A stretch of 63,186 nucleotides of DNA, filler included, from Rhabdomonas costata (taxonomy: Eukaryota), in assembly GCA_019059605.1 (NCBI GenBank). It is 50 parts of 50 records of this genome, joined end to end, with 100 filler letters (N's around TTAATTAATTAA, not from the genome) between each part and the next. Parts side by side here need not be neighbours in the genome. Positions count along the whole stretch, not along the records: positions 15,193 to 16,358 come from JAHMHO010025400.1; positions 16,459 to 17,623 come from JAHMHO010025401.1; positions 17,724 to 18,890 come from JAHMHO010025402.1; positions 18,991 to 20,156 come from JAHMHO010025403.1; 46 more parts are not named here. One strand, given 5' to 3'. Below the pieces are notes generated by a model. The model searched no databases, was not told where the DNA came from, and worked only from the letters and a program-made list of their open reading frames with translations. This document shows positions 1 to 63,186 of this stretch, piece after piece (position 1 is the first letter of the stretch; the number at the start of each line of letters is the position of its first letter). The position numbers were made by a program, and so were the translations under genes.

Positions 1-2
1 GT

Positions 3-1046
3 GAATCAAAACATCTTTTACTTAAAAATCTTTATTATAGTCCAAGGACACAATACACATCTATAAAAAGTTTATATGACAACGTACGTAACAAGGGAAT
101 AACCTACGCTGAGGTTAAAGAATTCATCCAAAAACAGGAACCAAGCCAAATTTTAAAAAAGAAAAAGAATGTACGCCACTTTTTCCCAATTACTGCACGC
201 TTTAAGTTCGAAATTTTACAAATTGATTTAGTTGATATTTCTAATTGGGCCCAAGCAAACAAGAATTATAAATATTTAATCGTTGCCTTCGTTATACCAA
301 TCAAGGAGAAAACCGGCGAAACAGTCACGAATGCACTCGACGAAATCATCAAGGAAACATCACCGCTAGTCGTGAATACTGATCTAGGTAGTGAATTTAT
401 CAGTGCTCCATTCGTTCGACGCCTTACACAACAAGGAACCGATATAAATTACGTTAAGGTTGGAGAACATAATAAACTAGCAATCGTAGATCGTTTTGTG
501 CGAACCCTACGAATGAAAATTCAAATGTATATGATTCAGTACCACACAGCAAGTTATATAAATGTATTAAATGATCTCGTATACAATTATAATAATGGGT
601 ACCATACAGGAATAAAAGGAATCCCACAACAAGTAAAAGAAATTGACCCACACATTCAAAAATTAAATGTTGAAAAATACAACAAAGCAACACAGGAAGA
701 AAAAATATACAACATAGGCCAAAAAGTAAGATATAGTATCGTTAAAGGAAGATTTTCAAAAGGCACAAGTGCTAACTGGTCAAAAACTATTCACACAATC
801 ATTTCAAGTACACCACATAGTTATATTTTAGAAAATGGTAAAGAATGCAAATACTATGAGTTACAACCTATCGAAAAATACGAAAAAATCGAATTACCAG
901 AACAGCATCCAACAGTAGATGCTTTGGCAAGTGCAAGAACCCAACAACGGCAGTTTAAAAAGAGTGGACTGAATCGTGAGGACATACAGGAAGCGAAACG
1001 ACAACCAAAAATCAAAGAATGGGCCCGTTCTACGTTAAATAAATAA
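3..1046 (+). CDS. Polinton/Maverick-type retroviral-like (rve) integrase, 5'-truncated
   Basis: Frame open from contig start: LQIDLVD (D at 225), NTDLGSEF (D at 381), IVDRFVRTLR (D at 489), YNNGYHTGIKGIP, C-terminal YNIGQKVR..FSKG..NWS..YELQ typical of Polinton integrases; AT-rich, intronless. Confidence 0.88.
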   Translation, partial: ESKHLLLKNLYYSPRTQYTSIKSLYDNVRNKGITYAEVKEFIQKQEPSQILKKKKNVRHFFPITARFKFEILQIDLVDISNWAQANKNYKYLIVAFVIPIKEKTGETVTNALDEIIKETSPLVVNTDLGSEFISAPFVRRLTQQGTDINYVKVGEHNKLAIVDRFVRTLRMKIQMYMIQYHTASYINVLNDLVYNYNNGYHTGIKGIPQQVKEIDPHIQKLNVEKYNKATQEEKIYNIGQKVRYSIVKGRFSKGTSANWSKTIHTIISSTPHSYILENGKECKYYELQPIEKYEKIELPEQHPTVDALASARTQQRQFKKSGLNREDIQEAKRQPKIKEWARSTLNK

Positions 1047-1166
1047 GAACAAAATGTTATTATTAAAAATCTATCAGTATTTTTAATGTTTGAACCTACT
1101 ATAAACCCACCACTAAACTTACTAAACCCACCATAAAAACTACTATAAAAACTACTACAACCCACC

Positions 1167-1266
1167 NNNNNNNNNNNNNNNNNNNNNNNNNNNNNNNNNN
1201 NNNNNNNNNNTTAATTAATTAANNNNNNNNNNNNNNNNNNNNNNNNNNNNNNNNNNNNNNNNNNNN
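1167..1266. other. Artificial contig spacer N44-TTAATTAATTAA-N44 (first of ~49; recurs every ~1266 nt)
   Basis: Identical 100-nt linker with a six-frame stop palindrome repeats throughout; flanking contigs are unrelated and near-equal in length (1164-1167 nt). Confidence 0.99.
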
Positions 1267-2532
1267 TGGTGGTACCGAAAAAAATATTTCCAGGAGACGG
1301 AGTCAGCGGCTGAGTTTATGCCAAAATACCGGAAATAGAAATCGATACATCGATACATAGATACATTTTATATCGACAAACAGAACACACACGTCATCAA
1401 ACTGTCAGGTGCATTCCGCTGAAATTTGGATGAAGAGTGAGAGAAATAGTGGACAATAATAAAAAAACATATATTGATGTGTTTCCACAAAAAATAAACG
1501 ATATTCAACTTCAGAACAAGTAAAGGTGCGTTCAACAAATTCTCCAAGTTAGGCAAACGATGTTGAGTGCGTCCAGCATTGTTTGCGACTGTAACCGTAA
1601 ACGTCGATAATCAGACTAAAGTCTAAAAACACTGCTGTGAAATATTTCTACGCTTATTTATGCATTTCAAAAAACACTTCCAAAACGAAACATGCTACAC
1701 TCAAACAATAACACTGAAGTCATGCACTGGCAGAAAGCAAACGTCAAACGCTCCCAGTACTGTCATTACGCCTATTGTTTCATCTACACACAGGACACAC
1801 TAAAATTACTGCAAATAAAACTGTCGTAAAATCATGTACAAATAAAAACTGTCAACCACATTTCTTATCAAAACATGAAGTTTTTATAAACAGCAACTAT
1901 ACGTTGTGTGACCCGAAAGCTGAAGTTGGTGGGAAATTTGTAAAACTCAAAGACATTAAATCGTGAAGAACGCATGAAATATGCCACTTTGTTTTTGCAG
2001 TTGAACAACGCATGTGTGAGTGTGAGTTCAATAGTACAACGAATGCTAATTAGTTTTTTGGTTCATGCTTATTTCATGACAATTCGTCTGAAATGACTTA
2101 TCGACATTATATAAACGACCAGAATTTAGATGACACTGATGAAAACAGCTCTCCATCTTTCACCAATACCAGTGCGTTTCATCGACAAGAACATTTGGAG
2201 CATTTGCTCAAAACGTGAGTGATTCCTGCGTAATGAGGATTGATCATCGAAGTATACGTTGAACAATAATGGAATGCTGTGCAAGTAAAAAAATATGAGG
2301 CTGAGTTGTATTCTCTTTGTGCCTATACTGTGTCTCCACGTTTATTTACAAGTCTTCATAATAAAGAGGTCTTGATAATAACCTACTAACTAAGCATGAA
2401 TCATTCTCTCACCGTTCTTTTCCACGGTTTGCNNNNNNNNNNNNNNNNNNNNNNNNNNNNNNNNNNNNNNNNNNNNTTAATTAATTAANNNNNNNNNNNN
2501 NNNNNNNNNNNNNNNNNNNNNNNNNNNNNNNN

Positions 2533-3583
2533 GGGAGGTGGAGGAGCGGGTGCAGCCACGTCAGGGCTGTCATGGGGCAAGGGCTGGGGCCTAGCAAGAG
2601 GAAGGGGCTGCCGCTCTGGCCTGGGCTTCTTCCCTTTTATGAAGCAGACACTCAAGCACAATGTACGATTCAGATGCAGGGGCAAATCAAGGCAAGGGAT
2701 ACCTGCCCGCGAGGAAGCATCCAACATAGCAGCCAGAACTTACGAGGGTACACACAGCAGACGACGCAAAACTGCCACTGTGAGCGCCTGGGGTGGAATG
2801 TCAAAGCACCAGCGAAAAAGTTTATAAAAAATCGGGGGCTGAGGGCTGAGGGTAAGAGAGAGAAGCGACGCACTTGGTGGCTCCTCGGGCGGGGGAACCC
2901 TGTGCCTCTTGCTTGTGTGCTCGGGAAGATCCCGGGCTTGAGTCGCGTGAGAAGAGTGACCCAATGCACTCGAGGGGATGCTGGCCATGACCTGCTCAGC
3001 GCTGGAGGCATTCTGGAGCTCCACACTGATTTCCATCGGGAGGTCAGGGGGGCCAGCCTGCGCCAGGGGGACAACCCTCAAAAGAGATTCGATACACCTA
3101 ATCTTCAATCACAAAAATCCTGTGTGAGGATGGGAACGGTTTCCGACAAGGGCCTCAATCTACGGTGACAACAAACTCAAGAGCGACCTATCTTTGGCTG
3201 CCATTGCAACCAGGTATCTGCAGCACTCTCGAGAAGCGCCAAAAGCCAACCGCTGCTCTTCACGCAGTGGCCACCGAACTTGCTCAGTTCTCAAAATTGT
3301 ACGCCCATATACCGTATGTACTTGGCGAGCATCTTTGAATTCAGAACCCACACGTTACCTCAAGAAAAGGGGCAGCAGGGACAGGATCCGGTTGGTTGTG
3401 CCGGCCCTCCTCCGTCACCGCAGCCGTGACCACCACCTCGTCCTCCAACTTCTCCTGCTTCACCTCGACGGCCTTGCCCATGGAGTCATGGTACACATAC
3501 CTCAAGGGGCCGGAGCCCAGCCGGAGCTCATCCCCGGAGACGATCTTACTGGGAAGGTTGGGCTCCAGATACCGCCCGTTGAG
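2533..3583 (-). CDS. FHA-domain protein fragment, 3 exons (3583-3359, 3057-2874, 2633-2533)
   Basis: LNGRYLEPNLPSKIVSGDELRLGSGPLRYVY matches the FHA C-terminal strands; GT-AG boundaries with consistent phases; Pro-rich continuation. Confidence 0.7.
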
Positions 3584-4055
3584 CTACACAAGAAAATCCC
3601 ACACTCCGCAGAAAGAGAACGTTCTGAGAAAGGAGCAGAATAAACCCGTTCGCCACGCGCAGTCCTTCAATGTGAGCAGCATTTAGGGGAGGAAGATTNN
3701 NNNNNNNNNNNNNNNNNNNNNNNNNNNNNNNNNNNNNNNNNNTTAATTAATTAANNNNNNNNNNNNNNNNNNNNNNNNNNNNNNNNNNNNNNNNNNNNTT
3801 GTGGGGGGTTGTTACCAGTGATAACAAAAGTGTCACTTCAGAATCAGTTTTTCATACAACGTCAATTAAGGTCTTCAACTCAGCCGGGGGGCTTAGCTGT
3901 CTCGCTGGCCATTGCTGCTGTTGGGCTCCGAATGATCACTGGTTAACAACCAGAACTGTCCCTGAGTCGCTGTCTCAGCCCAGGGGCCAAGCGAACCCGA
4001 GGACTGCCATCTGTATGCAGAGCCGTGAGAAAGGTCGTGGGGGGGGAGGGCGCAG

Positions 4056-4842
4056 CTTCTCACTCGATTGATGTCTGGGCTGGCTGGCAGCGAAGCGGCG
4101 GGAAGTGCCGCGGCCTCTGAGAAGGCCTGCGTCGCTGCCCGGCAGAGCTTCTTGATCTCCGCAGACATGGCGCACGCCGTGCACCCCTGCTACCCGTATG
4201 CGGCGCATACAGTCACGCGAGCGCACACATTAGCACACGAAACTGGAAGAAGAAACGAAATGCTCAGAAATGCAGAGGTGGCTTTTTGTAGCCATAGCTG
4301 AATCGCATCTGTTCTGGCCTCACACTGCTTTCCTCCTTCAGAATATGTGTTTTGGTGCGATTTGTGTTCGATGCTCGATGATAATTGCATATGTTGTTTG
4401 TAATGAATGCGTGTAATGAAGAAGGCGCTTTCAGGGCCCTTGGGAAGGTTCCGAGTGACGGAACTTGAGGGAGGCAGTAGTGAATTCTTGTTATGAAGCA
4501 GCGTCGTTTTCTTTTTGGCGTCAGTTTTTCCGATGTATACGGTAATATTGCGTTCATCATATCACTATGCCTTCCTCATAATGGTGAACTTTAAAAGCGC
4601 AGCAGGAGGGGCAGTTTATGGACCCGACCTAACTTGAAGGCCAACGCAGCTGAAGTTGACGGGCGGAAGAGCGGCACACCTGCGACCCCCACTCCTGCAG
4701 GAATGTCCATCATGAGCTGCATCGCCCTGAGGTGCACAAAGGGGTGGTGATCAAGATGCATGCCAACAAGAGGTACAGCACAGACTCCACCTCGCAGGCA
4801 TTGCTCTCCGAGTTGGCCCGAGGTGCGGGCGTCCCTATTCAG
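4056..4842 (+). CDS. DNPEP: Aspartyl aminopeptidase (peptidase M18) fragment, exons ~4056-4195 and 4701-4842
   Basis: SFLISADMAHAVHPCYP|NVHHELHRPEVHKGVVIKMHANKRYSTDS...GVPIQ is the M18 signature; in-phase GT-AG intron. Confidence 0.92.
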
Positions 4843-6341
4843 GTGTGCCTTGGTCTTCCCTGGCCGTGGGAAACCAACCGCAGGGGTCCTGCAGCAACAG
4901 CAGCAATAGGATGTAGACGGACGCTTGCTTTCACCAAATCACCGCAACCTTTTCACCACACACCNNNNNNNNNNNNNNNNNNNNNNNNNNNNNNNNNNNN
5001 NNNNNNNNTTAATTAATTAANNNNNNNNNNNNNNNNNNNNNNNNNNNNNNNNNNNNNNNNNNNNCCGATAATTAACGAAGGGAGTTGGGCCCACCCTCAA
5101 GCCAGGGGTCAGGACCCAGACTCGTTTTTGCATTTATTCCGCGGATTTGTGGTTAGGGCAAAAGGCACTCTTCCGTTTTATATGTGTGTGAATCTTTTAT
5201 TTTTCAGAAAACAGATTCCGCAGAAAGCAAATAAATTCGACATCAACACCGCAGTCGATAACAGCGCATGAAGTACAATGGTGTTGTACATGGACATCTT
5301 GTGTGCCAGCCACATTTCCACCGTAAACTGATAGAGGGTCGCCATGGTGGCCAGACGTACGGCCGCCTCGCAGGCCTACACCACAGAGAAGCCACGCGTA
5401 ATGCAAATGTATGATGTGCATCACAGCCACACCTTTCTCAGCAACACAACCACCACCACAACAACAAAAACACGGGATAATGGTCAATGCAAACAGAAAA
5501 AAATACCTCCCCCACTTCCCCCATCACGCTCTCACCAGCAGGCCGGCCACGGAGTTCCGCTAGGCATTCCAGTGCACCGTCATGAACTCCACGTCAACCG
5601 AGGGCACCGTACATACTTGAAACAATCTGGTAGGCCTGTGCAAAACCCATCATCCATGACTATTGCAACCGCTCGCCACGACACACCTTCCATCCGCCTG
5701 ACAATAGGAAGCAGAATAGTTCATGGTTACCACAACATTGTCCCCCATGCTCCCCTCCATCCCTCCATCCCTCTCTATATCTCTTGAAAATGCTTCGGAA
5801 AAGAAAATAAAGATTGGGATGCGCCGGCCACAAAACGAAGAAAATGAAACTTAAGGTTTTGCCCGCTCCCGCAGGTTTCCTGGTGTCTTTTCCCAAAGCG
5901 ATTTTACACCCTCACATTTCTTTATTATTTTGGGGTGGTTGGAGGTGTCTATGCCGATTCGAAAAATTGCGCACGCACCTTGCTAAGCAACAATTTTGTT
6001 GATGCCTCTTCCGGTCAGCTGCATTCTAAGCTGCGAATATTTACAGAGTCTGAGACGCGCACTCTCGCCTCAGTGATAGCCATGACCACCTTCCAAGCCT
6101 TCTATTACGGACGAGCCACGTCCTGTTCAGCTCCACTTCGCTGGGTCTCTGGAATCCACCTTGTGTCCTGAGTGAAGGCACTGAGATGTCATTGCCAACT
6201 GAATCAGCACAGCTGAGTGAATTTTCCAGGNNNNNNNNNNNNNNNNNNNNNNNNNNNNNNNNNNNNNNNNNNNNTTAATTAATTAANNNNNNNNNNNNNN
6301 NNNNNNNNNNNNNNNNNNNNNNNNNNNNNNTTTTTTTGGAT

Positions 6342-7455
6342 CTATAGCGGTGTAAAAGTGATGGAACGTGCGATGGTGAGATGGATTGACTGGTTAGTAG
6401 TGCTCTTGTTGAAATGGAGGCACATACCGTCTTCACTACAAAGCAACTCCGTTGTGGTTGCATTTGGAGTGGCGGAGAAGGGTGGCAATTGCGGGTGGCT
6501 GTGCTGGAGTGGTACCATTGCCACTGCTTGGTTGTGTGACACAACGCTATGGAGAGTAGCTTGCATAATGGCCGCTCTGGAGACAATTCCAGCAAACCAC
6601 TTCATTTTTTGAAAACTACTTGCAAGAATACAGAGTTCTATACTGTTATCGCTCTGCAAAGTTGTCAACTGAACGACGCTTGCAACATTTCTTGATTATT
6701 TCCAGTCACAGATTTCACTTGCCACACTCAATCTCCAATCTTGCGTCCTCCCTGCACTGTCCTCGCTGTAGTTTAACCAGCGCTTTTGTGGTAGGTCCAA
6801 AATGGAGTAGAAATTCCCATGTGTATAAAACAGCGTGAGCTACTGGACAACTTTTGGAACATAGGTCTCGGATTCGAAAAAGTCATAATATGTTTCGCTC
6901 AGCTCAGTAACAATGGCTGTTTGACAAGCATTGCGGATCTAATTGTTATGTTGATTGATGTACTGCCACGCTTTTTGGTGGATAATCTCCATATGGTTGG
7001 TCATTTTTGCAATACTCTCTTGCTCAGCTCTTTCGTTTTTGTCCTTCAGATGGTTAATGGTCCAAAATAGGCAGTCCACACCTACACAATCGCTGACTCC
7101 AACGTTTCAAGTTTTCTGAAAAATATGTTTCTGAAAAATCCACGAATAGTGGTGAAATTCATGCGGTTGGCTAGTTATCTATTAGCTAATGGTGGATAAT
7201 GCTTGCAATATTGGAAAGACTCTATAATGGAAGTACAGAATTGTTTTGTCGTGTGTCGACTTCGATAATGTTGGCCAACTGGCGTCCTTGTATGTGGTTA
7301 ATGATAACACCTAACAAGCCAAAAATGAGCCAAATATACTTGGTTTTTATAGCCATGGTATGTCGCATTCTCGCACATGTTTGGCATTCAGCGGCAGTGA
7401 ATAAAACAATCTTGTATTTGTTGATCCATTTCTTCAGTTTTCGATAATCATTCAC
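6342..7455 (-). pseudogene. Degenerate hAT-like transposase remnant
   Basis: Broken frames give IIEVDTRQNNSVL (~DVxTRWNS) and, near the 3' end, HPQLPPFSATPNATTTELLCSEDG (~hAT dimerisation P.L..LSxPATS..ERxFS); several stops and frameshifts. Confidence 0.45.
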
Positions 7456-7646
7456 AATCTCTTAGATATTATAAAGCGTAATAATTGGCAAAAACANNNN
7501 NNNNNNNNNNNNNNNNNNNNNNNNNNNNNNNNNNNNNNNNTTAATTAATTAANNNNNNNNNNNNNNNNNNNNNNNNNNNNNNNNNNNNNNNNNNNNGGGG
7601 TGGTTTCCTATCATGCTTGCCCCAGGGTCTACTACCTGGATGACCG

Positions 7647-8762
7647 CTGCCGTTTTGCCGCCTGCACTGCTGCCCAGCGCTGACCATGTTCTGCTCACCG
7701 CCGCGCGGCAGTGGATGCCGTGCACGGCGGCTGCCCTGGCGGAGCTGCTGGGCCCACAGCTGCTGTCCTCTGTGCAGGCACTTTTCTCCCTCGAATTCTC
7801 TCTTTTCTTTTTTTGGCCGTTCGTTTTGAGAACCTTTTCTTTCTACATCAACGTGTTTTGCTTTTAGCCCGACTGAAAAGCACATCGGGTGGCATGTTTC
7901 CTTTTCGAGTTTCGGTCATCCAGGTAGTAGACCCTGGGGCAAGCATGATATGAAACCGCCTCCGTTGCGTTTTGAAATGCAATGCCTCTCCGCGATCTGA
8001 ATACAAAAGCGGTTTTCTTTTGATGCATCGCAACTTCCTGTCCTCTGAAGGACACGTCCTGAACTCCACCCGCGTCCTCTATGCTGCTCACTGTGCAAGT
8101 CAGGGAACTGTTTGGATATGGGAGTGTGGCATTAGGTCAGTGGCTGCTGTGTGCCTCGGTGTGAGGTTTGTTTGGAGAGCGGTGGGCGATGTGGGGCAAT
8201 GGAACAAACATCCTTAGGGGCCAGCGGCCTCCGATGGCAGAGGGAGTGCCGTGAAATACATGCGGACAAGAGGAGACACAGATACGGAGGAAGCTGCTCT
8301 CCAGATGGGCTTTTTGGCTTGTCCTCAGAATTGTTGCCGTCCGCTCTATCGCGTGAAGTCGTCCGGGGAGCTCCTTCCCATCTTAGCTGTGCAGCACAGG
8401 GAATGCCGTTGACCCTTTTGCCGTACACTTTCAATATCGTAGCACATGGCCCATTGTAAGTTTTCCAGCCTCCTCCTATTCCCTCTTTTGTCCCATTGGG
8501 TATCTCTCGAGGGCATCTAAACTGAGGCCAATGTTTGCTTAATGTTTTTGATGCGTGCGCTCATGTATGAAAGGGCACTGTTTGCTTTGCTTTCGCGAGC
8601 GCCCTTCCGTCTCTGCGAAGGATTCTTCGGGGCGCACGGCGTTCCTTGTGGCGCTGCTGGAGGCCCACTGCGACGACACGGCGGCTGTGCTGGCCGGGCC
8701 CACGGCTGCAGCGGGTGCGCTGTGGGGCAGCGACGTGGCGGAGACCGAGGAACACACCACAC
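7647..8762 (+). CDS. Ankyrin-repeat protein fragment (exons ~7647-7777 and 8621-~8755)
   Basis: HVLLTAARQW...LLSSVQ|DSSGRTAFLVALLEAHCDDTAAVL fits ankyrin QDxxGRTAL; needs a GC donor at 7778. Confidence 0.5.
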
Positions 8763-10134
8763 NNNNNNNNNNNNNNNNNNNNNNNNNNNNNNNNNNNNNN
8801 NNNNNNTTAATTAATTAANNNNNNNNNNNNNNNNNNNNNNNNNNNNNNNNNNNNNNNNNNNNTAAATTTTCAGCGTTCCGGTCACAACGCCTTTCTCCCG
8901 GGTGCTCTGCGGGTATTAGTGTGATCTCCGACGAGAACATTGGTCGACAGTACTCCCAACAGGCAGTGCTTGTGCCCCCCCCCCCGACCCCACCCCCCAC
9001 CATGAACACACACACATTCTCTCTCTCATTTCTCTGCTCGGCCTCTCTCGCTCTTTGGATCTGGGTCGTCTAGATCTACGGTCTGTTAACGTGGGTGTTT
9101 GTTGAATGTTACCCTTTCAGCTGAAATGGTTTTATCCTACGTGTACTCCTCAGCCCGGATCTGTCATGGAATCGTAACAACAGAAAGCTGATTGGCACAT
9201 TCACGCGCACCCTCTGTCTTCTGTCCTGGCGCTGTGCTGTGGATGTGCGCAGCTCTTAGGGACCCCGGAGGACTTCGAAGGAGCGCCACATCTGTTCCGA
9301 TTCCACGGCAGCCGTGGGACGAGAGGCGGTGTCCCTGTGCTGCTGCATTTCAGCCTGCGCCCTGCTGCCGTGGAGGAGCACCGGTGCACTGCGCGGGCCG
9401 CTCAACCGCCGCCGCCCAAGCAGCAGCAACCGCGGCTGCTCACGCCCACAGAGCCGGTCGCTTTGCTCCCCTTCTTCCTATGCGGTTGGGGAGGGGGTCA
9501 TACGATAATATTCCTTCAGCTTTTCCCAGGCCTCGTAGTCCGAGGGGTGAGCCTGAGAGAAAAATAGGCAGCCGAACACACAAGCGGGAGACATTTCACA
9601 CAAAGAAGAGCGCAGGCACACACAACTACGGCAGGCACACACAACTACAGGCAGGGAAAGACGCAGGCGGGCAGGCAGGCTGTGGCAGTGAAGAATTTTT
9701 AAGCCATTGATGGGCTTCCACGCGTTTCCTGTTTCTTGCGCATTTCTCTGTGTGTTGCGCAGAATACACCACAATATTTTGAGCTGGATGCCCGGCCTAC
9801 CAAACCACGAGGCAGGATAAAAACCGTAGACATAAACTGCAAGAGCATCAGGTTCGAAGGACAAATGGCGGTAACGGTGTGTGCGTGTGCGTGCGTGTGA
9901 GAGAGAAGGGATTGCTTTACCTTTCTGCCACAAGGAGCAGCTTCACCTCCGCCCAGACCCACGCCGTAGAGCCCACCCAGCAGGCCTCCCAGCCGCTCCG
10001 CTCTTCCACGGTGGCATTCCACACAAACNNNNNNNNNNNNNNNNNNNNNNNNNNNNNNNNNNNNNNNNNNNNTTAATTAATTAANNNNNNNNNNNNNNNN
10101 NNNNNNNNNNNNNNNNNNNNNNNNNNNNTGTGGG

Positions 10135-10215
10135 GTTTGCGTTTGCGTTTGCGTTTGCGTTTGCGTTTGCGTTTGCGTTTGCTTTTGCGTTTGCGTTTGC
10201 GTTTGCGTTTGCGTT
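10135..10215 (+). repeat. (GTTTGC)n hexanucleotide microsatellite
   Basis: About 13 near-perfect copies. Confidence 0.97.
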
Positions 10216-10480
10216 GGTGTGTTCTACCAAAACGAGAGGGATCCCTTTGTTACATTATCCGAACGTCCACACAGCTTGCACCGTTTTGCTCATATATGTG
10301 CTTTTTGTTGGTCCTCTTTCACTCTTTTTGGGCCTCGTATTGCAGGATAATTGATTCGGGGTTGAAAAGCATTTATGGTTCCAAGGGGGAAGAAATCCGG
10401 GATTAAAAGCAATCGCCAGAGTGAATATCGCTCCAATCTTTACCGTGCATTCTTGAAAGTAATGCCAATTACTTCCGCAG

Positions 10481-11067
10481 GGGTCAGGCCAAACTTTTGC
10501 TCTCCGAGATGGAGTTCCTGTCGCTGTACGCGAAGGACAACACTCTTGTTGTCTATGCGGGTGCAGCACCTGGGCTGCACATCCCCTACCTGGCCAAACT
10601 CTTTCCAGAGGTCACCTCCTCTAATACTTCGTTTCGCTTGCTGCTGAGAGGTGGGTAAGGGGGGAGGGAGTGCGACAACGGTGCTTGCAAGTTCCGTGAG
10701 AAACCGATGAAGTCTTCTATTTTTGATTGAGGGGCGTACACTTTCGAGTTTCTACTCAAACGCACACGCGCAAATACAAGGCTAGCAAGACAGCAATAGG
10801 GGACATCTTCAATGGAACCGACTTGCACAACAACCTGAAGTGTTCCGTGAACAGTTGGTTTTTGTCGCCTGTCCACATACAAGAATTATACAAACTCATG
10901 CCACCCCTTTCCAGCCCGTCCTCCTCATCTTTCTACTCCACGCACTCCCCCATACGGAGGCACTGCCTGGCATTCAGGTTCAGTTTGAGCTCATCGATCC
11001 CGCCCGGTTCGACGCTGAGGAGAAGCCGGGGGTGAAGATTCATATAGTCAACGAAAAGTTCACTGAA
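10481..11067 (+). CDS. VP39-like cap-specific mRNA 2'-O-methyltransferase (poxvirus VP39 / trypanosome MTR2-MTR3 family) fragment, exons 10481-10610 and 10978-~11067
   Basis: GQAKLLLSEMEFLSLYAKDNTLVVYAGAAPGLHIPYLAKLFPE|VQFELIDPARF contains the GQxKLLLSExEFL and VVYAGAAPGxH SAM-binding motifs; GT-AG intron; first exon absent from the ORF track. Confidence 0.88.
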
Positions 11068-11167
11068 TGAAATTCGGACACCATTTCCCCTCCCCTCTGA
11101 CGACCAAGACGATGTCCTCAATGCCGAATGGGATTCAGATTGCCCGCAATTCCCCCTTCCATGAGAC

Positions 11168-11225
11168 CTTCGTAGATGTCTCCACACTTGTAGTGAAGCA
11201 CCCCGTAGCCGTGCCGTTTGCCACC
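11168..11225 (-). CDS. MORN-repeat exon
   Basis: cgcag|GGKRHGYGVLHYKCGDIYE(G)|gt matches the MORN consensus GxRHGxGxxxYxxGDxYEG. Confidence 0.75.
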
Positions 11226-11725
11226 CTGCGACAAACCCAGAAAAGCCAGATTCAAATTAATACTTCAGTCCACAGTTAGGGTGCACACAAACAANNNNNN
11301 NNNNNNNNNNNNNNNNNNNNNNNNNNNNNNNNNNNNNNTTAATTAATTAANNNNNNNNNNNNNNNNNNNNNNNNNNNNNNNNNNNNNNNNNNNNGTTTTT
11401 GGGATACGCCCCTCTGGTTGAAGACAAGGTCTAAGCGGCGCAGTTCCGCGTCGATTCTGCCGTTGCCGACGGGCTCAGCCCAGCTCGGAACCATTTCATT
11501 TTGGCTAGCCTCTTGGCGAGTCAAGCAGCCTCCGTTTGTGTGGGTTCGGGTATGCGTTTTCATTTGGTTTGTTTGATGGCTCGGCTTTTCATTTGAAGAG
11601 TTGTGCCAGTGTGTATACTTCACCCGCTGTTGTCGTGGAGTTGCTTGCAATTCTACAGGCGGTGTCTCGGTTTCTCCGGGTTCACTATATCAAGTCTTCT
11701 GGGTACCAGGGGAAAAGTGTTGGAA

Positions 11726-11792
11726 GAGGGCTAAGCCGAAGCAGGCCTGGGGAGTTTTTGTTTTTATAGCAGGTTCTCCGAAACGCTGCGTG
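11726..11792 (+). repeat. Dispersed repeat copy A (homologous to 14958-15023, minus strand)
   Basis: gagggc(t/a)aagccgaagcaggcc(t/c)gggg ... ccgaaa(c/t)gctgcgtg shared between two unrelated contigs. Confidence 0.75.
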
Positions 11793-12781
11793 TGTTCTAG
11801 GGCCTCGGTTGGGGTACCCCTTGGCTGCTCTTTCTTCTCCCTTTTGCACCACTTCTTGACCCATGCAACACTAAAAACAGAAAACCCACCCACTTCGAAA
11901 GGGCCACACTGCACTGCATTCCGTTACCCCATGACAAGCATGCGTAAACGAGGAGCCGCCGTCGATTAGATTAGCCCATTACTAAAGGTTTCGATGCGTC
12001 CCCAAGTAATTTGTTTTTTGTTTCATCACCATTTTGTCCCAGCACGCGTTGGCCGAGAGGGTTAGGGAATGTTTTACATGGGGGCGTGATTGTGAGCTAG
12101 GCTTTTCCCAACATTTTGTTTCACAGCAACAAGAGCTCGACGTTTGGATGCACGGAAAGAACTGATTTACAGCGTCAAGAAACAAAGAAGAGGAGCAAGA
12201 GAAGAAGAGGAGCACCACCATGCAGGGGCGCCATATATGGGTCGAAAACAAAGGCAACACAACAAGAACTTTCTTTCGAGTCTCAAAGATTTGCTTTCGG
12301 TTGTACTTTAGGGCACCTTTGACGAGAAACTTTGTGAGAGAAAAAACAAATGAAGAGAAAAATGGCGGAGCTATTTCAAATTTGCTTTCTGCTGTTTTTG
12401 CCTGGCGTTTTCTGGTGTCTTTTCCTTTGCTTTCCCTTTTGGATGAATGCACGTTCCGGGCATCGAGTTGGTGGAAACGTGGTGCTGAGCAGAGTGAGCA
12501 AAGTTACATCTCAGGCATATCATGAGCGAGTGTAACTTTGCTCACTCTGCCCAACACACANNNNNNNNNNNNNNNNNNNNNNNNNNNNNNNNNNNNNNNN
12601 NNNNTTAATTAATTAANNNNNNNNNNNNNNNNNNNNNNNNNNNNNNNNNNNNNNNNNNNNGCAGAAACTTGTATTTTGTTTCGGTGTCGTGTCCTTTTCT
12701 TGCGCCTGCTTTGTTCTTTTTCATCTTTTCCTCTGTTGCCCGTCTCGGAATTAAAAAGGTATGTTATCACCATGTGTGGCG

Positions 12782-13615
12782 ATGTCCGCGGCCCTGGGCC
12801 GTGCGCTGGCCCCGGAGGAGGCGGATGCCCTCTCGGTGGCATCCACGCAGTGCGTGGCGAAGCTCAACAGGGACCTAATCCGCGGTTTGTTTTGTTTTGC
12901 TTGCGTGGATGCGGATGTGGCTGAATGAATAAAGCGAGGACGTGAGGTGGTTGCGGGATGCGGATTGCCCCCCCGATCCTGTCGGATCGATTTGTAGGAT
13001 TTGGAGCGTCAATGACGAAGTTAGGCGGTGAAGTGCGAAACGAAGAGACTGGCGCCTTTCTGTGCCCAGTCCTTTTCCTTCCTGTTTTGGCATGCCGAGC
13101 TATTGCGGCCTATCGAGCAGCATCGAACCATCTTAGAAGGTTTGGAGGAGACTGGGGGGTTGCCTCGGGTTTTTCGACAGCACAGCGCGCTCGAGCATGA
13201 GCCGGGGCTTGATACCCGCTTAGGTGGGTGTATGTAAACCTACACGGCATCACTTTGACACCGTGTTTTCTCAAAACCCTCGAACCATCCTATCCAACAC
13301 CCCCACCCACCCATCCTTTCTGCGCGAGAAAGAGTTCCTTTCTTCTGTCTTTGCGTGGCACCAAGCCAAGATCAATTTTGGGGCTGCGGTGTTGCTATTA
13401 TGTCAGGCGTCTCCTTAGAGAACACCCTGGCGGAGATTAGGGCGGCCCACAGGAACGCCCGCCAGCGCAGACTGATCGCGCAGGCCGCTCTGGACCCGCC
13501 CTCGGCAGCGCTGCTGAGGCTGCTGGGGCGCCCCGCGACCACGGAGGAGCTGGTGCTGCTCTCCGAGATCCCCCACAAGACGATGATGGAGAAGGTCAAC
13601 GCGCGGCTGCTCAAG
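12782..13615 (+). CDS. Unknown protein with a repeated LGRxxxxEE helical motif, exons ~12782-12884 and 13419-13615
   Basis: AALGRALAPEEADAL...DLIR|ENTLAEIR...LLGRPATTEELVLL; phase-consistent GT-AG junction, GC-rich codons. Confidence 0.55.
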
Positions 13616-14957
13616 GTGTGCGAATAGCTGCTCCCTTCCAGCGCTCCCAAAAGGTCCTCATCCCCCAGCTTGGCCCACATTGCTTCTCCCGAGCTTTGGA
13701 TGACAAACACTTGACCCGCCACCGGGGCCTGGCGGGTCCAACCCCGTACCTGAGGCATCAGGTCGGGGAATATGAAGGGGGTTATACCAGATCCATCCTG
13801 GGCCCAGGATGGATCTGGTACAACCCNNNNNNNNNNNNNNNNNNNNNNNNNNNNNNNNNNNNNNNNNNNNTTAATTAATTAANNNNNNNNNNNNNNNNNN
13901 NNNNNNNNNNNNNNNNNNNNNNNNNNTGTGGGGGGTGGGCTTTTAGGTTGCGTTCAGCCAGGTGCCTGCGCTCCGTTTCTATTGTAAGGGAAGTGCACCG
14001 TTGTGAAATCCTCCATTGGATGCGGTTAGAAGCGCATCAGAGCGTCGAATAAAAAGACGGCCTTCCAGCGTTTTGGAAGGCCTGCCGTTTGGAGCCAGAT
14101 GGCTTTGGGTTTGTCTCCGGTAATGTATTCTCAGCATTCGCTTGTCTTCCACTGAATCGGCGAACGGCGTTATTGTGACCGCAGTGCACTGTCATGTTCG
14201 TCTCTTTGCCCCAGCTCCCAAGAAATATTTGTTTCGCTTTGGCTTCCGTTTGTAAGTTTGTGCTCGAGCTTAATCTATCCTCTGGCTGACACTTTTGAAA
14301 AGAGGAGTTTGAAGATTGATCTGATTGCAGGTGTAGGTATATGTCAATAGCATCCAAACCTTGGGCGTTTTTTGCTAGTGGATGAATGTGAATTGGTGCG
14401 TACTCCTCCCACCTCCACCTACTCTCCCGAAGGGATTGACCTCTCGAGACCCATCCACACGCTAAGACTGCTGCAGTGCCTGCTGGAGACCGCGTTGCCT
14501 TTTCTGTGCGGCTCGACATACACCGCCGGAGGAATCCTCACTTCCGCATACCTCCCTCTGAAGGAGCTGGTGCGCCCTTTCCCTAGTTCTCGTCAACCCC
14601 ATCTCCGTCCCATCTGCGAAAAAAAACGTTTTTCTGGTGGTGAATCTGTTGGTGATTGATGAAAGGAGAAGCTTCACGATTTCTGTCCCTTTGTAACTTA
14701 TTAAGGCTGGAAGTAAACGAGTAGATCAAATCCCGTTGTTTTCTCTCTTATGTAAATAAGGGCCTTCTTTTTAATTGCTCCACTGGAGCCAGCTTTTCCT
14801 TGCAGGTAAATGGAACCCTGCGGACCACCACATGAAAACATCAGGAATCAGGTCACCACGCAATATACTTCTCACTTCTACTAAGCGGAACAAGACAAAA
14901 AAGGCAGAGCCGCAAAGGGCCCCGGGTGGGTACCGGCCAGAGGGTGTAAGGACCGGC

Positions 14958-15023
14958 CACGCAGCATTTCGGGAGGCCCACTGTACATAGAAAAGACCCC
15001 GGGCCTGCTTCGGCTTTGCCCTC
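14958..15023 (-). repeat. Dispersed repeat copy B
   Basis: Reverse complement aligns with 11726-11792. Confidence 0.75.
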
Positions 15024-15896
15024 GGTAAACAGCTTTAACCTTTTCCTTGAACTTTCCTGTTGAAATCATAAGAGCAGGCAGAAAAGCGTTTTNNNNNNNN
15101 NNNNNNNNNNNNNNNNNNNNNNNNNNNNNNNNNNNNTTAATTAATTAANNNNNNNNNNNNNNNNNNNNNNNNNNNNNNNNNNNNNNNNNNNNGGGGTGGG
15201 TTGTGGTGTGGTGGAAGCACCTCTAATTTCATGAGGAGAGTGTACTAAAGTCCGTCACAGCGCAAACTGGATCCGTATGGAGAGGTAGACAGCGTTGGGC
15301 TTCTGAGGAGGTTGGCGTTGGTGTGGACAAGCCCCTTTCACTCATCCAGTGAGGAATGCTAATTGCCCGCCCAAAGCAGGGGAAAGCATGCCACTACATC
15401 TCCACGATGCAAATAAATGGAACGGCTTATCGGTGGTTCCACCCTCCAACCAGCCCCACCCCACACCCATCAAACTCAGTAACGACGAAGGGAAGCCACA
15501 TTCAATGAAGGCATGGCCCGCTTCAGAATAAAAAGTGAGAGTTTTACAAATCCAACTATAAACACATGGGAAGCGTCAATGCAACGAAGTGGGCAGCGTA
15601 AAAAGGGATGATCCCAGTTCTTTTTTAGTGTTTAATTTTTCAACCCTTTTTCCGCTATCCGAAATGCTCTCAGTTAATGGACAGTTCTCACTCTGAAGTG
15701 AAGCGGACAATATGATGTCTGCATAGAGTATGCGGCACCGTAGGCGTAAAATTTTCAGGTTGTGTTTGTACCATTTGTTTGATTGCGCGATCGCTTGAGC
15801 ATTCACCCACAACATCAGCGCAATAAGGAAGAACGCCTCTCTCCGCTCCTCGCAAAATAAAAAGACGCGAGGAGGGGAGGAAAGCCAGGCCCGTAC

Positions 15897-16350
15897 CCCT
15901 CGATCATGACCTTGGAAGGTCACCACGGAAGCCCCGGTGAGGGCGTCCCACAACACTGCCGTGGCGTCACGGCCCCCGCTGAGGAGGTGTCTACCGTCTG
16001 GGTTGAAGCGGACGCAAAGCGCGGCATCGCTGTGAAGGCAGAGCGTCTGCAGCACCTCCCCAGTGGAGGGCTCCCACACTCGTACTATGGTGTCATGGCA
16101 GGCCGACGCCAGGCGGCTCCCTACCAAGAAAATTGCATGTTTGGCTCTTTCAGCTGAAGCTACAGGAAAAAGCAGAGAAGAGGCGCCCCAATATATTGCC
16201 CGTGCCACCATAAAATGAGAGGGCCTGAGGGAGAGAAGGCGCAGCTATGCACAGCCCCTTCGTGGCGGAATGTCCTGGGCTGGGGCCGCTGCCTGAGCTC
16301 CTCAGCAGCCAGGCTGGTCAGCCAAGGAGCCCCACACAGGCCCACCCTCC
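15897..16350 (-). CDS. WD40-repeat protein fragment; GC-AG intron 16224-16121
   Basis: HEGAVHSCAFSPSG|SRLASACHDTIVRVWE...HSDAALCVRFNPDGRHLLSGGRDATAVLWD...FQGHDRG. Confidence 0.92.
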
Positions 16351-18166
16351 ACACCACCNNNNNNNNNNNNNNNNNNNNNNNNNNNNNNNNNNNNNNNNNN
16401 NNTTAATTAATTAANNNNNNNNNNNNNNNNNNNNNNNNNNNNNNNNNNNNNNNNNNNNAACCAAAGCAGGAAGGATGAAAGAGCTCCACGTGAGGGCGAA
16501 AATCAACCCGAGGGCTGCAGGGGAAAACCGAAAGCAGAAGGCAGAAAGGCGAGAGCCGGGAGGGGTTGAAAGAGGCATGTGGAGAGGTGGGGTGAGGAAG
16601 GGCGCAGCTCCACGGGAAACAGTCCAACAATCCTTCAACGATCACAACTTTGGTTTTGCACACTTTTCAAGGGAATTGAATCGTTCCCGGTTGACATCAA
16701 AAAACACAATGGTGAACGACACGCTGGTGCAGATGCGCTCGTGGAGGACTGTGAATGTCACTGAAAATGCAGTTCCGACGGCGCACATGGCCTGCCAACA
16801 GCAGATCAACTTCACCTCGGCAGCAGCTAAGGGGAGGAAAGGGGTGGGCGAGGTGTGCGATTGGGAGGGTAAGGTTTGGCGCATTATTTCCGGGCGCCCC
16901 GTATATTGTGAAAACCTAGAGGGTTCAGACTATTTCCGGAAATCACGAAAAACAATTGGAGGATCAGCATCAAAAAAATGGGGGGGGGGGCAAAAACATA
17001 AAAAAACGAAAAGAAAAACCCCATTTGGTGTGCACAATTCCGCTCGACTTCGCTGCAAAGCTCGGTTCTCTGCTCAACACACACTGCAGGCAAGCGGGGG
17101 CACCGTTTGCGAAAGCAGCCCAGTCACAGAGCTAAAGACGGGACAGGATCAAGCGTAACAACGCATCGTTGCAGCGGTGAGGAATGTGGAATGTGGAATG
17201 TGACGGGCAGACAAGAGCTGCCTGTGAACACAACACAAAAAAATAGATGCACGACGGGGGAACTCCGGGGCAGCCTATACAAAGTGGACAGACTGAGAGC
17301 GTTTGCCCACCAGCACAATTCAAGAACACATGCGCATCTGAATGCTCTCAGGCAGCTCAAGCATGGATTCGGCCCATTTGCGCAATGTAAGCGTGGATGG
17401 GCCGGCGATGTCTTTGTTCGATCTTAACGACACACGATCCAGCTCCAGCTTCTGTCCCGATGTAAACAGCGGCACCGTGTCAACATAAATGAGGAGGAAG
17501 GGAATTGATAAAACTTGTACCGCATTGTGCACGCGCATGCACAACACGGGCAGAAAAAGGAGGGCTGCCTGAGGCGAGACCGAGGTTTGAAGGTAGAGGA
17601 AGAGTTACAGGAACAAACCAAAANNNNNNNNNNNNNNNNNNNNNNNNNNNNNNNNNNNNNNNNNNNNTTAATTAATTAANNNNNNNNNNNNNNNNNNNNN
17701 NNNNNNNNNNNNNNNNNNNNNNNGGTTGTGTGTGTGTGTGTGTGTGTGTGTGTTGGGCTCATTGCGCGCTGTCTGTGTGTGCGAGCGTGCGTGCGGGTAT
17801 GTGTTGGGAGCATTGCGCGCTGGCTTTTGCCTTGTTCACTGGTTAGTAGTCTAGTAAGTTGTGAGCACCGTCCCCTTTTTACTCGGCCTTCAGCCTCGTA
17901 AAAGGGGACGTTCCCCACAACTTACCAAGCAATTTAACCCGCCACGGCGCTCCGCTGGGATGGGTAATTTTAGGGTGATAATAAGAAACATAGATTAAAC
18001 GGTCTGCAACCTCGAAAAAAACGGCACGCTGAACCCGAAAATACGTCAATTTAACCCGCCACCGCGCCCCGCTGGGAGGGTATATTTTGGATACGCTGGT
18101 TGACGGTATTTTATACTACTGTAGAAAAACATATAAAGACAAAACTATTACTGTATAATATAAAAC

Positions 18167-18662
18167 ATGGATTCCAGAATCTGTTCAAGTTGCCACACCG
18201 AGAAAGGCGCAGCACGTCATATACTAAGAATTCAAGTGTCTGCAATCAGTGCAGGATGGAGTTAGCACGAGCTAAGAGAGACGGAATGGCCAATCTCACT
18301 TTTCAAACACGTTCACCTGAACTTGAAGCTCTAACAAAGAGATCTAACGAACTGTCAGCTGAGTTAAGAAGACAAGTTGCATTAAAACTTGATGCAAGCA
18401 AAGAACTAGAAGAGTACAAAGAAGCAGAACGCCAAAGATATCGTCAGTACTACAAATAGAACAGGAAAAGTGAAATTAAACGAGTAGCTGAATATCATAA
18501 ATATAAAAGAAGGGGTTAACCAAGCCTGTTGAAATGATTGATTGCACGTGTCACCAAACTTTCCCTATGATTTCGCTTGATTCACATTTACATAGCAAAT
18601 CGCACAGCACGCGTGATCAATCTAATTTATCTATTGAAGACATTTACATAATGTTAAAGTAA
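18167..18662 (+). pseudogene. Virus-type zinc-ribbon/coiled-coil protein, frameshifted
   Basis: MDSRICSSCHTEK /fs/ SYTKNSSVCNQCR...coiled coil...YYK* NRKSEIKR... /fs/ EMIDCTCHQTFPMISLDSHLHSKSH: a CxxC pair plus CxC..H..S..H motif of the kind common in NCLDV/PLV genes; stops and frameshifts. Confidence 0.6.
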
Positions 18663-18664
18663 TC

Positions 18665-18692
18665 TTAAATTGGAGAAATTTCCCCAATTTAA
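18665..18692 (+). terminator. AT-rich hairpin immediately 3' of the stop codon
   Basis: ttaaattgg-agaaatttcc-ccaatttaa. Confidence 0.45.
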
Positions 18693-18699
18693 ACACAGT

Positions 18700-18880
18700 A
18701 TTTTTCATAAAAATTTTCATAAAAATTTTCCATAAAAAATTTCATCCAAAAAATTTCATTCAAAAAATTTTTCATAAAAAATTTTGAAAATATTTGATTC
18801 AAAAAATTTCAATCAAAAAATTTTATACAAAAAATTCACAAAAAATGTTTTTATAAAAAAAATTTTGAAACAAAATTTCA
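18700..18880 (+). repeat. Degenerate A/T-tract tandem repeat (~12-14 nt, AAAAATTTTCAT-like)
   Basis: More than 10 imperfect copies visible. Confidence 0.85.
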
Positions 18881-18991
18881 CAACACAACCNNNNNNNNNN
18901 NNNNNNNNNNNNNNNNNNNNNNNNNNNNNNNNNNTTAATTAATTAANNNNNNNNNNNNNNNNNNNNNNNNNNNNNNNNNNNNNNNNNNNNA

Positions 18992-19867
18992 CATCTTTAT
19001 AGAACATGTCGAGATCCGATTACAAGTTTTGGTATTATTGCTGTTAAATTTGCATGTGATTGCTTATATCAAAACTTAATAAATAACAGTAAAGAGAATA
19101 CAAATTTTTTATTTACAAAAATAGAATGTAAAACGGATTTAGATTTTCAAAAATTCTCATTGTACAAAGATTGTATTAGATTTTTAATGATACAACGTAA
19201 ATTTTCATTAGGGTTTGTTGAATTTATTCGTGGAAAATACAAAATTGAAAATTACAACGGGATTACATTTTTATTTAAACAAATGTCTCCTTCAGAAATA
19301 GAATTAATTAGAGCCAAATCATTTGAAGAATTATGGTTTATGTTTTGGGGAAATAATAAAGAAGTGATTAATAATATAAATCATATAAATGAGTATAAAA
19401 TGGCACATGAAAAGTATACACAACCATTAACATATACACATAGAAATTTAGAATATTATATTGATCATATAAAGCCACAATATAAAGATATAGAATGGGG
19501 ATTTCCAAAAGGAAGAAGGAAACGATACGAAAAAAACATGACATGTGCATGTAGAGAATTTGAAGAAGAAACAGGATTAACAAAAAATGAATATAGATTA
19601 CTAGATAATATTGAACCAATTGAAGAAATATTTTATGGAACAAATGGTGTTAAATATAAACATATATATTACATAGCAGTAATAACAACGAGTCGAGATA
19701 TTAAAGAATCAGAATTTAATAGATTTCAACAAGAAGAGATCGGTAATATTGATTATATGACATATGATGAAGCAATGAGTATAATACGACCATATCATAT
19801 AGAAAGAAAACTTGTATTAACACATATTTATACAAATGTAATGAATATTCTAATATCAACAACTTAA
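18992..19867 (+). CDS. Mimiviridae-type Nudix hydrolase (putative mRNA decapping enzyme, L375-like), 5'-truncated
   Basis: Frame open from contig start: HLYRTCRDPITSFGII (end of Zn knuckle), LMIQRKFSLGFVEFIRGKY, Nudix box EWGFPKGRR..E....CACREFEEETGL, EEIFYGTNGVKYKHIYY, QQEEIG..IRPYH; very AT-rich, intronless. Confidence 0.93.
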   Translation, partial: HLYRTCRDPITSFGIIAVKFACDCLYQNLINNSKENTNFLFTKIECKTDLDFQKFSLYKDCIRFLMIQRKFSLGFVEFIRGKYKIENYNGITFLFKQMSPSEIELIRAKSFEELWFMFWGNNKEVINNINHINEYKMAHEKYTQPLTYTHRNLEYYIDHIKPQYKDIEWGFPKGRRKRYEKNMTCACREFEEETGLTKNEYRLLDNIEPIEEIFYGTNGVKYKHIYYIAVITTSRDIKESEFNRFQQEEIGNIDYMTYDEAMSIIRPYHIERKLVLTHIYTNVMNILISTT

Positions 19868-19881
19868 AATTTAAAAAATCG

Positions 19882-19914
19882 TTATTTATATTCTTTTATA
19901 AAAAATATAAATAA
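19882..19914 (+). terminator. Palindromic hairpin 14 nt after the Nudix stop (Mimivirus-type polyadenylation hairpin candidate)
   Basis: ttatttatatt(c)ttt-tata-aaaaatataaataa: 14-bp stem with one bulge. Confidence 0.6.
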
Positions 19915-20041
19915 AAAATTATTATAGTTACATAGTGACTAACATAATTAGTTACATAGTGACAACATATTCAATGACATTAAATCGCAGCATATCATGC
20001 GCACATAATGGTTTTTATTTCATTACATTTTTAATAAAAAT

Positions 20042-20153
20042 ATGTTTACATATTTTTTATGAAATCAATAAAATATTTTTGTAAAAAAAATTATTGATGT
20101 ACATGTTTACATATTTTTTTTTATAAAACAATAAAATATTTTTGTAAAAAAAA
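20042..20153 (+). repeat. ~50-bp AT-rich direct repeat x2 (plus tagttacatagtgac x2 at ~19925-19962)
   Basis: atgtttacatatttttt..aataaaatatttttgtaaaaaaaa occurs at 20042 and 20103. Confidence 0.8.
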
Positions 20154-21126
20154 ACANNNNNNNNNNNNNNNNNNNNNNNNNNNNNNNNNNNNNNNNNNNN
20201 TTAATTAATTAANNNNNNNNNNNNNNNNNNNNNNNNNNNNNNNNNNNNNNNNNNNNGGGTGGTGGGCTCAGTTGGTTCTCAGGCTTTTCAATCGGCAAGG
20301 CGGGGAAGTAAAACTCGACTCTTGATAAAGTTGTGTGTGTCTTGAAAGGAGAAGTTGCTTGGGTCTCCCTTTTGGGCCCAGAGCTTTTGTGCGTATTGCC
20401 TTGTGCACGACCTTTGTTGCAGCTTTCGCGAAGAATATACGAGAACGACGCCTTTCCCTGCAGCTGCCGTTCGCATCATATGCTTCTAACGTTTCTCGCC
20501 TCTTTTTTGCTTGAGGGGAATGGGGGGTACTCACCGTAGCGACCGCCGGTTCCCAAGAAGAAGCCTCGGCACTCCAGAAGCCGTTCCAAGGCTGTTCGGG
20601 TTGCCCTGGCCTCGCTGCCGTGCCTCCATACGGTGTACAAGAGCGACTTCATTACCCCCGAAACCAAGTATGAAACTGCACGGACTTTTTGAAGTGTTAC
20701 AGTAAATCAGTGGAACCTTTTGTCATGCTTTTGACATCCACTTTGTTGTCAACACGCGGTCGGCCATTGCACACCACGAAAGGTTGATTGATATGACGAA
20801 TGGTAAATCAGCGGTTTTCTCTTTCCTAGCGTCCCCACCGTTTGCGCGAATTGGTTCTGATCCCCCAGCATCTCCGAGCATCTCCGAGGCTGTACATATT
20901 CAGCAGATGCACCATGGCTGCACAGCGCTCGTACGTGAGATAAGATTGATTAGTGTGTATCCATTTTTTGGTGAAGTTTTTTTAATGATGCCAGAATGCT
21001 CAGCCGTGACGCTTTGCTCTCCTTCCGCGCTTTTTGGCTCTGGTCCTGGGAGCAACTCCAGCAACTCGAAGATCGTTGTCGTTGCACTATTATGGGTAAA
21101 ACCACTGAAAAATAGCAAATTTATTT

Positions 21127-21358
21127 GGCATTACTTTAGAATTGTACCCACTGCCAGGAACCCTAACCCTAACCCTAACCGTATCCCTAACCCTAACGCT
21201 AACCCTAACCCTAACCCCCCAAGGTAACGTCAAAGAAGCCAACAAACACATAATCTTGTGTTTTTCCTTCCATTTTCTTCGCTTCTTGTCATCTCCAACA
21301 ATTTCCAAAAGATCCAAAAAACAACCTGAAGACAGAGGTACAATTCTAAAGTAACGCC
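21127..21358. mobile_element. MITE with 22-bp TIRs, 8-bp TSD and an internal telomeric (CCCTAA)n tract
   Basis: TIR GGCATTACTTTAGAATTGTACC (21127-21148) vs GGTACAATTCTAAAGTAACGCC (21337-21358), 1 mismatch; ATTTATTT duplicated at 21119-21126 and 21359-21366. Confidence 0.9.
21159..21217 (+). repeat. Interstitial telomeric repeat (CCCTAA)n, ~9 units with variants
   Basis: aaccctaaccctaaccctaaccgtatccctaaccctaacgctaaccctaaccctaaccc. Confidence 0.93.
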
Positions 21359-21522
21359 ATTTATTTATATACCCTCCTCCAACCCTCTTTGCATGTCCTA
21401 CAAATCCAACACACAACACACCNNNNNNNNNNNNNNNNNNNNNNNNNNNNNNNNNNNNNNNNNNNNTTAATTAATTAANNNNNNNNNNNNNNNNNNNNNN
21501 NNNNNNNNNNNNNNNNNNNNNN

Positions 21523-22420
21523 TCGTGGTGGCGACGGTATAGATCCTGGCGAGGCGGGGCAGAAGAAAATGCTCTCATGCTTCTCTGCAGAAACCCCATT
21601 CAGTTTGAGTTTCATGTGCTGCACCATTAACTCAGTACATGCCCTCCCAGCCATCCAGAAGGCCACAAACCCAAAGGTGCAAAAGGTGCAGGGATTGAAA
21701 ATACATCATTATTCCCTTCTTCTCTTCTTCTTTCTTCCTTTTTTATATACAAATTCAACATCATTGGGCATGCCCGCACAAACGGGGGTGCCAACCCGCG
21801 GTGATTCAGCACACAGACACAGGGCAAACAGCGGCGCAAATGTAGTAGTCAGAAGACGAAAGGCTCGGGGCAAGCGACGATCAGGCCGACCCTGACTGAC
21901 CCTACTCTGAAGGCAGCAGGACAGCCTTCCCTTCTTCCGTCTCAGCCCAAGCACATCGAACCTTTCCACCAAACGAAGGGTATACGAAGGCGGCAGTGGT
22001 AGTAGTTTGAGGGGTGCTCAAATGGAATGCACTTGGCGAAAAGAATTTTTGTATGGCTCAACTGCCGTGTTTCCAGAGGGACAGAGATTGAGTGTATGGG
22101 TGGGGGAGCGGGCAGGCATCGGTAAAAATACGAACAGTATAATTGAATGTGCGGTGATTTCTTCATTTCCGAATAAGCGGAATGGTTCCCAAATGCAAGG
22201 TCAGCACGCCGGGGGAGGAGGGGGCCCTCGCCATGCTATGTAGATAATTCTTTACGGCACACTTTCCGCGCTTGAGGGGTCCCCAGGTTGCCGTAGTCTT
22301 GTCGAAGATCTCAATGGCGGTGATGCGTTTGGTCGCGTTGAGCGCCGGGTTGTACTCCAATCGGATGTTGTACAGCTGCGCAAACGGCCCGGTGTTGCGG
22401 GCGTACGCAATGGTCGGAGC
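21523..22420 (-). CDS. 5'-nucleotidase C-terminal domain fragment, exons 22420-22263 and 21545-21523
   Basis: TGPFAQLYNIRLEYNPALNATKRITAIEIFDKTTATWGPLKRGK|IYTVATT matches GxFxQ..LRxxYD...RI...WxPL..KxYxVAT; phase-consistent. Confidence 0.78.
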
Positions 22421-25400
22421 CTGCGACCATCACCACAAAGAAAAAGCAGGCACAACCCATTTCCTGTTCACGCTTGTAGTCCAGAGGCAGAGACAGAGAG
22501 AGATTATTTCCTGCATGTTCTACTGCACCTGAACGTCTGAGAGCCGGGTGTCTGGATGATACTAAGTTATTATCCCCTCCCGCCGTTTCCTTTGCACAGA
22601 TATGCAGTTCTTTCAATGTGAATGAAATGCATATCTGTGCAAAGGAAACGGCGGGAGGGGATAATAACTTAGTATCATCCACACACCCNNNNNNNNNNNN
22701 NNNNNNNNNNNNNNNNNNNNNNNNNNNNNNNNTTAATTAATTAANNNNNNNNNNNNNNNNNNNNNNNNNNNNNNNNNNNNNNNNNNNNTTTTGGGGGGTG
22801 TGGCACACCGCTGTGGTCATGGACGAGGAGGAGGTGGTGGAGGTGGACGAGGTAGTGGGTTCCCCCGCAGCCGCAGCCGCAGAGGCAGAGGAGCGGGCCA
22901 CCATGCAGTGCAGGGCATAGGCCCCGGCCAAAGAGACCGCGGAGGGGTTGGGGGAGGGCGCCCGGTCCGCATTCCACCGAGAGTCTTCTGGAAGGAGGGA
23001 GGAAACCCGGAAACTGCGTGTGTATGTGTGTATGGATGAATGTGCGTTAGGATGGGGGATGCGGGCTGCAGTCCCGGTCCCCACACCGACTGTTGCGGCC
23101 TGAGCAAGCGGCTGGAGTTCACTGGCGCACACGCTCGTTGAAAGCATGGGGTGCCCGTCACGTAACTGTGGTGAGGCAGCAGGTCACCGCCCGAGTCATA
23201 TCAACGAGTGTGCAAGCGCTTGTATGTGTGTGCCTTTTCAAGGGGAGGACACTCCACCGTACCAAAGCATCAAAGGGCAAAAGAACTCAGGCATCGCCTC
23301 AACGATAAAGAAACAAATCTAACAGGGATTAGTCTTTTGTCTCCCGCGGACGTGCTCAATTTTCAAGCAGAACATTTAAAGGGAAGGGCTGGGACGGGAT
23401 GTGACAACATCAACACGGAAAACAAACCAAAGGAGGACGTCCCAGCAATGCACCCAACACACTGGGCTGGTAGTGCACATTGGCAGGCACCTCCGTCGTA
23501 TGGCGGACCATAGGGTTTCGACGGAAAAGAAGGGATTTGTCCTTCGTCACGCTTGACTTTTCTGTCCTTTTGCGCTCTTTATCCAAGGAGAAAAAGAGCC
23601 GACCTCTGTCCTGCTTCTGGCTCGGGGTGCCCTGGCCGCCGCCGCTGAGTGCGGGGGTGGCGCTGCAGCCCGCAGACTCGCCACACTCCGAGCCACCGTC
23701 GGACCGAGGGCTTCTACATGGGGGCTCACTCTGCAAGAGATAGTCACGAAAGGTTGTGCAAATTCTGCGAAGCATGGCGCCGTTCGCAATACGGGCAGCC
23801 ACTGAAGTGAGCATCTTCCGAAAAGTCGACGGTATAAAATGCTGGTATTGTCGAATACCTGGTCCAGAGAATGAAAAAGGGGAATCCTTTCCTAACAATG
23901 TGCGAGGATCAGTGGCATTGCAAATCTCATGGAAGGGAATTCCCCCCCCCCAACNNNNNNNNNNNNNNNNNNNNNNNNNNNNNNNNNNNNNNNNNNNNTT
24001 AATTAATTAANNNNNNNNNNNNNNNNNNNNNNNNNNNNNNNNNNNNNNNNNNNNTTTAATTTTTCGAACCTAACTAATACTAACCTAACTAATACTCCTC
24101 CTCATGAAAATTTTCAATTTTTGGGCCCGCGGACATTGCCGAATTTTTTTCTCAAAAAGCGCCAAAAATCGCGTTTTTGGACTATAGAACGAAGTAGTCT
24201 TCGAGTCCAGCCCAAAAAAGGTGACGACCCCCATTCTTGCGGTCGTAGAACACGAAAAACACGGTCTGGTGCTTCGATTCGACCATCTTGACGCTAAAAT
24301 CCTTTTCGAGGCCTGCCTCGGTGGTACCATGTAAGGGTCGAAAATGGGGTGTCCGGGGTGAAAAAATCGACCCTCCGGAAATCGACCCAACATGACGTTT
24401 CTGAGGTCGGGGGTTCGGAAAAACGCGTTTTTATGCGGATTTGATGGGTTTTTTTGAGGCTGTGGAAAGGGGTTTTGGGGGCAAAAAAGCCTTAAAAGGG
24501 GCTTTTTGGCGTTGAAAAGGGCTTCGAAAGGGGTGAAAATGAGGGAACTTCGGCCGCTTGGGTAAAGTGGTGTTTCGGTTGGTTGCAATAGCGGAAAACC
24601 GCGGGGAGGGGTCCCCCTTCCTCGAAGTAGGTTTAATCCGCAATGGGACAAACATGCACCCTCGTTTCATTACGGGACCCCTTAGCGCGGCGCGCGGCGC
24701 ACAGCGCCCTTACTTGTACCACTTGTTTCCCGGATTTTAGAGGTGGGAGGTATATTTTTCGCTTTTTTTTCACAAGAGTGCGTACGCACCAAGGAAAGCA
24801 GAGTCATTGGGCAAATCAGAAGCACGGAATGCACCGTAAATTTTGAAAGGACATCATACCGGGCAGCTATTGGTAACTCAGCCAGGTGCAGGGTTCTGAT
24901 CTCCTCGCGCTCCCGCAGATCCTCTGCTTGAATCAGAACTCGCTGTTCCTCCTGCAACCGCCATCCAGAGCGAAAAACTAGATAATAAAAACACCACAGT
25001 TCACTACCTTGACAGACTCGATCCGCTCCATAAATAGGCAGCCCTGTTTCACTGAGGAAAACAGGTTCGGCTTCTAATTAGGCTACACAGGAAGTCACGT
25101 GGCGATGCAGGTGTCCCCAGGTAATCCAATAGAGGAATGGGAAACACACCCAAAAGCCGAAACCACAACAATGAAAAAACCACTGCACAGTGATAAAAAA
25201 AAACCCAAACACACCACACANNNNNNNNNNNNNNNNNNNNNNNNNNNNNNNNNNNNNNNNNNNNTTAATTAATTAANNNNNNNNNNNNNNNNNNNNNNNN
25301 NNNNNNNNNNNNNNNNNNNNTTGTGTTGGTGTGTTGCCCCATCGCACACACATGGCGGCATCACACCAGGCGTGCGGCGGAGCCCGCCCACTTCCTCTGC

Positions 25401-26825
25401 TGGCGAGGCATTCAAGAGGCAGCAGTGCAGTGTAAGCAAGAAACGTATTCCTAGCAGCCATGCGCGCGAAGCCATGCCCACTCACCGCCAACAGGGACTC
25501 GGTATGCTTCCAATACCGCGCAAGCGGCGCGGTGCTCTCGCTACTCACAAAGGCAAAAACGAAAACCTCTGCATTCGCTTATTGACAGGTCACTACTGGG
25601 AAAAGTTTACACCGGTGAGAAGATGCGCAGAAAGGCAAAGGGGAAGAAGTCAAAAGACAACAGATAAGACGCTGGTTGCCCATTGACCCGCAAAGCTTAG
25701 CAACACGTGTGCGCCTCCAATTATGCTGTTTGGACAACACTTCTTTCACTTCATTTCACTCAAACCCTGGGTGTGGGTGGCCTTTCACAGCGGCACCCAC
25801 TGCAATGCACGCCGAGAACATCGCTTACCCTGGCCAAGGCTCCTTGACGGTTAAAGCCCCATCCACAAACCACTCTGCGATGGCACGCAGCCATGTCAAC
25901 AAAATTCTGACTCGGTTACCCTCTAAGAGATGTGCATGTGGGGGGGGGGATTTGTTCAACGGAATCGGACTCATGGAGGTGGGAAAAACTCATCATCTCC
26001 CTCGAGAAAAACTAAGCGGGTGTATCCAGATCTCAACACAAGTGCGCGGTCGGCGCTGAAAAGCGGCTCCGCGCCTAACTTCATGCACAATTCAACCAAT
26101 ATACGTAGTATTGTACTGATGCTAGGCTTTTGGAAATGAAACTTGAATGGAATCGCTGCCCGGAGAAACCGAAACTGGACAACCCGCAATTTCCACAAAG
26201 CACTTCAGAGAAGCCTACCGAATCCTTTGAGCAGATTCGTGACTCCTTTGGCCGTCCCGTCCCATCCCGAGGGCAAAGGGGCGCAATAGTACACAATGCC
26301 TCCACACCGTGAGACATAGGACCACCAACTCCTAGGGAAATCAGGCGGCCAGTGCGAACCTTATCGGCAATCGACCAGCCCAACTGAACCTTAGCCATCC
26401 ACCAGCCTGCGACCTGCAGCCTGCCACATGGAGACCAAATTATGGGCGACCGTGTGTCCACCATGGTCACTGATGGACAAAAAGGGNNNNNNNNNNNNNN
26501 NNNNNNNNNNNNNNNNNNNNNNNNNNNNNNTTAATTAATTAANNNNNNNNNNNNNNNNNNNNNNNNNNNNNNNNNNNNNNNNNNNNTGTTTGTTGGCGAT
26601 TTCGCCAGGAAGGGTGTAATTGATTCCTTCACATTCAAGGTTGTTGTGTGAGCTGTGGTGGGAATGGCGCGCCTTCGTAACACTGAGACCAGTCGCAGTC
26701 GGAGCACGGCGTTTTGATCAATTTGGCCAGGCCACTATTTGTTCGTCGAATGTTAGAAAGTAGAGCGATTCGACCCAGGGGACGGCCGAATGGGGGCACT
26801 TTTGGGGTGGACAGATGGGTGTGAA

Positions 26826-26874
26826 AGGGTTTAGGGGTTTATGGTTAGGGTTATAATTAGGGATAGGGTTACAG
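26826..26874 (+). repeat. Degenerate TTAGGG-like interstitial tract
   Basis: agggtttaggggtttatggttagggttataattagggatagggttacaggg. Confidence 0.7.
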
Positions 26875-27173
26875 GGCGATGCATGTGTGGAAACATCGCT
26901 TATTTGCCAGCAAGGGCGCCTTCTTGAGCCTTCTTGGAAGAATAAACTGTTGAAAAGCAAGAGGAAGACCCATAGGACAGAGGGCAGTTGGGGTGGACTG
27001 CGACGGCCGAGGGGGCCCACTCCTGTCCAGCTCCAAGTCACCAGCATCATCTGCCGAAATGAAGCACAACTCGGCTTGACCGCCTGGCTTCCCCGCCTCG
27101 GTTACACTTGTGTGCAGCTACACCAGGTGCTCTGCTCGGAATTCCAACCGATTCAAGACAGTGCAATGCACAC

Positions 27174-27353
27174 CAGCATGTCCATCCCAAAGGCCAGCCT
27201 GGACAGCGAGATCGTCAGCAGATAGCTGATCAGCAAGGCACAGAGCAGAGCGAGCAGCACGACAACGATCAGGGTGATCATCATTCTGGTGTTGGTTCGC
27301 TGGATGGCGTCCAATGTGGCAACTGTGTTGGCCTCAATTGGGCCCATTGTTGA
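27174..27353 (-). CDS. Transmembrane helix plus start of a HAMP domain (receptor cyclase/kinase-type sensor)
   Basis: MMITLIVVVLLALLCALLISYLLTISLSRLAFGMDML|gtgtgc. Confidence 0.62.
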
Positions 27354-28159
27354 CTCACGGTCAACAAGGAGGACCAAATTCACGCGAAGCCCCATCTGCA
27401 AATCAAAAATTCGGGCATATACGTCTGCACATAAACGCAAAAGCAGAGAGAGAGAGACCTAGTAATGTGCTGTGTGCTGTGTGTGCGCAGAACCAATGCA
27501 CGCCAGTGTCTTTACAAACCTCCCGATGCCGCTCTTCAACATACAAACGAATCTTTCCTGGTTTAAAGCGGTCAGCAGGAAATGAGCGCAACTAGGGACG
27601 GGGAGATGCAAGGCCACATAACCATCAGTGGCTGCCACTTACCAAAAGCTAAACATCAACCTCCGTTGAAATCGCCGCTGTGCTCAGCCAGTAATCCTCC
27701 CCGTTCAGGGACTGAGAAATACTTTGATCCGGAATGGCATCCCAACAAAACCNNNNNNNNNNNNNNNNNNNNNNNNNNNNNNNNNNNNNNNNNNNNTTAA
27801 TTAATTAANNNNNNNNNNNNNNNNNNNNNNNNNNNNNNNNNNNNNNNNNNNNGTGCGAAACAAAAGTTCACGGTGTGGCCTGCTATGCGAAAGTATGTGA
27901 CAAAAGTGTGTTTGTCTATCCGCACTGAAGGCGCGGAGCGTTTTCCGAATAGGTCATCATCGTGCGGGTTAACTGCGTGATTTAGATTTTCAAGCAAAGC
28001 CCCTTAAAAAACTAGTTGCGCATGTACACCCGAGGACCTGTACACGTTCCAGAGCCCTTGGAAAGCCTGGGAATGTGGTGTAATTTTTTAATTGCAGCCA
28101 TGTTTTTTAAGGGTGTTTTTCCTTGATTTTTCGCCGTTGTCATCTCTGATGTGTATAAG

Positions 28160-28870
28160 ATGGAACCCGGACCAGCAAAATGGACTCGTGGGCCCACGGA
28201 CTGGGACTGTCCGGTCTGCCGTAATGTGAATTTTGCCAAACGGGTTTGCAATGATTGCTCTGCTTCTAATGCTGCAAATTTCCCAGCATTACCGAACTGT
28301 TTCGTGCCCTTCTGTTCAGGTAACATGCAACCGTTGTGACACTCCCAAGCCAGGGTCTGTGGCGATGGGTACGGGTAATCCGGTCTTCGGGCAAGGTGGT
28401 GGTGATCTTGCGCCATCTAGCTTGGGTGGCAAAGCTAGATTTCCAACGCAACCCGGTGACTGGTGCTGTCCCAATGTGTCGTGCGGAAATGTCAATTGGT
28501 ACAATCTGTTATTGTGCACCTGCGCCTCCACAACACCTTTTCCTCACTGTTGTCAACCTCCAGCTTTTGAGAGCTGTCCTCCTTCACTCGCGCTTTCTTT
28601 GCGTTCAAGGTGGTGGGTTTTCAGACATTAACATTTCCCTGTGTAACAGCTTGTTTTTCACACAGTCATGTGTTAGCTCCCAGAGGAATTGGCTAGTCAG
28701 TGCCGCAAATTCTAAAGGTCCTTTGCTACTTTTTTTTTGCTGTGCGAAGGGCAAAACGCTCCACCTGCAACCTGTGCGGTGCGCCGCGCCCTGAAGAGCA
28801 GGCCATTGCCTCTTTGCCTTCTGCTCCTTCTGTCTCCTACCCGAAAATTCCGCCGAACATGGGACCTGAG
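28160..28870 (+). CDS. RanBP2-type zinc-finger protein (2 fingers), exons 28160-28243, 28320-28498, 28750-28870
   Basis: DWDCPVCRNVNFAKR|VTCNRC and GDWCCPNVSCGNVNW|AKRSTCNLCGAPRP; GT-AG introns in phase. Confidence 0.93.
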
Positions 28871-29302
28871 GTCAGTGAAATTTTTGTCTCCCCCCTCCCC
28901 CCGCTACTTTTTTTTCGCAACGCGCGGGTTTTTTCTACAGTAGAGCTCTCGAAGCATTAGATGCTACTGTTGCACCCCGGGCTGTTTCTGGTATCAAAAC
29001 AACATCCTCACACCACAANNNNNNNNNNNNNNNNNNNNNNNNNNNNNNNNNNNNNNNNNNNNTTAATTAATTAANNNNNNNNNNNNNNNNNNNNNNNNNN
29101 NNNNNNNNNNNNNNNNNNTTTTGGTGGGGTCTTTCAACTCTTCACTCCTTTTCGTCGCATTACCTAATGGCCGGTGCATGTGCGAGTTTTCTTTTTTCCT
29201 GATGTATCCATGACAAGCAATCATGCTCGTGGAGGGTAGTGTTCCAGCTTATCCTTGAACGTATAGTTGTTTTCCCTTTCCTTCACTTCGCACCTTTCAC
29301 AG

Positions 29303-29815
29303 GTATGGGTCGTGGAAAGGTGCCGTATACGAGGACGCAGCGTACGGCATGAGCGAACCGGAAGACATCGTGCTTCAACTGATTGTGGTGCGCTTGTTGC
29401 TATGGCTGTTTCGTTGCACAGTACTTTAATACCCTTCCGAATGGCAAATTATGCACCATTCTATTCAGGACGACGGTTTTCCCACTCGGTTTCACCGCAA
29501 GAACCTCTTCCGCCCAGGTGCGTGTTTGTTTGCGTTGGTGTTTGCGTGTTTGCGCTTCGATTACGGGCTCACGTGTGCATTGCCTGTATTCCTCATCACT
29601 TGCAGTGTTCGTATGATTGCCCATGGATGGCTGGGCTGTCTCGGATTATTTGTCGCTGCGGTGACCTTGCTGTTTCTTGCGGCTCTTTCTGCTCAGAGCT
29701 CGCTGGCATGGGGGTGAGCATCTCAGGCCACCTCTCGTACCGCTTCGTGTGCGTGGTGGTGTACGCGACGCAATTCACGGAGCTTCCCGTCGCGGAGCTG
29801 CGGCAAATGCAGACG
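29303..29815 (+). CDS. CAP (SCP/Tpx-1/Ag5/PR-1) domain protein, 3 exons
   Basis: YGSWKGAVYEDAAYGMSEPEDIVLQLIV|DDGFPTRFHRKNLFRP|ELAGMGVSISGHLSYRFVCVVVYA matches the protist/bacterial CAP motif IVxQLxIDDGxxxRGHRxN; none of the ORF-track entries gives the full reading. Confidence 0.85.
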
Positions 29816-30463
29816 TGGATGGCCCAACACCTCAAGCGCCATCTCATCTGTCCGGGCTGCCGGAAGGCTTGCTCCCCCGCCCACACGCACAGATACACAC
29901 AAATGGCGTCTCGTCTGCTGCGTCACTGTAAAAGACCAGCAGATCTCAAGAACTGAATCGTTTCCGTGCTCAAAGTCGGTAGTTAGCAAACCTTCGCTCA
30001 CAAACACGCAGCATCAGCTATCTGACCTTCCTCTGTCTTTCTGTCGTAAGGGATAGGTATGTGCGTCGTTTGGTTTTGAAGTGACCATGTCTGAGAGGAG
30101 GCGTATGGCACTGGTTTTTGGTCATTTTGTCTCGTCACAGGATCCGGAAATCCTGCGTGGATCTTTGTCATTGTTTGTTTGCAGGAGGTTGCCGAGACTG
30201 AGGGGGTCTTCGCTTGCTCCAACAAGTGGCACCCCAACTGCTGCGTTTGTGCCACTTGTTGGAGCAAGCGAAGACCCCCACACCNNNNNNNNNNNNNNNN
30301 NNNNNNNNNNNNNNNNNNNNNNNNNNNNTTAATTAATTAANNNNNNNNNNNNNNNNNNNNNNNNNNNNNNNNNNNNNNNNNNNNGCCTTGTTGACGCTTT
30401 GCAACTTCATCGCCACCGAAAGACCTGCACACACATCCACGAGGGTGAGGGTGTGGGGCAAAC

Positions 30464-30801
30464 CCCATGAGCTGGCTCAGCTGCTTGCACAGCGCAAGCC
30501 CCAGACCGCACCCCGAGCTGCCCCGCCCGCAGTGCAGCGCACAGTCCGTGGAGCGGCCATTGCGGGAGGGCGACCCCGGGAGGCCCTCGGATGGCCCCGG
30601 GACTTGGTAGAAGGCCTCGAAGAGCCTGGGGTGGCACGCCGCGGGAATACCACAGCCCTTGTCCACCACCAGAAACTCCACAGACTCGCCCAGGGCGGGG
30701 TGGGGGCGGGCGAAAACCCGAAGCAGGACGTCGGGCCGGACTTCGGTGCACGGAATCCGGCGCGTGGCATGCAACGCGTTGAGCAACATGTGAAGCAGAA
30801 C
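30464..30801 (-). CDS. Histidine kinase ATPase (HATPase_c) exon
   Basis: N box VLLHMLLNA, G1 VVDKGCGIP, F box LFEAFYQV, G2 GCGLGLALCKQLSQLMG; AG/GT boundaries. Confidence 0.92.
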
Positions 30802-32981
30802 CTGCAGTGCCAAGACGAAGGGGTAAAGCAAGAGCGACCTTCACAAGGCATCTGAGGTCACTTTCAGAAGCTAGGGCCGGCACAACCTCTAAATCCCGAC
30901 GCTCCCGTATCACGCAGAGTGCAGGAGGCCTTGACATATCTTCCTTTTCCTCTGGTGGTCTTCTTTCTTTGCTTCTGGGGGTAAAGTAGATTTGCTTAGT
31001 ACACCACTGCTTGCATATGCATCGGAGTCTGGGTGTCTTTGACTTGCAAGACTGGCAAGATAGAAGACAATGGATGGATGGATCTACGCCTGAATGAAAA
31101 GATAAAAGCAAAAAGATGTTTTGCTTGTTTGATGTGTTTGGTGGAAACCTGTTGGACGCGGTTGTCATCTCCGACAATTTCAGACGGCGTGGCGGGGCAG
31201 ATCTCCAGCTGTAGCCCAATCTGAAGCCTTGCCGTCTCCACCGCCAGGGATTCTGAAAAAGTTGGACCAACCAAAAGGCATTCCCCTACTCCCATCCTCC
31301 ACGAACAACGGCGCACACACAAGCGGAGGGTTGAGGGGGGGAATTTAGCCCCCTGGGGGTGCACATTGATGACACAAATCATATTGCTACATATCGTTGC
31401 ACTTAGCAACCTTGAGCCACTCCAGCGCGCCCGGCAGCAGCATAGAAACTGCAGCGACAAATAAGAAGAGAAAGCACCGCGCCTGAAGGCATCATCCCCA
31501 TTTGCAAAAATTGAAAGCCTTCTAGGATGTAGGAAGAACCCCCCCCCCACNNNNNNNNNNNNNNNNNNNNNNNNNNNNNNNNNNNNNNNNNNNNTTAATT
31601 AATTAANNNNNNNNNNNNNNNNNNNNNNNNNNNNNNNNNNNNNNNNNNNNCGTGTAATCCGTCCGACTCACACCCGGTAATTCATATGACAACTCCAGCA
31701 AACGAACGGAAAAACTGATCAATGATTAACACACGCAGGGAAGCAGGCAGTCCTTTGGAGGCGACTCACCGTTAGACCATGTCATTTGGTGTGTTCTCGA
31801 CGACTCCCTAAACATCCACCTGTACTGGTACTGGTAAATTGCCGACACGTCATAAAACGGCTCACTCCAACCTCATATGTGGCGTGGGGTGGGCATGGCC
31901 GTAGCGTAGCGAAGGACATCCTGACAACTAAAGGCATCTTCTATACCTGTCACTTTGCATCCTTACCCATAAGGGGCTTTCAGGATGCTCCGTCCTGGCG
32001 TAGCCACAGCAAAAAAACGCCCTTACCCTTTGACACGGAGGCACGGTCGTAAGGGCATGCCGTAGTAGGAGTAAGATGTCATGACTTAGGAAGGGCATCG
32101 CGGAGTAGGAAGAGGGAGCCATGCGGAGTAGGAAGGAAGGTCACGTAGCGAAGCGGAGTAGAGGATGAAAGCTGGTGGGAATGCCAACATCAACCCTTCA
32201 ACTCACCACCTTACGCACTCCACAGACCCACTCAACCCATCTCATAACAAGAAGCCATGACAAATACGCTTACAACATCACTTACACTCAGCCCTTGCAT
32301 CATCATTACACCCAAATCACCATTCGCACATCAAGACACCCTACGCACCAAGAACAGGAACACGTGAAGATGGTGTCCCTGGAGTCCCTGGAGACAGCGC
32401 TACCAACATCGACACATCCAGACCATGACACCATCGCTACAGATACAGAGAACACGAAGACACCTGGTAGGAGAGCAAAACACACGAAGCCAGCACAGAG
32501 CCCTTGACACCAACAGTAGGAGACAGAAGCACTTTCACTACACTACACACAAAGAGCATGGTTGATGGAGACGGAGACAGAAGCACTGGCACAGCGCAGG
32601 ACACAGGGACACGACACCAACCCTACCACGAACATCGTAACACCAACACACCCTACGACAGTAAAAGCAATGACACACACGTAGACACTAAAGAAGAAGA
32701 AGAGACAGAGACAGAGGCAGAGGCACAAACCAATAACAAGCACTGACACCACCAAAGCACACCAAGCCCATACAACCACCAGCCCTACCACCACCACCAC
32801 CAAGCACCCAAGAACCNNNNNNNNNNNNNNNNNNNNNNNNNNNNNNNNNNNNNNNNNNNNTTAATTAATTAANNNNNNNNNNNNNNNNNNNNNNNNNNNN
32901 NNNNNNNNNNNNNNNNTGTTGGTGTGGGAGGGACAGGACGACGGCTGCGCTGTGGTGCTGCTGGGGCCCACTCTCGCCCAG

Positions 32982-33107
32982 GTGATGGAGGTCAACACTG
33001 TGGTGGACCTGGAGACGGGCTCCACCCTTGCCCACTGGACGGCGCTGCATAAGATGTCGCGCACGACGCAGGCCCTTGTGCAGGCCGGGGCAGACATTAA
33101 GCTCAAG
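32982..33107 (+). CDS. Ankyrin-repeat exon
   Basis: VNTVVDLETGSTLAHWTALHKMSRTTQALVQAGADIKLK between cag| and |gtgccc. Confidence 0.8.
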
Positions 33108-34349
33108 GTGCCCCGTCTCTCTCCTCAGATGTACTGCCATGGAGCTCTCTCATTGTCTCAAAGTGTGGCACCCCACACAGAGCATGGAATTGGCTTGAAA
33201 AATGGCGGGTTTCATCTTAAAAGCGGAGCAAACCAAGTAACAAGGGAAACGTGTTTCTCAACACAAATCCAGGCACAAGTCCGTCGAGTTTACACAGTGA
33301 AACAGGTTACCAGGTTCTCTCTCCTGTTTCTTCGAAGCTACGTCAGTCCAAAACGCCAGCTTCATGGAAACGTCTCCGCAACTCTCTGTTTCGCAATGAA
33401 CAATGTGCCGAAGTCCAGATGTCGGCCTTCGGGTGGCCCTTCAGAGGGTGAGTAGGCGGAATTTTCTTGGTCTCGCTGCCGCGCCTCTTTGCTGGCCAAA
33501 ACAAAATGACTTTGTTCGGTCCTCCACATGGTTTACGTGTGCTGTATGATGCATTTTTTTCTCATTCTAACTGCGCCTGCGCACTGAGAAAAACCCTAAG
33601 CCGGAAAAGCAAAAAAGCAACTGAAACGAGAAAAATATAAGCAGTGTATAAAAATTATGAATCTCTTGTTGGAAACGCCGAATAAATAGAGTGTGGGAAA
33701 TATTTTCGGCTGCCAGAATCTCAAAAAGTGCTGCGGTAGGAGGCACTTCCCCCTTCCCGCTAAGGGCAATGCCCGCCTCTCAGGATGGGAGATCGGTGCT
33801 GCACTGCGGGTGGATGGGACATGATTTTTACAATGGGAGAGATGCACGGAAAGCCCCCAAACCATCACTCCCCACCGGCACTCTATGCTCACAAAAAGAA
33901 TGTGAGAAAGTGTGCGTGTGTGCGTGTGTGAAATTCGCAAATCCGACGCCGCTTGAACGGGGATGTAAATTTGAAGGAAATGTGAGCGGAGAGAACAAGG
34001 CCTCCACTGCGTAGCTTTCGTCACTTTTGTGTGAAGCTGGTCATCGGCGTCACGCTTTTTGCCTCTTTTTGTCACCACACCCNNNNNNNNNNNNNNNNNN
34101 NNNNNNNNNNNNNNNNNNNNNNNNNNTTAATTAATTAANNNNNNNNNNNNNNNNNNNNNNNNNNNNNNNNNNNNNNNNNNNNGGTTTTGGGTTACTAACG
34201 CAGACAGGTTCTCAGGTTTTGCAGAGTTCTGTGATACAAGCAGATGACCAGTGGATCCGCAGGCCAACCATTCGCCGTGAACAAAAAGCACAGAACTCTG
34301 CAAAACCTGAGAACCTGTCTGCGTTAGTAACACAAATACAAAACAACAC

Positions 34350-34901
34350 CTGTCTCCCAATGTCCAGCATGTCACGAAACACAGAGATGTTCAGCCCAAA
34401 ATCTGATACGTATTTCAACGTTATCCGGGACGCAGTAACCACAGTGCCCAGGTGAGCCTCCAGCTGCTCCTCCATTAGGTCAAGATCTCGGCTCATTAGC
34501 GCAGAGGCCATCTCACTGATTTGATGCGCAGTGAACTCCGACAGCTCCTTCCCCTCACGTAGAGAGCTGTTGGTCAAGTTATCCAACATCGCTAGCGTGG
34601 CCGCGGAGAGCTCAGCAAAAATTGATTCAGAGCCGGACTGAACCTGAAAGATTGTCAGAGAATTTGTGGCCTGAAGCTCGCGGACAACCCCATAAGTGGA
34701 AGTAATCAGCACCGCAGCCACTGACGCCGCCGTGACCACCACAACCATGGCAAAGCACAGGACGATGCACAACCGTATGGAAAGGAGCCTTGGGGGCCTT
34801 GGTTGGAGCGGGCGATTCGCGACGGTGGAGTGAGGTGAATGGGGACTGTGAAGGCACGGGTGATCCAAGACAGGATGCATATCCCCAGAAAGTGTAGGCA
34901 T
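34350..34901 (-). CDS. N-terminal exon of a membrane sensor/receptor (TM helix plus helical extracellular region)
   Basis: LSIRLCIVLCFAMVVVVTAASVAAVLITSTY followed by a long helical segment; ends at cag|gtgttg. Confidence 0.6.
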
Positions 34902-35859
34902 GTTGATATTCGGCGCAAAAAAAAAAGGGGGGGGGGTGATACAACAGGAAGCGCAAGCGCAACGGGACAGCACCTGACAGAAGATAATGTTAATAGGGGG
35001 AGCGGACCGAATCTCGCCTATAGCACTGGCCTGGGCACCGGGAAATGCCACAGCTAATCTGCGGGGTGATGGTCATTGTTCGCGTAGCGTATTACGCTGT
35101 GCGGAAAAATTCAGCATTACCAAGCGACCGGACCATGTAAACCTGGAAGGAGGGGCAACTGCCTGGAGAAACAATGACCCGAAAACCACTTATCACTATG
35201 CTTCCAAGAGCAAGGCTAACCAGAACGCCCCGCCCCCCAGAGCCAGAGCTCCATTTTCTGTTTCCCAACAACCGCAGAGCAAGTGCATTGCAACTTGTTC
35301 CATAAAGCAGTTGCTTGCGCTTCAGACAGTAAAAAGGCACAAAAACACNNNNNNNNNNNNNNNNNNNNNNNNNNNNNNNNNNNNNNNNNNNNTTAATTAA
35401 TTAANNNNNNNNNNNNNNNNNNNNNNNNNNNNNNNNNNNNNNNNNNNNGTGGCGGGCTTTGCAGAACTGAGGGACCTGGCGGGCGACTTCCACTGCAGAG
35501 CTCTGCTACCTGCTCTTCTTTAGGTCACCTCTCATGCAGTGTCGTCGTTTAACCTGTGCTGACTTGTTTTCACTGGGTTTTTTGTTCTTTCTGTCGTTTT
35601 TCGCTCACATCAGTGTTTGTCAGTGGCCACTTTGTATTCTCGGCGGGCTTTCCCCCGTCCACAACCATTCTATGTTGTTCACACGGAATCCTTCGCGTAT
35701 TTAGGTAGTATCCTTTGAGTATTTAGGTGAAAAGTTGTTGAAAACTGAGTCGCACCTCACCTAATGTGAGCTTTGAGCATTGGTGTCACTGGTGAACTTG
35801 TCCTTGGGCTGCAGATACTGGTGTCGCGGCTTCTTTGGAGACACCTTCCATCCCTACAG

Positions 35860-36614
35860 CGGATTCCGCGGAGGAATTATATAAGTGTAATGCAGTGCAG
35901 CTCTCCGATTTTCCATGGGCCTCCCCAAAAGCCTTCCCGCAGTGGCGCGCCGTGTTGGAGATGTGTGTGGAGCGACAGGCCGTTCTCCGTGAGATGTGTG
36001 AGGGGCTTGCCTCCCGTCTCGTACGATTGAGGTACGCAGAAATGTTGGAGCTGGAGCGGCAGCTCCTTCCCGGAAGCCGGCTCTGCACAGTCGCTGACTG
36101 CAGCCGTAGCCGGAAGGACTCCCGCAATCCGACTGTGTCAGACCCGCTGCGAGCGAGAACTGCTGGCGCCGACGAGGACTCTCAGCCCGGGGGCAGTCTG
36201 TACTCCCCTCCAGAGAAATTGAGGCGGCTGGATGCAGGTCTTCGAGGGGGAGACTCCCGAGGACCACCGAAAATAACTTTCAGGGAGCATCGTCGACCGC
36301 AGGACCTTCACTCCTGCCAGGCTGCACTGGGCTCAACAACTGGAAGAACATATCACTTATCAGTTGCTGGCGAGCGCTCCGTGGCCGCTTACCGTGCGCA
36401 TGAGTCCCATAGGTTGGTGGTTGATCGTCCCTATCACTCTCGGCTATCGCCTGGACCGGCTGTTTCCGGCTGTAGGGAGGTTTTGAAGGGCTCAGATGCT
36501 GGCCGTCCTTTTCGCGTTGCTTCCTCGGATCGTCTGCCTTCTTACTCGGAGTATGTGAGCTGTCGTGGGGGAGGCTTTTCCCCGGCCAGCAATTCAGGCA
36601 GGCAGGGTCATCGT
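35860..36614 (+). CDS. Long exon of an unknown protein
   Basis: ctacag| acceptor, then ~250 open codons with GC-rich usage; no recognisable motif. Confidence 0.45.
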
Positions 36615-37208
36615 NNNNNNNNNNNNNNNNNNNNNNNNNNNNNNNNNNNNNNNNNNNNTTAATTAATTAANNNNNNNNNNNNNNNNNNNNNNNNNNNNNN
36701 NNNNNNNNNNNNNNGGTTTTTGGTACCAACGTGAAGACAACGGAATGGCCAAAAATCGTTTTTCATATACCGCCTCATGACCGTATAACACCCGTTATAC
36801 CGTTTGACGCCCCCCCTCCCAATACACAGGACCGGAAGAAAACAGAAAGACTCATCCTTGACAGCTGAAAAAAAATCGAAAGTCGAGGGAAGAGGGCTGG
36901 TGGGGGCCAATATTTTTTCCCAGTGCAACCACCTAGCCTTCCAACCGTAGGTCCGAACCACTTCCATCGGATAGCCCACCCAAACCATCCTGAGGGAAGG
37001 TCAAGCCCCTCCCACCAAGCCTTCGACTACTTCGCGCAAAATAAAAACACACCCACACCCACACACAGACAAACTCACGGACATTTTCCGCTGGGCGCTG
37101 CATTCCAAACCCAGCAGTAACAATACTCTACATACCTCAATTCGCTTCGTTTCGGGAGTAAACAAGCAACACACCCACACCTAAACAACCACCAAAACAA
37201 AAGCACAC

Positions 37209-37560
37209 CAGGGGTGTAGTTGAACTCTGGATGCCCTGGTGTTCTGCTGCGGACGCTGCGGAACTGCTTGATCTGCGGCAGGTCGACGTCAAACCCACTG
37301 ATGTGCAGCCAGGCGTACAGGAACATAGACCCATGGCCCGCGCTGAGCACGAAGCGGTCACGGTTGAGCCACTTCGGGTCGGCCGGGTTGAACCGCAGGG
37401 TATCCCCGAACAGCACGGCACCGATCTCTGCGCAGCCCAGAGGCATGCCAAGGTGCCCGCTCTTGGCCTGCGCCACTGCATCCATCGCGAGCCCCCGGGC
37501 CTCGTTGGCAGCCTGGCTGAGGATATCGGCGCGGAACACCGACCCGGGGGGCTTCACCAT
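37209..37560 (-). CDS. TKT: Transketolase, N-terminal exon
   Basis: [28 protein letters not shown]...[17 protein letters not shown]...TPGHPE; donor g|gtgtgc. Confidence 0.97.
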
Positions 37561-38617
37561 CCCCGAGCCACTCGTTGGGGAGGTCTGTGGGGAAGGCAAC
37601 GCTCAGCTGTCCATGTGCGTGGGTGCAAAAAGAAACGTCATGCCCCGCGTCGTGCCACAGAAATCACACATCAGGACCAATCAGGCAACTAGTGCTGGAA
37701 AGGTTTGAATTATACACGATACGAGGAGGAAACGGCTCTGGAAATAGAGATTTGAGTATCGCTTGTTTTTATTACAACTGTGAAGTTACCCTCATATTAG
37801 AGGAGGATACTAATTGAAACTACCATATTTCAGAGTGGATGTGTCAAACAAAGCTAAGGTGGTGCGATGTCTAATTTGCTNNNNNNNNNNNNNNNNNNNN
37901 NNNNNNNNNNNNNNNNNNNNNNNNTTAATTAATTAANNNNNNNNNNNNNNNNNNNNNNNNNNNNNNNNNNNNNNNNNNNNGGGTGTTGTTGTCTGCAGAG
38001 AGAAAACCCAGGGAGCCCGGAAAGAGCACTATTTGATATGCAAAAGGCTGACGGCAGATTACGGGGTTCAGGAGACACCCACTCCTTGGCTCCTGACCCT
38101 TCCCTCCAGCTCTGTACTGCTCCGCGCCATGAATAATTCTGGTGTTCGTTCACTTTTACCAAAGTTGTAAAAGCGAATGAAAGATTACTAAAATCCGGTG
38201 GCATTGAACTGGGAGGGGGCAGGGTTCGAAAACGGATGCTTTTCCATGTCCCCATCAGAGGGTTGTTTCGTGGGTTCGAGCGGAGTATGTTAAAAAAAGG
38301 AATCCCTGAGCGGCTAACAGGGTTTTTTTATCCAACAACATATCTTGGCACCCTCGAAGCGGAAAAGAACGGGTGTCTCCTTCGGGATGGCGATGACAAT
38401 CTGGTAAGGGTTAAGGCGATGGATAGGAAAAGGTGAGCCGCCATTACACCCCCTGCCCGCTGGGATGAATGCCAAATGTCAACATTTACTGATAAACAAA
38501 TGGGTTCCAACCTCCGCAAGCGAGCAAAGGGCCACCTAGACAGTGGATGCAGAAAATACAGAACAAAAAAGTAACAGAACTTGAAAGCTGCGGGAGGTGA
38601 AAGTCGAACGTGCACAC

Positions 38618-38701
38618 TTGACATGTTCAAAGAGGTGATGGTGAAGTTCTCCTGCAGGATTCGGGCGATGTACGGCATCCCCAAGTCGGTGATGCCATTA
38701 T
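38618..38701 (-). CDS. Ribonuclease-inhibitor-type (NLRC3-like) LRR exon, exactly 84 nt
   Basis: NGITDLGMPYIARILQENFTITSLNMS is one 28-residue LRR between AG and GT. Confidence 0.85.
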
Positions 38702-39914
38702 CTGAGGGGAGGGGAGGAGGTCGTGAGTTACATGATGGAATGCCATTCAAGAACGTTAGATAACTCATGAAACCTTTAAATTGCTCTCTCGCGATCTCGC
38801 AAAGCAATCTTACCCACCACTTCCGAATGGATCCGTTGATTACAGCTGCCCAGATGGCAAACACAAGTGAATGAAACACTCAAATTCCTGAAGCGAAGGG
38901 GGCCGTTACCTGGCAATGACCCTTCTCATCTTATGATTGCATTGAGCAAATGACAAGCGGCATCCGTCTCATGGCACCGCAGCAAAAATCCTGCGTTGTT
39001 AGCTTGCTAACCAAATTCGAACGGCATATGCACTGGGTTACATGAGCCGGAAGGTATGATGTGCAGCAATTGGCACCTTGCATACGCACACAGACGAAGC
39101 GACAGAGTAAGCTGGTGAATCTCCTTCGCAAAGAGACACAAAAAACNNNNNNNNNNNNNNNNNNNNNNNNNNNNNNNNNNNNNNNNNNNNTTAATTAATT
39201 AANNNNNNNNNNNNNNNNNNNNNNNNNNNNNNNNNNNNNNNNNNNNTGTGTGTGGTTGCTTATCCAACCCTCCCGACAGCCGCACCCTTGCGCCCAGTTT
39301 CAACGAGAAGCATCCTCACGGACAAGCTGCCATCTAACTCATCAGTCATTGTCAGTCGCATATCAGTGCGAGAGAGAAATGTGGTTGAAAACGGAGGCCA
39401 TTCTCCTCCGATTTCCCCTCCTCACGAACCGCACCTTCGGGGATCTCCGCCAAGGGAGGTGTCATGCACTGCAGGTGGTAGGCCTCGTCACAGTCGTCGC
39501 AGAGCAGTAGCTCTGCGGGGCGGTCCCCGCGCTTGCAAACCTGACACAGAATGTCATCTTCGTCATCCTCGTCGTCTGCGCTCTACAGGCACAGCAGTAT
39601 TGAAGAGTGCAGCAGGAGCAGATGAACATACGTTGCATGCAGAAAGCGTAAGGCTGTCTGAAGACGTTTCAGGTCCTACAGAAAAGGCACATCGTAAACT
39701 GGGATCTGCGCGCGTGCGTGCGTGCGTGAGTGATCAAGGCTTCCGGAAAACGTTTCGCGTCGCTGGAACTGGACGTTTGTACTGATTGAAAAATCCAGGT
39801 TACATGTCCACTGCATGTCCACACCTTGTGCGACACCTCATTTCATCCTGATACTGGTGCTCAGGATTCTCAAAAGGGGAGGTCGTTACATTCGGCAGTG
39901 GTTTCAAAAAGCTT

Positions 39915-40112
39915 TCAAATCCAAGGGCGCCTTGGGACCTTGGGCTGGTCCCGCTCTGGGGACCCCGTGGTGACGTTTCGTTTGCACAGTGGGCAGCGGG
40001 AGATCCCCGTGGCTAGCAGAGTGGTGAAGCATTCGACGTGAAGCCTGTGCCGGCAGGCCATGGAGGCCTCCTGGTGTGGAGGTACCGCGTCCAGGCAAAT
40101 CGGGCAGCAGTC
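39915..40112 (-). CDS. RING-H2 zinc finger, terminal exon
   Basis: CPICLD...CRHRLHVECF...CPLC followed by a stop. Confidence 0.9.
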   Translation of the reverse strand, partial: DCCPICLDAVPPHQEASMACRHRLHVECFTTLLATGISRCPLCKRNVTTGSPERDQPKVPRRPWI

Positions 40113-41270
40113 CTGCATCCAACATCCCCAAACACACATAGAGAGAGAGAGTGCGTGCCTGTGTTGAGCATTGATGGGCGGGGCTGCCTTGGCACCTCGT
40201 TTGTCATATATACTCGTGGCTTTAGCATGTTTCCGGAATCGAAGGCCAATTGCCACGCACATTCGCACTCCCCTTGTCTCAGCATTTTTCTTTCCACTTA
40301 ACTCGTAACTCGAGGGTGACACATGGATCAAATCTCAGATTGCAAAACACAGGAGAAAATCTGGTGTTTGCCTCCAACAGATACACCGCGCTGAGAAAAA
40401 AGGTGTACAACCNNNNNNNNNNNNNNNNNNNNNNNNNNNNNNNNNNNNNNNNNNNNTTAATTAATTAANNNNNNNNNNNNNNNNNNNNNNNNNNNNNNNN
40501 NNNNNNNNNNNNGTTGTGGATACTCGGAGCCGCCAAGGCCCTCCTTCACCTCGTTGGCGTCGTATGCCCTGCGGAAAGCCTGCAAGCGTAAATCGGCGCA
40601 TCGAAGGAGAATATCAGAGAAATCCAACAAGCATCAATTCCACGGACATAAGACTGCACTTATAACTGCTATCACATCGGCAGAGGTAACATTGAGGACA
40701 GCGAAGCTTGCACCCGTGAGTGCCATGACGAGTGACGATCTAGAATTTGAGCAAGGCAAGGGAGGAAAGTCAAAACCACAACGGAAAGGAGAGGTGACGA
40801 AACAGGCGGGCGACAATATGTCAAACAAAGAACAATATGCCAAACAAATTTTTACCGGAGTGGAGGACAATCTATAAAGCACCCCGGAATCGAAGGAAGT
40901 CATTTCTGGTGGCTGTGAGGGAGGGGCAAAGACCTGGTCTGTTTTGGTGTGAAAGTCTGGAGACAATGCCGCTTGCCCTTGAAAAAAGAGAACAAAATAA
41001 ATAAAGCAAAGTAATAGCTGCCTGTGCACCGCCAATTGCGTGCGCTTTCAGTTCAAGAACGAGACTCTTCCCAGTCGCTGCAGTCCAAAAGGGACCAAAA
41101 AGGGAGACTTTGAAGTTCTGGAATACCTGCCCGTGAGCAACGTGACATGCTTGATACCAAGGCCGGGAAAGAAAGCAAAAGAAATTCTCCCACTATCCAA
41201 CAGCAAGAGAGAGATGATGTGGTGAGGAAACGAGCTGAGTCGAAGACATGTACCAGGATTCGGGAGGCCT

Positions 41271-41668
41271 AGAATTTTGCATGCCTCAACGCGAGACATG
41301 GGGATTGGCCGGGAGCTAGCAAGGCCAGCAATATTGGAAGCGTTCTCCCCGAGGACTGCACAGAGGAAACAGGAAATAACGCAAAAAAAAAATCCAACAC
41401 CAATCCAAGTGTTCACCTCCCAAGACCTATCCAGATACCAGCAAAACAACCCATACGAAGACATTGTGAAGCGGTAAGCTGGTCGCTGAGCGGTTTCAAG
41501 AGGCAGTTGAAAACTGGCAACAAGTGGCAAATGGGTGACCGAAGAATTTTGCATGCCTCAACGCGAGACATGGGGATTGGCCGGGAGCTAGCAAGGCCAG
41601 CAATATTGGAAGCGTTCTCCCCGAGGACTGCACAGAGGAAACAGGAAATAACGCAAAAAAAAAAATCC
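41271..41668 (+). repeat. ~125-bp near-identical direct repeat (41271-~41396 and ~41543-41668) containing a minus-strand exon
   Basis: agaattttgcatgcctcaacgcg...gcaaaaaaaaaatcc occurs twice; the second copy is at the contig end. Confidence 0.9.
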
Positions 41669-41777
41669 CACCCACCCNNNNNNNNNNNNNNNNNNNNNNN
41701 NNNNNNNNNNNNNNNNNNNNNTTAATTAATTAANNNNNNNNNNNNNNNNNNNNNNNNNNNNNNNNNNNNNNNNNNNN

Positions 41778-42943
41778 GCACCGGATAAGGGCAAGGCGCA
41801 CCCAAAAGTCCTTCAAGCATGGCGCGTTCAAGGCGACCGGCAGCTTCCCGAGCTCTGCTATGAATCTGAGACAACGGAAAAACAAATCCGATCACGCGTC
41901 ACAATTAATTCAAAAAGTCACATTTGAAAAAAAAAACAAGAGGAAAAAGATAAAAATACAAAAGCGAGAAAGGAGGAGAACCAAGCTACAAAACACACTT
42001 GCTCGAAGGTTCTATCGCGCTCCTGCAAATAAGCATCAGGCGAAGGAATCCGAATATGAACATCGCCCCCATCCAGGCGTGAACCTGGACGGGATGAACC
42101 CCACTCCTGCCCACTGTACGGCTCTTCTCCACTGCGCTGCGGTGGCTGCGCTTCTCGGGGACGCGGGGAGCCCCACTCCTGCCCACTGTAAGGCTCTTCT
42201 CCACTGCGCTGCGGTGGCTGCGCTTCTCGGGGACGCGGGGAGCCCCACTCCTGCCCACTGTACGGCTCTTCTCCATTGCGCTGCGGTGGCTGCGCTTCTC
42301 GGGAACGGGGGGATCCCCACTCCTGCCCACTGTACGGCTCTTCTCCACTGCGCTGCGGTGGCTGCGCTTCTCGGGGACGCGGGGAGCCCCAGTCTTGCCG
42401 TGGAGGTGGCACAGGTGTGTGTTGTGGTGGCGTATGTGCAGGTCTGGTAACAGCGTCGGGAAGGGATCGTTTCTTTTCTGTGAAAAAAGAACATCAACCT
42501 TGAGGGTATGCTCACTCCATCTTAGGAGAGGCCCCAAATCTTGACCACTCATAATCAAAAGGCTCGGCATTAGTTAGTAAGGCAATTACCCATCTTTTAA
42601 CTGAGTCCTCATCGGACAGTTCGGAAACTTTCTTGAATGGGGTCACACATCTGAAATTGATGCTTCTGAAAAAACTCAGGAATTCAGGAATTCTAAAGTT
42701 CACACACAGCCACATAGCCCGGAAAGCGACCGTTCTTTGTTTATAGAAAAAGAAAGGCAACAAAATTCAACGTATTTAGACCAAGAAAAGAAAAAAGGCA
42801 ATCGCTGGATCCACCGGCACCGGATAAGGGCAAGGCGCACCCAAAAGTCCTTCAAGCATGGCGCGTTCAAGGCGACCGGCAGCTTCCCGAGCTCTGCTAT
42901 GAATCTGAGACAACGGAAAAACAAATCCGATCACGCGTCACAA
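41778..42943. other. Self-overlapping contig: first and last 127 nt identical (1039-bp cycle)
   Basis: 41778-41904 = 42817-42943. Confidence 0.95.
42099..42391 (-). repeat. 72-bp coding tandem repeat x4 (EWGSPRPREAQPPQRSGEEPYSGQ) within exon ~42443-41999
   Basis: Units start at 42099, 42171, 42243, 42315; the minus frame continues to FEQ|gtgtgt. Confidence 0.9.
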
Positions 42944-43198
42944 NNNNNNNNNNNNNNNNNNNNNNNNNNNNNNNNNNNNNNNNNNNNTTAATTAATTAAN
43001 NNNNNNNNNNNNNNNNNNNNNNNNNNNNNNNNNNNNNNNNNNNGTGTTTTTTTTAAGAATCTTCCACACTTGGACTTAAGCAGATGACGTTTTTGTGTAT
43101 TGGGCACACAACTCACCTGTTATTATGATGTACTGGGGCCAAACGCCGCCGTGAGATCACTGCGAAGCAGGTTCCAACCTGTGATCGTGTTTTTTCAG

Positions 43199-43449
43199 AT
43201 TGACATCTTCTCTGTGGGTGTGATTACGTACGTGCTGCTGCTGGGACGCTTTCCCTTTCCTTCCAACAACCCCCGGGATCTCGCCTGCCAGATTCTGGAA
43301 GGCGTGAAGTTCCCAAGTCCCAAGTCAGACCAGACCAGCTCCAGGCCAAGGAGTTCCTCAGTGCCCTTCTGCGCCCCGAGCGGGCGCTTCGGCCCTCGGC
43401 CGAGGAGTGCCTGCGGATGCCCTGGCTGGCTTCGTCTGCCCCAGTGGAG
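43199..43449 (+). CDS. Ser/Thr protein kinase (CAMK-like) subdomains IX-XI, with a 1-nt frameshift near 43341
   Basis: IDIFSVGVITYVLLLGRFPF...GVKFPSPKSDQTS then, in a shifted frame, QAKEFLSALLRPERALRPSAEECLRMPWL. Confidence 0.88.
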
Positions 43450-46315
43450 GCTGGCTCGGTCTGCATTGAGGTCCGATACGTCTTGCTTGAGCGAAGCCAA
43501 TTTCCATTCCTTTTTTGTCTTCAAGCTGATGGTCGATTTCCATCTTTGCACTGAAGAAAAGCTTGGAGCATGGGATACTGTGCCATTAGTACGGGTTATC
43601 TCGACCATATGGTGGTCCCTTGGCAACTCCGGTCTGGATCGGCAGTGCGTGCAAATAAAAACTCCCGAACCGAGGCCACCACCACCTCTGTTGTGTCATC
43701 ACCGCACTGGTGCTTCTTTTGCTACACATAGGACGGGCTGTCCAGTTCAGCCTCATGCGATCGGTTCGAGGAACGGAAAGGTGTGGGGTGTTTCTCCCTT
43801 CTTACGATTTTCGGGGAACATCAGCCTTTTTCTCGCATGGTGGTGGTTGTGATGGATGCCGTTTCGGAACAGCATACTTTGTCGTTTCCACTCCGATGTC
43901 AGGGGCGATTTTTTGGGGAACTACCTCCGGAAAGCATTTGCAACCTTTTTGTCACATCAATGCTACTGCTCGATTGTGTGGATTTCTCCCGAATGCACAA
44001 CTTTCCTTTTGCTGACTTTAGGAGCGCCATCCCGGGAGCAAGCTCTAGCAAGCCAGATGAAGGCCTGAAGGCGTGTGCTTCTGTTTACCTTTATGCGCGA
44101 AACTCCCTTTTACACCAAACTTCCAAACTTCCCTTGGCGCATACTCAGCCCATACGAGAGCACACTTTTTTTCCTTCTGCATTGTCTAACAACTCAACCC
44201 AAAACAAANNNNNNNNNNNNNNNNNNNNNNNNNNNNNNNNNNNNNNNNNNNNTTAATTAATTAANNNNNNNNNNNNNNNNNNNNNNNNNNNNNNNNNNNN
44301 NNNNNNNNGGTGGGGGTGGGGGAAGCAAAAACTACTGCAGTGGCGAAGCACCAGCAGAGTGTTACAGTATTACAGACAAAGGCAAGAACAAGCAACGGAA
44401 AAAAGGGCAGCAGAGTAATGCTCCCAAACATTCGCAGAGGCCTTCATTGGGCTCCTCTTGGTCTTGCGCTTACCGTGACTCGTTCAAGGAGCGCACTTCT
44501 TTTATGTGGCGGTGGCTCTTTCGATTCACCCAAAGAGCAAGTCAAGTGAGAAGACAAGAGCGAAAAGGGACGTTCTCAGCGTAATATAGAAACCTGCACA
44601 CAACAGCGGTTGTGTGAAGATTTGTACAGCTAATTTCCCGCGCCGCGATGACTTTGATTTCGTCCCAAAGAAGCCCCAACTCAGATCGTAATTCTGGACA
44701 CAAGTCGATCATACAGTGGCGACTTCGGAAAGCTGGGCAACAGCATGATGCAAGCAATTCCACAACGCACACCTGGAAGGGCCTTCGGCGAGCAGCTCAG
44801 CAGCGAGCTGGCGCTTCCCATAGCCTAAAAGTGAAACGAACAAAATCCTACGCGGCTGGAGCTCATCCTAAGATTCACGATATATTTTACAAGTATGAGC
44901 AAAACTATCTGTCCACCACGCAGTGCAGCTGCACGCCGGGTCGGATGTTTTCGGGTAAGAACGGGATGGAGTTCCCAGAAATGCCCGAACTACCGCTTCT
45001 GTGTTGAGTCCAGCCATCCTATAGCCATCCTTGTACACCGAAACTCAAACACGCATCCGCACTCACACACGCACACACACTCTACGAGCACAAGGCATGG
45101 TTTTGGTGGAAGTCTTTTCTGCGGGGAGCACTCTCCCGCAGCCTGGTCAGTTCACAGGGTTCGGATCCCCCATTCGCTGCTGGGCAGAGGTTCTTGGAAA
45201 ACCTCAAGGGCGCATTACACCGCAGTTCTGTAATTCTAGGGAGCAACAACCCTCTGAGCTCGCCCAGTCTGCTGAAAGCTCGGTGTGCTCTTTTCGACTC
45301 ATCTTCTGCCCGGGATCCTCATGTCATCTTCTTCATATACCACGCAGAGCACACACAGAGCACACACATACATACGCACACACACACACACACACACACC
45401 TGTGGTGGCGAGTCCTCGGGCGACCATCGGGTATGCACGCCCGGCCTTCCCACCAATGGGGGGCGACCCACAACNNNNNNNNNNNNNNNNNNNNNNNNNN
45501 NNNNNNNNNNNNNNNNNNTTAATTAATTAANNNNNNNNNNNNNNNNNNNNNNNNNNNNNNNNNNNNNNNNNNNNTTGTTGATCACAGTACAGTACAGTAT
45601 AATAATCAAATCTGTGCTGCAGTAACGTTAATGACAAAATGCAAAACGCCCTCTTATCTAACAGCTCTTTGATTTTGTCATTAACGTTACTGCAGCACAG
45701 ATTTGATTATTATACTGTACTGTACTGTGATCAACAGACAAACAGAGAGAGTGTGTGTGTGTGCGCGCGCGCTCGCGCGCGTTTGTAAGAATCGCTGTGA
45801 TAGTGGACTGACGGGCGTATGCGCTGTTGGCCACGGGTGCTCGCGACAGGTACTTTCGGAGCGAACGACGCCGTGGGGTAACGGCTCACCACCGAACGTT
45901 CCAGATAACTCCCTTCTGCCCTGTGGTCCCGGGCCTTTTTCGCATAGCTACTCTGTGTGTGTGCCACTCCTGAATTCGGACGGATGACTGTGCACGTGTG
46001 ACTACTGAACAAAGCGTCAAATGATGGGGTTGGGAAAGTGCAGAGGAAACAGGAGGAAGTGGAAAGAGGAGGACCTCATTTTAAGGAGGCGGACAAGGGA
46101 CCACAAAACAGGTGCAGCATCAGCAGGTGCTGAGGATGGGGCCACTTGGATCCCCTGACGGGTACTTCCCAAATCAAGTGACCTCCAGTTTTGGTGCAAA
46201 ATTAAGTCCGCTGTATGGCGCGCAACCGACAGGAAAGACACACAGAAGAAAAGATGCCGAAAAGAAATCAAAGACCCGCAGCAAGGATCGAGGCACACCG
46301 GGGGGCAAGTTGCAC

Positions 46316-46452
46316 TTGCGGGGTCCTCCCGTGCCGCGCTCCAGGGCCTTCACCAGATCGTACACCGTTAGGATCGACGCCACGTCCACCGCAGACCGCG
46401 CGCAGTACTGCGCGATCGTGACGTCCACCGTCATCACGTGGCTCACAAGCCA
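46316..46452 (-). CDS. Hemerythrin-domain C-terminal exon
   Basis: cgcag|WLVSHVMTVDVTIAQY matches WLxxHIxxxDxxYxxY. Confidence 0.62.
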
Positions 46453-48460
46453 CTGCGAGAGGGAGTACGTTGTGATAATACGCGCACCCGTGGTGAATGC
46501 GGGTATGTGACCCAGAATCAACTACACAAGCCTGAAAAGCATTCTTGAGATTCCTGTGACAAGCGGTCGCTTCTGGGTATAACTCATAAAAATGCAAAGG
46601 GCGAAACAGGGGCAAAAGAGAGCACGCCAGCCAAAGTGCATAAAATGAAAAGGTACGGATCGGCCATCGGCGGTGACAGCCAGTCGACGCAATGGGTATC
46701 AACAACTGAAAACCAGTCAACAGTAAGAAAACCAACAAACNNNNNNNNNNNNNNNNNNNNNNNNNNNNNNNNNNNNNNNNNNNNTTAATTAATTAANNNN
46801 NNNNNNNNNNNNNNNNNNNNNNNNNNNNNNNNNNNNNNNNTGTGTGGGGTGGCATTCTGTATCCGCTTTTTTATGGGTTCCTTTGATGTGCTCGTGACTT
46901 CTGCTAAGGTTTTTTTCGAAGCTGGTTTTAGTGCGGAATTTGTGTGTGTGGTGTGTTGGTTCTGGTGGTGCTCGGTCTAGGTTCCTGCGCTTGGTAGAGT
47001 CTTCATGGTTCAGTATTCGGGTTCGGCCTTCTGGTGTCGGTGTTGGTCTATGTCTGTTTTGTTCCTTCATTGTGTTGCACGTTATTAGAAGATGGCTTAT
47101 AGTACCTCGGCGTTGTTGTATCCACGCTAGTAATTATGTTTCTGTGCAGGTACGTGTGTGCTATTGGTTACATGGTTATTTCTTGCGCCTTGGTATTGCT
47201 CTTCCGCCGAGCGTTTTTGGTGTGGTTGTATGCTTGGGTTATGATGCGCGGTCTTCATGCAAATGGTGCTTCTGTGTTATTTGTGTGCGTGTAGTTTCAT
47301 ATGGTGCTGTGTTTGTTTCGCAGTTCTTCATTGTATTGTGGTGCTATTTGGTATATTGGTATCTGGTTGCTGCTGTGTAGTGCTTGCTTTACGCGGTATT
47401 CTTTGGTATGTGGTCAGACCAGTTAGGTCTACACAATCACACAGAAGGCATCACTGGTGAACGTATCAGTGGTGTACTTGGAGTGGAACTCGTGTACACT
47501 GACCATCGTGGTACTGCACTCCATACAAAAAGTATGAATCATGACACAACACCACAGAGCGTGTGCACATATTGCCACACGCATAGCACAAATGGAATAG
47601 TTAACACCACTCATATAAGTAGCCAGAACCAGAACATGAGATAACGGTAGAACAACATACACCATTAGGAGTGACGCTAGCAATGGAGACAGGCAGATGT
47701 CGTGCTGTCACCACTGGCGCTACAAACACAACCATCACATCAGGCTAAGCGTTTGAATCTCTGCAGTACAACAATGGACACTGCAAGAAACGATCCACCT
47801 CCACGGGCAATGCAAACACCACGAATATTGGATACTTTCTTAGTTCTTCCTAAGTTGGTTTCCAACCCACCATAGCGATTTTAGAAACTACTACCAACAG
47901 ATGCAAGGGCTGATGCTGCTACCCACCACAAATGCCACGACACATCATCGAGTAAAGTGGAACAAGAGTTGTAAAGCGAAGTGTAGACCTGCATCACAAC
48001 CACCACNNNNNNNNNNNNNNNNNNNNNNNNNNNNNNNNNNNNNNNNNNNNTTAATTAATTAANNNNNNNNNNNNNNNNNNNNNNNNNNNNNNNNNNNNNN
48101 NNNNNNGTGGTGGGTGTGTTTGGTTTGGGGGGTCCTATGCCGGGATCCTGTACTGGACTGGTGTGTCCTTGCCCTCACTTTGGAAACCTCAATTTTCGGA
48201 AGGGAAAAGTGGGTGCGTACCTAGAGTCTGGACACGATGTTCAGATTACCGGCCAAAAGACGCAAGCACCGTAAGCAAGAATCTGCGATTGAATCAATGC
48301 GGGTATCATTGATTGACGACAAACACCAACTTTCATGAATTTTCACTTTCGGGTGTTAGCATGATGAGGGGATAAAGCGGGCGACGTGGCGAAATGCGTG
48401 CTTCCCTTTTTTTTCGCTCTTCATCTTCGCCGTTTTCGCGTTGATTATTCATCTTTCCAG

Positions 48461-49072
48461 GGACGCGGGGTAACACGACCTCCTGGGTGAATCCCATCGG
48501 AGAGCATATTCGAGTGTCCGGTGTGCACAGACCTTTTGCTGGGATAGTTCTTTGAAAAAAGGAGTATTCTTGTCGTGGTTTATGCGTTGCTATTTGGTGC
48601 GGTAAGCTCTCGTTTCTAATTCGCGCAGATCTGTTGATAGGCTTCAAGACTATCCCCGTGACTTGGATTCGCCCAATCACCCAATTGAGTGTTTGTATAG
48701 ACTGGCATTTAGCCCACGGCAAGGCATCAATGGTAATACTGGTCCGCTGATAACTCTGGAAATTGTCAAAGTGGCAGGACAGCATAATGATATCTCATAT
48801 ATATGTCGTGCTCCGCCTCCTCCTTCAAAATGCTGCTCACGCTGTCGTTCGTCTGTGTGATTTCACAGCGCACTTTTTTTTGCAGTAGAACAGATGGGGG
48901 TGGTACGGGGCTTCTTTTTGCGGCGCAGTCTCATCGGTGCAGCGAGGGGACCTCAGCCACTTAGTAGAGCCCGTGCTGGACCGCCAGGTGTTCTTTACGA
49001 AGAACCACGCGAACAGCTGGTTTTGCGTGGAGTTCCTGAACGTGGAGGTCCGGCCCACGGCGTATACCCTGG
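48461..49072 (+). CDS. HECTD1/BTB-associated SUN-like (galactose-binding fold) domain fragment, exons 48461-48520 and 48929-49072
   Basis: TSWVNPIGEHIRVS|VSSVQRG...TKNHANSWFCVEFLNVEVRPTAYTL fits WVNP...VTSS...NxWFxxD...PxxYTL; phase-consistent. Confidence 0.7.
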
Positions 49073-49371
49073 GTATGGCGCACCCCTGTGTCTGGATCAC
49101 GTTCCGTCCTGGTGATCAAAAGGATGGCCGCTGTTGGCAGAAAAACGCAGGAACTCTTGCAGTGTATTAGTGTGCAGGGATGTGGCCCGACCTCACCTGT
49201 ATGTATTACTGCGATCGCGTGGGTTTCCCTGGAACCAACTTGAGCACGGGAAAGTATGGTTCCCACACACCNNNNNNNNNNNNNNNNNNNNNNNNNNNNN
49301 NNNNNNNNNNNNNNNTTAATTAATTAANNNNNNNNNNNNNNNNNNNNNNNNNNNNNNNNNNNNNNNNNNNN

Positions 49372-50202
49372 TTGGCCGCGCCGCTCTCCCACACCTCCGC
49401 CCCGTACGTCGTGCTGAGCTACATCCCGGGCAGCAACCTGAGCATCCCGTTGAGCTTTGAGCTGACGTTGGTGTCTGTGTCGCCGTGTGGTTCCCTGTGG
49501 GATGCTTCTGGGGCGGAGCTGCAGCCCGGGGATGTGGTGGGCCCAAACACGACTGCATTGTTCTACTGTCGGGACCCCTTGTTCAGCAGCGGAGTGATCA
49601 CGTACACCGGGGTGGAGAACGGGACTGCCGTGACGGTGGGCGCATCAGCACTCTCCTTTCCATCCCCTTGTCTCCCGGATCAGGTGAAAAGTAAAATGGT
49701 GAGCTGAATAATCGCTTGAAGGACGCGGAGCACCGCAGTGGACGAAAATCGCGGGTCGTGCAGGTCGCACGGCACGCGCAGACGGTAATGGAAAAATAGG
49801 GCTGACATTGAGGGAATATGTGGGTCCCTTGTTCACATCGACTTCACACGTCCTGCCGACAGACCGGTGCATCCATCAGCGCAAAATAGCATCCTTTGCT
49901 CGTTTTCCTGGACGTGCATTTGTTGGCCTCTGATTTTATCTGCTTTTTCATGGCCAATAAGGTCTGTGTCACCATATGCGCAACCGACCTCGCAAGTGCA
50001 TGCCATTGTGCATGCGCACAAGGCTTTCCCCGGCATCCTCTCTCCGCTTAGGGCCGCTTTGTGCTGCGCCGGAACAGTCCCCCGGTGGCGCCCAACATCA
50101 CCGTGCAGGCCGCGGCGGGCCGCAACGCGCTGTTCTACCTCCCCGTCTCCACAGCCACGCACCAGGCCCTGCAGTGCACCGTGGTCACCCTACCCCCGCG
50201 AG
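49372..50202 (+). CDS. Extracellular cadherin-like/Ig-like (tandem-95/Big-type) repeat protein fragment, 2 exons
   Basis: NSPPVAPNITVQAAAG...LQCTVVTLPPRG; beta-rich upstream exon with N-glycosylation sequons. Confidence 0.55.
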
Positions 50203-52379
50203 GTTGGACACCGGTCTCATACGTGCCCGCTTCGAGATTGCTGACCCCTCCCCCCGCTCCAAGTTTCGGTCAGATGCTTTGGAAATGCGTGAAGTGGAAA
50301 AAAGACACCGAGAAAAATGAAACTCACCAAAATGACGCACAGAGATGGATCCAGAAGCTTGGTAGCCGCAAGTCAACTCAGCTCACATGAACAATATCCC
50401 ATCCAGAATGAGCCCCTACCGACCGCTCCAGCTCAAGTTGTGATGCACCAACCAGGTCCTACAGTCCGGCTCTGGCTCTGGTCTAAGGGGGCCTCTTGGA
50501 GGAATGCTTAGCCGGTGACGGCGCTCCAACCCCCCCNNNNNNNNNNNNNNNNNNNNNNNNNNNNNNNNNNNNNNNNNNNNTTAATTAATTAANNNNNNNN
50601 NNNNNNNNNNNNNNNNNNNNNNNNNNNNNNNNNNNNCCTTTTATCTGACCAGCGCGGATTTGCAGTCACCTTTGATTTTACGGCACCTGCTTCCCTGTCC
50701 CGCTGTGAGCGGGCTCTCCTCTAGAATGTTTCGCGTGGCGGAAGTCTTGCTGCGGAGGCAATTGCCACATAAACCCAGGCTAAGCCGGAAGGGACAGATC
50801 TCAATTTAGTATGCGTGCTCGTCAACTCTAGCGGTTGCATGTGGGATGCATTGCCACCAATGTGCGTCGTGTGGTCCACCTTCCGTGCAATCGTTCAAAC
50901 TCCTTGAGAAAAGAAATTCACAAATATCCGGCATGAACTGTACTGATGGACAGTTTAGGATCCGCAAGCTTTATACGAAGATAAACAAAACAACCCGATG
51001 GTTACCAAATCTGGTCAGCCAAGTAGCGGTGGAGGAACAAAGAAGCTGCTTTTCTTTCAGCATCACAATCAATAGTAGTCGATACTGTTGACGTCATGCC
51101 TCGTCACGCCATGCCTCGTCTCGTTGGTTCTCATCAATCATAAAAACGGCAAAGGTCCAGCCAGGTTTGTGTGAAACTGAAACTTCGCTGAACAGTACTC
51201 TGCGGGGGTGGATAGGCCAACACCTTGTGGGATTTGGGACTTTTGCAATCGATTATAGCCGTGTTCCTAATGCAGGGCAGGGCAACGACTTTTGATTTTT
51301 TTAAAACAACTTAGTCTTCTTCTCTTTCAGTGAGAAGCACGGCCTGCTGGACACTGCAAGAATCATCTCCGGGCACAAATCGACGTGGGCCGGGAAAAAG
51401 TGCGGAAACTCCCACTCTTGCTTTCGCGTCACGCGCGTCCCTTGTCTCGCATTCGAAATGTTTTCCTTGCTGAGTGAGGTTTTTCCTCGCCCTGGGGGAA
51501 GAAAAAAGTATACCTAACTCCATTTAGATGAACTTGGTACATTCTATCCAACCCCCGTGTCCTAAAAATAGCATCCCAAAGAATGCATCTGATTCGGACG
51601 TTAAGCAGTGATAAATAAAGCATCGCCCACCCCATGGAACGTCCCAGCCCATCCACCAGCTCCGGCCTCCGCGGCTCTGGGCTTCGCACTTAATCTAATC
51701 GAATCCCTTTTGTATGCCATCTCATGGGAACTGTTCATTGCCCTTGCGTTCTGACCTAAACGTTTAGCGCTGCTAAACGTTTCACGTCCCCACCCCACCC
51801 CNNNNNNNNNNNNNNNNNNNNNNNNNNNNNNNNNNNNNNNNNNNNTTAATTAATTAANNNNNNNNNNNNNNNNNNNNNNNNNNNNNNNNNNNNNNNNNNN
51901 NGGGGTTGGGGGTCCAAAAATTGATAATTTTCATGACAGGGGCATGCGGTTCGAAAAATTTAGCCGTCGATTTTTTGCATGGGACGTTTCCAGAAGCTAG
52001 TTCACCCCCATAACCTGGGGCTGAAGTACCTGTGGCGGCTTGAAACTTGACTACTTCTAACAAAAATAATGCAAAATTTTTGTGACAGACATCGGACAAA
52101 CAGACAGACACACACACGCAGACATTTTTTTGTTATGTCGTGCATGCTAAACCCTCAACTTACTTCTTCGTTTCGATTCATAAACAAATTCACACACACA
52201 CACACACACACGGACACGAAGGCAGCTACCGGCGCAGCTCACCACAAGGGCGGGGCACCTCAGAGCGGTCTTTGCGACCCCCGAGATGGCACCAACAAGG
52301 GCGGACACCCTTTCCTCCGAGAGCTGTGCAAGGCACATTCAGAGAGGCGTGCAGATACTCACATAAAAATATACACATG

Positions 52380-52382
52380 CAC

Positions 52383-52431
<49 letters not shown>

Positions 52432-52447
52432 TACATATACACATACA
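52380..52447 (+). repeat. (CATACA)n microsatellite inside a putative 150-nt GC-AG intron (52333-52482)
   Basis: About 11 copies; flanks read FLRELCK|gc...aag|EYCAREG. Confidence 0.9.
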
Positions 52448-53168
52448 CGCACGCACATATACACACACGCACACATACAAAGGAGTACTGCGCCAGGGAG
52501 GGCGAAGCTGCAAATGTGTCGTGGCGGGAACCTGCGACTCACCCGCAGTAAGTAAGAGCCTTCGTGTTGAAAGATCGCAAATAAAAACACGATGGCATTC
52601 ACCCCACAAAACGCATCTGCACACCTGCCTGTTAACGTTAGCGCTGCATTGCAGCGGTCGCAAAGGCAATGCAAGGGCAGGTACAGTTTTCCGCTTGCTT
52701 GAGCCTTGGAGACCAGGTTTTGGAGATTAGCACGCCTGGGACTCTACTTCTCTCTACTTCTTCTACTTCTTTCCTCGCTCATCATTTGGTATGCAGTGGG
52801 CCATACAGAAACACATGCACAGACAAATCGCAGGGGGCTCCCAAAGTCAACATAAAAAAAGCCGGAATGATGCCTACACTGCACAAAGGAAAGGATGCGA
52901 GAAAGAATCATACGCTTACCTTCAAAGGACTGAAAAGGCCTGTTCGGGAAAGGATGGGATTCGGCTCTGCATCTGAATTGATTTAGCTGGATCACTCTCA
53001 ATGCAAAAACACACCGTAGAGCAGATCTCAGAGGGAAGCTCCACCTGAGAGAAAAAGCCCCACACACCNNNNNNNNNNNNNNNNNNNNNNNNNNNNNNNN
53101 NNNNNNNNNNNNTTAATTAATTAANNNNNNNNNNNNNNNNNNNNNNNNNNNNNNNNNNNNNNNNNNNN

Positions 53169-54172
53169 ACTATCCTCCACCCACCCCATTTCTGACCCTC
53201 ATATTCCTATCCTGCTTCAGTCTTTGCATTTTCATTGATATTTTGCTTTATCGATTTGTTTCTCACGTGCTTAGTTCACCCCTGCTATCTCTCGCGTTCC
53301 TTCCTGTATATTGTTTGTTTTTAGTGTTGCACTCTTCCCGCACTCTGGTGCCTGTGCCGCAGTGCGTTTTTCTGAAAAATACAATTTTCAGTTTAGAACT
53401 GTACATAGTGCCCCTTGTTTTGTTTCTTCGTTCGCACTGTTTTACCGCTCTATTTCTTCTCGCGTTCCATCTTGTAACTTTCTTCGGTGAACCCGCACAC
53501 GTAGTTGTGTTCATTGTGCTTTTCGTAAATCATTGCTGGTTTTTCCTTGCGTTTTTCTTGTAAAAGCTGTTTTGGTGCTGACCTCTGCTACTGCAAGTAC
53601 TTTGTGAGCTCAGCAAAGTGCATCGTGCTTGTTTTTGGGTAAATTTGGAACAATTGTGTGGTAAGGGACGCCATCATAGCTTCGGCTTGACCCTCAATAA
53701 TCGAAGAGAAAAAGGTCCCAAAGAACGGAAATCGATCATCGTACGTAGAATCACCAGCGGCAAGCGACTACGGAGACTTGTGCCTACGCTTTCTAGATGC
53801 GCCGGATGAAACACCCCCCATTTCACGTTCCCGTCTCAGGACATGCTTTCTTCACGTCAGAACAGGCATCGTCTTGTCCCACCCTGGTTTATTGTCGGTT
53901 GGTTTTTCTGAAGTCTTTCATCTGATCGGACCCCCACCCCCCTTACCGCTACTCAACCACTTTTTTCCGTACCGTCCCCTGCCGTTTTGGACTATCCTCC
54001 ACCCACCCCATTTCTGACCCTCACATTCCTATCCTGCTTCAGTCTTTGCATTTTCATTGATATTTTGCTTTATCGTTTGTTTCTTACGTGCTTAGTTCAC
54101 CCCTGCTATCTCTCGCGTTCCTTCCTGTAAATTGTTTGTTTTTAGTGTTACACTCTTCCCGCACTCTGGTGC
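53169..54172 (+). repeat. Diverged ~183-bp direct repeat (53169-53351 and 53991-54172), period ~822 bp
   Basis: Copies differ by about 4 substitutions and 1 indel. Confidence 0.92.
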
Positions 54173-56153
54173 AGCAGTGCCGTGATTTTGAGAAAGTCTA
54201 CGCCTTCTCTGTTTTTGCCTGATCATTTTACGAGGATTGCCACCTCGCTGACAACAGACCATCCAAACTGCAACTGGCATCAGAGTCATCAGACTGTCAC
54301 CAGAATCTGAAAAGCCTCCCCCCCCAAAACACAANNNNNNNNNNNNNNNNNNNNNNNNNNNNNNNNNNNNNNNNNNNNTTAATTAATTAANNNNNNNNNN
54401 NNNNNNNNNNNNNNNNNNNNNNNNNNNNNNNNNNGGTGGTTGGTGTCGGTGTCTGCGTTTGTGGTGCTGGGGATAGTCTTCTAGGTGTCAGCATTCTGGT
54501 TTCGGCATACGGTTTTTCATATGTTATGGATGTGGTTGGTGATTCTTGCGCTACAGCGGCTGTGTTTGGTTGTGGTACAGAAGGTTTCGATGGTGCTTTG
54601 GGTGTCTCTATGATGCATGGGTAGGTTTCGGTTGATTTGCATGGGGTTAGTGGTGTTTGAGCTGGTGGTTCCTTGTTGTCGTACTGTAACTGTGGCTTGC
54701 TGTGTGAGGGTTCCTCTTCGATGTCCTATTCTTGAGCTTGCATACGTGGTTGTTGAATGCTATGGAATTATGGCCAGTACCGGTTTCTGATTGGTTGTCT
54801 CCGGTGATGGGGGCTTCTGGTATGCGTTGCGAGGTTGGTGCGTGTTATTCTGCTTGGTGCTGGTGGCGTATCTGCTGGTGTGTGTTTCGATGCTGGTTAG
54901 GTTCTGCGTGACGACGGCTCTGATTCTGATGTGAGGTCACATTGGTGAGTCGATTGTTAGCGTAATTCTGTTTGTTCCTCAATGTATTAGCATAGTGTGT
55001 TGTTGCTCCTGGTCTTCGGTCTTCGAGTTTGATGGTGCCTAGTTGGAGTCGGTGTGGAAGTTGGGCTGTGTTGGCATCTTGAGTGGTTCTTGTTTGGAGT
55101 GTTGTGTTGCTTTCGTGGATCGTGGTGTCTGGTATGGTGGTGATGTGGTGGTAACTGTGTGTTGAATTTCTGCTGTGGTATTTGACGGTATTCGTGATGT
55201 TCTAGGAACCTCCCTCGTGAGTACTACAACAACACACCATTCGTGATATAATGCGATCCCAGATAACCATAGTAGCACGGGTAACACCTGAAGTTATGCG
55301 TCTGGGTTGTGATCGTTTTTCCAAGTGACCGAACCAACACAAAGCACGTGGTGACGCAGGTATCACGGTGAGGCTATGCAACGTAGCGCGTAACTCAACA
55401 CCTGAGGTCCTTGCGGTATTAGTGGCTGGAGTCGTGGCATGTCATCAAGCCATATGTTGGCCAAGGTGATGTGACCTCCAGTAGTGAACATGAATCCACA
55501 CGAGATGTGATAGTAGTGCTGGGTAGGTGACCCAACGTCGACCTGCAGTGGCTGCAGTGGGCCTGCGAACCCTGCTGTAGGGGACAATAAACCCACACCN
55601 NNNNNNNNNNNNNNNNNNNNNNNNNNNNNNNNNNNNNNNNNNNTTAATTAATTAANNNNNNNNNNNNNNNNNNNNNNNNNNNNNNNNNNNNNNNNNNNNG
55701 AAGGGGAAAAAGGAATCTAATTTTGTAGAGGGCGCTAGATGGAGTTAGACGGTGGGTTCGTGAGCTCAGATTTCTGCATCTTTCACCTTCGACCTGGCCC
55801 TTGGTCCTGCTTCCTATCTCCTTCCAATTGAGTCATTCTTCAATCCTTCTCGTTCAGTGAGAGAGGATGATGTGTGAACCGTTAAAGGACCACAAAGATT
55901 GCGGGGAGAACGCTTTCCTTGGTGAGAAATTCAGCAGAAATGCAATTTGCAAATGCAAGTTGAATAGTGAGGTTCCAGCTGCAGATGTGCTTGCAATTCA
56001 TGCGCTTTCCTGAACAAGCGGGATTTACACGTGACTTGGTAAGAATTACGATTTCAGCCAGCAACCACTCGTGAGTTCAGCCGCGCTGTGTGGCTGTGTC
56101 GACGGACTTAAGTTTCAGCCTGACCATGCTGAGGTTTTCTCTTTGCCTCTCAG

Positions 56154-56384
56154 ATGCCTCCTCGCCGAGGGGGGCCCAGAGGGCCCTCCCCCCACAACCC
56201 GTACCAGCTCCGCCTCCTTCAGCTAGCCCGTGGGGGCGGCAGCCCCGCAGCACGGGGCGCCCCTGCCACCATCCCTCCGGGCGCCGAGGGGGAAGTGTGC
56301 CAGAACTGGCTTCAGCACGGGGGGCGGTGCGTGTATGGCAACAACTGCCCTCGGCTGCACACAGCGCCCGTGGCGCTGGCGTGA
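56154..56384 (+). CDS. CCCH zinc-finger protein (small gene or terminal exon)
   Basis: CQNWLQHGGRCVYGNNCPRLH; ATG directly follows a pyrimidine tract and CAG. Confidence 0.82.
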   Translation: MPPRRGGPRGPSPHNPYQLRLLQLARGGGSPAARGAPATIPPGAEGEVCQNWLQHGGRCVYGNNCPRLHTAPVALA

Positions 56385-58962
56385 GGCCCTTCCTCTTTCA
56401 CCCCTCTGTCGCTGTGTGCAGCAAGGTTTTCACTCGGGGAGAAAGGGAGGTCGGGAAACGTATTGTCAACAACAGTACCCACTCAATTACGGTGAGTGAA
56501 CATGTCAGTGCTGCTTCTACGTCTGTTGGCGTTCTTGAGGGTTTTTGTTTCACACAGTGCGTGAAGATATGAAAACGTTAACACTGGAGGGCCGTTTTTT
56601 CTTCTGGTTTTCTGGTCGGATACCTCGTGTTCTGTGTGGGGCTTGGTCTGTTCCCCTGGTGATAGTGAGGTCAAAAAAGACGATAATGACGCAAAAAAGA
56701 CGATAGTTTTTACAATCGTCTTTTCTGATAGTGTTCACTGTCGTCTGCCATCCCAACTTGGACACTCTCCCTATTAAACTGTAATAAATGTTGACATCAT
56801 GAGGGCATCAAAGAACAACCAACCCTCCTTGAGAAATTTGTTTTGGTCATGTCACCCCCCCCCCNNNNNNNNNNNNNNNNNNNNNNNNNNNNNNNNNNNN
56901 NNNNNNNNTTAATTAATTAANNNNNNNNNNNNNNNNNNNNNNNNNNNNNNNNNNNNNNNNNNNNTTTGTGGTTGGTGGGGCCAAAAGACCTCGCTGTCTT
57001 CTGCCGAGTTAGCGTCGTCCCGCTGCGGGACATCCTCGTCCTTGTTCGGCGTTTCCAGCTGGGGAGGGGGTAGCGAGGTACTCTCCTAAAATGAGGAATT
57101 GCACACGAGGGGTCCCGTGCAAGTGAAAGGGGGCACAGGTGATCTCAGAGTGCTTGCCGTTCCGGTTATGCTGTCGGTGGTTTCCCGCAAGTGAGACAGC
57201 ATTGAGGGAAGAGGGGGTGTGGAGGAGTGCGCAGGAGTGGTCTTTTGAGAATCATGTGGAAAAAAGTAGTACTGTGCTTGCCTGCTGTCAGGGTCCTATG
57301 CACATGGCTAAGAACAACTGAAATCGGCGTCTGCGCACATTTATTTCTACACTGCGGGCAGATAAGCTCTGAAGAGCGGTGCTCCTGCTTCTTTACCGAT
57401 GACAAAAGGCGAAAGCCCTGAAATGTGGTGCGGTGTCTCAGTTCATTTACAGAGTTACTGAAACAACGGCGAAAAACTAAAAAAAGCAGAACTTGTGAGC
57501 AAAAGTGGTTGGTAACAGACTCGAGACAACTCGCGGGCGGGCCAGAAAGCAATATTCAAAGTAGGGAAAAGGCAACAAAGGGTGCAGTTGGTGTCTTCAC
57601 CTGCTCATGCTCCGCCGAGGAAGTCAGTGGAGAGGGGGAGGTGGTGGCCTCCTGCAGTGCTTCCCTGTGGGGAGATGTCACGAGGAAATCATAAAAGAGG
57701 AGCTCCTCAACATCACATCAACCACTGCGCGAAGCCGATACAACGCGGATGATTCACATACGTATTTTTGAAGCCATCGGGGACCGCGCCCCAGGGAGCT
57801 CAAACGCGCCCGCCTCGCCCCGCCACCCAAATCATACAAAAGCCTGCCCTTGGAGACAAATCACTATTGAAGGGACCGGTCATAATCTCGCTGAGCGGTA
57901 TCGCAAGGAAGATCAACGTTCACCGGCGCTGATGAACCAATCCCGCATTAGTCCATTGTAAACTCTTCCGCGGGTCTGCAACAGTCGCATTACCAATCCA
58001 ACTATTTCTGCTGCACCAATAATTTTTTCCAGCTTCATGTGTACGAGCGCTTGCCTTGTGCCTTTTCGCTCTCAGTTGCAACACGCTGAATGACGCCACC
58101 TCCCAATCCACCCCATTCAACCCCAACCNNNNNNNNNNNNNNNNNNNNNNNNNNNNNNNNNNNNNNNNNNNNTTAATTAATTAANNNNNNNNNNNNNNNN
58201 NNNNNNNNNNNNNNNNNNNNNNNNNNNNTGTGGTGGCTGAGGGTTCTTCTTCTTCTTTGCGTTTTCGTTGTGTTCTTCTTCTTCTTCTTCTTTTCGGAAT
58301 TCACCTTCACTTCTTGTTCCACCCAAAGAGACTGGGTGTTCAAAGAAGGAGTGGGCCGAGCAGCTGCGCGCTTCCCCCAGCTCCCCAGGGGGACCACTAG
58401 AGGCTGCAGCCCGTGCTGACCACCACACAGCCCCTACAAGCCGAAGAGGGGATCCTCTCTACCGCTTAATTGAGAGAGTGTCACCATCAAGGATCCAGCT
58501 CTAGCGGGACTCCAGCTCCTGCGCCACCACTTATTTCCACATTCCTCACCCAAAGAGAGAGAGAGAGCTCGGCCCCAAACAACTGAGGTGGGGCAACGGT
58601 GTTCTCTCTCCCCAACATTCAGGCGGTAGGCGGGACTTGACCCGAGCTGGCCAGTGCCTCCGATAGAGTGCGTCCTCCTGGCACAGACATCCCACAATCG
58701 CGCACTCCTTTCTCCATCGGCACCGTTGTGTAACCTTCCCCTTTCTCTTTCTGTTTCCCGCGTTTCTGCAGGCTTGCGGGGAGAAAACAAAAGTTTCCAA
58801 AAGAAACGAGAATTTTGTAATTCAATATTAAAATTTGATAATTCAAATGGGAAAATGGGAAATGCTGTAAAGAGGAGAAGAAATGTTTGGCCTTTGGTAA
58901 TTGCGAACGGTGCGATTTGTAGGGTTCTGCAATGAACGGCTGCGGAATTCCTCTTTGTTCCA

Positions 58963-59148
58963 ATGTTGCTTTCAGCGCTTCCTGTGGAACTTGTTGAGTT
59001 TATTTTAAAATTTCTCACACTGAGAAATTTGGCAAGATGTTGTCGAGTCTGCTCCGGCTGGAGATCGATCGTGGTCGTGCATCCCCAACTTCGACCTCGC
59101 GTTGATGTCACCAAAGCCGTCGAACTTTTCAACGAAAAGGCGGAGCTG
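58963..59148 (+). CDS. F-box protein, first exon
   Basis: MLLSALPVELVEFILKFLTLRNLARCCRVCSGWRSIV is a canonical F-box; donor ctg|gtttgt. Confidence 0.92.
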
Positions 59149-59857
59149 GTTTGTGTTGTTTGTGGACTGTGATGATTTTTGATTCAGGTGATTTTTTTTA
59201 CCGAACTTAAACCATGTTGCTGAAGTTCATGTGAATTCACGAATTAACCCCGGAATAGCAGACGCTGGCACGTGTGTGAAAGCACTCGAACATGTTCGGA
59301 TATCAATGGTGGCCTGTGGACTTACGCTGTGGGTGTAAACTCGACCCCCCGTCACGCCATGAATACCAGGGGAACTTCCCCGCCCAAGCACANNNNNNNN
59401 NNNNNNNNNNNNNNNNNNNNNNNNNNNNNNNNNNNNTTAATTAATTAANNNNNNNNNNNNNNNNNNNNNNNNNNNNNNNNNNNNNNNNNNNNGTTGGTGG
59501 GTCCCTTGCCTTTTCCGCGTTACGCAGCGCTTTTTATGACAGCCTTCTTTGCTGGATCCTTTGCGGACATCGAAGAATTGCGCACTTACACGGAAGAAAA
59601 ACATTGGTGGGTCTTTGGGTGTCCTTCATTTTTCGTTCTCTTACCCTTTGAATTTGTTTTTATGTGCACCATTTCTCCGCATCATAAGAGCTCTTTCTCC
59701 GCTTTAGGGATGGATTGCATGCAAATCTCTTCGGCAATGGTCATCTCTTGTAATGTTAAAGCCACTGTTGCGCCCAGTTCTCAGGTTCTTTGTTAACAGT
59801 CATATTATTTTTTGGGAGAGCAGTTTTTCCGTTGTTCCGCCGCATATGTGTCTCCAG

Positions 59858-60337
59858 GGAGCGGGAAGTGGAGGTTCGAGAAGCCCAAGGTGAAGCCCTC
59901 TGGGAAGCTGCTGGCTCCCGAGGAGCGCAGTGGGCACTCTGCGGCCGTTATTGGCTCGACGTATGTCGATATTCAGCCTGTTGCACGCTCGTTGATGCCC
60001 TAGGTTGCTTCGGGTTAACTCGTATCATACATCCTGAAATCTTTCAGGAATGGGCACTTACCGGGAGGGATCAAGGGGTAATTGGTTCAAACTTGGAGCT
60101 GCAGCACCACAAAACCCAGCGCGCGATGTTTTAGTGGCCCGCGGGATAGTATCAAGCTCCATCCCTTTTTGAGCATATTTATCACTTGTCGTGCCATTCC
60201 ACTCGTGATGAGTGAGATTGCGGGTCCGGCGTGGGGCCTCTTCGCATGCGTTTTTTCTTTTGCTCATTTTAGGATGATCATTTGCGGTGGAGCTAATGTG
60301 TCGGATACGTTCAGCGACGTGTGGCAGTACAACTTGG
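59858..60337 (+). CDS. Kelch-repeat protein fragment, exons 59858-59960 and 60273-60337
   Basis: PEERSGHSAAVIGST|MIICGGANVSDTFSDVWQYNL; phase-consistent GT-AG. Confidence 0.9.
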
Positions 60338-61176
60338 GTGTGCTGTCTGCTGGGGTGGCTGTCTAAGCGATCAGCGCGGGAGGATGCATCAATTGATGAC
60401 ATGAGGGGATGTCAGTTTGTGTTATTCCAAGCCATGCTCTTTGTGTCGAGGTTCTCCTCTTTTCAGTCTTCTCGCCCCACTTTGCTTCCGTCAAGGTTAA
60501 CCCCTTTCCCCTTCTTTGGTACCACCTGCAAGTCCTGTGGGGTTTGTATTGATGAAAAAGGGGAAAGGGGTTAACCTTGACGGAAGCAAAGTGGGGCGAG
60601 AAGACTGAAAAGAGGAGAACCTCGACACAAAGAGCATGGCTTGGAATACCACAAAAANNNNNNNNNNNNNNNNNNNNNNNNNNNNNNNNNNNNNNNNNNN
60701 NTTAATTAATTAANNNNNNNNNNNNNNNNNNNNNNNNNNNNNNNNNNNNNNNNNNNNGTGATATTCGCTTTGCTCACGATGGTTGCCTGCATCTTCGCCT
60801 CCTGCATCTGTGCCACACTAGCCGTTTGCATTCCTGCGCGTTTCTTTTTCCTTTTTGCCGTCCGTTCGTCTTTTCCCTTCCACAATTTTGGTGAACTCAT
60901 GAGTGCAATAAGCTCTCTCTGCTCAAACCTCTCACTGTGGCGAAAATCCGAAGCGAAGGGCTTCCCGCATCCGCATGTCAACATCTCCCCTCCCCTCTGT
61001 CCTCAGTTGTGTAAAAATCAGATCAGTGCTTGATTTCTCCTTGAGTGCTTTGCATTTTTAATTTGTTGTGCTTTTCTTACCCACCAAAACGTAGTTACGT
61101 CCGAGGCTTGCGTTTGGGGAAGCACGGAAAGCGCGGGGTTTTCTCTGTTTTCGAGGTGGGGGGCATCCCCTCGCAG

Positions 61177-61699
61177 GAGGAGCTTGCTGCAGCCCAGACG
61201 GTGGAAACCACAGTTCAAGATCAGCAGGTGCAGCTCTCCGCTCAGCATAAAGCCGCTGAGACTCAAACAGAGGTACCAGATCCTCCCTCCTCCCTAGCCT
61301 CCAGCAACGCATATTTCCTCCTACCATTCATTCGAGATGCCGGAGCTTTCAACCTCGAAGCATCGATGTAGTGAGGGGAGTTGCGGGAAATGCGCTGTTG
61401 TGGGGACAAGTATGTGCACCGATAAACAGAAAAAAATGTGTGTTCCTCTCCGTCCCCGCCTCATCTGTCCGCTCTGGCCCCGGTCCCTAATCTTCACAAA
61501 ATCCCTATATGTTTGAGGGCGTGTAACGCTTAACGACCCCCCCCCCAATACATTTGTCCCGGGATTGCAAAGTTCTGGAGGTGGGGATAAATATCCCTCG
61601 CAGGAGGAGCTTGCCGGGGCCCAGACGGCCGAGACCATACTTCGGAATCAGCTGGCACAGCTCTTGGTAGAGCAGAAGACTACTGCGACTGAGACAGAG
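61177..61699 (+). CDS. Coiled-coil protein built from duplicated 96-nt phase-0 exons (61177-61272, 61604-61699)
   Basis: EELAAAQTVETTVQDQQVQLSAQHKAAETQTE / EELAGAQTAETILRNQLAQLLVEQKTTATETE, both preceded by ccctcgcag. Confidence 0.82.
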
Positions 61700-62021
61700 G
61701 TGCGCGTCCCCCCACCCTCCCCTGTCCGTGTCGGCCCTTTCAACGCCTTTTCCTTCCTCCCGTTGAGGCGAGGCGAGATGCCGTCAGCATCAGAATCCCG
61801 AGGCGCTTCTAAAAAACCGTTCACAAGGGTTTGTTTGGTATGTCGGTGACGGTTGTCAGGTGACCAAAAACGGCGAGAAGCAAGAGGATCTGGAGACACC
61901 CTCCCCCCCCCCCCCGAAAAANNNNNNNNNNNNNNNNNNNNNNNNNNNNNNNNNNNNNNNNNNNNTTAATTAATTAANNNNNNNNNNNNNNNNNNNNNNN
62001 NNNNNNNNNNNNNNNNNNNNN

Positions 62022-63065
62022 GTTTTGGGGGTCTGCATACAAAACGCGGGATGTCGTGGCCACTACTTGGAACGGATCACGTGGTAGGTAGGCCGTCGAG
62101 GTGTAAGTCCGCACGGAAACTTTTTGGAAAAGACGTTCTTGAATTCACCAATCATGCGCTGCATCTCCGGATGAACTAGTAATTTCTCTTGTTAATGTCC
62201 TCACGGTGGTTGCGAACTTCACGTTTTGGGCGTCAGTGCTGACCACTCTGGGTCAGCTGCACTGCTGATCCTGCTCTGGCTCCACTGGATGTTCCTCACA
62301 ATTTCTGCCTTCTAGTTGGCTTACAAGTCAAATTCCTGTAATTCTAAGTGTAGATCTGCAACCAACTACACCAGTGGTACAGGATTCCACCAAGTAATTG
62401 GGTGTGTGGGTGAGGTCCTAGAGAGAGAAGAGGCAAACGAAAAGGGTATAAAAAAGATGATAGCCGCTTGTTTTTTTGTTGCTTAGCTGTATTGCTGTGG
62501 TGCAATGTAGTGGTGGTGATGACAACATTGACAAGTTTGTCTGGCGTGTGTACGAGACATAAGTGCAGAATCTACAGAAAAGCTCGAGTAAGTTGCTTAT
62601 AGTCGACCTTAGCAAGATACGTTATTTACCAGTGGTGGAAAGTGGTGGCTGTGCAGGTGTCCCAGTCGGATACCACTCGAAAGTAATCTGGACGTCTATG
62701 ACAAAATACACAGTCCCCTGATCCGTCTTCCACACAAAATGGTGCCTTGAATAGCACTTCACTCACCTGGACATTAACAAATACATGTGCAAACAGATCA
62801 ATGTGGATCCATTCGGCACCACAACACGGTACTGTAGGTCGTGTGTAGGGGTCATTAATGACACACAGCTGAAGAACAAAAGTTTGTCTGATGTTGTTGT
62901 CGGAGGAACCGAGTCCAATAGTGCCATTGCTGTCTGTCCTTCAAGAATGTTCGGCACGCAAAGTAAAAAGTGATTTGCGCACAAGAATGTGTTCACATTG
63001 GCTGCCGCTTCTAAAAATAGAGATGAAATTACGTTATCCACAAGCGAGACAAGCACTGTCGCCAT
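62022..63065 (-). mobile_element. Degenerate Ty3/gypsy LTR-retrotransposon pol remnant (protease plus pre-RT linker)
   Basis: GQTAMALLDS /fs/ GSSDNNI (aspartic protease), VVVPNGSTLIC, and MIGEFKNVFSKKFPCGLTPRRPTYHVI (~EFxDVFPxxLPxGLPPxRxxDHxI); stops and frameshifts. Confidence 0.8.
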
Positions 63066-63186
63066 TTTTAACTGCGTCAGGTGTGTTTTTACTCGGAAGT
63101 GGTTGCTGCTCTCAGGTGGGTCACTTCTAGTCTTTGGTGTACCGCGTATGCTTCGGCAACGTGCTTGCTGTATGACAAACCCCCCC

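Follow-up and report, generated by a model that had tools for sequence, protein, structure and literature searches.

The window analysed here, a stretch of 63,186 nucleotides from the assembly of Rhabdomonas costata, is made up of 50 unrelated contigs of 1,164-1,167 bp each with N44-TTAATTAATTAA-N44 linkers between them, and the genome sequence examined in it amounts to about 58 kb, a very small part of the assembly. One whole contig (c15, 1,167 bp) fills 17724-18890 exactly. Since this contig is complete between its linkers, the window shows nothing of what adjoins it in the genome, and the methodological lesson is that adjacency is meaningless in windows stitched from short contigs. From left to right, c15 consists of a G+T-rich host-type tract, a block of about 50% GC with a hairpin and direct repeats, an AT-rich, frameshifted orphan ORF and an A/T tandem array (Table 1), and both of its ends stop inside repeats. 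The assembly is strongly fragmented and clearly a mixture: alongside the host-type pool it has a giant-virus contig (c16) and two AT-rich contigs (c1 and c2).

Table 1. Sequence features along contig c15, in window coordinates.
Feature	Position	Strand	Remarks
G+T-rich host-type tract	17724..17844	.	(TG)13.5, then degenerate ~51-bp duplicated unit; left contig end lies in repeat
CTGGTT, predicted TSD, first copy	17839..17844	+	exact match
AGTAGT	17845..17850	+	same as the 5' end most often published for Mavericks; frequent by chance
Imperfect hairpin	17854..17925	.	arms 17854-17879 and 17900-17925, 26 nt, 88% complementary, 20-nt loop
Direct repeat, copy 1	17930..17971	+	42 nt; opens with CAATTTAA
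Direct repeat, copy 2	18047..18088	+	86% identity with copy 1; the two starts are 117 bp apart
CTGGTT, second copy	18096..18101	+	16 bp from the GC change point; with 17839-17844 brackets the 251-bp hairpin/repeat block
Main stop-free frame, second CxxC	18100..18459	+	119 aa when begun at TTG; 134 codons between stops, counted from 18055
ATG-started frame, first CxxC (MDSRICSSCHTEK...)	18167..18262	+	stop after 32 codons; reads MDSRICSSC...
Palindrome TTAAATTGG...CCAATTTAA	18665..18692	.	14-nt arms; bears the octamer that opens both direct repeats
A/T-rich tandem array	18702..18875	.	period 13-14, about 11-12 copies, GC 0.11-0.18 (for 18702-18860: period 13, 12 copies, 72% matches); right contig end lies in repeat

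The first-pass annotation had described host-like (TG)n and GC-rich DNA to the left of position 17845, and the tract is indeed of this kind: the (TG)13.5 run lies at 17727-17753 within a 48-nt unit of which two copies, 79% identical, start at 17727 and 17778, and the tract as a whole has a GC content of 0.57 and a G+T content of 0.79. Runs of (TG)n or (CA)n with at least six units are restricted to c15, c36, c37 and c42 among the 50 contigs, and 14 of the other 49 contain 120-bp tracts with a G+T content of at least 0.70. AGTAGT starts at 17845, as had been noted, and is the sole copy in c15. The imperfect hairpin, which had been given with 25-bp arms at 17855-17924, and the two direct repeats at 17930 and 18047, which extend well beyond the 31 bp assigned to them, were borne out as well. 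Folded as DNA, the hairpin reaches -22 kcal/mol (z = -5.74), a value equalled by none of 200 shuffled sequences. The octamer CAATTTAA occurs five times in the 63-kb window, four times of which in c15, namely in both direct repeats and in both arms of the palindrome, and thereby connects the AT-rich part with the ~50%-GC block. The block 17845-18089 has a CpG observed/expected ratio of 1.19, compared with a mean of 0.80 (sd 0.20) in host windows, 3% of which reach 1.2. Near the right end a 3' hairpin had been proposed; a palindrome is present there, but its fold is unexceptional (z = -1.16, with 23 of 200 shuffles folding as well). The A/T-tract tandem repeats that had been seen beyond it form a genuine array, and an exact-pattern scan of public collections with its unit gave no match. 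Rfam yielded no match at gathering score in the whole window and none at E <= 1 in c15, and c15 contains no tRNA.

The main frame of the ORF reads ...VCNQCRMELARAKR...YRQYYK and ends at 18459; its codon usage is AT-biased, and its charged tail is probably helical. The stop codon is TAG at 18457, and c1 and c16 offer no grounds for suspecting a changed genetic code. A stop-free run of this length was attained by 26 of 2,000 shuffles, and GC content falls from the first through the second to the third codon position (0.49/0.41/0.30 for the ORF, or 0.45/0.37/0.33 for the frame 18100-18459). This codon usage is not that of the host pool, since GC3 is about 0.30 in the ORF compared with 0.75-0.84 in all four Pfam-confirmed gene fragments of the pool; the integrase of c1 has a GC3 of 0.28. 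An AT-rich zinc-ribbon pseudogene had been suggested at this place. The AT-rich, broken ORF is there, but the zinc ribbon comes down to CxxC...CxxC spacing with no match in Pfam or PHROGs, and the two CxxC pairs lie in two different, overlapping frames rather than in the single frame of a zinc ribbon. A true frameshift and an assembly indel cannot be told apart as the source of the frame change. A spliceosomal intron was considered as its cause and rejected, because by eye no suitably long GT...AG interval restores the frame. The ORF has no relatives in any of the searches: the exhaustive protein search with the 119 aa gave no match at E <= 0.001 among 1,835,955,588 proteins, the best score in a protein atlas (0.77) was below the lead threshold, a translated search of viral contigs gave 91 pattern matches of which none was confirmed, and an exact-pattern scan of public collections with the ORF core found nothing.

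c15 is the only compositional hybrid among the 50 contigs. Its GC content changes along the contig in steps of 0.57, 0.50, 0.38 and 0.17, and in 200-bp windows it ranges from 0.145 to 0.55, a spread of 0.405, whereas all other contigs remain at or below 0.33 and 200-bp windows with less than 0.36 GC are found in none of the ~50%-GC contigs. The region 18090-18890 has 17-38% GC, compared with about 50% in the host-type contigs. If c15 were nevertheless an ordinary host locus without any foreign DNA, it would consist of a microsatellite, promoter-like repeats, a small ORF that is due to chance or lineage-specific, and an A/T minisatellite. An ORF without relatives or family would fit such a locus, much of the AT excess stems from the 270-bp segment 18621-18890 that holds the tandem array (GC 0.17), and the ORF region is about neutral in a host-versus-AT model. 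Moreover, the host-type contig c6 contains featureless DNA at 37-45% GC, so that the non-repeat AT-rich part of c15 is extreme for the host, yet within the host range. However, only two of 1,472 host windows of 531 bp, both in c6, are as AT-rich as 18090-18620, no other of the 50 contigs has such a GC span, and both the length and the GC3 of the ORF argue against such a locus, which we consider clearly unlikely. The host baseline used in these comparisons is small and the pool is possibly mixed. Eukaryotic DNA makes up at least part of the ~50%-GC contigs, but as the closest named relatives of the transketolase in c30 are bacterial and the HATPase_c fragment of the host pool could be bacterial as well, the WD40 and RING fragments remain as the firm eukaryotic references.

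Host DNA had been said to end at 17844, and the G+T skew does shift nearby, with a change point at 17864 that is the sole change near 17844/17845. GC content, however, runs without a break across 17844/17845, and the host-versus-AT Markov model has its change point at 18080 (orders 1 and 2) or 18341 (order 3). The G+T-skew and GC boundaries are about 230 bp apart, and the boundary would accordingly lie at 17845-17864 when judged by G+T skew and at about 18080-18100 when judged by GC.

We tentatively read c15 as the border between host-type DNA and an integrated, AT-rich element whose family cannot be named. Eukaryotic DNA of host type, about 120 bp or perhaps as much as about 360 bp long, would adjoin an AT-rich foreign segment, which would most likely belong to a mobile or virus-like element that has integrated. 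The foreign part would comprise one small frameshift-broken gene encoding two CxxC pairs and a charged tail, then the palindrome and then the 13-bp A/T array, and the hairpin together with the two 42-nt direct repeats, lying between both compositions, may represent an end-proximal, protein-binding or regulatory region. The join would in this case be biological and the element would have entered by integration. In favour of it are the compositional hybridity of c15, the host-type marks of its left end, the non-host codon usage of the ORF and the presence of other AT-rich foreign DNA in the assembly, on c16 and c1. Against the integrated element stands that c15 is a single 1,167-bp contig with repeats at both ends, that its two compositional boundaries disagree and that the searches gave no relative or further copy of any of its parts.

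CTGGTT, which had been predicted as TSD, recurs only 251 bp downstream of its first copy, and this suggests a different boundary model. The block 17845-18095 could be a small non-autonomous insertion that is flanked by a 6-bp duplication of CTGGTT, and not the start of a large element. The two exact copies lie near the change points that were computed independently of each other for G+T skew (17864) and GC (18080), the CpG ratio of the block is unlike that of either flank, and just 273 of 14,060 trials (1.9%) placed the second copy of a 6-mer so near a set point downstream, although the pair was noticed after the fact. On the other hand, 6-mers often recur somewhere within 300 bp (727 of 5,979 trials, 12%), the match between the copies at 17839 and 18096 stops at 6 bp, and the block has no terminal inverted repeat (agreement at 10 of 60 positions). 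The window and the collections contain no second instance of it, and since its flanks have GC contents of 0.57 and 0.39, its removal leaves a non-uniform sequence. We give hardly any credence to a small insertion.

A more specific form of the integrated element was proposed in the first-pass annotation, namely that AGTAGT marks the left terminus of an endogenous, decaying Polinton-like virus with CTGGTT as predicted TSD. Spelled out, 17845 would be the exact left end of a Polinton/Maverick-like virus that was integrated by an rve integrase, and its TIR would run from 17845 onward. Its premise, that Polinton/Maverick ends are of the AG/AGT type with 6-bp TSDs, is in print: vertebrate Mavericks are described as ending most often in 5'-(AGT)2//(ACT)2-3', with 6-bp TSDs as the rule (PMC8097293). 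For PLVs, TIRs of several hundred bp and TSDs of 5-6 bp are given, and endogenous PLVs are described with a GC content 14-28% below that of the host (PMC12220804). Like these elements, c15 has (AGT)2 following a host-like tract, a candidate 6-bp TSD beside it, direct repeats close to the candidate end and a candidate element with a GC content well below that of the host-type contigs. The G+T-skew change point lies within 20 bp of 17845, and the block that follows is CpG-rich compared with the host and shares CAATTTAA with the AT-rich part. A standalone retroviral-type (rve) integrase is encoded elsewhere in the assembly, on the AT-rich contig c1; it has 66 metagenomic relatives, carried on contigs of up to 14 kb, and a profile match to the PFV integrase (E = 1.2e-10), and its family consensus is without the N-terminal His/Cys zinc finger, which is also described as absent from Polinton/Maverick integrases (PMC2836005).

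The weight of these likenesses is reduced by several observations. (AGT)2/(ACT)2 is present in 17 of the 50 contigs and any of four published end motifs, which are short tandem repeats such as (AGT)2 or (AG)3, in 32, and AGTAGT is therefore not discriminating; as a lesson for method, six-base end motifs are found by chance in at least one third of 1.2-kb contigs. The end-motif data are furthermore from vertebrates and not from protists. The GC change point is at 18080 rather than at 17845, the candidate terminal block has about 50% GC and the interior 17-38%, unlike in Polintons, Mavericks and PLVs, and CTGGTT recurs at 18096 instead of at a distant right end, unlike in a Polinton-type element of 14-40 kb. 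Neither the viral nor the prokaryote-genome collections contain a relative of the c1 integrase family, and it is connected with c15 by composition only, the codon composition being similar and a sequence match absent, so that the tie between both contigs is unproven.

Vertebrate Maverick TIRs are 46-1,447 bp long. Within c15 no internal inverted partner of the candidate terminus was found (10/60 and 21/60 identities), and the reverse complement of the 19-mer after 17845 is absent from the window (~58 kb of the assembly) with up to three mismatches. Exact-pattern scans of viral and metagenome collections with the 19-mer and a 25-mer of the terminus gave no matches, nor did the direct-repeat core in public collections, and 17845-18700 had no blastn match among phage and plasmid records. 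Neither a second copy nor an inverted partner nor another flank, for which a search had been advised, turned up in the window or in the viral, metagenome and prokaryote-genome collections. The linked pPolB, capsid and ATPase genes that were to accompany the terminus were looked for in 142 stop-free stretches of at least 103 aa from all 50 contigs by comparison with Pfam: no stretch matched a polymerase family at E <= 1e-4, with none on c15, and none matched a capsid, packaging ATPase or maturation protease family. Unlike in Polintons, Mavericks and PLVs, the sole gene of c15 is an orphan, and the window yielded neither a TIR partner nor a polymerase, capsid, ATPase or protease. Being single-copy, with no inverted partner and no viral neighbours, the proposed terminus fails on the ~58 kb by the rule that was set up with the claim, but since these are a tiny sample of the assembly, the claim is not thereby refuted. 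We regard a Polinton terminus, as a special case of the integrated element, as very unlikely.

The AT-rich DNA adjoining host DNA in c15 and the co-occurring giant-virus contig are reminiscent of endogenous virophages and giant-virus-derived insertions in protists. The giant-virus contig c16 encodes a NUDIX ORF, and 28 full-length relatives of it, 33-42% identical, lie on giant-virus contigs. A giant-virus origin of the AT-rich half of c15 was rejected, as the 28 giant-virus loci are matched only by low-complexity A/T sequence and the c15 ORF has about 40% GC compared with 25% in the c16 ORF.

It is also conceivable, though somewhat unlikely, that c15 is chimeric and that an amplification or assembly artefact has joined host DNA to a non-integrated AT-rich virus or free element occurring alongside. 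c15 resembles the chimeric contigs of fragmented or amplified assemblies in being short and single, with an abrupt change of character and no second copy; one hybrid in 50 contigs is a rate compatible with chimera formation, the assembly is fragmented and mixed, repeats lie at both contig ends, and the viral, metagenome and prokaryote-genome collections contain no independent copy of the junction. However, neither candidate junction has a low-complexity or shared repeat that could mislead a graph assembler, and the hairpin is imperfect (88%), whereas a perfect inverted duplication would be expected of displacement-amplification chimeras. Composition, too, shifts in three steps and not in one, and the AT-rich part of c15 matches none of the other AT-rich contigs.

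Going beyond the edge of an unnamed integrated element, c15 might be the left end of an unsampled, integrase-mobilised, AT-rich virus-like lineage, Polinton-like or virophage-like, in a eukaryotic host with giant-virus DNA. (AGT)2 would then be its terminus, the hairpin/repeat block a binding site for the integrase or a terminal protein, the c1 family its integrase and the orphan ORF one of its accessory genes. We consider this very doubtful. Virus-like integrations of such a kind are described as already known by the thousand (PMC12220804), and c15, which is without a hallmark gene, adds little alone. If real, however, it would be one more virus-like integration in a eukaryote that has been little sampled and in which giant-virus DNA occurs as well, and it would bear on the theme of virophages and PLVs as a defence.

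The window consists of 50 pieces of 1,164-1,167 bp each, apparently ordered by length and parted by 49 identical 100-bp linkers (N44-TTAATTAATTAA-N44), and 17724-18890 is exactly one piece, the 1,167-bp contig c15. Since the window joins separate pieces, those flanking c15 are not its genomic neighbours, and adjacency has no genomic meaning here. The analysis draws on c15 itself, on the 49 remaining contigs (about 58 kb) and on public collections. Of the 50 contigs, c15 alone is a compositional hybrid. Its GC content in 200-bp windows varies between 0.145 and 0.55, a span of 0.405 against at most 0.33 in every other contig, and 200-bp windows below 0.36 occur in none of the contigs of about 50% GC, which serve as the host pool. 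By segment, GC is 0.57 in 17724-17844, 0.50 in 17845-18089, 0.38 in 18090-18620 and 0.17 in 18621-18890. The first-pass annotation had placed a host-virus junction at 17844/17845. The strand skew does turn nearby, with G+T shifting from 0.78 to 0.44 and a change point at 17864, but GC has no break there, and a Markov model trained on the contigs of about 50% GC versus the AT-rich c1, c2 and c16 gives 18080 (orders 1 and 2) or 18341 (order 3) as the best single change point. G+T-rich 120-bp windows (at least 0.70) are common in the assembly, being present in 14 of the 49 other contigs, and (TG)n/(CA)n runs of at least six units are confined to the left end of c15 and to c36, c37 and c42. Composition and skew together thus mark the left ~120 bp of c15 as host-like and the right ~800 bp as not host-like. 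Our preferred, though tentative, reading is that c15 represents the border of an integrated AT-rich element, mobile or virus-like, whose boundary would lie somewhere between 17845 and about 18100. That this hybrid composition reflects a chimeric contig is somewhat unlikely.

The features that had been described for c15, namely (TG)n, AGTAGT, a hairpin, direct repeats and A/T tandem repeats, are all present, with the coordinates as measured here.

Sequence features of contig c15
Feature	Position	Details
(TG)13.5	17727-17753	within the 48-nt unit
48-nt repeated unit	copies at 17727 and 17778	79% identity
AGTAGT	17845	(AGT)2
Hairpin	17854-17879 and 17900-17925	26-nt arms, 88% complementary
Direct repeats	17930 and 18047	42 nt, 86% identical
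Palindrome	18665-18692	
A/T tandem array	18702-18860	period 13, 12 copies, 72% matches

The hairpin 17854-17925 folds with -22 kcal/mol (z = -5.74), which was equalled by none of 200 shuffles. The palindrome, originally called a 3' hairpin, does exist, but its fold is unexceptional (z = -1.16, equalled by 23 of 200 shuffles). Similarly, the "zinc-ribbon pseudogene" holds as a gene with a CxxC pattern that is split over two frames, frame 1 starting with the ATG at 18167 and reading MDSRICSSCHTEK..., frame 2 carrying ...VCNQCRMELARAKR... plus a charged tail and ending at 18459; it has no family match, and the ribbon remains a putative label taken from CxxC spacing only. The frame break may reflect either a frameshift mutation or an indel introduced in assembly, the two being indistinguishable here.

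The 245-bp hairpin/repeat block between the host-like and the AT-rich part is ambiguous. Its GC is host-like, yet its CpG o/e is 1.19, compared to a mean of 0.80 (sd 0.20) in host windows, 3% of which reach 1.2. The octamer CAATTTAA occurs five times in the whole window (3.06 expected), and four of these copies are located in c15, at the starts of both direct repeats and in both palindrome arms. It ties the block to the AT-rich part as a weak link, the four copies being two independent structures only. Moreover, CTGGTT, the predicted target-site duplication (TSD) at 17839-17844, has a second exact copy at 18096-18101, only 16 bp away from where GC changes, so that a 251-bp hairpin/repeat block is bracketed by one 6-mer, and the two copies are close to two independent composition change points (G+T skew, GC). 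This recurrence argues against an element of 14-40 kb having CTGGTT for its TSD. The block itself could instead be a small TSD-flanked insertion. A 6-mer recurs that near a fixed downstream point in only 1.9% of trials (273/14,060), a coincidence spotted after the fact; recurrence anywhere within 300 bp is seen in 12% (727/5,979 trials). However, the match does not extend past 6 bp, no terminal inverted repeat (TIR) of the block was found and its flanks differ strongly in GC (0.57 vs 0.39), and we consider such an insertion very unlikely.

The premise of AGT-type Maverick ends and 6-bp TSDs is sound and agrees with what PMC8097293 sets out for vertebrate Mavericks, where 5'-(AGT)2//(ACT)2-3' ends are commonest, (AG)3//(CT)3 is also used, TSDs are 6 bp and TIRs 46-1,447 bp long. 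For Polinton-like viruses, PMC12220804 describes TIRs several hundred bp long, TSDs of 5-6 bp made by rve integrases and a GC content 14-28% under that of the host. In our window, (AGT)2 or (ACT)2 is present in 17 of 50 contigs and any of the four published end motifs in 32, and AGTAGT at 17845 carries little weight as evidence of a Maverick end. An inverted partner or further copies of the AGTAGT-starting sequence, which the first-pass annotation had suggested looking for, were found neither in the window nor in public collections: with up to 3 mismatches allowed, the 19-mer that follows 17845 matches nowhere else in the window on either strand, no internal inverted partner of the terminus was found, and terminus, repeat core, ORF core and array unit gave 0 matches in viral, metagenome or prokaryote-genome collections. 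c15 also matches no Rfam family and no phage or plasmid record. For its ORF, a search of 1.84 billion representative proteins (E <= 0.001) returned no relatives, a translated search of viral contigs gave none either, and the protein atlas returned sub-threshold leads only. Viral hallmark genes were likewise not seen: polymerase, capsid, ATPase and protease are missing from the Pfam matches of all 50 contigs.

When 18090-18620 was shuffled 2,000 times, 26 shuffles had a stop-free run as long as the main one in c15. The GC of this run by codon position 1/2/3 falls as 0.49/0.41/0.30, as expected for coding sequence of an AT-biased genome. A Pfam scan of 142 stop-free stretches of at least 103 aa from all contigs (E <= 1e-4) gave five matches, four of them in the host pool, namely WD40 (c13), HATPase_c (c25), transketolase (c30) and RING (c32), and the fifth being NUDIX on c16. 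GC3 is 0.75-0.84 in all four host-pool gene fragments, 0.28 in an integrase ORF of c1 and 0.13 in the NUDIX ORF. Host windows of 531 bp as AT-rich as 18090-18620 do occur, in 2 of 1,472 cases, both in c6, which is featureless DNA of 37-45% GC; that c15 is an ordinary host locus is unlikely.

The host pool itself may be mixed. c30 (36715-37880) encodes an N-terminal transketolase exon with its closest named relatives in bacteria (Verrucomicrobiota, 70-78% identity). Homology ends abruptly at residue ~111. At this point, ...TPG|GTGCTT..., the conserved motif would be expected to go on and a GT donor is available, and the remaining 489 nt have no match in any frame. The break reads as a putative intron, and c30 would be either a bacterial-like gene within a eukaryote or a sign of a mixed contig pool. 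The HATPase_c fragment could be bacterial as well, which leaves WD40 and RING as the most secure references for eukaryotic DNA. The only tRNA of the window, a tRNA-Thr(TGT) on c28 (34276-34367), is 92 nt long, a size that suggests an intron.

The other AT-rich contigs are c16, c1 and c2. Of 36 pattern matches for the NUDIX-domain protein of c16 (18991-20156, 22.5% GC), 28 were confirmed as relatives, nearly full-length and 33-42% identical, on giant-virus metagenome contigs; the assembly thus contains giant-virus DNA, whether free or integrated. The ORF of c1 (1-1166, 33% GC) covers the final 347 residues of a standalone integrase of retroviral type, ~350 aa in full. Alone it gives a weak rve match (E = 0.0039, under the Pfam cutoff), and among 1,428 candidates 66 metagenomic relatives were found at E <= 0.001, all unnamed or "hypothetical" and all but one with PF00665; none was found in viral or prokaryote-genome collections. 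A 16-sequence profile of this family matches the PFV integrase over the core and C-terminal domain (E = 1.2e-10). An N-terminal His/Cys zinc finger was not seen in the family consensus, an absence that PMC2836005 gives as typical of Polinton/Maverick integrases. The third AT-rich contig, c2 (1267-2432), has 36.5% GC, a CpG o/e of 1.06, a longest ORF of at most 82 codons and no similarity found to other contigs of the window. No sequence common to c15 and c1, c2 or c16 was found, and matches of c15 to giant-virus loci are confined to its low-complexity A/T array. The precise version with a Polinton terminus at 17845, a subset of the integrated-element reading, is quite unlikely. If it is right, c15 would be a further example of a well-known kind, a fragment without hallmark genes.

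Follow-up and report, generated by a model that had tools for sequence, protein, structure and literature searches.

What is a very AT-rich fragment with a Nudix gene doing in the genome assembly of a eukaryote? The question is raised by a free-standing assembly contig of 1166 bp (18991..20156, no strand assigned) from Rhabdomonas costata. The window, that is, the whole stretch of 63,186 nucleotides analysed, is built from 50 contigs that are unrelated to one another, each about 1166 bp long, with N/TTAATTAATTAA spacers between them. The contig in question is bounded by spacers on both sides and has no physical link to its neighbours; its placement 'in a protist assembly' by an initial annotation implies no linkage, the window being a concatenation of 50 separate contigs. 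With a probability of about 0.8, the contig is a genome fragment of an uncultured giant virus of the Imitervirales (Mimiviridae in the broad sense, klosneuvirus-like) present in the assembly's DNA, and it carries a decapping-type gene and a putative 3'-end signal. A fragment of 1.2 kb cannot stand as proof of a whole virus.

The GC content of the contig, 22.5%, is 25-30 points lower than that of most other contigs of the window (~50%) and similar to that of the loci of its relatives (17-27%). Both of its edges are of viral type, with an ORF at the 5' end and an A/T tandem repeat at the 3' end. The latter is made up of two 63-nt A/T-rich units that are 76% alike and reach the contig edge (20027..20152, plus strand); these units are probably intergenic, and they are a plausible reason for the assembly break at this edge.

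The coding sequence and its domains

The contig harbors a 5'-truncated coding sequence for a predicted Nudix mRNA-decapping enzyme of the g5R/L375 type (18992..19867, plus strand; 291 codons plus TAA). The frame is open from 18992 to 19864, with its stop codon at 19865-19867, and the earlier description of a very AT-rich ORF without introns is confirmed, a single frame remaining open over the 291 codons of this 22.5% GC contig. The ORF had also been called intact, which it is not: the frame runs open to the very start of the contig, its first ATG in frame (19187) is an internal one, and residue 1 aligns with residues 20-36 of full-length relatives, so that the start codon proper and about 20-35 residues fall outside the contig. 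Within the ORF, no stop, frameshift, or lost invariant residue was found. All 35 invariant columns of a 30-row alignment are kept, necessarily so since the window protein is one of the 30 rows.

The truncated protein begins with H-x4-C (residues 1-6; 18992..19009, plus strand). This is the second half of a zinc knuckle of the form C-x2-C-x4-H-x4-C at the N-terminus, recognized by alignment and pattern count, whose first half lies beyond the edge of the contig. In the initial annotation this was a zinc-knuckle remnant. The H-x4-C motif is indeed present, but nothing points to decay, as it is the contig edge that cuts the knuckle and both H1 and C6 fall in invariant columns of the 30-row alignment. 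A full CCHC knuckle was found by pattern in 235 of 263 relatives; it was counted in this manner because the Pfam zf-CCHC profile (E<=0.01) matched just 3 of the 30 aligned members. In the literature searched, no paper that treats giant viruses, Nudix and decapping together speaks of a zinc knuckle. The knuckle may be an RNA-recognition module of Imitervirales decapping enzymes and merits a biochemical look.

The knuckle is followed by a mostly helical region (residues ~21-160; 19052..19471, plus strand, boundaries approximate), a non-Nudix domain that aligns with ASFV g5R and contains an invariant FIRGKY motif (residues 78-83). The Nudix domain (PF00293) comprises residues 166-263 (19487..19780, plus strand), with a Pfam match of E 9.9e-9 and 35.7 bits for a cut-off of 21.1. 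Its Nudix box, GRRKRYEKNMTCACREFEEETGL (residues 174-196; 19511..19579, plus strand), was identified by pattern and by alignment with ASFV g5R; it is complete, reads G-x5-E-x7-RE-F-x-EE-x-G-L, includes the EX2EE residues, and has the same REFEEETG core as g5R. The protein thus shows both the G-x5-E-x7-RE-U-x-EE-x-G-U box of the Nudix superfamily and a profile score over the Pfam cut-off. The strict box pattern was matched by 129 of the 263 relatives, a count that is low because many relatives have small insertions or substitutions in the box and that was set aside as evidence. The motifs listed initially were all recovered, namely IRGKY at residue 79, the complete Nudix box at 174-196, GTNG at 216, and YKHIYY at 222.

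Relatives, fold and viral affiliation

A sequence search of the PDB retrieved ASFV g5R with an E value of 1.5e-21 over query residues 55-258, spanning both domains; Dcp2 chains matched with E values of 1e-3 to 1e-2, within 30-70 residues surrounding the Nudix box. A word-indexed protein search yielded 2070 relatives at E<=1e-3, with a best identity of 53%; the virus-named proteins among the best 120 of these 2070 are those of Indivirus ILV1, Hyperionvirus and 'viral metagenome'. Representatives related to the window protein number 3422 at E<=1e-3 and 559 at E<=1e-30, and the nearest proteins among the matches listed are 40-54% identical to it. In IMG/VR, 28 relatives were found on giant-virus contigs, the longest of 357 kb, and the two largest of the four IMG/VR records searched have 5 and 8 matches to NCLDV capsids. 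Two of the relatives among the matches listed carry labels of bacterial or archaeal MAGs. The 'bacterial' one is encoded on a 427-kb contig and falls among the giant-virus rows of the tree, and its label is most simply a case of mis-binning.

The fold points in the same direction. The AF2 model of the window protein (pLDDT 89.9, pTM 0.86) has as its best BFVD match the NUDIX protein of Yasminevirus (E 4.3e-28, TMq 0.84), followed by g5R proteins of Marseillevirus, Megaviridae, Pithovirus and asfa-like viruses. The top PDB fold is g5Rp (E 8e-14, TMq 0.64), followed by Ap4A hydrolases (~1e-5), and no Dcp2 is found among the 50 best PDB folds. With its helical and Nudix domains, the protein has the two-domain organization of g5R/L375 and is closer to g5Rp than to any cellular Nudix protein.

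In a tree of 56 rows, few of which carry names and none of which is a cellular Nudix or Dcp2 protein, the window protein forms a clade with two metagenome relatives, P0002 and P0017 (SH-aLRT 97). This three-protein clade is nested in the group that contains Indivirus, Hyperionvirus and the capsid-bearing 357-kb viral contig. The locus of the closest relative (P0002, 53-54% identity) was not recovered in the metagenome scan, in which the best identity was 43%. An Imitervirales, Mimiviridae-like affiliation is indicated by the Mimiviridae identity of the named neighbours and by capsid genes on two of the four records, together with a tree that comprises no cellular rows. The initial claims that the gene encodes a giant-virus decapping Nudix protein rather than a cellular one, and that it is Mimiviridae-like, are both borne out, the former by the g5R match (1.5e-21, versus ~1e-3 for Dcp2), the Yasminevirus top fold and the tree, and the latter by virus-named close relatives that, among the matches listed, are Klosneuvirinae, and by the Indivirus/Hyperionvirus group of the tree.

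As to the state of this viral DNA, on balance it was probably not integrated and would come from virions or an infected cell in the sample, through an active or persistent infection of the sequenced organism, a virus of another organism in a non-axenic culture, or environmental carry-over. Its viral-type GC content, 25-30 points under that of the other contigs, and its fully conserved coding sequence argue for such an origin, as does the break at a tandem repeat, which is seen in fragmentary, low-coverage assemblies of AT-rich viral DNA. A second, unlinked AT-rich contig with a mobile-element integrase also suggests that the assembly contains non-host DNA. However, this is a single viral gene among 50 contigs: no further NCLDV hallmark (MCP, PolB, A32, VLTF3) was found in the other 49 contigs of the window by a scan that covered 135 of the 136 listed ORFs of at least 90 aa, the three longest per contig over the 50 contigs (58 kb). 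Active infection would usually mean deep coverage and long contigs, and these data are compatible with contamination as well as with infection of the sequenced host.

The region beyond the stop codon

A palindrome with arms at 19882-19896 and 19900-19914 (19882..19914, plus strand) starts exactly 14 nt beyond the stop codon. It has 14 Watson-Crick pairs, all of them A-T, plus one C.A mismatch and a 3-nt loop, which bears out the 14-bp stem reported initially at this distance from the stop. When the 100 nt after the stop were shuffled with dinucleotide composition preserved, none of 1000 shuffles reached 14 pairs with at most one mismatch, and the perfect 11-bp core was matched by 14 of 1000. 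When the contig was examined in 22 overlapping 100-nt windows, no other palindrome exceeded 12 pairs, and the coding windows reached 5-8 pairs. Relatives were compared at 73 non-redundant loci, the locus of the closest relative (P0002) being left out, and a palindrome was called significant if it beat at least 95% of shuffles. Such a palindrome follows the stop in 14 of the 73 loci and occurs in 3 of the 73 coding controls (4.7-fold, Fisher p=0.004).

Palindromes after ORFs have been published as a hallmark of the Mimiviridae and have also been described in a klosneuvirus isolate (PMC4402537, PMC6163669, PMC5871332). The 'hairpin rule' has been published for Mimiviridae including BsV (PMC4402537, PMC3542560, PMC6163669, PMC5871332) and places such hairpins no farther than 150 nt from the stop (PMC3542560). 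The palindrome of the contig lies within this distance, is beyond chance and is thermodynamically weak; it is most likely a putative signal for transcript 3'-end formation under the Mimiviridae hairpin rule. Less probable, though of some weight, is the alternative that it simply reflects the low complexity of A/T-rich intergenic DNA, or that it acts in the DNA itself, for example as a recombination or replication site. All 14 pairs are A-T, the RNA minimum free energy of the 81-nt palindrome stretch is -8.2 kcal/mol with a z score of just -1.54 (15 of 200 shuffles are as stable), the next 240 nt are full of direct and inverted repeats, and 59 of the 73 relatives have no significant post-stop palindrome in the strict test. 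This is countered by the absence of 14-pair stems from the 1000 shuffles, by the 4.7-fold excess in relatives over coding controls, and by a location right after the stop that fits the published limit of 150 nt (PMC3542560).

Among the repeats farther downstream, a 15-nt exact direct repeat, TAGTTACATAGTGAC, is present in two copies (19925-19939 and 19949-19963; 19925..19963, plus strand), each of which can form a 6-bp mini-hairpin. Additional palindromes of 12 and 10 pairs are found at 20082-20123 and 20030-20064, respectively. No copy of AAAATTGA, the octamer of Mimiviridae early promoters, occurs in the 289 nt that follow the stop (19868-20156); the one copy in the contig, at 19241, is inside the ORF, and the upstream region of the gene itself lies off the contig. 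Window-wide, the octamer occurs 8 times, which is not above chance (shuffle mean 4.8). No Rfam family matched the contig at E<=1.

The sequenced eukaryote and known counterparts

Whatever relationship the contig has to the sequenced eukaryote, we infer it. Endogenised giant-virus DNA is well documented in protist and algal genomes, and the contig might be an endogenous element, integrated in the nuclear genome of the eukaryote recently or maintained under selection, which we consider rather unlikely. The assembly is eukaryote-like, its other contigs being of ~50% GC and one of them carrying an intron-interrupted transketolase exon. The named relatives of the latter are from Verrucomicrobiota (63-75%); it is interpreted as a eukaryotic exon that runs into an intron because the match ends at GT with no continuation in the next ~490 nt. 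The shortness of the contig fits host-level better than burst-level coverage, although this is a weak point. Against integration, there is no virus-host junction within 18991-20156, the entire contig being viral-like with 22.5% GC, although a junction may lie beyond its edges; the ORF has no sign of decay in the form of a stop, a frameshift or the loss of an invariant residue; and the window holds no second viral hallmark.

A broader proposal concerns the first contig of the window, which is AT-rich and unlinked to the Nudix contig. Its ORF P0122 has an rve match (E 0.0039) below the cut-off, and in an atlas comparison the features of this integrase resemble those of rve clusters, some of them of Preplasmiviricota. 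It has 66 relatives, 65 with rve, all on contigs of <=14 kb. A search of IMG/VR with this integrase gave 10 pattern matches, none confirmed, and no PLV or virophage capsid or packaging ATPase was seen beside it. The three-way system of host, giant virus and Polinton-like element hinted at initially had this unlinked contig with an rve-type integrase as its sole basis, and it is unsupported. It is improbable, yet conceivable, that a divergent klosneuvirus-like lineage (<=54% identity in ~15 billion public proteins) is endogenised in, or persistently infects, this eukaryote, with the rve contig as its virophage or Polinton-like companion; if true, this triad would be a natural host/giant virus/small-virus system with an identified host. 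Of the thousands of giant-virus lineages recovered from metagenomes, very few have a known host. When a fragment of a giant virus turns up in the assembly of a eukaryote, it offers an inexpensive clue to a host-virus pair or an endogenous viral element, but only if linkage is shown, and linkage is not demonstrable from 18991-20156 alone.

By far the least probable reading is that the gene is cellular, Dcp2-like or of another Nudix type, and belongs to the eukaryote or to an AT-rich symbiont. In its favour, Nudix domains occur universally, Dcp2 matches weakly around the box and two relatives have bacterial or archaeal MAG labels. This origin is largely refuted because the match to g5R, which extends over both domains, is better by 18 orders of magnitude, and because relatives lie on capsid-bearing giant-virus records, to which are added the absence of Dcp2 from the 50 best PDB folds, the position of the 'bacterial' relative among giant-virus rows, the lack of an intron, and a GC content 25-30 points off the host contigs.

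For the preferred reading, a viral decapping-type gene, the following mechanism may be proposed. The 876 nt present would be the 3' part of a gene for a three-part protein, with a CCHC knuckle, a helical domain and a C-terminal Nudix domain. The EX2EE glutamates of the latter would coordinate divalent metal and hydrolyse m7GpppN-RNA, yielding m7GDP and 5'-monophosphate RNA, with RNA binding supplied by the helical domain and the knuckle. The decapped RNA would then be a substrate for 5'-3' exonucleases, which might speed up host shut-off and the turnover of viral mRNA and dsRNA. At the 3' end, the hairpin might be cleaved by a viral RNase III before a viral poly(A) polymerase acts.

Among known systems, eukaryotic Dcp2 has the Nudix catalytic box in common with the window protein, with no match beyond it, and no sign of the regulatory domain that Dcp2 has at its N-terminus was seen in the window protein. 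As in the hairpin rule of the Mimiviridae (PMC4402537, PMC3542560, PMC5871332), a hairpin palindrome of unconserved sequence follows an AT-rich viral gene within 150 nt of the stop. In contrast with hairpin-rule signals, the candidate signal of the contig is purely A-U and marginally stable.

The g5R/D250R protein of ASFV (ASFV-DP; PDB 7dnt, 7dnu, 8wqq) likewise has helical and Nudix domains and an identical REFEEETG core, with 22-23% identity to the window protein in structural alignment, and it comes from a different virus order. Its residue 18 aligns with query residue 55, and since the alignment starts there, g5R appears to be devoid of the ~50-residue N-terminal segment formed by the knuckle and a strand. 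Mimivirus L375 has ~21% identity to ASFV-DP and is reported to act on m7G-capped RNA with release of m7GDP, an activity that depends on its Nudix box (PMC8478210). By the literature, L375 is of the functional class predicted for the window protein, which by analogy may have decapping activity. L375 does not appear by name among the protein-search matches listed or the BFVD fold matches.

The window protein groups with Mimiviridae (Klosneuvirinae) proteins, and its nearest named relatives, at 41-45% identity, are Klosneuvirinae rather than members of the Mimivirus genus. The NUDIX proteins of Indivirus ILV1, Hyperionvirus and Yasminevirus are collinear with it over their full length and have FIRG+Y, the Nudix box and GTNG..YKHIYY in common with it, and relatives have the N-terminal CCHC knuckle. 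Identity to the window protein amounts to 45% by alignment and 44% by BLASTP for Indivirus, to 40% and 41%, respectively, for Hyperionvirus, and to 34% in structural alignment for Yasminevirus. From these named Klosneuvirinae the window protein sits apart, in a small clade with the metagenome proteins P0002 (53-54%) and P0017.

The Nudix gene and its relatives

The Nudix ORF occupies 18992-19867 on the plus strand; no stop interrupts its frame between the very start of the contig and a TAA codon at 19865-19867, and its 291 codons encode the protein P0001. All the motifs listed for it in the initial annotation are found, namely H-x4-C (residues 1-6), IRGKY (residue 79), the Nudix box GRRKRYEKNMTCACREFEEETGL (residues 174-196), GTNG (residue 216), and YKHIYY (residue 222). 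The same annotation described an intact ORF with a zinc-knuckle remnant, and both properties are contig-edge artefacts. Residue 1 of P0001 aligns with residues 20-36 of full-length relatives in an exhaustive search, and the contig edge removes the start codon and some 20-35 residues. In a 30-row protein alignment (A1), the N-terminus of the relatives is a C-x2-C-x4-H-x4-C zinc knuckle, and P0001 begins at its invariant His, so that the knuckle is cut by the contig edge instead. P0001 retains the conserved residue at each of the 35 invariant columns of A1, and the gene thus shows no sign of decay.

P0001 belongs to an established family of decapping enzymes from giant viruses as a fairly divergent, previously unseen member, recovered as an orphan fragment, and its initial identification as a giant-virus decapping-type Nudix protein was right. 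Pfam detects NUDIX above the cut-off (E 9.9e-9). The highest-scoring of all PDB sequences is g5R, the mRNA-decapping protein of ASFV (E 1.5e-21), matched over query residues 55-258, a span that takes in the non-Nudix region and an identical REFEEETG core, whereas Dcp2 chains match at no better than 1e-3 to 1e-2, across 30-70 residues. A word-indexed search returned 2070 relatives at E<=1e-3, with a top identity of 53%, and the exhaustive search returned 3422 representatives at that threshold, 559 of them at <=1e-30, with a top identity of 54%. The few organism-named entries among the 120 matches listed are Indivirus ILV1, Hyperionvirus sp., two labelled 'viral metagenome', one labelled as a bacterial MAG, and one as an archaeal MAG. 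Giant-virus contigs of IMG/VR carry 28 relatives (contigs up to 357 kb, 17-27% GC); matches to the NCLDV capsid family in the records of the four relatives searched number 5 and 8 on the two largest and 0 on two small fragments. A cellular origin of the gene was rejected on the E-value contrast between g5R and Dcp2 and on the genomic context of the relatives.

AlphaFold modeled P0001 confidently from the alignment (pLDDT 89.9, pTM 0.86). The model's top viral structural match is a Yasminevirus NUDIX hydrolase (E 4.3e-28, TMq 0.84, 34% identity), followed by Marseillevirus, Megaviridae, Pithovirus, and asfa-like g5R proteins, and an entomopoxvirus D9R-like protein is a distant match (E 8.6e-7). 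Among solved structures, g5Rp ranks first (E 8e-14, TMq 0.64), followed by Ap4A hydrolases and RppH at about 1e-5; Dcp2 was not found among the best 50.

A rapid maximum-likelihood tree (56 rows, none of them cellular) groups P0001 with the metagenome proteins P0002 and P0017 (SH-aLRT 97), and this trio is nested in a 36-row group with Indivirus, Hyperionvirus, and the capsid-bearing viral contig L001. Two close relatives are labelled as cellular, P0045 as a Magnetococcales bacterium (427-kb contig) and P0120 as a Nitrososphaerota archaeon MAG. Their source contigs are probably mis-binned giant-virus contigs, since the tree places both among giant-virus proteins.

The palindrome after the stop codon

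Fourteen nucleotides after the stop, as initially reported, begins a palindrome with arms at 19882-19896 and 19900-19914, which comprises 14 Watson-Crick pairs, one C.A mismatch, and a 3-nt loop. When the 100 nt after the stop were shuffled 1000 times with dinucleotide content preserved, no shuffle gave 14 pairs with at most one mismatch, and 14 reached the perfect 11-bp core. When the contig was scanned in 22 overlapping 100-nt windows, coding windows gave 5-8 pairs and the post-stop window 14; the runners-up, with 12 and 10 pairs, both lie in the repeat-rich 3' end. Against this, all pairs are A-T, and the predicted RNA fold of the 81 nt around the palindrome has a minimum free energy of only -8.2 kcal/mol (z -1.54), equaled by 15 of 200 shuffles. 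No Rfam match was found in the region after the stop, and the AAAATTGA motif is absent from these 289 nt. The same stretch contains an exact 15-nt direct repeat, whose two copies, 24 nt apart, each form a mini-hairpin (19925-19963), and two 63-nt A/T tandem units, 76% alike, at 20027-20152, extending to the contig end.

Hairpin-forming palindromes after ORFs are regarded as a Mimiviridae hallmark in passages of PMC4402537 and PMC6163669. In moumouvirus, 78% of genes are credited with such a hairpin within 150 nt of the stop (PMC3542560), and the klosneuvirus isolate BsV is described as having them too (PMC5871332). The orthologous position was tested at the loci of 73 relatives (108 minus 35 duplicates or too short), with coding sequence of the same genes, taken 200-300 nt further upstream, as control; under strict Watson-Crick pairing, a palindrome was scored positive if matched by at most 5/100 shuffles. 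Significant palindromes were present after the stop in 14/73 relatives vs. 3/73 controls (Fisher p=0.004). Palindromes of at least 12 pairs were present in 12/73 vs. 1/73, and those of at least 14 pairs in 3 vs. 0. A post-stop signal therefore exists at the family level, in a minority of members by this strict definition. The palindrome at 19882-19914 ranks among the strongest of the set. That it has a real 3'-end role is somewhat more likely than not.

Setting and origin of the contig

When split at the N...TTAATTAATTAA...N spacers, the window yields 50 pieces of 1164-1167 bp each, so it strings together unrelated small contigs sorted by length rather than representing a contiguous locus, and adjacency carries no information on linkage. 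The Nudix contig, exactly one of these (18991-20156), has 22.5% GC, and of the other 49, 45 lie at 45.6%-58.6% and four at 33.4%, 36.5%, 37.8%, and 41.2%. Its 5' edge falls inside the ORF and its 3' edge inside the 63-nt tandem units, which may have caused the assembly to stop. The preceding contig (17724-18890, 37.8% GC), which terminates in degenerate A/T repeats following the pattern (A)nTTTTCAT(A)n and has a 134-aa ORF with a weak, sub-threshold Pfam match only, is unrelated to the viral contig.

That the Nudix contig comes from a free virus or from contamination is, for the two combined, slightly favored. An endogenous element of the eukaryote is a less likely source. No host junction was found across the full contig. 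Taking the three longest stop-to-stop ORFs of at least 90 aa from each contig, we scanned 135 of the resulting 136 and left out only the antisense frame within the Nudix gene; apart from that gene, matches were limited to WD40, transketolase, RING, and an rve below threshold, with no other NCLDV hallmark among these ORFs. The contig at 36715-37880 harbors a transketolase N-terminal exon (ORF 37078-37602, minus strand), 78% identical to database proteins, whose named relatives are Verrucomicrobiota (63-75% identity). The match stops at a GT, with no continuation found in the remaining ~490 nt, and from its sequence the stretch looks like an exon followed by a long intron, in a eukaryotic gene of bacterial-like affinity. 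The bulk contigs are therefore most simply eukaryotic.

In contig 1 (1-1166, 33% GC), a 347-codon frame (ORF 3-1043, plus strand) that is open on the 5' side bears a DDE-like integrase signature. Its Pfam match to rve falls below the cut-off (E 0.0039), and its language-model features resemble those of rve clusters, some from Preplasmiviricota. Of its 66 relatives, 65 are annotated rve, and all lie on metagenome contigs of at most 14 kb (best identity 59-64%); IMG/VR yielded no confirmed relative. The ORF encodes a real mobile-element integrase of rve type, whose parent element may be Polinton-like, a virophage, or of another kind. The integrase and the Nudix gene lie on separate contigs without a link, and the initially proposed triad of host, giant virus, and Polinton-like element is speculation.

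Predicted activity compared with known viral decapping enzymes

The C-x2-C-x4-H-x4-C knuckle occurs in 235 of 263 relatives of P0001, starting at a median of residue 13, and is plausibly an additional RNA-binding module; among the papers searched, none that treats giant viruses, Nudix, and decapping together refers to a zinc knuckle. If it acts like ASFV-DP and the Mimivirus enzyme L375, P0001 would cleave the m7GpppN cap to m7GDP through its EX2EE glutamates. The 5'-monophosphate RNA left behind would be open to exonucleases, and this exposure would drive host shut-off and the turnover of viral mRNA and dsRNA. For L375, release of m7GDP from m7G-capped RNA and loss of activity upon an E-to-Q change in the box are reported in PMC8478210, and a passage of its discussion describes host shut-off and viral mRNA/dsRNA turnover for the vaccinia enzymes.
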